From Octopus vulgaris (taxonomy: Eukaryota), in NCBI GenBank assembly GCA_951406725.2, contig OX597832.1, positions 64,666,001-64,730,000 on the forward strand: 64,000 bases of DNA, given 5' to 3'. This document shows positions 1-64,000 of the stretch, piece by piece. A program made the translations under genes and the position numbers. How positions within the stretch are numbered: the stretch's first letter is position 1; every line of letters starts with the position of its first letter. Below the pieces are notes generated by a model. It saw only the letters and a list, made by a program, of their open reading frames with translations, was not told where the DNA came from and did no database searches.

Positions 1-257
1 TTCAAACATTCAGTAAGTATGGATATGGTCTGAGACAAATATAGCCTGCAAAAAATAGAAGTTTTTTTTTCTTCTCACATTTGGAAAAAAAGGCAGATTA
101 AAAAATGTTTAACACAAAAGAAGTAACCACAAAGAAATTAGAAATCGATAATTACTCACCAAATTACATTAACTGCAATTAATTACGTATATATAATTAC
201 TATATACAATATATCGGATTGCGTGTGTGAATACGTATGTATGACTACGTATAAGAA

Positions 258-301
<44 letters not shown>

Positions 302-779
302 GAACTTAATTCCTACAGTATATTATTTTCCGCAAGTATTACGCAATATATGCGCTGTGTGTGTGTATTTCTTTGCACGTGTCTAAGTATCACTCCAGGT
401 TTCAATATACACGCTTGTGAGAAGCTGCGTCACTTTCTGTAGATTTCGCTTTTTTGTAGTCCTTTAAAAATTTGATAGATGTATAGAGAATTAAAATATG
501 CATATATTATCCCTCACCTGTGTTGCTGTTGAAGGATTTCACGTGAATGAGAGAGGTGTAATGTTTTATTTAATCTATCGCATTTCCTTTTTAAATCATA
601 AGCGCTTTCCCCATCTTTATACATTCTTTATGCCACTAGAAGCCCGCTCCCAAATATCTGCATATTTGCATGTCTTAAAGGGGCTGTAATCTAGTAGGTG
701 GAAGGGATTAACAAAAGCAAAAAAAAAAAAGACCCCAGCTGATAAAGCTTTTAAAAAGTTACTTTACGACACCCACACG

Positions 780-836
<57 letters not shown>

Positions 837-883
837 ATATTTTAGTGTTCTACAATTCAACTGGCTCTGTTTGGTATACAACG

Positions 884-968
<85 letters not shown>

Positions 969-1074
969 AAAATAATATAAAAGTAATATATAAATAAATA
1001 CATAAAATAACCGAACAGAGTATAAAAGAAGGGGACTTAAATCATTGAGACGCCGATTATTTACGACAAATAAT

Positions 1075-1108
<34 letters not shown>

Positions 1109-1598
1109 GAGGGTGCATGTGTGTGTGATTGTATGTATGCATCTGTATAATGAGCGCGAATAATGTGGGCGTGTTACTGACAGCTTTATATAGATACACA
1201 TACACACAGACACTCATATACATATATACATATATATATTTACATACACTCACAGACATTCATATAAATGCGCGCGCGCGCGTGTTTGTGTGTGTTTAAA
1301 TATATATTCTACTAATATAAAATATTTCCGAGGGTGTAGAGACAGAAACTACAATGCTACTCAGTAAAGGGCGATAGACGATGTGTGTTAGTGATGTTGT
1401 CAGTCTTAAAATCACTGGTTGTCTTTGTTGGTAATCTTTGTTTTTGTGGGATAGGTTGTATATAGTTTATGGTGTTAAAGATTGATACAATAGGCTTAGT
1501 AATGTCATTTGAAATAAAAATGTGCACGACGAACCTTAGCAGCTGCTTAATCCTTTCGTCTTAATCCTCCCCTTAATGCGGCCAACGGCAGTGCGACT

Positions 1599-1629
<31 letters not shown>

Positions 1630-1795
1630 TATATATATAAAGTGTACTTCGTTCGTTCTAGAATTATTGGTTGATCCCATTCAACTTGATGTTGTAAGGT
1701 TGTCGACATCAATTCACATAATTTCTGATTATATATATATATATGTGTGTGAGTATATATGTGTGTGTACACGCTCGCACAAACATATACAAGTG

Positions 1796-1911
<116 letters not shown>

Positions 1912-2271
1912 ATTTATCTATCTATCTGACCTACAGGAATTAAATCAAGTTGGTGAATGACTTGTATATGAACAATATAGATTGCTATGGGTATATAAAA
2001 TAACATGATAAATTCTCAATTTACAAAAATTATCCTCAGAATCATATAAGTTCAAGAAGCAAGGATTTCTTCAAAGTTGAAAGCCATCAAGTAAAAGGGC
2101 AGCATTAATGTGTTGAGATAATAGGACAATGAAAACACGTTCTCACTTCAATAGGCGTCGTCAACTTGACAGTTTTGCTAATCTGTCTCCAGCATCCAAG
2201 GAAGACATATAGACATGAAAGAGTATGAACAATTATCGCCTAAGTTATACACACACACGCGCACATACACG

Positions 2272-2322
<51 letters not shown>

Positions 2323-2700
2323 ATAGAGAGACAGAGGAAGGGAGTGAAAGTGAGTAAGAGACAGAGAAAGTGAGTGAGAGAGAGAGAGTGAGAGATCACT
2401 ATAATGGTGGAAAATGGGAGAATGGCATAACAAGATGCATCCTATTTTTACTGGGGTACCATAATAACACATGGTATTATAATACGATTATAGTTATCAA
2501 AATTGTTATTCCCAGCAGGTCGTCAGTTATTGATATCAAAATTATTGATTATGAAAACCTCCTTATTCTCATCAACCGGCCGTTGTTATCTAGAAGGCCT
2601 TGTTCCAAAGCGATTAAAATAGGCGGTTTTCTCTCTAAGTACATCTACCCCATAACACACAAACACCAATAAACACTTTTTGTGTGTTTGTGTGTGTGTG

Positions 2701-2762
<62 letters not shown>

Positions 2763-3170
2763 CCAGCTATACGCAGGTAGCAAAACTGCGTGGCTACGTC
2801 TTCTCTATTTTCCGAAATGTTAAGCCGTTGATTTTATTGACGTTATCAAACCTAAGTATTCTTGATTTTAAATGCAGCTTGGGGGAGTTTGCGTCTTCAA
2901 ATTATAAAATTAATCTCAGTTAATTGAAGTTCTCTGGCACACATAATTAAGGAACACCGCAATGTATTAGATGCCATACGCAAGACATTTTTCATTGTAA
3001 TTAACCTCTTACTGGGAAAAAACAATATATATTCCTACCGGCAATGTTTGGTGACTCTGAGCGGAAAGGGGAGATAATTTCAAGTAATTCAGATCTAATT
3101 ATTTAGAATTATTTTATATACCTAGGGAAACACAATCTGATCTATATTTCACGTCAAGGAAGTATGTCTT

Positions 3171-3209
<39 letters not shown>

Positions 3210-3228
3210 TGTATCTATATACACACAT

Positions 3229-3291
<63 letters not shown>

Positions 3292-3351
3292 CATATATAT
3301 ATATACACATACATATATATATACGTATATACATATATATATATATACATA

Positions 3352-3429
<78 letters not shown>

Positions 3430-3606
3430 TATACACATATATACATACATACATATACATGTTTCTGAGAGAGTCATTTATCTATCTGTCAGTAGTGAGG
3501 GTATACTTGGCTATCACATGAGCGGTAACTTTTAGTAACAATTTGTGAAATCTTTTCGGCTTGTATTTATGTGTGTGTGTATGTGTTATATATGTATGTA
3601 TGTATG

Positions 3607-3646
<40 letters not shown>

Positions 3647-3832
3647 TGTATGTATGTATGCATGAATATATGTGTGTATGTAGATATATATAAATACATG
3701 TATGTATCTGTATGTATACATACATGTATATATATATATATTTATATATTAATATATATACATATATATATATATCTTGCAAACAACTTGCACATGCAAG
3801 TGCTACCAGTTAAAAGCTCCGTATATCGGAAG

Positions 3833-3944
3833 CTAGCAAGTGTATGGGGTCATCAGGAGAGAATGCGCGCCGTTTCGGGGCCTACCTCTCGACGGCATCA
3901 ATGCGCACCGGCCCCCCTCACTGATATGAGGCCCCGCTTGCTAG
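3833..3944 (-). ncRNA. Structured 3' UTR RNA with hammerhead core boxes in non-canonical order (candidate ribozyme)
   Basis: Minus strand reads GCCGUC-GAGAG...GGCCCC-GAAAC-GGC...CUCUC-CUGAUGA, closed by CUAGCAAG/CUUGCUAG. Confidence 0.45.
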
Positions 3945-3964
3945 ATCAGCTGGTTATGATGAAC

Positions 3965-5170
3965 TCAATATACTTCTAGCCATCGCTCATCGTCTCTTTT
4001 TAACCAAATCCAGTGGCTAGCCTTCTCCACTGTAGATTGGATATCAGTCATGGTGGTATTGACTTTACGATGAGTTAGGCCTAACGATAACAACAGTCGT
4101 CTCACGCTGTGCCCTACAAACCCTCTACATCCGACTTCGATAGGAAAATGTTCCGCTTTCCAGCCTGCGTCTTCATATTCCTCGAGGAGGTTTTCATAAC
4201 GGTTTAATTTTCGAGCTCGAGCGGCGTCCATATTATCTTCGTGAGGAACCGTTAGCTCGACTATATTTAAAACTTTCTTTCTTTCACACCACATCAAAAT
4301 ATCTGGTTTTTTCGAAACTGGGATGGGAAAGAAAACCTGGCACCCAGGCAAATCTGCAGTTACCTCCCAATAGTCGTTCCACTTTTCATTTTTCTCAGGA
4401 AGTTTCTTGGTCTTCTTCTTGAAACGGATCTGCTGACCTGGTCGCACGAAGGTAATGAACTCTCTTGATGGTACTTTTAACGATTTTTCCTCAGTGTTGT
4501 TGAGATGAATTTGATTCTTTATAGCATTGAAGATAACCTTAAGGACCAAGTTGTGCCTCCATGTGTACCTGTTCAATGCTAACGAACAGTTGGAAAGAAT
4601 ATGTTTTAGTGTACCGACTTTTCCACATTTGCAGACGTCATTCTCTAAGACGTTCCATCTTACTAGATTCGTAGGTGATGGCAAAACATCATAAGATGAA
4701 CGAATCAGGAAACTCAGCCGAGATGTTGTCCACTTCCACATCTCATCCCAACTTATCTTCCTCTCAACAACATGTTCTTCCCATCTCGTCATCTGACCTT
4801 GATGAACACATCGGATCAAATGAAGCTCTCTTCTCTCTGCTTCTCTTGTTTTGACGCTGTTGCTAACAACAGATCTGCGTTCACACGGCATCATGCTTGC
4901 AAACGGTCTGAACTGATCCGCGCCAAAACCAAATCCTTTCCGATGGTTCTGCGTTGCTCCCACCATATCTCTGTGTGTAAGAGAAGACAAGATGTTGTCA
5001 GTTTCTGCTTCTGCTTTCCACTTCCTGGCTGTTTTCACCTCTGGTGGGTTACGCCTGATTTCCATATCCTTCGATTCTCTCAGCATCATGACCGTCCGTA
5101 TCTTCCCCAACTTATATATTTCGACTATTGATGCTATTGGTAACTGCAACGAACCTCTTTTACGATAAAG
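3965..5170 (-). CDS. C-terminal part of RLE retrotransposon protein (post-RT region, CCHC zinc knuckle, PD-(D/E)xK nuclease); no real start codon
   Basis: Uninterrupted frame [11 protein letters not shown]...ARKWKA, then CKC-x7-H-x4-C ([16 protein letters not shown]), [40 protein letters not shown]. These motifs are typical of HERO-clade proteins. Confidence 0.88.
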
Positions 5171-5192
5171 ATAAAGATAAATTTATATATTA

Positions 5193-5236
<44 letters not shown>

Positions 5237-5842
5237 GCATGTATGTATATGTATGTATACAAACATGTATATATATATGTATATATGAATATATATATAC
5301 ATGTATGTATACATACGTACATATACATACATGTATTTATATATATCTACATACACATCTATATTCATGCATACATATATATATATATATATATATCAAA
5401 CTAAAGTTATTGAACGAATATGCAAGGTCATCCGCATAGCATTTCATAATTCCAACATTTAATCATAGAATATACATATAAACATCCCGCAAGATGGAAC
5501 ATAATTCATCTGTACAAGCATATAAGCATATAATAATAAGGTGCAAGAAAAAAGTTCATCCCAGTTTAGAGTTAATACTTTAGCGATTCAGAAAAGTACA
5601 TTTTTTTAAAAAGCATTACAACACCTAGAAAGTAAAAATATAATATAATATAATATAAAGTAATATATAAAAATATATAGGTATATAAAAATATATAATA
5701 TATATATATATATATAGGAAGTATATAAAAAATATATAATATATATCATGTAAATAAAATAAAAGTTCATCGTTTAGAAATCTTATAAAATTATTATTCA
5801 AGTAAGAGAAGCCTTATAGTTAAAAAGGAAACCATATTTACT

Positions 5843-5928
5843 TATCCCTATGGCCATTTCAGGGGTGTATTATTATGATTAAAGCACTAGGGTGCATCAA
5901 GATAATACCTCCTTCGTCAGGGGAAAAA
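5843..5928 (-). ncRNA. Minimal type I hammerhead ribozyme motif (Penelope-like element type)
   Basis: UCCC-CUGACGA-AGGAGGUAUUAU...AUAAUACACCCCU-GAAA-U-GGCC-AUA-GGGA: intact core, stem I UCCC/GGGA, long stem II, palindromic GGCC loop III. Confidence 0.75.
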
Positions 5929-8584
5929 ATACATAAAGACAGACATCATCGCGTACCAGGGTTGCACAATGTTGTGTGCTTTCCTATTGAAGCATTCATG
6001 CTCGGATAAACCCCAAAGGAAGAATTAAAGCAGTAAAATTTTTTTTTCTTTTAAAGCAGTAGAGAAATAAGGCAGTAAAAAAAAATGGGTGTATTAAATT
6101 AAATTAAGTTTAATTGAATTAAATTGTATTAAATTGAATTAAATTGAGCCTCCGTGGTTTCAAATCCTGTAAAAGCCAAATTCTTTTATTTTCCACAACT
6201 TATTTTATTCCTATAGACTCAAAAAGACTGGGTGTATTAAATTAAATTAAGTTCAATTAAATTAAACTGAATTAAATTGAATTAAATTTTTTTCTCGCAC
6301 CTTATTATTATATGCTTATATGCTTGTACAGACGAATTATGTTCCATCTTGCGGGATGTTTATATGTATATTCTATGATTAAATGTTCGAATTATGAAAT
6401 GCTATGCGGATGACCTTGCATTTGTTTGTTCAATAACTTTAGTTTGATATATTTGTCTCTTTCAATAGAGCACTTCTATAGCAGTCCTATTAATCTTTTT
6501 GTTCCTGACAAGAAACAATCACTGTATTATTGATATATAAATATATATATATATATACACATATATACATATACATACATATATAACACATACACACACA
6601 CATATATAAAAGCCGAAAAGATTTCACAGACTGTTAAATCAAAGATTTCACAAAGTTACCGCTCATGTGATAGCCAAGTATACCCTCACTACTGACAGAT
6701 AGACAAATAACTTTCTCAGAAACAGTTTGTGAAGACGTTTCAGCTGTAATAAAACACAATTTTACTCTACTTTTGATATTCCAAGGACATTTCCCCCCTC
6801 TTCGTTTTGCACCTACTCACTAGCCAAATGCAGTCCGCGTGTTTTGTATTAATTTGCTGTATGAAACCAATGTGGATTACATAACGAGACGAATTAGACA
6901 GAATATCTTGCAGTATTTTATTCCATCAGTTTTCATTTCGATTTCTCGCATTCACAAAATATCAGCGGCAATATCGGTAGTTTTAATGGAATAATTACTT
7001 TCTTGTATTTGCGGTCGAGTACTATCATGTTCGTTTAAAGCTTTAGTGTTTCCAGGAGCGATACAAAAACTCTGAATTTATTAAATTAACTGGACACTCT
7101 TACGGTTAGTGTCAAGTCATGTGATTAAGACAGAAACGATTATTCTTAATGGACGCTAAAATGTGGAGAGTTGTCTGAAAAGGTTGCGAGTTAAACAAAA
7201 TATCTTTAAATATATTTCTTTCTTTATATATTGCAAATTAAATTTCACCTTTCACGATTCCAGCTTCGATGAAATAAAGGAAGGACTAGTATACGATTGA
7301 AGTCGATATAATCAACATTCTTTTTCCAAAAAATTTCCTGGACCTGTATCAATGTTAGTATTACATAAGAATTCTGAATGGTAGAAAATTGAGAACCGCC
7401 GGAAAAATTTGATAATCTTTACAATTATGAAGTCTATTTTGTACACCGAGTCAATTTAGTTTTGTCTCTATAATTTGTAGTTAAAATACCTGCAAGGTTG
7501 TCTTTAGTTTTCTGACGAAACGCCTTACATTGCTAAAATCTTAACTATGCATTTACTTCTGTTTCAATCGAGTATCCCAGTTATGTCATAAAATGATATG
7601 ACCTGATAATCCCTTACATCGCTTATTACAATGTTATCAATTCCGTCTATTTTAGGGCACACAGTGGCTAGATTTATCAAATAGCAATACATGCGGTGTA
7701 AATATTTAAGCATTAACATGTTACCAGACATTTGCCTGGTTTGTTGCATTTGGGATGGAATTATAAAACTATCTAAAAGCTTCTTCGCTAACTCAACTTT
7801 AATGCTTCTTCATACGTTAGATAGATACGAAAACTGAATGTTGTTAGCATGGAATAAAAAAATAAAATGGCGTTTTGATGTTTTGAAATTTCATGTTTTT
7901 TCTCTTTGCTTTTTGTTTAGTGAAAGGCATCAGCAATATAAATTGATGATCAATGTTTAGAATCGAGAAATCAATACTTAATCACGCACACGAATTCGTC
8001 TTCAAGAATTTGAATTTATTCTGTAGCGTTCACCTTTCATGTTCATTTCTTATGTAATCCTAATACTTGAGAAATTATAATAACACTGTATGATGGAGAC
8101 ATAGTTTGATTTTATTTTTATTTATTTTATAACGTTCCATGAGCATTATCGAAGTTAATAAATTGGAAATTGCTCCAAACGAGAATAGAAAGCCGTTTCC
8201 GAACTTGATTTTGCTAAAGAAAGAGCTTGAAAATGATTTAATGTTTCAGGATTGATGTTTTAAGATAAAGAGAATCGAATGCTTATTCTGTATCCTTTTT
8301 TTATACTTTCACAAGGAAAATAATTCTTATATTTATTGGAGAAAGTAAATTGAGATGGATCTTCCTTTTGTCAACAGCATTAACCTATTAAATGACGGTA
8401 GCGAATATGCAGAAACGTTAGACCCTGGTATGAAAATGGTTTTTCGTATCCTTCCAGAAACTCTGCACTTTAAGTTCGAGTTCCGCTCGAGCCAACTTTA
8501 TTTTTCCTTTATCAGGGTCGATGAATTAAGACATATACATGGATTTATAGGTGAAGGCATGATTTTGTGATAAATATATTCACT

Positions 8585-9005
8585 TTGCGATCACGTGGTT
8601 TCGGGTCCAGTGCCAGCGAGTGGTATCTGGTGCAAGTGTCTTGTGTTATAGTCCTGGTATCGATCAAAATCTTATGAGTGAATTTGGTAGACGGAAACTA
8701 TGTGAAAGATCATCGAAGTAAGAAGTATGCTTCCCAAGCACATGGTTCTGGGTTCTGTTCTACTGCGTGAAATATTGGTCGAGTATCTTCTGCTATAGTC
8801 TCGGGCTCATTTGGTAGAAGGAATCTGTGTGAGTTTTTGTGTCTTTGTCAGTCCCCTGCAACCGATTGGCAACCGGTTCGGGGAAAAAAGACCAATAGAG
8901 TAAGTACTAGTCTTGAAAATAACTCGTGTGGTTGGTTTGTTCGAATATACCTTTCAAGATGGTGCCCCAGCATGGTAGTATTCTAATCAGCGAAGTCAAA
9001 GAGGT
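8585..9005 (+). mobile_element. Two tandem degraded tRNA-derived SINEs
   Basis: Similar to the SINE at 19859: GGTTCTGGGTTC head, CTTCTGCTATAGTCTCGGG, ATTTGGTAGACGGAAAC and GGTGCCCCAGCATGG tail. Confidence 0.7.
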
Positions 9006-9696
9006 AAAAATGTCCAGTATTGCTGTCAATTATTCTCTCTCCCCCTTTTCTTCCTCTCCTCCTTTCTCTTTTCTCTGAATGACGCCTAAAACACAATGTC
9101 GAGACGTTGTAACAGGGAATCACACTGAATAAACCTGCGACCTACTAAGGGCGCACATGTCCAATGCATACTTAGCCGCTTACTGTATTTTGCAAGTAGA
9201 ATCTCAGTCATTTAACCAAAGGAATGCTCATCGTCGAGATTGATGGAGAACCTACCACTTATATAAGTCAAACCAAACGTTTGCTAACAGGGATGAAAAT
9301 AAAGTTTCAAGACTACCTCTTAGCCTGCAGTCTTCAGGAAATTTAACGGCAATATTTCATCAGACATTCCAGTAATTATTTTTAAAATGTATCTAATTAC
9401 TTAATTACAAAATGCTTGTAAAATGGTGATAACTGTATGAGTGTCCGACAAAAAACATCGTAGTATTTGATTATCTCACTATATCTTCTTAGATCAAACC
9501 CTGCCTTGTCAGATTTTGTCCCTTACAACTTCTATTACCTTTCGTAAATCACGGAAAATCAATTGAATGTCATCGTTTTCATTCGCCAGGATCTTTCCCT
9601 CTGATTTGGCACACAAATATAATAATAAGAAAAACAAGAACAAGAACAACAAGAACAACTACAACAACAACAACAACAATAATAATAATAATAATA

Positions 9697-10295
9697 CCAG
9701 CCAATGTACGCCACTAACCTAGAAGGAATATAAAGAGACGCCACGACAATATAGCCAGGCTTTCCATTGGACATTTGCAACAAGTATGGACTTGACAGAG
9801 CAAAAGATTGGTATGACCGCAAACCTGAAGGCATTGTCGAAAATTGAAATGCAAAGATCCTATGGGATTTTATGATTCAGCGCGACCACGAGATAGGGAA
9901 TAGGAAGCCGGACATAGTCTTGATTGAGAAAGAAAACAAACTATGCTGGATCATAGATATAGCATGCCCAGCTGACAACAAGGTATGCGATAAGGAAGAA
10001 AGAAAAGTTGATAGATATAACAGGTTAGCCTGGGAAGTTAAGGAGTTGTGGTCGATGAAATAGGTAGCAGTAGTACCAATAGTTGTCAGAGTCCGGGGAA
10101 CATTGAGCAAAAATATCAAGAAGTACGTGGAACAAATAGGGGCTGCAATAAGGGTGGAACACTTGCAGAAAACCACACTCCGTGGAACCGCTCGAATACT
10201 CCAGAAGGTGCTCGAAAAATAAGTGGTGTTACCTTAGTTCACTGGTAGTGAACAGCTGACAGTAAATCTCCAGCGTTAGAATCTGTACAAAGGCA
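9697..10295 (+). mobile_element. 5'-truncated R4/Dong-like non-LTR retrotransposon (RLE domain, pseudogenised)
   Basis: Frame with stops: YKRRHDNIARLFHW...KYGL...WY..KPEGIVEN*NAKILWDFMIQRDHEIGNRKPDIVLIEK...IIDIACPAD...KVDRY...LW...VVPIVV...LQKTTLRGTARILQKVL, stop at 10220-10222. Flanked on both sides by (AAC)n/(AAT)n. Confidence 0.88.
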
Positions 10296-10370
10296 ACGAC
10301 GACAACAACAACAACAACAACAACAACAATAATAATAATAATAATGATGATAATAATAATAATGATGATG

Positions 10371-10436
<66 letters not shown>

Positions 10437-10451
10437 GTAATAATAGTAATA

Positions 10452-10510
<59 letters not shown>
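10296..10510. repeat. (AAC)n(AAT)n microsatellite, tail/target of the Dong-like element
   Basis: Direct reading. Confidence 0.95.
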
Positions 10511-10511
<1 letters not shown>

Positions 10512-10689
10512 TTAATAATTATGATACGTGTGTTTGTGTTGATATTGAACTTATTTGTAAAAAAATTGGAGTTGAATTCGCGCGTCCAAAGAAATTCGCT
10601 CCGCACTTATGCGTGATAGCTGAAGAAAATTCTCTAAGACATTCTCTCGAAAACCGAACAGTGAGGAATAAGTTACATAATGATGATTT

Positions 10690-10880
10690 CCAATTTTGTC
10701 ACAAGGTCAGCAATTTCGGGATTAGATTGACCCAGTACTTATTTCTGGTACTTATTTTGTCATTACCCGAAATGATGAACGGCAAAATCGACCACAGTGG
10801 AATTTGAACTCAGAAAGTAATGACAGACGAAATGCCGCGAAATATTTTAACCGGCGTGCTATCTATTCGGCCAGTTCACA
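10690..10880 (-). mobile_element. tRNA-derived SINE (second family), degraded
   Basis: GGAATTTGAACTCAGAA (B box on the minus strand) and CTGGTACTTATTTT, shared with copies at 20340, 27633, 50950 and 51287. Confidence 0.75.
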
Positions 10881-11595
10881 TCATAATAACCAAATTACAC
10901 TAAAAACAAAGAAATTACCTCAGTATGAAGGAGGGAAAGTGCTTAAACATATTTCAAAAGTGGGTTGTTAAATGGGGCCGGGATTTCACAAGTTATTTTA
11001 AAGAATTATAATGATAGAGTTCAAGGAATATAAAAACGCGAAGAGAAGTAATGAAAATATTTATATATACTGAAACCGAGGTCAAATGAGGCAAGGTCTT
11101 CAGGTACCGAGAAAAAAATTGTTCAATGCATTTTCATAAAATTTAGTCCTCAAACCTTTGAATCAATCGCACTATATTTGTCACATGATGCTTCGATATT
11201 CGCTGCCAAATCAAGAAAAGAGTGACTTTGGTCTTCATGTAATTCCATACAAACATAAATTTTGAGAATAAAGTGAAAGAGTTTCGATCAGAAAAGATAA
11301 ACGCACAGCTCGATTGAAAGAACCGTATATAATGTTTCTTGTAAAACACACACACACACACACATACACACATGCGCGCATACACACACACACACACCAC
11401 ATAACTTATATATTGAGAAAATATAAAAGGAGATAATTTGGTTGTTAGGCGTATTAAATATTTATAGTCATGAATATCATATTTTATATATATATATAAT
11501 ATACATCTAATGCATATATATATATATGTGTGTATATATATTTATGTATCAACATAATTATAAAAATATCTTTATGAGTGTGTATATATACGTAC

Positions 11596-11627
<32 letters not shown>

Positions 11628-11696
11628 GTATGTATATATATGTGTGTGTGTGTGACAGATAGAAGCATACATACATATATATATATACACACACAC

Positions 11697-11729
<33 letters not shown>

Positions 11730-11863
11730 TGTATATATATGTATATATATATATATGTATATCTATATGTATATATATATGTATATATATATATATACAT
11801 ATATATATGAACATATATGGTTGTATGAAATATATGCATATGCGAACACATACATATATATTC

Positions 11864-11894
<31 letters not shown>

Positions 11895-12425
11895 AGTGTG
11901 TGTTTATTTATAAATATATGTATACATACGTGTGTGTTTGTATATAATGTTCGTAGTTAAATGTCTAAACATATTTACGATTTAATGTTCGCCTTTAATT
12001 AGAATATAAAGAAAAAAAAAGATCCCCCAAAAAACTGTTATGTTGATCCACGAAGCTTTGTATACTTTGAAAGCGCCACATTAATTTTTAATGTAGGAAA
12101 TTTAGAAATTATAGTAACACAACATTACAGCAATCCAGAAGCAATTAAGATGTTTTATATGAACAAAAGAGAAACTATTCATATTATACGGTGGCATATT
12201 AAAGTTATTGAAGTCTTTATATATGTATGGTGGCCAATTGCATGCTTTCAACTTTTGTTTTCTATAAATTATATGTCGCTATTAATTTTACTTTGGTGAA
12301 ATAACACACATCGACACACATATGTATATTTATAAGTATAGGTTGTATATATATATATATATATATATATTTATAAGCATACACTATATACATACCTATA
12401 TACAGAGAGAGAGTGAAAGAGAGTA

Positions 12426-12467
<42 letters not shown>

Positions 12468-12953
12468 AACAGAATTATGAGTAAATATACGCGCACGCAT
12501 ATCTATTTACACATACGTACAAATGTACGTGCGTGTGTGCGTGTATATAGACACTTATGCATGACCACATACCACCATACTGACATAAATATAAGATCAT
12601 ACTAACGAGTGTGTGTGTATATATACACACACACATATATATATATATATTCACGCACGCACACACGCATTCCATATTCACACATACCCATATATGTTAG
12701 AAGGCGACTTTTTCGTTTTTATTTATCATGTGTGCGAATATACGTGTATGCGTGTTTTAGTGTAAGTATATAACTAAGTAAAACCGATGTTAGTTGTTTG
12801 CAGGAAATCGGAAAGTTTTCCCAGAGTCTTTGCGACTACTGTCACAAAATTAGGGTGAAGGTGCCTCCTTCGAAATTGATGAATCAATCTCAGTACTTTA
12901 TTTTTTTACACCTTATATTTCACCCATCGTACCTGAATTATTAGCAGGTTACA

Positions 12954-13022
<69 letters not shown>

Positions 13023-13113
13023 GCATGTATGTATGTGTATGTATATATATATACATATATATGTATTTATACACATACATGCATATATATGCATGTACAT
13101 ATAAACATATGCA

Positions 13114-13163
<50 letters not shown>

Positions 13164-13203
13164 TATTCCTGTATGTATTCTCTTTCGCTTTCTCTCTCTC
13201 TCA

Positions 13204-13261
<58 letters not shown>

Positions 13262-13284
13262 GCATTTATGTATCTGTATGTAGC

Positions 13285-13720
13285 AAAGTTGACATGGCCG
13301 GCAGTATGTGTTCCTGGATCCTCAGAAGTTTCCAGTTGAGAGCTATCCTCACCATTATCCCTCTCTTTACTACTTTTGCGCGACCCCACTTTGAATACTG
13401 TTATCCGTCTGTGGTCTCCCCACATGAAATAAAGTACCATGAAACCTGAAGCACCTTAAACGTCAATTACAAAACAAGATAGATGGCATGACAGGCCTTG
13501 ACTATTGGGGTCGACTAGAAATGATCAAGCTTTATTCTCTCCAACGCTGCTGTGAGCGATGCATGATGTGGAAAATATCCCATCAGCATTGCCCAAATGA
13601 TGTTGGTATCATCTTTAAGATACACCTAAGTCTTGGGCCCCGTCCTATCCGCCTACAACATAAATCACACTCGAATCCCATAACAACAACACAACACAAA
13701 TATTTCACCACAACTATAAT
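13285..13720 (+). mobile_element. CR1/L2-group LINE ORF2 3' remnant
   Basis: LWSP-like segment followed by GMTGLDYWGRLEMIKLYSLQRCCER..MWKI...CPND, a decayed form of the Y.eRL..L.LYSL.RRR.R motif. Confidence 0.75.
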
Positions 13721-13888
13721 GAAGTCTACCGCATGGGTATGCTAGTAATCGTGTCCATATTCGTAGCTCGGTTAAGCCAGAAACAAGCATATATATGTAT
13801 GTGTGTGTGCGTGTGTGCATGTGTGCATGCGTATGCATGCGTTTGTTTGAGTTTGTTTGTCTCTGCCTGTGCGCACCTCTATGTTTGC

Positions 13889-13929
<41 letters not shown>

Positions 13930-14054
13930 TCTTTGTGTGCTATAATGAAATTATAGCTTTGATATTTACTGTTAATAAGATTTTTTCACGTTATCGAAGT
14001 CTCTAAATTCTAATATAAATATATAAATTCTCACACACACAATCACATCCACAC

Positions 14055-14095
<41 letters not shown>

Positions 14096-14113
14096 ACAGC
14101 TATCTATGTATTT

Positions 14114-14164
<51 letters not shown>

Positions 14165-14959
14165 CACACACACACACAGATATAGGGGTGGTATACAATA
14201 TTAGACGAAAAGCACAAAGACTAAAGAGTCAGTGGCAAAACTATATATATACACGTGATTCTTCTGCGGATGAAGGTCTACCTCGCTTTGGTGTAGACTA
14301 CCCCGGTTATGAACGATCATGTATACGCATTACATGCAGTTATATCTTGGCTCACATGCTTAAGTTTATATCTAAAACTAGAAGTCTGAAAACTCTTCCT
14401 CGAAAACCTAACAGCGAATAATTGATAATTATCTTTTACCACGGAGCATAACCTTGTCCTTTTATGAAAAGAAAATGTTTAGTATACGTCGTTATACACA
14501 TTCCTTTCAAGAGATGGCCCTGGAGCGTATCCAGGTGCAAACAAAGAATTTTTCTTTATTTTAAATATTTTCTTGTTCATATGTCGTTGCTGAGAAAGAT
14601 GATAAATATATCTCCTTTAATAATGCGATGTAAGTCAATAAACAAGTGTACTTAGTGATGGTTTAAGTACCGTCAAAGCAATTAAAACCGTGGCGACAGC
14701 TTCCATCAATAATCATTTTGCAGCCTGTAATAATTAATCCTCGACGGGTCTGTAACTAAAACTACCGGAAAGTCGGTTGAGTACAGGCTCGGTCTCTACC
14801 CAGCTCTTTATCATTTTCTCTCTCATCTCAATATATATATACTTTCAGCAAAAACAATTAAGATTCAAGTGAATTCCAATGAATTCAAATGAATATGGTA
14901 CTTAACTTAGTTGCACCAGAATTGTTTATGGTATTAACCATAAAATAATGTGGGGTGAT

Positions 14960-15176
14960 TATAACCAAGAAAAAAGCAACAAGAATGGATTAGTAGTTTA
15001 GTACAATTGTTTCATACAAAGAACACTTTTATTTAAAGCTGCAAGTATTGCAGCAAATACAAATGTCCAGTATTCATCAGCTATTTGCTGCAATACTTGC
15101 AGCTTTAAATAAAACTGTTCTTGGTATGAAACAATTGTACTAAACTACTAATCCATTCTTGTTGCTTTTTTCTTGG

Positions 15177-15181
<5 letters not shown>
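14960..15181. repeat. Long hairpin: 100-bp inverted arms (14960-15059 / 15082-15181), 22-nt loop
   Basis: The arms are reverse complements with 2 mismatches by manual comparison. Confidence 0.95.
14999..15083 (-). ncRNA. Minimal type I hammerhead motif embedded in the hairpin
   Basis: UAG-CUGAUGA-AUAC...GUAU-GAAAC-AAUU-GUA-CUA. Confidence 0.65.
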
Positions 15182-15222
<41 letters not shown>

Positions 15223-15231
15223 TTATATATA

Positions 15232-15267
15232 TATTCACTATAAATACACGTGTATTTATAGTGAATA
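15232..15267. repeat. Perfect 36-bp palindrome
   Basis: TATTCACTATAAATACAC|GTGTATTTATAGTGAATA. Confidence 0.95.
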
Positions 15268-15454
15268 CATAATGAAATGTGGAAATTGACGATTTAAAGT
15301 CTGTAATCAGCATATTGACATAGAAATAAATTTTCTTTTGCCCTTGTTTATAAGTTGTTTATAATTTTAGCCTTTAAAGGTAATTTAATATGCTGCCATT
15401 TTTGATGAAATATTTTTCTTAAAAATTGTTTATCCTATATTAGTAGTAGTAGTA

Positions 15455-15527
<73 letters not shown>

Positions 15528-15692
15528 CGTGTGTGTGGGCACGCGTGTGTATAAAAGGGGGAATTTACAGGAAAATAAAAAACAAAAGACAAAGAGAGGT
15601 AGTGTAAACAACAAACAGATGTATTAATATAACGCTCGGGAAGTGAAAAGTCTTTAACGTTTCGAGCCTACGCTCTTCATAGAAAGAAACTC

Positions 15693-15770
15693 AGAAAGAA
15701 ACAAGGAGAGAAAATAAAGAAAGAAACAAGGAAAGAAAATAAAGAAAGTAACAAGGAAAGAAAATAAAGA
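15693..15770 (+). repeat. 25-bp tandem repeat x3
   Basis: AGAAAGAAACAAGGARAGAAAATAA units. Confidence 0.85.
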
Positions 15771-15799
15771 CTATGTAGTGGCTAGCGATCTATCATGGC

Positions 15800-15865
<66 letters not shown>

Positions 15866-16543
15866 GTGCGTGTGTGTATAACTTACGCGTATATGTGTAT
15901 GCAGTATATATATGCATTCTTGTGTATGCATATGTTTGTACATGTGTTTATATGTATGTACATCTGCATACGTACAGGGAATTAACAGTGCGCAGTTCCC
16001 TAAAACGATTGATGTGAAGAGGTCTTTAAATAAATCATTTACTTAACCTTAAAACTCGCCTTAAAGCTAGTACAAGTGATATAATATTTATATTTCATTG
16101 TACTAATAAAGCTGTACTTTAAGCGCCAATTATTTGTGACTATACCTACATACATATATACCAGTTCTGATCACTTATAAAGTTTTGCTATAAAAATATG
16201 TGTGACACCCTTTAGGCTACGGCTGATGTAAATTCTCAATAGAGTCCTTTTATTCACAAGCACACACAGACACGCACACGCACACACACATCACATACAC
16301 ACATACCACAATGTTATTAATGTGTAGGTATGTCAGCATGTATAAAATTGCGATTATATGTTCTATATACATACATACAAACAAACATATATATATATAT
16401 ATATATATATATACTGGATTTTGTATCCACCAATATATTTGAAAAGCTATATATCTGGCACTTCTGATCTATCTCTCCCACATTTTTCTGTCTCTTTCTC
16501 TCTCACACACACATTATCTATGTCTCTATGTACCTGTGTGAAA

Positions 16544-16680
<137 letters not shown>

Positions 16681-16869
16681 ATCCAAATAAAGGATAGTAT
16701 TTAATCAGATTTGTGATAAACCCTCAGAGAATATCACACCAATCTCTTTCTACACTTAACAATAGTTTGCCAGAAACATTAACAGGGTCAAACTAAATCT
16801 GTGCCATACATCGTCACTCCTATATGTTCAATGTACATCTATCTATTTCATTTACGTCTACATCTGTAA

Positions 16870-17025
16870 TCCAATAACGTACTCCTATATATTTCTATAA
16901 AATACACTATTCCAAATAGCTTACGCACATATATTGCGATAACGTACTCATATATATTTGAATAACGTGATGTATATATTCCAATAACGTACTCGCATAT
17001 ATTTCCATATAACGCACTTGCATAT
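16870..17025 (+). repeat. Degenerate ~22-24-bp minisatellite
   Basis: Recurring ATAACGTACTCNNATATATTT units. Confidence 0.65.
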
Positions 17026-19858
17026 ATGACAATGATGTAATCATATAACAGTACGTACCGACCCATACATCCATATATCCATACATACATGCATACATAC
17101 ATACATACATACATTCATACATACATACATACATACATACGTACATACAAAAATACATACATACATACATATACACACACATATATTCCAAGAAATACTG
17201 ACTCTGATTTGGAATCGATAAACTTTGGAGTTGGTAATTAAATATTGCCTTCATTTGTCTGATTAGCATTTGCATATGCAGATTAGTTTTACACATATGT
17301 AGAGATTTTCTGTCTAATTATCAATGTATCTATACATCCGCCTCTCCTTCTCTAATCTTGTGTGTGTGTATCTGTATCTCACTGTCTCTCTGTGTATACA
17401 CACACACACACGCACACCGACAGACAGATACAGACACTCACACACACACACACATACAGAGAGAGAAGTGGGCGATGGAATGAGTGAAAATTAGATAAAA
17501 TGAATTGTTTCTTCCATTTGGTCTATCTTTTAATATACTTACACACACACATACACACACACACACGTACACACACATATATGTATGTATAAAAATATGT
17601 ATGCATATATGTATATACGTATGTGTATGAGTAACTATTTCAAATATACGTGTGGTGTGAATGTGTGTGTCTATCCCTCTTTCTACATACAAGCAATATA
17701 CCATAGGCACACTCAAAACCTGTTACAAAAGTATAACTCCTGCCTCACATACAAAACACTCACAAAATAGAAACCGCACACGACTTCACCTAAACCCACA
17801 TTCACAGAGATTCTTTCAAACACACGCAAACAAAACCACACAAAACGATAACCATTCGGGAATAGTTCCCCACCCACCTTTCTGTTACAGACACAACAGC
17901 CTTCTTAGTGGAGCCACTCAAGATACACATAGACAAATACTTTCCCTGGCCTTCAAGTGAGAATCACAAGGGAACACTCAAATATAAACATACACACTCT
18001 CGCTCTGTAATGATATATTAAGACTCATGTGTCCGCTTCCTTTGCACATATTTCATTGTGTAGCTTGCTGGTGCTAAGGACCGCAAGAGAGAATATCTTT
18101 TAATATTTAGCAAACAGGCCAGATTACTCGAAGACGCAATAACTACCCGATTGTACCTGGTTAATATAAATGGTTTCATCTGTTTCCATTATCGCTGCAG
18201 TATCGTCTTAGATGTCAATTTTTGCTTTAGTAACGCCATATATTATCTTATAGACCTAACTACTAACGTCTATTACTACTACAGGCTATCATTTATACAA
18301 CAGTTCGATGCATTATCGTAATTGGATAGCTTGTAAAGATGCTTTCTCGACCTGTCTCACGTTCGCATTTGAAGAAAAGGCAGGAGGCTTTTAGACACTA
18401 AATGTCTGTATTGGTGATATATCTGTACGTGTTAATGTGTATGTTAATCCAATCTCTATAACCATCTTTCCTCGCCTATCAGTAGCACCGTATTAGCGTG
18501 TGTGTAGGTGTGTGAGTATATATGTGTGTGTGTGTATGTGTGTGATTATACGCCCGTTTGATACTTTGTCGTTCTCTCTAATGACATTGTGCTGAGTGTA
18601 TGCAAAGAGATACATGTCAATATGTAGACGTACTCTCTCGTTCACACACACACGCACACACATACACACACACAAACACAAACACACATGTAACAAGTAT
18701 ATGTGTTCTTATCTCTGTATGAATGAACACAGTATATAGCTTTGTTACAACCATCATTAAGTATCATTACATATCGCACATCTTCGCTCTAAATATATAT
18801 TTGTTCATCACGCTGAGCATTTTGCTAAATACTTTACAAAGAAAAATATTCTAGTAGAATGTTCGAAGTATTTATTTTCCTAATTACCTCCCCCTCCTCC
18901 TCCTCCTCCTGCCCCCCTACACATGACGTATGCATCTAAGTTCCTGTATATTTGAATGTTCTATTATTCTTGTGTTAACTCTGTATATCCATGACCCAGT
19001 GGTTTTTCTTTTCGGATTTTCTGTGTACGGGGAAATGCAAATTAGGTCCTCATTATATAGTTTGGTGGGATTGCTTTGTTTTAGATGTAGCCTATTACAA
19101 TCGTCTTATCTGGGAAGTTACAGGGATAACAGGGTATCTTTGGTTTTGTACTGTTATCCTTTTACCAGAAAATTGTATAACGTTATATAACAAAGTATTG
19201 CAATCAATGTTGCCAGCACATGAATTTGAAAAGTCTACTGAAATTTTGACACCCTTTGCTATAACCTAAAATCTAAGAACCATATAAAGAACGTAGCCCG
19301 AATGCAATTTCGGAGACACGACTGGTTGAAATGAAATGCCTCTCGATAGAAGTGATATATTGAGGCTTATAATCGACGGATGATTTTATACAGATATACT
19401 TCAGGTTAACCATGAATACATTTAATATTCGATGTACACGACATATCTATTCATTTAGATATAGGTACAAATCTAATGATATACCATTTTAGATATACAT
19501 ATTCTTTTTAAAAGGCTGGAGCGAAAACACACAATAAAAGCAATAAACTCTACAGAGAATGTAACTAAAAGAAATTACTTTTCTGATTCTACCTGACATC
19601 ATTAAGCGTACGGAAATTTCTTGTGTCTTCATCAAGAAAAATGCAAAATTTCAAACATACTCGCTTAACGACGTATGTTGAACTGGAGATTAGTTGAATC
19701 TGCTGCCAATAAAAGGGTTATCAAGAAATACTAGCTTAGAAATCAAGCTAAAATTTAATCCAAATTATGATATCTAGGATCAAATAATATACAGTCGCGC
19801 GACGTTAACTAAGACGGCATTTCAAGGAAACCTCCACAACTTATAATTTTCACTACAT

Positions 19859-20238
19859 AGGCGCAGGCGTGATCTGTGGTAAGAAGTTTGCTTCCCAGAC
19901 ACATGGTTCCGGTTTCAGTCCCACTGCGTGGTATCTTAGGCGAGTGTGTTCTTCTATAGCCTTGGAATGAACAAAGACTTGTGAGGGGATTTGGAAGTCG
20001 TAAATTGAAAGAAGCCCGTCGTATATATATATATATATATGTATATGTGTGTGTTTGTGTGTGAGAGTGTTTGCGTACGTGCGTATGTATGTGTATGGAT
20101 ATATATGTATATATCTGTGTTTGTCACTGCTCACCGCTTGACAACCGGTGCTGAAGTGTTCGCGTCCCTCCGACTAAAAGAACTTTAAGGCGGTGTCCCA
20201 GCATGGTCACAGTCTAATGATTGAAACAAGTAAAAGAT
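19859..20238 (+). mobile_element. tRNA-derived SINE with internal (TA)/(TG) microsatellite
   Basis: AGGCGCAGGCGTG..TGTGGTAAGAAGTTTGCTTCCC head with B-box-like GGTTTCAGTCC, and tail GGCGGTGTCCCAGCATGG...GAAACAAGTAAAAGA. Many copies in the window. Confidence 0.85.
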
Positions 20239-20339
20239 TTAAAAAAACATATGTAAATTAGTGCCATTTACGTATAAGTCATTTGCTTAACCATACGTAC
20301 AGAAGATGGGATTAATCTGATACGAAATATATATATATA

Positions 20340-20690
20340 TTGGTTTCAAATGTTGACATAAGCCTAGCAATTTTAGGCGAGGAAGGATTCGATTGCATCG
20401 ACACCAATATGCAGCTGGTACTTATTTTCTTGAATCCGAAAGAATGTAAGGCAAACTCAGAACGTAAAAAACAGACCAAGTATCGCTAAGCACGAGGCTT
20501 GCAATTTTGGATGAGAGATAAGTCGATTACATAGACACCAGTATATAGCTGGTACTTATTTCATCGAACCCGAAAGAATGGTAAGGTAATGTCAGTTTCG
20601 GTGGAATTCGAACTCAGAATATAAAAATAGACAACGTACCGCTAACGATTCTGTCCGGTGTGCTTCCGATTCTACCAGTTCGACGCCTTA
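20340..20690 (-). mobile_element. Two tandem SINEs (second family)
   Basis: Duplicated GCTGGTACTTATTT...CCGAAAGAATG...AACTCAGAA blocks. Confidence 0.75.
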
Positions 20691-21179
20691 CTGATGTGTA
20701 TACAGTAAAGAAAGGAAATAGTCGTCTATTTCCAATTTATATTGTGCAAAGCATATCCTTATACGATTACATTAAATATTTCTTGTTTTCCTCTTCATGT
20801 GATATCATGTGATATCCACTCAGCCTTTCTCTTCAAAGGATACACCGCCATAACGATCGTGAGCGAAACACCCTAACCGCTAGGCCACGTGCCTTCACTC
20901 ATGAGCGTCTGCCTACCAATTTACACATGTACACGCATACACACATATAATGGTTTGTGTGTGTGTTTTCGTGATCCTGTATGTTTGTGTGTATTATTAT
21001 TCTGTTATGTATGAAAACTCCGAAACAAAGACACACGCATTTCTGGTTAGACAAATACATTCAGATAGGCGGGTAAAGATAGCAGGGAAATAAATATATT
21101 AACACTAAACACCATCAACTTAAACACCAATACAGACAACAACAACAGCAACAACAACACAAACAATAACAACAACAAC

Positions 21180-21276
<97 letters not shown>

Positions 21277-21438
21277 ATGATGATGATGATAAAAATGCGA
21301 GATGTGATGGAGACAGGCGCGGCAGAAAAATTGGCATTCGGATAGATAAATCAATCGATTGATCGATCGATCGATCGAATAAGCTGTTTCAATGCAAAGA
21401 TAGATAGAGAGATAGGCGGAGATGGGGAGAGGGAAAGG

Positions 21439-21473
<35 letters not shown>

Positions 21474-22179
21474 AGAATGTGAAAGAAGGTGGTTTGTGTC
21501 AATAGAGAGGGAGATGTAAACAGTCCTGCAGCCAGAATGATACGTAAATGTGATTGTGAGAAAGAAAATTAAGCACATAACCGCATACAAATACACGCAC
21601 ACACATGCACACGCACACACACACACACACACACGCGCATATATGAATATATATATATCTATGTATGTATATATATATAATGCTGCATGTTGCTCATGCA
21701 TATTCATGCGCATTCGCATGTTGCTATAACATATGACGGAATATGTGGTGCGCATGTTAACCTACCACTACTCCGCTCTATGTGATGCACGATCGATTTC
21801 ATTAGCTTTGCATAGATACGATATGTATTATTCCTGGAATACACAAAGACCGCAACATTTCGTCATGCCTCTCTCTCTCTGTCTCTCTCTCTCATTCTGT
21901 CTCTTTTTCTCAGTCTCGTTCTGTCTCTTTTTCTCTCTCGTTCTGTCTGTCTGTCTGTCTCTCTCTGTCGTTCTACCTCTCTCTCTTGTTCTATCTCTCT
22001 CTCTGTCTCTCTCTTTCATTCTCTCTCTCTCCCTCTCTCTCTCTGTTTATGTCTTACACTATATATGTACATGCGTATGTTACTGGATGCTAGTGTGTAT
22101 GTTGTGTATATGCACACATAAAGTGTGTATGCTTGTATGTCTCTAAAGATATGCGTGTGTATATGTGCCCGTGTACATG

Positions 22180-22214
<35 letters not shown>

Positions 22215-23582
22215 ACTGACTCTGAACGCATGTATTTTGCTGTATTTCCATTCGCATGTGCTTTCGTTGGTTTGTGTGTGTAAGTATTGTGTCTGTGTGT
22301 CTGGATATATATCTGCGCGTGTGCATATACCTATGTTTGTGTATGTCTACCCTTATGCCTTTGTATTTATAAATGTAAGCATGCATTTCTATCCGTATGC
22401 TGTTTCCACCAATGTTTATGCATGGATGTGTGTGTGTGTATGTATTTGGGTATGTGTTTGTGAGCGTATAGGAGAATGTGTTATGTCAATTTTATTCCTC
22501 TTTTTATACGATTATACGCATATATATATAAGCATACTAACGTGTGTAAGTAAACATACCAATATATGCGTGTTGTATGTATGTATCCATGTGAGTTAGC
22601 TAAAGAACTATCTCTTCCCTCTCTTCTGTAAGATTCAATATTGTTTATAAGTTTACTTAGATTAATGTCGTTTAACAACTCTTATATACAAATATTATCT
22701 CTGTCTGCTAGATTTAGAAGAAATTTCAAAGAAACAAAACTAGTTTACACAGAACAAGAACAAAAAACACCATTGGAATGGAGTGACGTGCTATTTTTTT
22801 TAACACTACGTGTCATAAGCCTCATTGGTCTTTCCATGGCAGCCATGTTGGATGGTTGTTGTAGCATTCTAGAAAAGAAATGGTTGCTAAACTATCGTTC
22901 ATATATTACCTCATATTATTGAACAGGAACATGGTAACTGGTTTTTCCATGAGACACAGAGCAGTGAAACCAATTGTAGTGAGGAAGAGAGAGAGAGGGA
23001 GAGAGAGAAAAAAAGAAAGAAAGAGAAAGAAACAGCAAGACTCAGACCTTGTTTCGTATTTTATTTACTTGACCCAGGAAGAATGGAAAGCTAAATTGAC
23101 ATCGGCTGGATTTAAAATTAAGACGATCATTTTAATACCCAAATTACAATTTTGCCGAACTGGCAAACATGTGGACATCAGAAAGAATGTCCTCATTTTT
23201 AGAGCTCTGAGTTCAAATATCTCCGAGGCCAACATTGTCATTCTTTGCGGGTCGATAATATAAGTATCGATTCAAGGTACTTGAATTGGAAATAGGTTTT
23301 TGTGTTCACATTCCGCATGGCCTACCTGCGTGCTCGACATAATCGGTCACCTAGATGCTATAAATGACATTAACTTCTCTATCATATTTTTAATCGACAA
23401 ACTTACAATGTTTTGATAATCCCTTTTTCAAAATCGTTAAAAATTGTTCCTGCTTTTTTACCTTTCCACCTCCAAGTCAGAAGAACTTCTTACAAAAATA
23501 AATCATTTAGTGATTACATTTTTTAATTCATCATTTGTTATTCGCATCCATATATGAACTCTCCGTCTGCCTATCCATGCTC

Positions 23583-23636
<54 letters not shown>

Positions 23637-23672
23637 TATATATATATATATATTTATTTATATTTATATATA

Positions 23673-23880
23673 CACGAGATGGAACTGAAGAGTTCCTGGT
23701 TTTAGATAAAAGGAAAGAGGATCAGTTAATGATTTTATTATATATATTCCTCTACCACATTCACACACTTATTGCAGCAGTCCTTCAGTTTTCGTAAACC
23801 CAGTGAAAAACACTCGGAAGTTTGGGCCTCGAAATAGGCCTTTTGCGATACCATTAAAGCCACAAACCTTTCTGCACTCA
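23673..23880 (-). mobile_element. Mariner transposon 3' end relic
   Basis: AYFEAQTSECFSLGLRKLKDCCNKCVNVVEEYI resembles the mariner C-terminus (G..KL..R..KCV...G.Y). A TIR-like CGAG...CTGAAGAGTTCCTGG lies next to a TA run. Confidence 0.65.
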
Positions 23881-23882
23881 CT

Positions 23883-23956
<74 letters not shown>

Positions 23957-24339
23957 CATTTCAGTGTTAAAAAGATTGTGAGCTCAGTTGTTATGAGGAA
24001 CCATACCAAATATTTATGTATACAAAAACGAAGAAATGACAGACTTATTAGAATAAATGTTAGGATGATATGGAATATTAGTTCGTTGTCTTTCAAAGTT
24101 AAGCAAGGTCAACATTGCATTTCATGTTACTGGGGAGGGTGGATGGGGTATTACTTAAAATGTCACCTCAGGATCAATGTAAGCACTGCATGCTTCCCTC
24201 AAGTTTACTGGCTTTTGACCTAAATTATCAAAAATATGAACTGATTTGATTTACGAAGCAAAGATTATTTCGTTCGGGAAGCGGAGAGCAACAACGTGAG
24301 CAGCGGCGAGTTCTATCACAATGACGACGATGAAGACCT

Positions 24340-24390
<51 letters not shown>

Positions 24391-24547
24391 CACCACCACC
24401 ACCACCATCATCACTACAGCCACCACAACCACTACTACGACCACTATCGCTGTTGCTCCTGCTGCTGCTACGAATGATAAACTTAATTATAATAATGATA
24501 ATCGTAAAGAAAATAATTATTTCCATTGTTTTTCTTCCATGATCATG

Positions 24548-24597
<50 letters not shown>

Positions 24598-24935
24598 GAT
24601 TATTATTATTAGTTTCATCTGAAACGACAACAATAACTAATAAATGTTATGAGTTTTAGAGCACAAAAACAAGCTGCTTTCTTTAGTGAATTCCTAATGA
24701 GGAAGTCGTGACATTGTATTCCGTTAGAAACAATGAATTGTAATGGTCGCAGCTTCAGGCCGACAAATTTGTGACTGTTTTAATAATTCATAGACATCAA
24801 ACTACCATACTGTGCGTGTGTGTGTGTGTGTGTGATAGCAATTGATATTATTGATATTTGAAGTTTGCCAAATTTGATTTTGTAATTTTGTACAGAAGGC
24901 ACCACTACTATAGTCCGAACAAAAGTCTGTATATA

Positions 24936-25134
24936 CAGTTGCGGCCAAAATGTTCAGAACGGCATTGTTTTCGTCAGAAAAGTAGGTATAAGTTACACCA
25001 AAATCTCAGACAATACCAATTAATATCGTATTTATTGTCTGTGAAAATTATAGAATATAAAACATCTTTAATAAAAGCTTATATCTACTTTTCTGACGAA
25101 AACAATGCCGTTCTGAACATTTTGGCTGCAACTG
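24936..25134. mobile_element. Tc1/mariner-type MITE, 199 bp, 57-bp TIRs, TA TSD
   Basis: TA-CAGTTGCGGCCAAAATGTTCAGAACGGCATTGTTTTCGTCAGAAAAGTAG ... CTACTTTTCTGACGAAAACAATGCCGTTCTGAACATTTTGGCTGCAACTG-TA. Confidence 0.92.
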
Positions 25135-25193
<59 letters not shown>

Positions 25194-26713
25194 ACGTAGA
25201 TATATAGATTGATAGATAGATATTATGTAGGTACGGTTATAATCGAAGCTCTGTCCTCTTGAAACACGCCTCTATCTGAAGTGTTTCTAAAAGATGCCAT
25301 ACATGTTTCTCCTACATGTAGAAATTTGCAACTCCTATTAGTATATGAAACATATGTAATGGTAAATAAATAATACCATTTTATTTCCATTCTCCTAGTT
25401 TTATAGTAAAAGATATCTACGCCCTGGGACACAAACATTGTTTCTCTACCCATCCCTCTGTTTCTTTGGGGGAAAAATTCGTTGCCTTGTTATTGAAATC
25501 AGAATAATTGACTGACGGGCCTAAAAATGTAAAAAAAAATGACATCATTTATTTCCGATTCCAGCGTCTCAGACAAGCTCTTGAATAAGAATAAAAAATG
25601 AGACACAAATAGAAAAGCAATAAAAAGAAATCCTACTGCTTCATCTCACTATAAAGTCAGTAAGTTCTTGTACCTCGAAACGACAACTGAATTGCCGTCT
25701 AGCTTGCTCGAGTTTGGTAGTAAAGACGAGTAAATTGACATTTTCCATACCATTTCTCATAGGAAAGACATGAATGACGTAGTTACAGATGACAGTTATA
25801 AGTGCATATAACCTGATTCTGCAGAATGCTGTATTTTTTTTTAAAGTTGCTTGCTTGTCGTTGTATCTTTCCTATTTCTACAGGAGAAAATTGGGACAAG
25901 GTTTATACCCCATCGACACTTCTCTAAATAGAACATAGCCGTTTTCGGAGAGAAAAAAAGGTAGGAAAACGATCCTTCCTTGCGTTTGTCGGCTTCTTAA
26001 CGATACTGAAACGATGAAAGGTGAAACTCACCTCTTCCCCTTACACATTTACCAATACGCTACCTTCTTTTGTTGAAATTACGACTATAGTTCTAAAATG
26101 TCATTGATGTCCAAAGTTAGAGAAACGTTCTGTCCATCATATGTGAACAAAATATTAATCAACATCTTGGTAAAATGATTTTCAGACAAAGAAGAATAAC
26201 ACAAAGAAGAATAATACATTTCTCAATTTCAGGAAAGATCTAACGTGAATAAAATAAATTAATAAATAAATAAAAGAAAATTGAAATAGAAAATAAAAAG
26301 AAATGTGAATAAATTTGCTATTGAATTATTATTTTACAGAGAAATTTTCTTGGAAAATAAAAATGTTTATCTGATCTTAATAGTAAAATGAAAGTTTATA
26401 ATTTGGTCGCCCCATGCTCCACACCCTTCTACGTGATTCTCTCATGTCATTCTCTTACCAGGTGCCTTCTCTTTTAGTTTCGCAACAATTTCTTCCTCTC
26501 TGAATGTAATTAACACAAATACAGACACATACGCACGCCCTGTTTCCCCCCTCTCTCTATATCTCTGTCTTTGTCTCAGTCCCTCCACCTCTCTCTCTCT
26601 CTCAGTCCCTCCACCTCTCTCTCTCTCTCCCAGACACACACACAAACACACAAATATATACACTTTTGTACGAGTGTAAATGTGAGTATGCGTTCAATTT
26701 AGAAGCATTTCTG

Positions 26714-26756
<43 letters not shown>

Positions 26757-26758
<2 letters not shown>

Positions 26759-26972
26759 TTTATTTCTTTACTTGTTTCAGTCATTTGACTGCGGTCATGC
26801 TGGAGCACCGCATTTAGTCGAACAAATCGACCCCAGGACCAATTCTTTGCAAGCCTAGTACTTATTCTATCGTTCTCTTTTGCCGAACCGTTAAGTTACG
26901 GGGACGTAAACGCGCCAACATCGGTTGTCAAGCGATGGTGGGAGAAACAAACTCAGACACACAAACGTATAC

Positions 26973-27071
<99 letters not shown>

Positions 27072-27245
27072 AGTGTGTATACGAGGGGCCTCTTTCACTT
27101 TCTGTGTACAAAATCCACTCAGAAGGCTTCGGTCGTCCCGAAGCTATAGCAGAAGACACTTACTCAAGGTGCCACGTAGCGGGACTGAACCCGGAACCAT
27201 ATGGCTGAGAAGCAAGCTCCATACCACACAACCACACCTGCACCT
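26757..27245 (-). mobile_element. Near full-length tRNA-derived SINE with internal (TG)n
   Basis: Reverse complement of the 19859 family: TTTTACTTGTTTCAGTCATTTGACTGCGG...GGGACTGAACCCGGAACC...ACCACACCTGCACCT. Confidence 0.88.
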
Positions 27246-27269
27246 TTATATATATATATATAAATAACA

Positions 27270-27845
27270 TTTTACTTGTTTTAGTGATTTAGCTGCGACC
27301 ATGCTGAAGCACCGTCTTGAAGAGGTTTTAAGTCGAACAAATCGACTCGAGGTCATTCTTTTTAGTCTCTATTGCCGAACCGCTAGGTTACGGGGATATA
27401 AACACACCAAAAACGGTTGTTAAGCGATGGTGGGAGAGAAACACGCACTCATGTATATATCTATACATATATATATATATATACGGTGTTCTTCTTTCAG
27501 TTTCCCTCTACCAAATCCTCTCACATGGCTATAGTAGAAGATACTTGTCGAATTTCCAGACAGAACATCTTCGCAGAACGTGGTTAGACGAAGGACACCA
27601 AGTGTCCGTATAGGACATCTTGCAGTAATAATACTTTCTATGAAAGGCACAAGGCCTGATATTGGGCGGGTGGGGAATAGTCGATTAGTTCGACCCCAGT
27701 CTTTCAGTGGTATTTAATCAATCGACCCCGAAAGGATGCAAGGCGAAGTCGATCTCGGCGGAATTTGATCTCACAACGTAAATACAGACGAAGTGCCGCT
27801 AAGTATTTTGGCCGGCGTGCTAACGATTCTGCCAGCTCTCCGTTA
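27270..27845 (-). mobile_element. Two adjacent SINEs (27270-27548 first family, head truncated; 27633-27845 second family)
   Basis: Shared diagnostic blocks GCCGAACCGCTAGGTTACGGGG and ATCGACCCCGAAAGGATG...GGCGGAATTTGA. Confidence 0.8.
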
Positions 27846-28004
27846 AAGTAATATTAATCAAGGGAAATATGATTGATATCGTTCACTTCGAAAGCTAAGA
27901 GGGATAGGTTATGTTACAATATCTGGCTAATCACTTTCCTTAATAATGACGATCGTTTTACTGAAACAAGTTTGAGTTTAAATACCAATTAAATTTACTA
28001 TTTG

Positions 28005-28066
<62 letters not shown>

Positions 28067-28074
28067 TGTGTGTA

Positions 28075-28465
28075 CAGTGTGCATGAAGCACCAGCTTGCT
28101 TGAGAGTAGGAGTAAAACCGTAAACTTAATTACCAATCTCACTGAAAATATGTGAAGGACCAACAGAAATCGGGCAAACGAGAAATATTAAACATACTAT
28201 CTCAGCTAAAAAGCTATAGAATGGGGTATCAGGTATACCTGGATAACGACTTCGAATTTTGGCTAGTGCCTGAGGGGAATTGAGGCACGAGCCAGAATTC
28301 AAAATCATGATCCAGGTATATCTATTACCTCATTCTACTGCTTTTTAGCTGAGATAGTATGTAAAATGTTGCTTGTTTGCCTGATTTCTGTTGATCCGTT
28401 GCATATTTTCAGTGAGATTGGTGGTTAAGTTGAGAGTTTTTACTCCTGGTCCTTCATGCACCCTG
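28075..28465. mobile_element. Fully palindromic (foldback) MITE, 391 bp, TA TSD
   Basis: TA-CAGTGTGCATGAAGCACCAG ... CTGGTCCTTCATGCACCCTG-TA. The arms pair imperfectly up to a short loop near 28271-28281 (e.g. CATACTATCTCAGCTAAAAAGC / GCTTTTTAGCTGAGATAGTATG). Confidence 0.9.
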
Positions 28466-29012
28466 TAATTTAATTATACATATATGTGCATGTGTGTGTG
28501 TGTATATATATAATAAACACGCACGAACTGAACAGATGTTTGTATGTTATTTTCACTAAGTTAATTTGTCATCTCCTTATAATCCCTGACCTTATCGGTG
28601 ATGTTCACTTATGTAATTCTTTTTTTCTTCTGTATAAAGATCAATTCAAGTATAACAAAGCGATACTCATCTACAAACCTAGGGGCGCCATATATACATA
28701 CATACATACATACATACATACATACATACATACATACATACATACATACATACATACATACATACATACATACATACTTACATGTTTGTATCTATGTATA
28801 TGTGAATGTGTGTGAGGTATCTGATGGCACGTAAGCCACACTTCTTTCCGAAAAAATATAGCATCTCAGAATAATACATCCCGAAGTCGGCCTCTCAAAA
28901 ATTTTAATGCTTAAAAGACCTTCCTTCCTGAATAAGCGCTCCAGAAATTGGGTAACACCTAAGGTGCCCGTGCGTCTTTTATGTCCTCGAATGCGGTATA
29001 TCTGTGTGTTAT

Positions 29013-29998
<986 letters not shown>

Positions 29999-30750
29999 GT
30001 GTGTGATAAACGCAGAATGTACATATTTAAATATGGAAGCCATGTGTAATCAATATATATAAATTTTTGCGCAATAATCACTGTTATATTACATATATCT
30101 GGTATAACATACATACGGATACCCATCAGTGTGTATTCATTAGTACCTATGTAACTTACTGTCATGCACATGCACACAAATGCAATCATAGACTATGTGC
30201 ACACTATACACACATATATAATGTGTGTGCGTGTGTTTCCATACATATATACTATGTAAAGCTAATGTACGCTACTATAATGCGAGACTTACTTTGAAAT
30301 GGGAAGACAACATTGTAAGCGCTGAATATTTGTACAATTTAAATGTATGGAAGGAAATTACGATTTAATTCTACGTTATCTATTCATAAATTCAAAAAAT
30401 AATATCTCTGAAATTTTATGAATATTATTAAATAGTACTCCTTTCTCTGCTTCTCACTATCTTTATGATATTGTCATTGCTTGTCTCTCTATTTTAAATT
30501 CTGTCTCTCTCTCCCTCTTTCTACCTCTCTATCTCTCATTTGCTCACTGACTCAAACGTTTTACTTTTTTGTTACCCAATCTTTCTGGATCCCTTTCAAA
30601 GCCGTATTAATAGCCTAGCGAACTGTTTCAATGAAAAATATCTCAAATTTCCTGCCCGTTTGTCTGCTTGTCTCTCCATACGTATTATTATTTTTTTTAT
30701 ATTAATCCTGACTTTGCCAATTATATATACGTGCATGTATACACACGTTG

Positions 30751-30793
<43 letters not shown>

Positions 30794-31924
30794 GATACGC
30801 GCACATATGTGTATATTTACACTCACATGTATATATATATGTATATCCACACACAGACATATATACATATACCCATACAGGCATTATATATATTTATATA
30901 CTCAAAGACACACACTCTCGTCTGTCTATCCCGTAATCGATCTAGTAAGTTCCATTACTTCTTCACAAGCCTCCCTAACTGCTGCCGTTCCTGTCCCATG
31001 AATATCAGCTTCCCAGCCCCACTCGAAACCCACAACTGTATATCCACTCCTCAACCGATTTATCTACTTCTCTCCTACTTACTCCACTACACACCCATCA
31101 ACCTATCTACCTGTCTATCCACCAACCCGATTGTCTCACGTCTGATCACTTACAGATATTTCAACCTTTACCTGTATCTGCACGCGTCTGCGCGCTTTCC
31201 GTCGTTCTTAGAAATTGTTACCTTCATTGATCAATACTGATTTACATTTTAGATCTTGATTTTTTTATTGTCTCCGTTAGACAACCTGTTTGTAATGTTT
31301 TCTGTTAAATGTTTGTCGAGTTTTTGTTGTTGTGTTTAATGAATGCTATTGTATAAATGGATCTTGAACGATGTGTTCAATTTAGATGCTTTTCACATTC
31401 CGTCAGTTTTTTTTCCCGCATTTTATCTAACTTAATTAAACCTAGTACTTTCAGACTTAATACAATGTTTGCTAGTTCTAATTGATTAATAAACCATATG
31501 CACTTAAATGAAAAGAAAAACAAAACATCGGATTAGTGACTAATAATTAAGATCATTGAATATAATCTGGTTCTGACAAGTAAGGGTAACGACTCTAAGG
31601 ATGTTTTAGTGTTATGGGGTCTTCGCGGCGAAACGTATCATCTACATTTGCCAAAAGGGAGAAATGTGAAAAAAATCTGCTCTTCTATAATAATAGTCTT
31701 TACATTAATCCAATGTTAATGCAAACCTATTCTTTATCTGGGTGTTTGGAAGTACCTCATATAGAAATCAAAATGCATTGTGAATATCGAGCAAATGTTT
31801 CGATGTACCTTATGCATTATAAATATCACATTTCTTGGTTAACTCTTACGTGTTTCAGTCACTAAACTGCGACCAGGGTGAGGCATCTCCTTCAAGAATT
31901 TTTTTATTGAGTCAATATCCACAT

Positions 31925-31970
<46 letters not shown>

Positions 31971-32047
31971 CAGAGGCGTAAACATACCAACGCCGTCTGT
32001 CAAGCTGTTGTTTGGGACAAAGGCGCGGTCACATACTATATATATAT

Positions 32048-32134
<87 letters not shown>

Positions 32135-33079
32135 AGGTGTGTAATTTTGTGTATATTTACGTATATGTTTATCGAAACAAACATCTTTTGATTTATCGGA
32201 TGTTTCTCAAAGAGACACTCGATTCTAGAAGAACGGTTCTATCCTGAAATTCTTGTGTGAATTCTTGTGTATTCAAGTCTCTATGTCTCCACACAGACCG
32301 GTCCAGTTTTCGTTTGTGCATTTACATGAATGATTATTAATGGACTGGAATCATTTGATAACATTATAGACGCTCTAGTTGAAGAATGATGAAGTGGCTG
32401 CGTAAGCCTATTTCAGTGTTGATCGACCAGACATATAGCCTAGAGGTAGTCAGTCAAACCACTAACTAGTTCGACCATAAACACATTTCTCAAAGTGATA
32501 TATAGTGATAATATACATTTAGAGGATTCATACTGCGACACATTTAACCACTCTTTGGCCAATATTTCCTCAGTATCACCAGCTTCGTTAATTTCAATCA
32601 AATATTGATATTAAGTGAATCCATGTTGTATGAAGGGGGCAGTGGATTTAAGAAGATTACTTCTGTTACTCTCGATTTGAGTTCGATTCCAATGGGGGAA
32701 GTATTCTGTAAGATTTTAAAGCTTTTAGTTAACGAATATAGGTTGACTGTAGAGTCTGTTTTAAAAATGCATATTTTTAATAATTTGATTTTATCATATT
32801 TATAAATATGATCTTCGACATGGTTTTTGCTACTTGTGATACAAAATTGAATGCGTGGTGCGAGATTCACTTTGACGCAAGGTGGTAACTCCAGGTTTAC
32901 GTCAATTTGTTGTCTTGCTTACGTCATCATAAAATTCTCAGACATCATCAGTTCATATCTCTGAGAGAAAAAAATTACTTCCTGGAAAAATCCGAGGAGG
33001 TGCGGACTGACTTCCTAGAAATGTCCGAGAAGCGGTGAGTAGGACTTCCTCATAAGCGTCGGTTTCCTGGTTTCAACGG

Positions 33080-33253
33080 TGTATATATTACTTATCTGGA
33101 CGGGACGACGGTCTGTTGCACGGTTATCCATTTCCACCAGCTGGACTAGACCAATGTGTTTTGCCCGGTCCAGGAATCTTACGAGCATGAATCCAATACC
33201 TTAACCACTAAGCCACGCGCCTCCCCACATATATATAAACATTTTTATGTATG

Positions 33254-33337
<84 letters not shown>

Positions 33338-33525
33338 AGTGTGTGTCTATGTGATTCGCCGCCGCTTTAGAATCGGTGTTGGTGGGCTTACGTACCCATA
33401 ACTTCGCAATTTGGCAAAATAGACCGATATAATAAGTATCAGCCTTGCAAAAGGTCATGTGACTGAAAAATGTTAAAGCAGTGCCCCAGTATGGCCGCAG
33501 TCTAATGGCTGAAACAAATAAAAGA
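33080..33525. mobile_element. SINE fragments (33080-33225 minus; 33350-33525 plus)
   Basis: CTTAACCACTAAGCCACGCGCCTCC (tRNA-like head, reversed) and GTGCCCCAGTATGGCCGCAGTCTAATGGCTGAAAC tail. Confidence 0.7.
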
Positions 33526-34408
33526 TGAATACATCGTCCATTATCGAAAATTTATTTTGTTCCCAAACTCTCGATATATAGAAACAAGGCTTCGAAAAGG
33601 ATATAAACGTGAAGTAAATATTTTATTCAAAAGATTCGTATTTGTTCGGAATCATCTCTTAAAACGAAAAAGAAAAAAAGAAAAACAATGTCTGTTCCTC
33701 GTCATCGAACCATGACACAACTACATAGAACGGTACGTGACAAGGAAATGCCTTCACAGTTACTAGATTTGTTAGAAAAAGCAACCAAATCACTTAAAAA
33801 TTACTTTACAGTCGCAATCAAAGAGGACACGTTAGATAATTTCATCAGCGATACCATTTAAAACGGAGTGGTCATGTATGGACAACATTTAAAGGAGGGT
33901 TTCTTGAAATACGATTGAGATGGTCTAAACAGCAGCAATAACAATTTTAATAATGTGTATAAATTGCTGATAGATAAATCGATCGATAAATGTATGAATT
34001 TGACGGTGGAAGGTGCTTCATTTCTGCTAACAATTTTAAGGAGAAACTTCTAAAGAGAGATCAAAATAGCAGTCATGTGTGACGGAGTATATTTTTACAT
34101 TTAATACAAGTCGCGATGGAAATATTTGAATGGAAATAGGAAAAATTAAAGAATAAAAATGAGAAATGATTAAAAAAATTGGTGAAACACTCACTTTAAA
34201 ATTATATTCCTACAACCTTTATTTTATTTATTTTTCAAAAATTGATGGTGAGCTTTGGTCACAGATTTGAAGAGAGCAATCAATGTTTCATGTATTTACG
34301 ACGGTTACAGTACCATGAGTTGATAATTGTTTGACGGAAGAAATATGAGTGATATTCACTAGAAAGGAAGAATGCTATGTCGGTCGTCTCATTCTTTCTT
34401 TCTCTCTC

Positions 34409-34488
<80 letters not shown>

Positions 34489-34489
34489 T

Positions 34490-34520
<31 letters not shown>

Positions 34521-35571
34521 GTGTATATCTATGCGTGTAATGCTAAGCAACAGTAAAAAGACAAAATAGCAAGGACAAAGTTTTACTATTTGGAATAGTT
34601 TATAATTGTGCCCCTTATTGCTCTATAGCCATATTAACTGAATATCATATATCACTAACAATCAAACAACAGCAAAACTGGTGATGATTCTTAACTTTAT
34701 GGTCAATTCACTCAAAGAGAATCGCTTATGAAATGTACTATTTTCTAGCCGTGAAAAAAATATCGTTTGCTTCCTCTGAAGTTTACTTAAGGCCTTTCTC
34801 TCATCTGATGTATACTATTTCTGGCAGAATGGAAGCCAGCATCCTACTCCTAGCCGTAGTAATATTAGTTGTATTATTTAGTTTAATTTTATACGACTCC
34901 CATGCAGTCTCCTAAGTACAGAGTTAAGAAATTCAACTAGTTTGGGATTCAAAATCTGCTGGTACTTGAATTTTTATAAATGCTTTAAGTTGAAATCACT
35001 TTACAGGCAAGTGTAGGGAATATGTTGTTCTGTTCAAGTTGTATTTCAATACAATACTAAGTTTCTGTCGCTCATCGAAGAGAAGCTTCCAGAACCCGTC
35101 AATGCATTCACACCTGTAATGGAGTTATTTTCTTTCACCTCTCTCAAAGCCCAAACTCATTTTGAAAGCGATTGCATCTATTTCTTGATCCAAATAATTG
35201 GGTGTGCAACATAAAACTCATCTTAAATGTGTTCGTGGTCAACTATAAATGCTTAAATCTGTACGGTATTTCGATCTCACATATGTACGGTTTATTGCAC
35301 ATTTTTACGCGCACATTCCATTTTAAAGTACTTTATATTTTATTTCATGGCAGGTGCAATCAAGCATGATTTGTTAGTGCAATGTTTATGGATTTGAGAT
35401 CTGCGTCTGTTAATTTAACTGCTATATTATCCATAAAATTTTGGCAGGTTTAACCAAATTTTTGATGAACATTATGAGATAACTGTGTGATAAAGGAAGT
35501 GATTACTGATTAGAATATTGAAAGTTCTAACTATATATTTTTGATGCGTTTCATACGTGTGTGCACGTGAA

Positions 35572-35636
<65 letters not shown>

Positions 35637-35660
35637 CAGTGCACCTGTGTAATGGGATGT

Positions 35661-35692
<32 letters not shown>

Positions 35693-35916
35693 GAGAGATA
35701 GAGAGAGAGAGACAAAGAGAGAGAGAGAGAGAGGTGTCAAGAGAGTGAGTAACGGAATACATGATTAGTTTGATAAACGTGTGAATGGGTGGGCGGACGT
35801 AATAGGGAGCAAAATTAAGGAGAAGATATTATTAGAGCCGACTTTGAAAATGATATCGTAAAACGGATGGAAAGCCGAGATATTGATCAAGGTGAAGCTC
35901 ACTAGCTAATCGTGCA

Positions 35917-35965
<49 letters not shown>

Positions 35966-36027
35966 GTGTGTGTAGAGAGAGAGGGAGAGAGATGGATGAA
36001 GCTGGGAAATTCCAATACATAAGCTGC

Positions 36028-36073
<46 letters not shown>

Positions 36074-36143
36074 ATGCTATACGATGCAAGAAAAAGACAC
36101 CAGCTACACTACCCCAGTAGTAGTAGTAGCAGTAGCCGTAGTA

Positions 36144-36182
<39 letters not shown>

Positions 36183-36681
36183 AAATACGAATATGGTATT
36201 CGTAAAAGTGAAAAGAAGACATGTAATATACATAACAATTACAAGAATAAAATAGGGTAAAAAATGATAAGTAGAAAAAATGAGGTGTAAAACGTGAGAA
36301 TGTGTGTGCGTGTGTGTGTGTGCGCGCGCGCGTGTGTGTGTGTGTGCGCGTGTGTGTGTGCGCGTGCGCGTGTGCATAATCTACACGACGGTTGGTTGAT
36401 GAAGTATTCATTAAATGATAAAGACTTGGATAGATATTACAGTGTGTGTGTGTGTGGAGATTCAGAGGAGAGAGAATAAATTTTTCAACTATAATGCATC
36501 GTTCTTACGAAGATTCTTAAGAAGATTTCCATCAAAATTAGTTACAATAAAGTTGAAAATAGACGAGAAAATAGGTTAGTACAATTAGAGACTGACTTGA
36601 AAGTAATTAAGAAATATATCAATCTTTGAAGTTTTAATATATGGCCTCAAGGACAGGAAAACCTCAACGTCGGCATAGTTA

Positions 36682-37150
36682 CTTGTTCACTGTTTATATG
36701 ACTCGATATCTTTCTACTTCTAACGAAACCCCATCGTTTGTGGGTGGGGGAAACGGAACGAGGACGGAACAGCAGGTTTATGAAGGTTTGCATCATATAT
36801 ATATATATATATATAACAAGTAGAAACACAAAGTTTATTCAATGCGTAAATACTGAACAGTATTTCTCGGCAGCCAGCCATGGCGGGCTGCTGACAATTT
36901 CTTTTACTTTGAAAAAACAAAACAAAAACGGACTTTATCCTTAATATATATACTGTTCAGTATCTACGCGTTGAATAAAATTTATCTTTCTACTTGTTAT
37001 ATATATATATTATGTATGTATATATGTACATATATATGTATGATGCAAACTTTCATCAACCTGCAGTTCCGTCCTCATTCCACCCCCCACCAACGATGGG
37101 GTTTCGTTAGAAGTAGAAAGATATCGAATGAGTCATAAACAGCGAACAAG
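36682..37150. repeat. Inverted repeat, ~112-bp arms (36682-36796 / 37040-37150), ~243-bp spacer
   Basis: TCGATATCTTTCTACTTCTAACGAAACCCCATCGTT vs AACGATGGGGTTTCGTTAGAAGTAGAAAGATATCGA. The inner ends abut TA-rich repeats. Confidence 0.92.
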
Positions 37151-37555
37151 AGACAAACACTTACCTCTCTGGCCAATCGTTCATCAACTTTTTCAAGTAC
37201 CACTTGAAAAGGAAGGTGAGAATGGGAAGGTGGGTGAATGTAGCAAACATAATGCGTGCGAGCGACGAAACCACTTTGAGCATGATCCTGTAAATCGAAA
37301 AGAGAGAGAGAGAGGGCACTCATGTGTTTATTCCCTCCCTGCCCGAGGTTACCGTAGGCTTTTCTTTCCACAGATAAACCTATATCTTACTTTTTACATT
37401 TTTTAAAACTCTTTTGTGATACATTTTTAAAACCCTTTTGATCGAAATTTTACTTTTTTTCTTATTTTCCCCCTTTTTCTTCATTTTCGAAAAGAAAAGC
37501 TCTACATCTGTATTTGTTCCCTCTGTGTTCAGCCCTGTGTGGCCAATAAAGAAAG

Positions 37556-37631
<76 letters not shown>

Positions 37632-37709
37632 TTACATATGTATCTGTCTACCGATTTATTTGTTTATCTGTCTATCTATCTATTTATCTATCTACCTACC
37701 TATGTAGTG

Positions 37710-37781
<72 letters not shown>

Positions 37782-38660
37782 CCTACCTACCTACCTACCT
37801 ACCTATGTATGTATGCTTGTATGTATGTATGTATGTATGTATCTATCTATCTATCTATTGATTGCTAGAGAAAACTGGAGAGGTAGGTTACAGTGGCTAT
37901 GCCAGTAGGTGTTAATCACGCATTATAAAGACATTTTAATCTATCATAGCGAGAAACTTCTCTTAGGATATAGTGTATATATTTCTGATAATATTTGTCT
38001 CTGTGAATGAGTAGTAAGTCATACATAACATGCCATCAGCACTATGCTGTGCACTTTAGATTTCAAACAATAAACAATGGATGACTCAAATCGTTTACTA
38101 TTTCATATATGGCGAACAATAGTCTTAAGTCAGGAGGTTTATTGAACTTGCAGTGGAAGCCTACACTGATAACTGAATCGGTTATACTGTTGGTGTTTTG
38201 ATGTAAATATCTCCGCATCCAAGTCAGTTCTCACTAAACACATCTATGATTTAGGGCATTCAAACCGTTACCTCTTCACATTTTTGAAGCAATGTAAAAT
38301 CGGTAATAACTCAACATTCTCCTCGTTTTACTTTAAGGATGATAGAATGTGATATTTGAGAAATATAGCTGCCATTTCTAGTATCATGAGCGACAACATA
38401 ATAACACACCTTCGTTAGCTTCTAAAATATAGTCACTATTGTTGGGGGTGCTCTTTACAAGTATGACTTCCCTATTCGAGCCAGCCTATTATCAAAGAGG
38501 GAGAGAGAGAGAAAGAGAGGGAGAGAGGGAGAGAGAGAGAAAGAAAGAAAGAGTGTAAGCATTCTGCACCATATTATGACCTAGCTTATATATATATGCA
38601 CACATACACACGTATGTATATATGTGTATGTGTGTGTGTGTATATATATTTGTACATATA

Positions 38661-39014
38661 GTGAAGGTACATGACTCGGTGGTTAAAGCGTCGAGCTTAC
38701 GATCGTGAGGTTGTGAGTTCGACTCCCAGACCGGAGTGTGTGTCGTGTTCTTGAGCAAGACACTTTATTTCATGCTGCTCCAGTTCACTCAGCTGTAGAA
38801 ATGAGTTGCGACATCACTGGTGCCAAGCTGTATCGGCCCCTTTGCCTTTGCTTTAGATAACATCAGTGGTGTGAAGATGGGAGGTTGGTATGCATGGTCG
38901 ACAGCTGGCTTTCCACAAACTACCTTGCCCAGACTTGTGCCTCGGAGGGGTACTTTCTAGGGGCAATCTCATGGTGCAATCCCATGGTAATTCATGACCG
39001 AAGGGGTTCTCCTC
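38661..39014 (+). mobile_element. tRNA-derived SINE (third family) with Pol III A and B boxes
   Basis: TGACTCGGTGGTTAAAGCG (A box), GAGTTCGACTCC (B box), then GTTCTTGAGCAAGACACTTT...TCACTCAGCTGTAGAAATG central domain. Confidence 0.85.
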
Positions 39015-39083
39015 ATATACAGATACGCGTATATATATGTGCGTGTGTATGTACATATGTATATGTATGTTTGTGTATATATA

Positions 39084-40375
39084 CGAGGGGCGTTCAATAA
39101 GTAATGCCCCTGGCCCACTTCCCATAGCAGTAGAGCAACGAAACTTGGCACAGTTATTAGTCTTTTTCTACATAGGAACCACCCAGAGTTACGCATTTCT
39201 CCCATCGTTTGATGCAGCTCTGAAGACCATTTTTGTAGAAGACCCCAGCTTGGTCCTCCAACCACGACGTGACTTCAGAAATCAAGGCTGCTTCATCTGG
39301 GAAACGCTTTCCTTGCAAAAACAACTTCATGGGAGGGAAGAGGTGAAAATCAGAGGGTGCAAGGTCAGGAGAGTAGGGGGAATGGGGGATGAGTTCATAG
39401 CCGCACACCTGTGCTTCTGATCTGGCGACACACGAGTTGTGGATCGGAGCGTTGTCCTGCAGGAGGAGGATGCCTTTGCTGATCTTGCCCCGCCTCTTGA
39501 TTTTGATAGCTTCTCTTAATTTACTCAAAAGTGAAGCATAATAGACTCCTGTAATTGTGACAACATTTGCCAGGAAATCTGTTATCACTACTCCGTCCTG
39601 GTCCCAGAAGACTGTAAGCATGACCTTGTCAGCGGAGGGCTGCACCCTTGCTTTCTTTGGAGGAGGTGAGTCACGGTGCTTCCACTGCATTGACTGGGCT
39701 TTGGTCTCTGGATCATAGTGATGGACCCAGGTTTCATCCTGTGTAATTAGTCTTTTGAAAAATTTTGACTCATCTTCTTGGCACATCTCCAAATTCATCC
39801 TCGAGCAATCCACGCGTTCTTGCTTCTGGAAAGGTGTGAGCAACCTGGGAATCCATCTAGCAGACACCTTTTTCATATGCAAATGATCATGAATGATAGT
39901 TTCCACAGATCCGGTACTAATCTTGACCTCATGGGCTATTTGGCGAATAGTTATGCGTCGATCTTCCAAAATGACAGCCTCAACTTGACGGACAGATGCC
40001 TCATCAATGGCAGAAGGGGGCGATAAGATCTGGGAGCTGTTTCCACAGAGTTCCGACAATGTTTGAATTCACGATGCCAGCGTTTTACAAGGTCATATGA
40101 TGGGGCATCATTACCATAAGTTACTTTCATTTCATCAAAAATCTCCTGTGGTGTGCGTCCTATCAAATACAAAAACCGAACCACTGCTCGACATTCAACA
40201 GGCTTCATTTCACACTTGACTCAGTTCAAACACCTGTAAATCAGAAACCACAATTAGTTCAGAGCTGTAATTTGCCACTTAATTTATAGAGATATAAATA
40301 ATTGCACATGCAAAATTTCAGCTAGATCAAACAACTGAAAGTGGGTCAGGGGCATTACCTATTGAACGCCCCTCG
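39084..40375 (-). mobile_element. Full-length mariner transposon (1292 bp), probably irritans subfamily
   Basis: 37-bp TIRs CGAGGGGCGTTCAATAAGTAATGCCCCTGGCCCACTT (35/37 identical), with TA on both sides. Confidence 0.96.
39157..40208 (-). pseudogene. DD34D mariner transposase with a single frameshift
   Basis: N-terminal HTH ORF (MKPVECRAVVRFL...VKRWHREFK) joins the ORF containing WIPRLL, ITQDETWVHHYDPE, LLQDNA-x-YSPDLAPSDFHLF (D-x34-D). The shift falls in a 5-nt C run (plus-strand G at 40016-40020). Confidence 0.93.
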
Positions 40376-40462
40376 TATAAATATATAAAACTGCATATAT
40401 TACGTAATTTTTCACATGGAACTTTTGGATTCAAAAACAGAGTTGAACCGAAAGAATTGTAA

Positions 40463-40529
<67 letters not shown>

Positions 40530-40545
40530 CCTACCTACCTATCTA

Positions 40546-40645
<100 letters not shown>

Positions 40646-41999
40646 GCTAACGAAATGAGAGTTGAAGGATTATTCTATAAATTTGGAGATGTATGTGTAT
40701 GTATAGACACATGAATGCGTCCGCGCGTTATTTTAAAAGGGAAATTTTGACAGTGCGGTTCATATTTTGAGCACATTTACCTCCTTCAGATTAAAGCACT
40801 TGTGTTCCTTCCAAGTCTTATATTTGTTGAAACTTAAGCAATAGGAACGTAAAGTTACAGTAGCCATATATGATAAATGCTCCATGTTTTCTTTGAAAAC
40901 GTCTTTTATTCTCCTTAAAACCAGCGAAATGTGGTTGATTTTTGCTAAATTGCTCCATTCAAAAACATGTACAAAAGACAATGAAATCACAGTCTCACTC
41001 ACATACAGCCATAAGCAGACATACCCACACACATTTCTATATTTTATATATATTTATTAATACTTAGCCTATACGGCTTTCATGCTTGCGGCACACTAAC
41101 TTTATTATTTTTACCAATAATAATGTTCTCTCATAAATGTATATATATTAATAGCGGCTCCGGCACTCGGGCTGTTCGGGTTTAGTCCGAGTATAAATTT
41201 AATAAAGTGAACGTGTATTTGCAAGTTGATTTAATTTCAGCCAACACTGACTTGAAGTATGTAATTGGAGCTAATAACTGGGTCTCCTTTTATTGAGCAT
41301 GGTCGCCGTTCATTTATTTTCCTTCAGCGTCTGGCGGTGCTCTTAGAGGTGCCCAGTTCCAACAAATATCATCGGTTGCTGATGTTCTCTCGACATCGTT
41401 CACAAGCGCCTGACACAGGCTCAGCAGTTACCGCCCGAGTTGTTATGCATGATCGTAAAAATTAAAAGTAATTCAAATTTAATGTTTCCTTGAAACTATA
41501 AATTTCTATAGAGATTAGGTTATAAATTCCAATCTATGAAAAGTTTCCATTTTACAATATTTTTACAGGAACGGAAAACTATCTAGCAACTCGGGCTAAT
41601 ACAAACGAGCCTGGTAGGTCTAAAAGACTAACTCGTATGATGAGTACAGGTGACAGTCATCTCGCTGAAGTTTGTTGTGCACTCTGTTGTCGTTGTTTGA
41701 TTGCTGTCATTGTGTGCGTCTGTGTGTAAAAAACAGTTGTGTTTCGCTGAGTTGCTTTTTTTAAACTCTTAACTTAGAAATGGAGAAAGACAGTGCTACA
41801 TATAAAAAATATGCCATTTGGGGATGGAAATAAAGTGGAAAAACGTGAAATTCATCGAGCAAACATGTATCTTATGCAAAATTTGTGATGAGCCCGAGTG
41901 ACGCTGATGACCTGGAGTTGCCTCTGATATATATATATATATGGCGTGTACTGGTACACCGGCGATTATAATTAATTTTATTGTATCGCATTTATCTTT

Positions 42000-42088
<89 letters not shown>

Positions 42089-42942
42089 TAGATAGATAGA
42101 TAGATATGAGAGAGAGTGAGAGAAAGAGGAGAGAGAGGGGCATGAGAAGGAGAGAGAGAAAAAGAGAAGGGAAGAGAGAGGGAGATGAGAAGGAGAGATA
42201 TAGAAACATCGAAATGATCGAGGTCAAATAAGTCAGAGATGAATCAGTGACGCCAAAACGGCAGTGCCAAAATGCCCGATATTCACTGCAGTTGAGATGT
42301 GGAAAAATACTCTCGAAAAACTCCAAATAATGCAGGTCTTAGTCAGTGAAATTAAACACAATACTTGTCATATATTTTATACACTTTGAAAAGATGATAG
42401 TGAAAGTCGATCTCAACGGGACTTGAAATAAATATATATATAAGAACCATCGTGAGTCATGTGGCTATGATATTTCGACCGACGTCCTGACGTTTCTGTC
42501 AGTCAATCCATTGTCTGCGTGGCACTAATTAAATATTGGGGTCGAATAATCGATTGAGTTTCCAATGCCCCCGAAATCCTTGGTCATTTGCCCAAAACAA
42601 AAATCAATATTAGATACGAACGGAATATATTGAATTGAGAAGGTAGGAAAAGTAGTTTGAAAATGGCAGAGAATTAACAAATACGGATTGATATAACAAA
42701 GCGCCTTTCTAAGTGCTTTAAAATTGCTAATTCTGCCACTTCAATGTGTTGTGTTTGGTGTGTGTATATATAAAGAACCTCTTGAGACACCTCGTCAAAT
42801 TAACGCAGACACAGAAATGATAAAGTTAAAAAAGAAAATACGGAGGAAGAATCTTTCACTATGTAAGAATATTTCTCTAAGACGGTTCAAAAATTTGGCA
42901 CAAACAATTTGATTAGGACCATAGAACGCGCCTATATATATA

Positions 42943-43006
<64 letters not shown>

Positions 43007-43320
43007 CCGTGCGCCTATATATACATTTCATACATACGCATATATGTATTGATGTGTGTACACAGATGTAGACATATACATACAAATATATAGTTACATA
43101 GTTGCATATACGTACTTATACATACACACACACACACATATATTCATAAACATTTTCTAACACAAAGACACTTACATATATACACACATACATACATGTA
43201 TATGTGTACATATATATATATATTATATATGTTTATATATATATTTATATATATAGACACAATCAATATACATTATAAATTTCTTTTTATACATATATAT
43301 TCGTGTAAATGCACATGTGC

Positions 43321-43411
<91 letters not shown>

Positions 43412-44019
43412 TAATATACGTTTATAATTTTTCTGAGCACACGTATATACATTTCACTTATAGATGTTTTACGAAAACTTGATATTCTTAACATATCTTG
43501 TCAAAACAGCTTATTTCCCTTTCTGCGTTCAATTACTAAATCATGATGGATCGCTTTAAGAAAAAAGTATTGAATATAATATTCCAACACTCTGGATGTG
43601 CAATGGAAACATCTAATTTATCTCGATTGTGCTATGTTGCTGTTTATATAATATTGCATTTGCGACGTGGGGTGTGAGTCTTGATGCATTTGAAACTTTC
43701 AAACTTGAGGTGAATATACAAGTTCAGTCATAAGACTCTTGGTATCACAATACCGACTTTTGTTCTCTTAATCTAATTTGTGATATTTGACTGGAAAAAT
43801 TAAGAATAAAATGAGAACCTACTGCGTTATTTCTCAAAGATAATTTCGTTCTTGTGTTTGAAAATCTTTCTTTGCAACCACGATGTTTCGAGTCCAGTCC
43901 CACGGCGGGGTATTGTGAGCAAATGTCTGCTATAGCTTTGAGCCGACCAATATCCTGTGAATGAATTTGGAATCTGGACCTGAGTGGAGGGCAATCGTGT
44001 AAGTCAATGTTTCGATGAG

Positions 44020-44850
44020 TTAAACCTTTTGCAATATATTTACAACTTGTTTGTTTTATTCGTCAAATAACAGGAAAAAAGGTGCCTATGATTTAAAGGA
44101 GAGGCCATCATGTAGCATCATTTGACGCCAACCTCCTGCAAGTTCTTTGACCCCGCACTGATACCAATTTTTGTCTTCGAGGCGAAGAAACTCCTTCATT
44201 GAAGCTTCCACCTGTAGGGAGTGCAGGAAGGGCGCCGTAGACCGCAATAGGTAATAATCTGAAGGTGTAAAGACCGGATTATATCTTGGGTACCAGCTCG
44301 GTTCCTTCAACTTCTTAGAGTTTATTCTGGTCCGTTCGAGCGGTATAATGTCTTGTGTTGTCTCGCTACAAAAGAACACAGACCAATGTCAGATATTTTT
44401 ACCACACAGTGGCATACGATCGTGAGATACCGTGCTAGCCTGACAGCCTTCAAGTGCTACTCCCCAGATTTACCTCTCTGGTTTGTAGTAGAGCTTCGAA
44501 ATCTACGGTTTTAGAACTTCTTTTAGAAACTTCTCGAACCATCTTGTTACTGTAGTGCTATTATCTGAACCTTCAGCTTTCGCACATCAAATGTTTTTAG
44601 TTGTTTCCGCGGCGTTTAAACTCTCTCCCAGTTTGAACTTGCGAAACATTAGTTTCAGAATTAGACTACATTGCCCGTTCACCTGTGCCGCTTTCAAATC
44701 ACACGTAAACTGAAACAATGCACAACTTTCAACACATCAACTACCGTGGTACTACCGGCCTCAGCAGTCACCCTCTCCGGCTTCAGCTGCTTTGTTCACT
44801 TGATATACACGTCACAATCCTGCACGTATGCAAATATTGCAAAACTTCTG
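44020..44850 (-). mobile_element. Degraded, internally deleted mariner relic
   Basis: PSDYYLLRS...NWYQCGVKELAGGW..M..DGLSF (C-terminus), N-terminal-like FKLG...AAETTKNI...VTRWFEKF, and residual inverted TTTTGCAATAT / ATATTGCAAAA ends. Confidence 0.7.
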
Positions 44851-45452
44851 AGTCACCTCAAAATAAATGTGTCTGTGTGTGTGTGTTTGTCCTGTCCTCC
44901 ACCCATTGTTTGATGACCAGAGTTGGTTTGTTTACGCTTTCACAGCTTAGTGTTTTGCAAAGGACACCAGTAGACTTGAGATACCAGACGTAATAATTAT
45001 AGGGATCGATTTTTTACTCCACACTCCTAGTCAGTCCGTAATCTGGTGATTGAAACGAGAAAAATGATAAATAAATCTTAGTTCCTGCCAAGAATATATT
45101 TTCCTTTTCTTCCATTCATTCTCTGTGATTGGTAATGGATTCCAATACTCGGAAGAGTAGAAACGGTCCAATATGTAGAATTGCTCATGCTTACCAAAAG
45201 AATGTGGGGTTCAATAACTAAATAGTTGTCTAAGTTTATCGAAGTTATTGATGTGAGGATACGAAACCAGCCTTTAGCCTGGCTCAGATTTATGGAAACC
45301 CACAGTCGATTGGTAAGCTGAACAAATTTCGAATATTGTTCTTGTAGAGTTTCTCTGTATTTGTGCATGTGTGTGTGTGCGTGTGTACACGTGTGTAGGT
45401 GTGTCTTTTATGTGTCTATATATTATTTTATTATGCCTGATTGATGGCTATA

Positions 45453-45532
<80 letters not shown>

Positions 45533-45546
45533 CATCTATATATATA

Positions 45547-45577
<31 letters not shown>

Positions 45578-45582
45578 GTCTG

Positions 45583-45645
<63 letters not shown>

Positions 45646-45950
45646 GTATCTCTACCTCTCTTCTCACTATCCTTGCATTTACACACACACACACATATAT
45701 GCATGCATACAAGTGTTTAATGTATAATATATTATCTGTGTGTGTATGTATTTATATATATATATATATAGACATGTATGCACATATATGCGATTTCACA
45801 CAAATATCTGTATATTTGTACATACCTATTATGCATAACTCACTCGTAGGTATATGAATAAAAGGGATACATAGAAAGAAATGCACTTTTCTCTGTCCCT
45901 TTCCACCTCTCTCTCTCTCTCTCTCTTTGTCATTTTCTCTCCCTTTCTCT

Positions 45951-45990
<40 letters not shown>

Positions 45991-46433
45991 CCTATTTATA
46001 GCACACCTTGTTATGTTAGAAATCGCCGTTAACGTTCATGAACACACGGTAGACAACAACTATCTCTTCAACGATTCCATGATAAACGAACACAAAAATA
46101 ATCATGAAAAAAAAAGAGAAATATTTTTTTTTTCTTTCTTTCTTTCCAACATTGATGCTTCAAAGCTGACTTGCTGTATCATTCATTGATATGTTAATAT
46201 GATCATGATCATCATCATCATATTACATTCATCACCAACTCATCTTACATCTTTACAACAACTACTCCGCCCGCCACTACCACCACTGCCAGAATCACTC
46301 CTACTGTTATCAGTACTCCCACCACCAGCATCATCTTCGTTCCTGCTGCTACGCCGCCGTCAACGGTTCAGCAGTTATAGTTTTTCAAAGAATTTATCTG
46401 TTATACATTTCTTAGTCTCTCCCATACTCTCTA

Positions 46434-46475
<42 letters not shown>

Positions 46476-46696
46476 CATCATCATCATCGTGACCATCTCT
46501 CTGTCTCTATCTCTCTTCCTCTTTCTCTGTTTCTTTCGGTCTCTCCTCCCTCTCACCCATTCTCTCACTCTGGCTATTGATATGAATCTAAGTATTTACG
46601 GCTTGCTTGAAAAAGAAGTTTCGATCAATTTCCATCAGATTACAAACATGTATCGAACAGGAATACAAAAATATAGAAAATTTAGAACATAATAAA

Positions 46697-46760
<64 letters not shown>

Positions 46761-46968
46761 TACGAAACATTTTTCTCAACAACGAAACGCATAAAAATGA
46801 CAAAAAAAACCCCTCCACCCATGACACACACACACACACACGCACGCACACACACACACGCACAAAAGAAAGCAAGAAAGAAAATAAAAGACAGCGAGAA
46901 TTTATAATGAATAAATTATAGAAACAAATTTCGAAACGCTGGAAGAATAGTGGAGTGGTGGAGAGACT

Positions 46969-47031
<63 letters not shown>

Positions 47032-47854
47032 GACTTATTTATATATATCAAGAAATTCCACAGTTTCCGTCAACAAAATTCACTCTAAAGTGAGTGGACG
47101 AAGAACTTGCTCAAGGTTCAACGTAGTTATATTGAAAGTGGTATTGTGTGTGTGTGTATGTGTGATTATCAGCGAATCGGTTCTGGAACTTTAAAAGTTG
47201 GAGGTGAAGAAGGCATCATGCAGGTGTTCAAATACGGCCACCGCCACAGTTAAGCTGTGATCCGGTTTAGAAACATCATTCGAAATCTAGGCTGTGTTTA
47301 TCGGTGTCCACCCTGTTGCAAACGGCTGTGTCTATGAACGTCACTCACTCTCACCAGTCTCCGAATGCGCTGTCTTCATCCCTAACTAATATATATATAT
47401 ATATATGATGATGATGATGGTAGGTAGGGTAAAGCCAGCCCCAGCCGTTTCTTCTTGAAGAGCATCTGCTCATTCCACTATTAATACACGCCATTTAATC
47501 GCTGTAGTTCTTGTATAGATGCAAGGTACATATTGCTTAAATATTCTGGAAATATTGTTTGCAGCAGTAGTGTATAACTAAGCAGGAGCTTGGAATTTTC
47601 ATTTGTATTATTTATTCCCCATTACACATGTTTCGTTTCCTAATGGGAATTATAGAGTTTTATATGACGTATAGGCATGTAAGGAATTTCCTATTAGAAA
47701 TTATTCAGGCAGAGAATTAAATGATAAAAATTTTACATTTGAATAAGCGTTTATATATATTTCGAAATAGGGAGTAGTAGAGTTAGTTTCAAGGAAAAAA
47801 AAAGAGAAAATGAAATATTACGGAAAACAGAAAGAGAAAGAGAGAGAGTGATTT

Positions 47855-47953
<99 letters not shown>

Positions 47954-48078
47954 TAAACTTATACATATGATGGTTAAGTATACAATTTCATACACATGTA
48001 AAGATTCAGATAGTTACTAACAAGTCTACGTATGTATACCTTTATAAATATGCATATACAAAAACATAAATACATATA

Positions 48079-48166
<88 letters not shown>

Positions 48167-49028
48167 AACATATACAGACACAAAATACCTACATACATTT
48201 ACAAACAGACAAACATCATCAAACGCTAAATTTGAAAGATGGTTACAAATACTTACTTGGAACTATTTTGAGAGGACAAAAAATACAAAAGTATGTATAG
48301 AAAATATATAAATGAATAGAACAATAACATACAATTTTATTGCGAGTGGTGGGGGGGGGGGTGTCAGTGTAGACAAAAGTACAAATACTATTTTACCAAA
48401 ATACCAGGAACAAAGATAATAATAAACTATAATGGCATTTACACGTATGTATGAGTGGACACGGATACATACACACATAATACATAACTCTGTAATTCCT
48501 ATTAGCAAATGAAACATGTGTAATGGTGAATTAATAATACGAATGTATTTTCCAACTTCCTGTTTTGTTTTATATATATATATATATGTATATATATGCA
48601 CACACGGCCACGCAGTTACACAGATATCACATGTGCTTGTGAGTGTGAGAGAGAAGATATTGAAGAGATAAGATCAAAGACGAGTGTGTGGAAGGAGCTC
48701 TCTTACGAAAAGAGAGTAAAAAAAAAACCTGAACGGATGTTAGATTGTAAAAAGGAAGCAGAAAATGTTTATGTGTGAACATGTCTGTATGTGCGTCTCT
48801 ACGCGATAGCATGTGTGAGTGCGCGTGCGTATGAATGTATATGGATGTCTATACCTAGTTTCTTTTACTATGTGTATATATATCTTTATATATTCCAGTG
48901 TGTGTATAAGTGGGTGTTAAGAGTGTTTTGCATCAGTGTGCTTGTGTACGTGTCCATGAATATGTGTTTAATGTATTTAAATATTTTAGTCTTCATGTTT
49001 ATACGTGCATTCTGCTTCTTTATGCCTG

Positions 49029-49094
<66 letters not shown>

Positions 49095-49215
49095 ATGTAT
49101 GTATGAGAGCGAGAAAGAGAGGGGTAAAGAGAGAGAGAGAAGCTCGAATGCTAGTATTTGTACGTATGTGTGAGAATGCGTTGTACGGCGAGAGAGAACG
49201 TCAATCTTTATTAAG

Positions 49216-49269
<54 letters not shown>

Positions 49270-49799
49270 GAGAGAGAGAGAGAATGGGAAAGAGACAAAA
49301 ATAATATTAAGTGTGTATGTGGGTGAGATCGGGGAGGCGAAAGAGAAACACCGATAGAATTTGGTGGCAGAAATAATATAACTGTTTTGATAAAACTGAT
49401 TGGAATTTGGTGAAATAAATGTAAAAATGTCGAAGATAAAGAAGAGAAAAAAAAGGCCGTAAAAATATATATATATTGATGTGTAAGACGTAAAAATATG
49501 GCAAACATAAAATGTTTTAAACATGGTAAAATACAAAACAGTTGGAATACAGAATATTATCAAATAAATGTACATCATTGGCAATATGGTGCGATTGTAC
49601 ATGGAAAGTAAGAATTGAGGTGGGAGGATGGTGAGAGAAATGAATTAAAAGGAAAAGAACTTCCACACGAAAGTTAAAAAAATACACAAAATCGAACATC
49701 TTGTAAGATATAAATATATATATATTTATACACACACACACACACACACATACACACACATACACATACAAACACTCATACACACACGCACATATATTT

Positions 49800-50395
49800 T
49801 ATCGTTCACTAGCTTCAGACGGCGGCCATGCAGGAGCACAGTCTTGAAGAATGTTATGTGAACAAATCGCCCCCAATACTAAAAAAGAGCCTGACGCTTA
49901 TTCCATCGTCTTCTTTTGCTGGACCGCTAAGTTACGGAGAGAGTAAACATACCAAACCCGGTTGTCAACAAGCTGTGAGGAACAAACAGATATAAAGGCA
50001 CAGATACGCACACACATACATATATACGATGGGCTCAGTCGACATATGCCTTGTGATCAAGTCTCGACTGAGACTCTAGAAAATATTCACGTAAAGTGTC
50101 ATGAAGTGGAACAGCAGCCTGGAACCTGCTAATGAGACACCAAATTTCGTATCATACCCCCACTTCTGCATCTATCTATCTATCTATCTATCTATCTGTA
50201 TATTCTTTTACTTGTTTTAGTCATTTTCACTGCGGCCATGCTAGAGAACCGCCTCTAGTCAAAGAAACCCACCCCAGGACTTATTCTTTGTAAGCCTAGT
50301 ATTAATTCCATCGGTCTCTTTTGCCGAACCGCTATGTTACAGGGACGTAAACACACCAACAGCGATTGTCAAGAGATGGTGGGGTGGGGGGACAA
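49800..50395 (-). mobile_element. Two SINE copies (first family)
   Basis: GCGGCCATGC...TCTTTTGC..AACCGCTA.GTTAC blocks. Confidence 0.78.
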
Positions 50396-50949
50396 AAATG
50401 TACACACACACATATATATATATACACTGTTGGTTAAAAATTTGACAGATACTGCCAATAATTGTTCCTGAATAATGCACAAAGCTGGCAATTTTGAGCG
50501 GAGGGTATTGTCAATAAAACGGACCCCAGTGGCACATGAATTGATCGACTTCCGAGAAGAAGAAATACGAGACGGAACACGGCACAATTTCAAATCAGAA
50601 CGTAAAACGACGGAAGAAATATCGAATTACATTTTTCCGGTGTATTAAAGCTTCTCACAGATCACTGCTTTAAATAGTAACATCACTTTATACTTTTAGC
50701 CCAAGGCCATCAGTTTTTAAGGAATGAGGCAAGACTATTACATCGTCCCCAGTACTTTGCTAATTTTGTCTGAAATAATAAAACCAATAAATACCTGTAA
50801 ATATCTGTATCGCTATTTCGTTTTATTAATGATTATTTTCTCTGATTTAGACAGAAATGGAAACTTAGTTGATTGTAAACAACTCTAATTTCTGACGAGT
50901 GTTTCTTTTTTTATGAAACATGGAAAAGAGACACGTTACAGTAGTAATC

Positions 50950-51231
50950 CTTCCTCCTACAGGCTCAAAGCCTGAACTTTGAGGTAGGGGACTAATCGAT
51001 TACATAGACTCCAGTGTTTCACATGTTCTTAATTTATCGACTCTGAAAGGATGAAAGGCAAGTTCGACTTTGGCGGAATTTGAACTCAGAAGGCGTTAAA
51101 TCGATTACATCGACCACAGTGCGTAACTGGTACTTATTTAAGCACATTTGAACTCAGAACGTAACAGTGGGCGAAATACCGATAAGCATTTCGCTCGGCG
51201 GGTTAGCAATTCTGCCTGCTCGCCGCCTTAA

Positions 51232-51288
<57 letters not shown>

Positions 51289-51480
51289 CCTTACGATTAT
51301 AGGCACAAGGCCTGAAAATTTTGGGGAGAAGATTTGCCGATTACATCGACCCCAGTGTTTCACTGGTACTTCGAAAGGATGAAGGGCAAAGTCAACCTCG
51401 GCAGAATTTGAACTCACACCATAATGACAGACGAAATGTCGCTTAACACTTTTCCAGGCATGCTAACGATTCTGCCAGCT
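50950..51480 (-). mobile_element. Tandem SINEs (second family) separated by (AAT)n
   Basis: CACAAGGCCTGAAAATTTTGGGG...CGATTACATCGACCCAG...GAAAGGATGAA...GAATTTGAACTCA. Confidence 0.8.
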
Positions 51481-51573
51481 GATAGCAAGAATAGGAAGGA
51501 GGGGGAGGAGGAGGAAGAGGAGAAGAAGAAGAAGAAGAAGAAGAAGAAGAAGAAGAAGAAGAAGAAGAAGAAG

Positions 51574-51604
<31 letters not shown>

Positions 51605-52029
51605 TTAATGGTGTTGAATTTGATGACTGCTTATAAAAATGCAGAAAACACCAAATTTCTTGTCTGATGCTATTCATGAATTATATTTAGCACCAGTGTT
51701 TAGTTGAAAGACACTGAAAGGAAAAAAAATCTCCGATAGCATTTGAACAGAGAAACGCAAAGGCATATCTCTACATTGCCCGCCCCTCTACCGCCTAGGA
51801 TATCTCTCCCCTCCTTATATTAAAATGATTTCTGACACAAATATGAACTACTATTAGATCGAGAGGACCTATACTGTCCAGAAGATAACTGATATCAAGA
51901 TTATGACCCAAGGAATGATGAATGGCAAACTGCAATATAACGGAAACGAAACCAGAATTTAAAAATATGCGCCTAATTACTGAATATTCTGCATTGGTTT
52001 TGTGTGCTACTGAAAATCTGCTATTAAAA

Positions 52030-52300
52030 ATACTGACGAAAGAGTGAAAAAAAAGTGAAAATGCATTCTGCAGAAGTGTTGGACTTCTACGAGGCGCCTA
52101 ACAATGACAAGGATAGAATAATGGGTATAAATGCATTAGCTGTTCCTATTATAACCTACAGCTACAATATAATAAACTGAAGCTAAGTGAAGTAAAATGC
52201 TAATATAGGAAAACCAATAAAGCTCCCATGTACACACGGAATCCATCAACTCAAGTGCTTATTTAGATAAAGTATAGCTGACATATAGAGAGGAAGGGTG
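52030..52300 (+). mobile_element. Old R4/Dong-like RT thumb remnant
   Basis: NDKDRIMGINALAVPIITYSYNIIN* resembles the NK..AIN..AVPV..YSF..I.W motif; followed by a decayed RKT..H-like segment. Confidence 0.62.
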
Positions 52301-52619
52301 GATAAGAGAAAAAGAGACCTATTAGCGAGAGAGAGAGAGAGAGAAAGAGAGGGAAGCAGAAATAGCTGGAGGGAAATCTAATCGTGGGTTGTATATATGA
52401 TGGAACCTTTTAGGATTTTCGGATCAAAAGGAATTTTCAAACGGGTAAGTGGTTTTTAAGCAATTTGATATGATACGACTATATGTCTAGGTTTTATTTT
52501 GTGAGTAGTTGAATAAGAATATAGGAGGCGAACAGGGGAAACTGTAGAAAGAGAATGAAATTTTATGAGGAAAAATTAGAAAGCGGGCGAAAGAATAATT
52601 GCCTAACATTATATCCATG

Positions 52620-52651
<32 letters not shown>

Positions 52652-52901
52652 AAATGCTTGATTGTGGCTTCAAAGTGTCGGCTTCCGCCGTCAACAGACA
52701 GTCTGATGACGGCCAGAAAGCCACAACTTCGAAATTACCGTTTATATTGTCTTTGTAAAAGCTAATACACATGGAGTCTACTTAAAAGTATCAGGCAATC
52801 TTTTAGTTAAATGTTAAATTGTTTTAATATATGAGTTGAGAAAACAAAACTATATATAATCCCCCCCCCCCAAAAAAAAAAAATTGCACTTCATGTTCAT
52901 C

Positions 52902-52958
52902 GCTCTAATGAAGCTATAAAATGTTATGCAGGCGCTCATAGCAGAAACAGCTGTAAGC
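52902..52958 (+). ncRNA. Degenerate minimal type I hammerhead motif
   Basis: GCU-CUaAUGA-aGCUAU...AUAGCa-GAAAC-AGCU-GUA-AGC. The core G5 position is A. Confidence 0.6.
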
Positions 52959-54420
52959 TAATGAAATTAACAATAATTTATTTCTTTGTCTTCTCTCGTT
53001 TTTATTAACTCTATGCTCAGCAAAAACTTCGTTCTCAAACATACGTATACTGAGTCCTACATCGCGTCATTAGGCTGGCAATGCCTAAGTGATATATATA
53101 TATATATATGTCTTGGCCTAACGGCTCTCAATGTCTGTTTTCGTCGATTGTTTATTCTATTCGTCAATTCTGGTGTCGTTTGTTTGTTCAAAGCCCTAAC
53201 TCTCCATAAATTTTATATTTTAAAAAATTCTGGATGCTGCTATCTTATGAAGTTTTCCTGTCTTGTTAAAAACACGAAACAGATAGTAATAAACAGTCGA
53301 CAACTCAGGGGGTGTTAGACTTCCTTTGGTATATTGTCCTGTATTTATCTCTGTATTTTTACGTATTTTTCACTCGTTGGTGATGTCCTGCACTTAATGT
53401 ATTGTTTTAATAATATCTATATCTATATATACACATACACAGACACATATGTATGTATGAATCCACGGTTGGGCCGTGGGTGACTAAACAGGCAACCCTA
53501 CCAAGCACGTTTGATCATGATAGTGTTTTCTGTTGGACGACCTGCAAGAACAAAACGCGAAACCTGTGAAATGCCGGATGAACTCGGTAATGTCAAAAGC
53601 AGTGAGAGATTCGCTACTCTTGATTTCGTTTGAATCCAATGATGTAGAGTAGTTTTTTTGTTTCCGGAAAATACATACGTTGGTTAGAGAGAGAAGATAG
53701 CTCTTCCCATGGCCATTTATCACTTACCAAAAAACTGCAACCACAGGTATCACCTGACTTTAACATCACTACTAAGTATGGCAGACAATAGTTGGCTGGG
53801 GACAAAAATGGGAAAATACTGAATTAGGGTTGAGTGAGGTGAGTGGTAATATGCTGCAAGAGGCATCTATCGTTGCTACATCTCTACGTATATGTGTAGG
53901 TACTTAGAAGAAAGGAAACATCACATCCGAGCTGTTTTAAGCGATGGAGGCACCCGACAATGTATTGCTGCTATCATGTATGTATGAAAAAATGTGACTG
54001 GGAAATTATTATCCACGATGTGTTCTGCAGAGAAGAAACACGTATATAATGTGTAATCTTACATACACATTATATAGAAAAAGACAGAGAGTTTAGCCTT
54101 GAAATTGAGAAACAAAAACCTCCTGTATGTATAATTATATATCTCAACAACGTAGACGATAAGTTCGTCACTGTCAGTGAAAAAAAAAATAAATAAAAGC
54201 AATGGAGCAATGAACTAGTGACTGCAACGAGCTTGTTTACAATCTTGTAGAATTCACCAAGGGAACATGACCAATAAATTAGACATGTTTAATGCAGGGA
54301 TGCAAATATACTTTGGTGTCAATTACACTTTGTCCCGTTAGTCTACTAATTTAACGAGTGTGTGTGTGTATATGCGTGTGAATATATATACATATGGCAA
54401 GTGATTTGAACTACAACGGT

Positions 54421-54458
<38 letters not shown>

Positions 54459-54555
54459 CGCATATACATATATGTATGCCTGTGTTTAGATTAATGTAAA
54501 ATTAAAATGGTTTCTATTATAAATGATAATAAAAACGAACGTTTATATATATATA

Positions 54556-54628
<73 letters not shown>

Positions 54629-55814
54629 CATGTACATGTATAGATACATGTATGTATATATACACATGCACAAGTATATACGAACACACGCACATTGATA
54701 CACAGATAGAGAGAAATGAGAAGTAAATGCGCGCTAAGTGGAAAGTGACAAAAAGTAACGGAATTAATATTTGTGAAAACTGAAAGGAAGAATGTGTGTG
54801 CGTGTCTGTGTATGTGTGAGAGAGAAAGAGAGTTAGTGAGTGAGAGTAAGTGAGTGAGTGAGTGAGTGAGTGAAGTAAGTGAGTGAAAGAGATTGGATTT
54901 GGTTTCTGTGAAAGTGAAAAACGAGGCTCTTCCAGAGAGCGTTGAGAATGTCTTTTAATGGAGAGAAATAAGTTTGTATGATGAATGTTTTATGCCAAGC
55001 CAATCCTGATGAAAAATGATTTCAGATCAAAGGCGTTTCACCCGTGGCCATCGGTATTACGTTTCAGAAACAGCACTTCTAAGACAATATTTCAAGATAT
55101 CCTTCATAGTTTAAAACATTAAGAGTACTTGGTTTCTATTTCTAGCAGAGTGAACGACAGCAAAGAAGCGTTGGATGACAAATGTTCGTAGATACATTGT
55201 CAGTCGCTCGCTGAAAATACCGTCTTTTATCTTTTACTTGTTCTAGTCAGTGGATCGTGACCACGCTGGAGCACAACTTTAAAGGATTTAGTCAAGCAAA
55301 TCGATCCTAGTTTTTAAAATTTATTTTATTTATATCGGGGTCTAATTCTAACGGTCTCTTTTGCAAGGATACAAACTAGCCGTCTGCGGTAAGCAAATGG
55401 TTTGGGGAGGCAAACAAATAACAAATACCCGCATACACAAACAAGCACACGTATATATATGTACTGTCTTTACTGTCTTGTTTTTGTTACCATTTTTAGC
55501 CCTCCGCAAAAAAATCTCAAAATAAGGAATGTTTCATTAAAGTCGTGTCTCGTCTTGACCTTCGAAACGCGGAGTAGATGAAACAAAGGCGACTGAAGAA
55601 GGGGAATTTTCCTTGTATTGTATGTCCTGTACTCTATTTTTTCGTTGTTTAAGAAAAATGCCCATTTCCTTGGTTTTGTGTTTATGTTTTCGTTTCTCAT
55701 TGTGTTCGACGTTATTTTGGTGTCCTGTACCCTTTTATGCATGTATATATACATGTAGAGGTAGGTACGTACATATATGTATGTATATATGCATATGTTT
55801 TATTTTATTTATTA

Positions 55815-55865
<51 letters not shown>

Positions 55866-56079
55866 GATATGTTGTTACGGAATTGAGTCGATAATATCCA
55901 GACGACATATGTTTCATAGCGAGCGGAACCTCAGAAGTGGTAAAACATCCAGGTGAGGTGTATGCCACAGGCCATTCTTCAGGCTGAGGATATGTTGATT
56001 AAATGGAAGTTTACATTGTGGAAAGGAGGTATGTGTTAACGCAGGGAAGATTCAGTCAAGTTGATCGTCACATTGACCA

Positions 56080-56510
56080 TGACGGAGAAAGTTATAAATG
56101 CGATACCTGTTCAGAGGCGAACGCAAAGTTGCAGAAAGTGTACGAAATGGAGTTTATGAGCCGCACACAAGTGTTCGAGTGGTTCAGACGTTTCCAAAAT
56201 GTCCGAAATAATGTCGATATTGACGAACGTTCTGAGAGACCAACAACCAAAAGAAATGAGAAAAACATCGCAGATGTACGTGCAGCTGTTAGGAGAAATC
56301 ATTGATTTTTCATCCGTGAGCTATCAGAGGAGGTGCAGATTAGTTACGGTTCAGTTCAGTCCATTATCACTGAAGATTAAGGTATGAGACGCGTGTCTTC
56401 CAAGTTTATGCAAAAACAGCTTTCAGCTGAACAAAAGGACACTCGGCTTTCGGTTGCACAAGATATCCTTGATTGTGTCGAGAACGAGGAAAACTATTTG
56501 AAAATTTGCG
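56080..56510 (+). mobile_element. Mariner transposase N-terminal relic
   Basis: KLQKVYEMEFMSRTQVFEWFRRFQ...DERSERP...NIADVRAAV...IRELSEEVQISYGSVQSIITED*GMRRVSSKFM.KQLSAEQK, with stops. Confidence 0.85.
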
Positions 56511-56704
56511 TAGGCATCTGAATCGGTATCGTGAAGCCTTTGGTTAAATGTGATACAGATTCTCTGCTCAACTGTATGTCAATGCGACGAGCACACGCAG
56601 AGTGTAAGGTCAATCTTTGCCAAGCGGCTTCACTTTGCGTACTGTAGCTTCATTACTGCGGCAACAGTGGGTACTTATTGATTAGGCGACGTGTACATAT
56701 ATAT

Positions 56705-57038
<334 letters not shown>

Positions 57039-57512
57039 AATTCTAAATACAGTGTGTGTGTTGATCTGTAAGCCCGCGCATGTTTCAGTGTTCACTGATG
57101 TGTGTACAACTGCGCATTTATGCTCTTCACTCTTTTAGTCAATCCGTAACAGAGTGTATGTATTAGAAAAGCAAATAACTGCGGTTCTCAAATGAACACC
57201 GTTTTCGTTGTGGCTCTAGTCTTTCTTTCTTTATTTATTTCTTTCTCCTTTTTTTTCTTATAGATCTTTCTCTTCCATTGTTCATTTCATCACTCAGCAA
57301 GGCAATGGAGTTTGAATGCACCAAAATAAAAAGAAATATTGCGAGAAGTGATGGAAACATAAAGACAGACAGATCTCACACACATACACAGACATATTTT
57401 ATGTATGTCTCTGCGCATATGCGTTTTTATGCATACATACACACATACGCAGGCGAATAAATGTTTATGTAAATACATATATATGTGTACTAACATCTCT
57501 GCATGTATGAAC

Positions 57513-57545
<33 letters not shown>

Positions 57546-57938
57546 CATTTCGATCTCTCTTTTCTCACTTTCTCTATCTATGTGCATGTAGAAGTATGTA
57601 AAACTATAAATACACACCTGTGTGTGCCTGTGTGGTATATATATAAACATACATATATATATATACATATTTACATGCATATGACCGTACATACATAACT
57701 ACATGCATATGCATACATATATATATACATACAAATATATATTCATACATACATATATATATATATGCATACATACTTATGTACATACATACATATATAT
57801 ACAGATACATATATCCATATTTGTTTTTGTATTTATATATATATATATGTATGTGTGTGTTTATCTAAACATGTATCTTTATGTGAGAACGTACGTTCTT
57901 TTGCAAGTATTCTTGTAGTGACGGAGAGAGAGAGAGAT

Positions 57939-57982
<44 letters not shown>

Positions 57983-58423
57983 TCAGACAGAGTATAGGAC
58001 CGATTCACTTTTGGTCCGTATTTTTTCACTTTATACACATGCAGGTGTGTGTGTATGTATGTATATTTTCTACATGTAGAACTGTGACTCTCCATCTTTC
58101 TCCACCCTCTCTCTCTCTCTCTCTCTGTTCCTACCTATCTACCACTGAAAGAAACGCAAAACGGTGTCTTTCTTTCACACTCCCCGACTGTACACATCCA
58201 TCGACATCTTACAGAAACACACCTCTCATGCTCTTTCTAATTTTCACACCCAGTCTGTCTATCTTTTCCTCCCATCTTCTTCGCTCCGTTTCACTGATGT
58301 TGTGTTAGTTTGCTTACAGTTTGCACATCAATGCGTTCTCTACAAATCACTTAGCTTGTCTGTTAGCGTTTTGGATTTTCTGAGTGACTAAGGGTTATTA
58401 AACCTGATGTAAACTCGGCAAAA

Positions 58424-58468
<45 letters not shown>

Positions 58469-58469
58469 A

Positions 58470-58580
<111 letters not shown>

Positions 58581-59369
58581 AATGATGAAGTACAAAAATG
58601 CACTTTATTCGTAACAATAGAAAACAAGAGGGAAATCGCGAGCCACAACAGTAATAACTATAATAACAAGAATTAGTTTAAAAAATGTTGGAGAAAAAAA
58701 AGGCTAAATGTAGACGAAAATATACATGAAAAAGTAATAACTAGAAATAACTACGAAACACACGTACACACATATATAAGTGTGGGCGTAAAAGCATGTG
58801 TATATGTGTAAGTATATTTAGAAAAGTCGAGTTGTTATTGAGCGTGGTTGTTCCAGAGAAGTAGCTTTGTAGTAACGGTTTGATGGAAAACGGTTGGGGA
58901 AAAAAATACGTACAAAAAAAGATTAATGGAAAGAGAAAGAAGCAACGTATTGCTAAGGAGAATGATGGAAGTAAATGTCTACATTAGGTGAGTGTATAGA
59001 GATTTGGGTAAATGTGTATATGTGTTGTGTACACATACACACACACGTATATATATGCACACATATTCATATACACATCTATGTACATATTTACATTTGC
59101 ATATGTATGTATATAAAATGTATATTCACATGTATGCATATATATATATGTATATATATACACACATATATATATATACTTATATGTATTCATATATATA
59201 TACATATATACCCATATGCATTCATATATATGTGTATATATTCATCTATACCCCTATGCATTTATACATATACACGCACGTTATATATATACTCATATAC
59301 ATTCATATATATATATATACGTACATACATATATACAGACGTCTATTTTCCCTAACTTTATATACACAC

Positions 59370-59470
<101 letters not shown>

Positions 59471-59937
59471 ATCATATGAAATAGACTTTGAGGATAATAA
59501 AATACAAAAGCCATTTTTTGTATGCCTAACAATAACAAGATATGGTAAGAATAGAATCTGAATGCTAAATAAAAAAAAAACGTAACATCATCTGAAGGAA
59601 TCACAAATGAATATATCTCTTAGAGGAAAGATTACATTACAGGAACATATTACCAAATAAAACAAATAAACAACTAGACAACATTGAAAAGAAAATAGAA
59701 AAAAAAATGCTATTTTGTAAGACGGCTTTCTTTTCAATATATCTAGGTTAAAAATAATGGTGAGGAGCCTTATTTGTTCTTTATTATGTGGGAATAGCAG
59801 CTAAGACACTTCAATATGGCTGGTTTGAATTAAGAGGTTAATTTTGGCTTTATTGAATTTACTGTTATTACGTGCGGCTTTGGCAACACAATTGACAATT
59901 GTCCTTTGATTTTGTTTGTATGTGTGTGTTTGTCTCT

Positions 59938-60028
<91 letters not shown>

Positions 60029-60315
60029 TCAGGGTATAATAGGCACCTGTTTGTTAGAAAGAAGAGTTAAAACTCTCCAAAGCCACGCTTCATAGGATAG
60101 GAGGTGTTTACTTCACTTGTAATCTAAACCAATAGTGCTATAATTGGTCTTCCGTTAGGTTTTATGTTCACATCTAAGGCTGGAGCTGGGGATCCGTATT
60201 AGGCTTCCGAGTTAGAAGGTACATATTAATAAAAGGAAAAAGGACAACTAAAATCAAGGTAAGACGAGTATCTCAAGTCATTTGGAATCTTTAATTAGCG
60301 TAAGGTGAATTTGAA

Positions 60316-60391
60316 GTCTTACAGCTGTTTCTGCGATATTTCAAGTGATGGGCTAGTATTTCTGAACACTGAGTATTCCGTCATCAGAGAC
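60316..60391 (-). ncRNA. Minimal type I hammerhead motif in a probable Penelope-like pLTR fragment (~60025-60655)
   Basis: GUCU-CUGAUGA-(decayed stem II)-GAAAC-AGCU-GUA-AGAC. Confidence 0.7.
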
Positions 60392-60701
60392 AAGGGGAGT
60401 GTGTATGAAATTTCTACATAGGGAAATTCACAGTTTATAAGGAATAAAATAGATAAAAGAATAAATGTTGATAGAAGAATACACAGAGAAGTATAAAGTC
60501 CACAGCACATTCTTTTCCAGAGAATGGCAGTTGGTTCGTACTTCTGTGAAGGTATAGGCCCTTAGGTATAATACCAGATAAACACAGTCAGTATCTTGGA
60601 AAAAATTTGAATGATGCGTTCAAGTTGAAGGAATACATTGAGTAGTTAGCAAGATATATATATATTTATATATATATATATACACACACACACATATATA
60701 C

Positions 60702-60755
<54 letters not shown>

Positions 60756-60764
60756 ATACATATG

Positions 60765-60846
<82 letters not shown>

Positions 60847-61555
60847 TGTATATATATATGTGTGTGTGTATATATAGATAGAGAGAGAGAAAGAGGGAGT
60901 GAGAGAGAGAGCGAGGGAGGGAGAGCTATTAGCTTCTCAGTTGCTGCATCTTCATTCTCGACTGAGAGATATCCAATGAGGTGATAGAGTATACTGCTGA
61001 CGCACACAGTGGGAGTTCACTGAGGACATGACTGCTTGGTAACTGTCCTGCATACGGCAATATTTTATATATCTATGCTACCCACGGTATCTGTAACCGT
61101 ACGCTTAAGACTACGCGCGTGTAGATGGCGCAGTGTAGCGTTTAACGAACGAGATCAAGGTATGCAAACACCGTGAGGAAGCTAGAAGAGGGCAATCAAA
61201 CAAACGGTTCTTCTACTACCAAATTTACGTCATAACTAGAATTTCTCCATAAAATATCAAAGTTACAGTATGGGATATTCAGAATTTGGTCATGAGGAAG
61301 GCCATTTTTATTAATAAATCATATCCGTTTATCAACGAATGAAGTACGTGATGCTAACTGCTAAATGCAATATAAGAAATAAGAAGAAAGAGAGAATGGC
61401 TTCCAGCATAACTGTATATTTCAGAATTAAACTAAATCTAAATGTTTTGCAGTCAAAATATTGAAACATGAAATCAAAATTTAAGCACGTGCTATTTCAA
61501 TTTTTATTTCAGGTTTGCTTGTTGAGACTTTATAATATAGTAGAGCAGGTGTGAT

Positions 61556-61619
<64 letters not shown>

Positions 61620-61940
61620 ATCGCTGTACACAAATGAGGTCTCTGTGCGTATGTGCCTGCGTGTGTGTTACCAAACACACAAATGTGTGCATTGTACACA
61701 CACACACACACACACACACACATATTTATATAATGAAAATCAAGCAGCATCCAATTGATTATAATGACATGTCTTCTTTTATATAATTAACATAATTGAC
61801 ATCCTGTTATATTAGTATATAGGAATTGATACTTAAATACATATATATATACATTTATATACAACACGTATAAAATGTGCTTGCGTGTATATATATATAT
61901 ATATATATAATATATATATACATATATATATATATATAAA

Positions 61941-62019
<79 letters not shown>

Positions 62020-63129
62020 TATATATGCATAAAGTTACATATATGTGTGTGTGCGTGTGTATTTGTGCTTTGGGAATTTAGTAAAGCGTTATGACGATAG
62101 ACGAGGTATCAACTGAGTGGATTTTGAGGAAATGGAAAATAATAAAGCACCAAATATGGAAAGTGAGAAAACCATGAAGAAATAATGGTAATCAGAATGA
62201 CATACTGGAATAAATGATTGCGATGCTGTGTCAAAACTAGGAGACTAGGTGATAGATTATTTATACATATACTTCTCTCTCTCTCACACACAAACATATA
62301 TGTACACACACACGCCGATATACAGATGTATATATATATATGTACACACACACATATATGAGTTCATCTATATACACATATATATACATACACACATAAA
62401 AATATACTCACACACACACACAGTGTATGTATACAGAAAGATTGGGTGTAGCAGAGATTGACAAAGAGGAAAAGAGAGATGGTGAAGTGAATAAGAGATT
62501 CTGTCGCCTATCAATGAAGACAGATTTGAGATAAATGTTAAAAGTGACAATACAAACAGAGCACAAGATTCATTTAACTATTTTCTTATTATCAATATTT
62601 TTCTTTCTCTTTTTCTTTCGTAAAATGAACAATTGCTTAAAACGTATTGTATTATTTGGTTTTTCATAACAACATCAGCAATATTAACTGCAACAGGAGT
62701 AAAAGCACAAGAACACCATAAAAAAATACAAACAAACATATCCGAGAGCAATAATAGCCATGACAATAGAAGCGTCGACTAACTTCACAAAAATTTCCAT
62801 TTGAAAAATGAGATACAAATCTGTGTAATTTATTCAGTGTAAAGTAGACATTGGTATTCAGGTAAGTAAAATATGCTGACAGTTATTTTGTTTTCATTAA
62901 CGCATTGTTTTCTATAAGTATTTTTGTCTGTAATTTACAATGCTTTGTAATTATAAGGAAGTTCGCATATTCTTCTTAAAATTACTATTTGTAAAATAAA
63001 TAACAAAGATGATAACAAAGTAATTATACTTTAGACATTCTCTTTCCATTAGTCTCCCTTTCCATCATTGAGCGACGTGAGATTTCTATTGAGCATGGTT
63101 GCAAGCCTCGTCACGAACTTGCTTACAGA

Positions 63130-64000
63130 GTAGCAAATATATATATACATATCAGGACCTGCAGAGCCTTGTTTAAACCAGGTTTTGACAGGTCTGCCAT
63201 GCCTCCTGCACAGAACACTTCGGCTTCCAGTCGGAAGAGGATCTCTAGTCTGTTCATAGTAATGCATAACATGTGGCCAAGCATCCATTTTTGTCTGTTG
63301 AAGAGAATACTCAGTAAGTTACTCACCCAGGTCCTTTCCAAGTCTTCTTCATTCCTGAAGTTTCGCACCAAAAATTTCTTCGCCTTTGGAAATTATCTGA
63401 AGTCCCACATATAAAGCTAAATTTTTCCTCACATCTTACAGAAGTCAAGGCCCCAATGATGATAAATGTTTCGAATTTGATGTCTTCATTGGTAGAAGAG
63501 TTTCACGATACAGGTTCGAGGTTCTTGAAGACAGATGGAGGTTTACCATTTCTCTTCTAATCAATTTTCGAGTTTTCATCGCGCGTACTATTTCTTTGGC
63601 AGTAATAGAACTGGCGACGAAACGCGAGCGAATCAATGCCCTTCAGACTCTGCCTCCCCAGTGTTACTGAGACTGGTTGTAATGCCTTGTATTACTCTTT
63701 ATACAAGGTGCGTTTCTAACATATCTTTGAGGTCTTCGATGTAAGCAGAACATATGTAATCATACAGAGCCATCAGTTTATTTCAGCACTATTTTGGAGC
63801 ACAAAGATGGCGTTAAGTCAACGGCCAACATCATTAAAGATATACGTAAGTATCTGACACTTGATTGCTTTTCCTCGTCTACTGAATCTCTATCAGCATC
63901 TGCGCTTGTACATTCCGCACCAGTTCTGTTCATTACCTCACTTGATTATCGATTCTGAAGCCATAAACACATTCCTTTATGTCCGGATCCGATTGATAGA
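63130..64000 (-). mobile_element. Highly degraded RTE-like LINE ORF2 3' region
   Basis: Across frameshifts: RQKWMLGHMLCITMNRL, DWKPK, RRHGRPVKTW, resembling the R..W.GH..R...R...W.P...R.RGRP...W C-terminal motif. The upstream limit is uncertain. Confidence 0.6.

Follow-up and report, generated by a model that had tools for sequence, protein, structure and literature searches.

Two types of non-circularly permuted hammerhead ribozyme, SGC and CSG (HRIMA-1), were described by Eckert et al. 2023 (PMC10085705). Type SGC is known only from metatranscriptomes and type CSG only from soil DNA, neither from a named animal, and ribozymes of these types cleave in vitro at 0.004-0.19 per min. In type SGC the conserved CUGAnGA runs straight into stem II, a block that the authors assumed to be uninterruptible; a single extra U at A9/G10.1 is common in the type (PMC10085705). 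The consulted part of Perreault 2011 (PMC3088659) describes core insertions of only 1-2 nt. Among mobile elements, R2 uses a self-cleaving RNA to free the element RNA from a longer transcript, and the circles of retrozymes yield multimeric cDNA (both PMC7761336). Naiad Penelope-like elements have been reported to be without canonical hammerheads, eight of them being marked "half core" (Craig et al. 2021, PMC8557442). LINEs with a restriction-like endonuclease have a single ORF encoding an N-terminal zinc finger, a reverse transcriptase (RT), a CCHC knuckle and a PD..E.K endonuclease (PMC5678591), and the HERO clade is described as dispersed and not gene-specific, with some microsatellite bias (PMC4640811). 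We found no report of a split block C in the literature searched, which was mostly other than subscription journals and bioRxiv supplements, and no tested precedent for a break at A9/G10.1 in the literature read. The same search, with subscription journals mostly outside its scope, returned no report of type SGC or CSG in animal genomes and none of a hammerhead in the 3' UTR of a LINE with a restriction-like endonuclease; the supplement of Eckert 2023 was covered mostly by term search only.

The window analysed here is a stretch of 64,000 nucleotides of Octopus vulgaris DNA. It contains a LINE insertion with the following parts.

3772..5171, minus strand: 5'-truncated copy of a single-ORF LINE with RT and restriction-like endonuclease, comprising the final 1.4 kb of the unit, which is about 3.74 kb long
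3965..5164, minus strand: C-terminal ORF remnant, amino acids 714-1112, with CCHC knuckle and PD..E.K endonuclease motif; stop codon at 3967-3965
3740..3775, other copy 5181-5216, no strand: target-site duplication of 36 bp in a TA microsatellite, read directly

The insertion at 3772-5171 is 99.6-99.9% identical to young full copies, whose unit measures about 3738 nt and encodes 1112 amino acids in one ORF. The ORF protein (P0001) matches RVT_1 in Pfam (E 5e-19), its best PDB matches are R2 proteins, over the RT only, and its N-terminal zinc finger, CCHC knuckle and PD..E.K motif were all three read by eye. It does not have the telomerase-like RT and GIY-YIG endonuclease of Penelope-like elements. 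From its sequence the host element is a restriction-like-endonuclease LINE of a young family with intact ORFs, which supports the preliminary description of this DNA as to the class of host. Its copies are dispersed and not gene-specific, with some microsatellite bias, which fits HERO behaviour.

The nearest named relatives of the LINE protein are unlabelled fish proteins with 37-40% identity, and relatives with 50-65% identity were found as proteins only, with no UTR sequence. When a 61%-identical relative was used as a query against the source genome, apparently only the window LINE's family was returned, judged by places and identities. A search of viral contigs for closer relatives with a 3' UTR gave none, and one of metagenomes gave a single contig without a 3' end. 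Six host-derived LINE loci were found in prokaryote assemblies: L331 and L332 end too soon past the ORF, L329 and L330 are without a C-terminus, and in L333 and L334, which have the flank and 26-35% identity, the ribozyme motif is absent. The presence of eukaryotic-type restriction-like-endonuclease LINE sequence in these six prokaryote genome records (L329-L334) is probably due to contaminating host DNA.

The region 3833-3944 lies 20-130 nt 3' of the stop codon of the ORF remnant, that is, in the 3' UTR on the minus strand. The preliminary description had placed a full set of hammerhead boxes and local pairings here, and all of them are at the places it gave. The triplet GUC is at 3893-3891, GAAA at 3876-3873 and CUGAUGA at 3856-3850; in stem I, GAGAG (3890-3886) pairs with CUCUC (3861-3857), giving 6 bp counting one G-U, and in stem III, GCCGU (3896-3892) pairs with ACGGC (3873-3869). 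The two upstream GGGGCC runs that it had named as partners (3935-3930 and 3915-3910) are also present, as is the pairing of the strand after CUGAUGA with the upstream GGGG. The sequence contains seven helices, and its parts, in the order of the transcript and all on the minus strand, are as follows.

3944-3937, minus strand: P1 5' strand CUAGCAAG, partner CUUGCUAG at 3840-3833; peripheral and family-specific
3935-3932, minus strand: P2 5' strand GGGG, partner CCCC at 3849-3846, directly 3' of CUGAUGA
3916..3931, minus strand: inserted hairpin, joined with 0-nt junctions to the 5' strands of P2 and stem II on either side
3910..3915, minus strand: stem II 5' strand, displaced upstream; G10.1 is 3915, partner GGCCCC at 3882-3877
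3908-3903, minus strand: 5' strand GUGCGC of the helix bridging stems I and II, partner GCGCAU at 3868-3863; pair probability about 0.96
3885..3896, minus strand: block S, with the stem III 5' strand, GUC, the predicted cut 3891/3890 and the stem I 5' strand
3869..3882, minus strand: block G, with the stem II 3' strand, GAAA and the stem III 3' strand
3846..3862, minus strand: split block C, with the stem I 3' strand and CUGAUGA, then the P2 3' strand in place of stem II
3818..3830, minus strand: small hairpin whose loop (3827-3823) is complementary to 3927-3923 of the inserted hairpin
3787..3800, minus strand: terminal hairpin, within which (3795-3796) lie the 5' ends of three tandem copies

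The two complementary loops form a possible kissing loop, which would block pairing of the hairpin loop with CUGAU. It is family-specific, the pairing being seen in the window LINE's family only, where there is a recurrent change at 3826 from U-A to U-G and an older subfamily keeps G-U. A recurrent change from U-A to U-G is also found at 3834, in P1. In pseudoknot-free folding P2, the bridging helix and stem III appear at about 0.9; stems I and II cannot appear in such folds. Of the two pairings that had been suggested earlier as a competing simple hairpin, UGCGC/GCGCA turned out to be the bridging helix and hence part of the ribozyme. The other, AUCAG/CUGAU, does reach a probability of about 0.55 in the pseudoknot-free ensemble, but no counterpart was seen by eye in other families, and the hairpin as a conserved switch was rejected.

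No hammerhead model of Rfam matches the site. The cyclic C-G-S order and the pseudoknot-free three-way junction of types I, II and III are absent, the order being S-G-C. The general features of a hammerhead are all present: the CUGAnGA, GAAA and UH boxes, adjacent stems I-III, as well as the G10.1-C11.1 and U16.1-A15.1 pairs. The site shares with type SGC the order S-G-C, both pseudoknots and the helix bridging stems I and II (the "I" helix of SGC), and the linker from stem I to stem II is short in both (1-5 nt here, typically 3 in type SGC). It differs in that the stem II strand does not follow within 1-2 nt of CUGAnGA; the opening in the chain lies between A9 and G10.1, the 5' strand of stem II comes first, 60 nt upstream, and two extra helices, P2 and the inserted hairpin, hold this displaced strand. 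A further difference is that cleavage is predicted here and has been measured for SGC. The window ribozyme would thus work like SGC while falling outside SGC proper. In the geometry that we infer, P2 is stacked on the inserted hairpin and passes across the core at A9/G10.1 as in a four-way junction, in which A9 would still stack on stem II. The earlier reading of a pseudoknotted monomer with a branched stem II is supported; its other suggestion, a new hammerhead topology, holds in part, since the S-G-C order is already known as type SGC and the novelty lies in the interruption of block C and in the class of host.

The same wiring occurs with different letters in four other repeat families of the source genome (B, C, D and a Naiad-motif family), with which the window LINE's family is 41-44% alignable. 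A box pattern without the window family's stem I gave 60 genome matches, versus 10 for a reversed control pattern; 50 of the 60 were retrieved, about 24 of them belong by eye to the window LINE's family, and most others fail the descriptor. Six natural copies from the five families (the window LINE, B twice, C, D and Naiad-motif) were tabulated, and 161 of 162 pairs hold; the representatives are the best-preserved copies and the partners in stem II, bridge, hairpin and P2 were found by search, so that this count is partly by construction. Both sides change across the five families at 24 of 27 pair positions, including all three tabulated pairs of P2, and covariation is present in stems I-III (with best copies chosen and the alignment anchored on the core). 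The three invariant pairs are those of the core, G10.1-C11.1, U16.1-A15.1 and G16.2-C15.2, the first being kept in 6/6 representatives. The junctions are tight in all six copies, with 0-2 nt between A9 and P2, 0-1 nt between P2 and the hairpin and 0 nt between the hairpin and stem II.

With the three boxes fixed, the descriptor scored 93.5 at the window site and 63.0 for the best shuffle, so that 0/3000 shuffles reached the observed score; the same was found (0/3000) for each of 5 representatives. As a viral-contig control, 0 of 121 box-pattern matches passed the descriptor, 37 of them having a scoreable site. The descriptor thresholds were set after the examples had been seen, and strict fits number 29/30 in the window LINE's family, 11/18 in B, 1/13 in C and 0/12 in Naiad, where P2 is weak. 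Within the LINE family (97 copies), none of the 75 positions in the core or helices carries a recurrent change, versus 8 of the 118 elsewhere in the UTR (Fisher p 0.024, the copies being non-independent). On these grounds the fold is real and more than chance.

Families B (L112-L131, L085, L097), C (L102, L304-L316) and D (L093, L284, L286, L293) are high-copy T-rich repeats, B having a unit of about 0.9 kb and being seen as a partial tandem in L130 and inverted in L100/L101. Pfam searches of 89 and 29 frames found no RT or GIY-YIG domain alongside the B, C, D and Naiad-motif loci, and no ORF was found in B-D; the three are candidate large non-LTR retrozymes. Other repeat families (L082/L111, L088/L283, L108/L110 and L098/L287) have the three boxes in S-G-C order with decayed or absent stems.

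Whether the ribozyme cuts can be approached from the ends of its genomic copies. At least 726 exact copies of a 21-mer spanning the predicted cut site were found in the 2.8 Gb genome. A cut between 3891 and 3890 had been predicted in the preliminary description, and a genome pattern search for copies lacking all three triplet letters gave nine matches, each of which begins precisely at 3890. Upstream of eight of them is flank foreign to the element, and the ninth (L394) is a join from unit position 2177. At a control site 10 nt downstream there were 2 matches, both longer mutated copies, and 0 true starts; this was the one control position used, and its 18-mer is more CpG-rich and hence less sensitive. 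By our estimate, the truncation rate would lead one to expect about 1 start at 3890; the Poisson p is 1e-6 for a mean of 1 and 0.004 for a mean of 3. The start pattern catches about half of such copies, so that about 20 are implied. The R2 RT adds an untemplated A at an RNA end, and the T that precedes 8/9 of the copies starting at 3890 would fit such an addition at a real RNA end. The nine starts are indirect genomic evidence of cutting in vivo, and cleavage in vivo appears very probable to us. Two other clusters of 5' ends, three tandem copies at 3795-3796 in the terminal hairpin and six copies at unit positions 33-60 in the 5' UTR, are possibly RT stalls or a transcription start.

The full copies of the LINE are partial tandems, in which a 3' fragment of variable length is followed by a full unit. 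There are 32 loci with a 5' UTR (two of them a segmental duplicate), of which 29 continue into the 3' end of a previous unit, 3 stop inside the 5' UTR and 0 start at unit +1. Of the 30 loci with a junction, 24 extend across the cut site and 6 end before reaching it, with 0 starting there. The 3' ends are ragged, reaching 0-8 nt into the next unit, and no locus with two unit junctions was seen. Both 3' ends are available in 17 tandems; the overlap exceeds 400 nt in 7, and the 10 shorter overlaps mostly carry no information. In 6 of the 7 no other copy shares more of the upstream copy's variants than the downstream one does, whether it stands alone at the top or in a tie, and 5 of the 7 share variants found only in that pair. 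Gene conversion between the tandem halves could also make them alike; the sharing of private variants indicates that the tandem has been remade repeatedly from one template, and together with the lack of a fixed 5' end it points to a circular or pseudo-circular template. The exception is L033, whose upstream half matches another copy (L012) and not its own downstream half. Seven copies (L344-L348, L353 and L354) are internally deleted with varied breakpoints and keep the partial-tandem form, the two halves of L346 carrying different deletions. Because the halves of L033 are of different lineages, a monomer circle cannot give them, and L033, L394 and the internally deleted copies indicate that the RT also jumps between templates. 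In L038 (C11) and L028 two element fragments are inverted at one insertion, as described for Penelope-like elements.

We propose, with a probability of about 0.6, that a type-SGC-like pseudoknot opened at A9/G10.1 cuts tandem transcripts and that the unit RNA is circularised and then copied by the RT for more than one turn of the circle. If the upstream fragment of the parent exceeds about 175 nt, its transcript would carry two ribozymes. If both cut, the product would be a monomer of about 3.74 kb with a 5'-OH and a 2',3'-cyclic phosphate. Monomers left unligated would be primed at the unit junction and be the source of the 119-nt copies beginning at the cut; ligated ones, primed at the junction on TA-rich targets nicked by the endonuclease, would be copied round and so regenerate the partial tandem. 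The ligated circular step, taken by itself, has a little better than even odds in our estimation. A ligated monomer would account for the tandem form, the end positions and the shared variants.

Given the RT jumps seen in L033, L394 and the deleted copies, the main rival is a linear template. The ribozyme would then be active, cutting upstream and often leaving the downstream site uncut because of a slow rate or a protein cover, and the RT, on reaching the cut 5' end, would jump to the redundant 3' end of that RNA or of a different one. Such jumping is what the two lineages in L033 suggest; L394 records a jump into the unit's interior from the exact cut site, the internal deletions attest to frequent jumps, and SGC rates are slow. 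This would however require jumps to be nearly always successful and seamless, since the cut is the start of 0/30 junction loci and lies within 24 of them, and the 3' ends keep next-unit sequence that erosion of a linear RNA would lose. We regard a linear template as rather unlikely. Less likely still, in our view, is a fold that is real and has lost catalysis, serving as a structure, derived from a hammerhead, for binding or packaging by the RT protein, with the starts at 3890 as RT stalls. All long copies do come from RNA that was continuous across the site, the break at A9/G10.1 could distort the core, and the three ends at 3795-3796 suggest that stalling at structure could be another source of 5' ends. 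The catalytic letters and G10.1-C11.1 are nevertheless kept in families with unrelated proteins or none, and 9/9 starts fall on the exact scissile bond, which makes this explanation improbable.

It had also been suggested that the RNA acts as a dimer of canonical hammerheads, as in the minimal Penelope ones, and dimeric cleavage is known for Penelope-like elements (PMC7761336). A canonical stem II has 0 pairs here: the CCCC after CUGAUGA and the GGCCCC before GAAA are both rich in C, which precludes their pairing in cis and in trans alike, and the dimer reading was rejected. A chance arrangement was considered as well, the UTR being rich in G and C runs, and was rejected because of the 0/3000 shuffles, the 0/121 viral matches and the covariation across families. 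The recurrence of the same wiring with other letters speaks against both, and we consider either one extremely improbable.

The fold was also compared with the published Naiad consensi (PMC8557442 File S5). The 19 places holding CTGATGA were judged by eye, with no computation and with line-broken motifs missed, and 8 of them show the split-block-C wiring: Beroe (with a stem I of only 2 bp), three near-identical Acropora, one other record, Naiad-4_Dst and two Octopus (with weak P2). Among the rest, Euprymna fits partly, two nematode places are type CSG, and eight are in ORFs or do not fit. The 3' end of Naiad-2_Movir also fits the split-block wiring by eye, using CUGAGGA, and a listing of CTGACGA gave three further type-CSG cases by eye. 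The Octopus Naiad motif has 274 matches in the source genome, versus 0 for a control. In all, about five nematode Naiad 3' ends in File S5 are, by eye, complete type-CSG hammerheads with a bridging helix; nematode Naiads may be the source of the CSG ribozymes known from soil metagenome DNA.

Taken together, the sequences point to a known kind of ribozyme that here takes a new form and occurs in a new class of host, where it probably serves replication by cutting and circle formation. A broader proposal, which we make tentatively and at slightly under even odds, is that this is a seventh natural hammerhead wiring with a block split by a four-way junction; that it is the missing ribozyme of animal Naiads; and that an R2-class LINE has captured it and now replicates via a ribozyme-made circular RNA of 3.7 kb, as an autonomous, protein-coding retrozyme. 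If true, non-circularly permuted ribozymes would extend from anonymous metatranscriptome RNAs into animal genomes, and the stated rule of an uninterruptible CUGAnGA block would be broken. It would also explain the Naiads that were scored as being without hammerheads and would remove the main argument for Penelope hammerheads as dispensable passengers. The young family with intact ORFs makes both the function of Penelope-type ribozymes and the origin of partial tandems directly testable, and, for R2-class engineering, it offers a LINE of the restriction-like-endonuclease kind as one that may copy circular RNA. The whole split-block class escapes descriptor searches built on the canonical order.

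The window LINE combines features of several known systems. It shares with the Penelope-like hammerhead elements the 3' UTR position, the partial-tandem insertions and the TA-repeat targets (PMC8557442), but the known Penelope hammerheads, which lie in pseudo-LTRs, are minimal type I (PMC8557442) and that of the window LINE is a split S-G-C, and the host has an R2-like RT with a restriction-like endonuclease instead of a GIY-YIG protein. With the non-LTR retrozymes it has in common one hammerhead per unit, tandem units and a proposed cycle of cutting, ligation and copying round (PMC7761336; bioRxiv 10.64898/2026.07.22.740005); those are non-coding, 150-300 nt long and of type I, whereas the window element is autonomous and 3.74 kb long, and the split-block wiring is not described in the consulted part of bioRxiv 10.64898/2026.07.22.740005. 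Like the R2-group LINEs it has a single ORF with RT, CCHC knuckle and restriction-like endonuclease. The R2 ribozyme is HDV-like and at the 5' end, whereas that of the window LINE is hammerhead-like and in the 3' UTR of an element whose full copies have no fixed 5' end.
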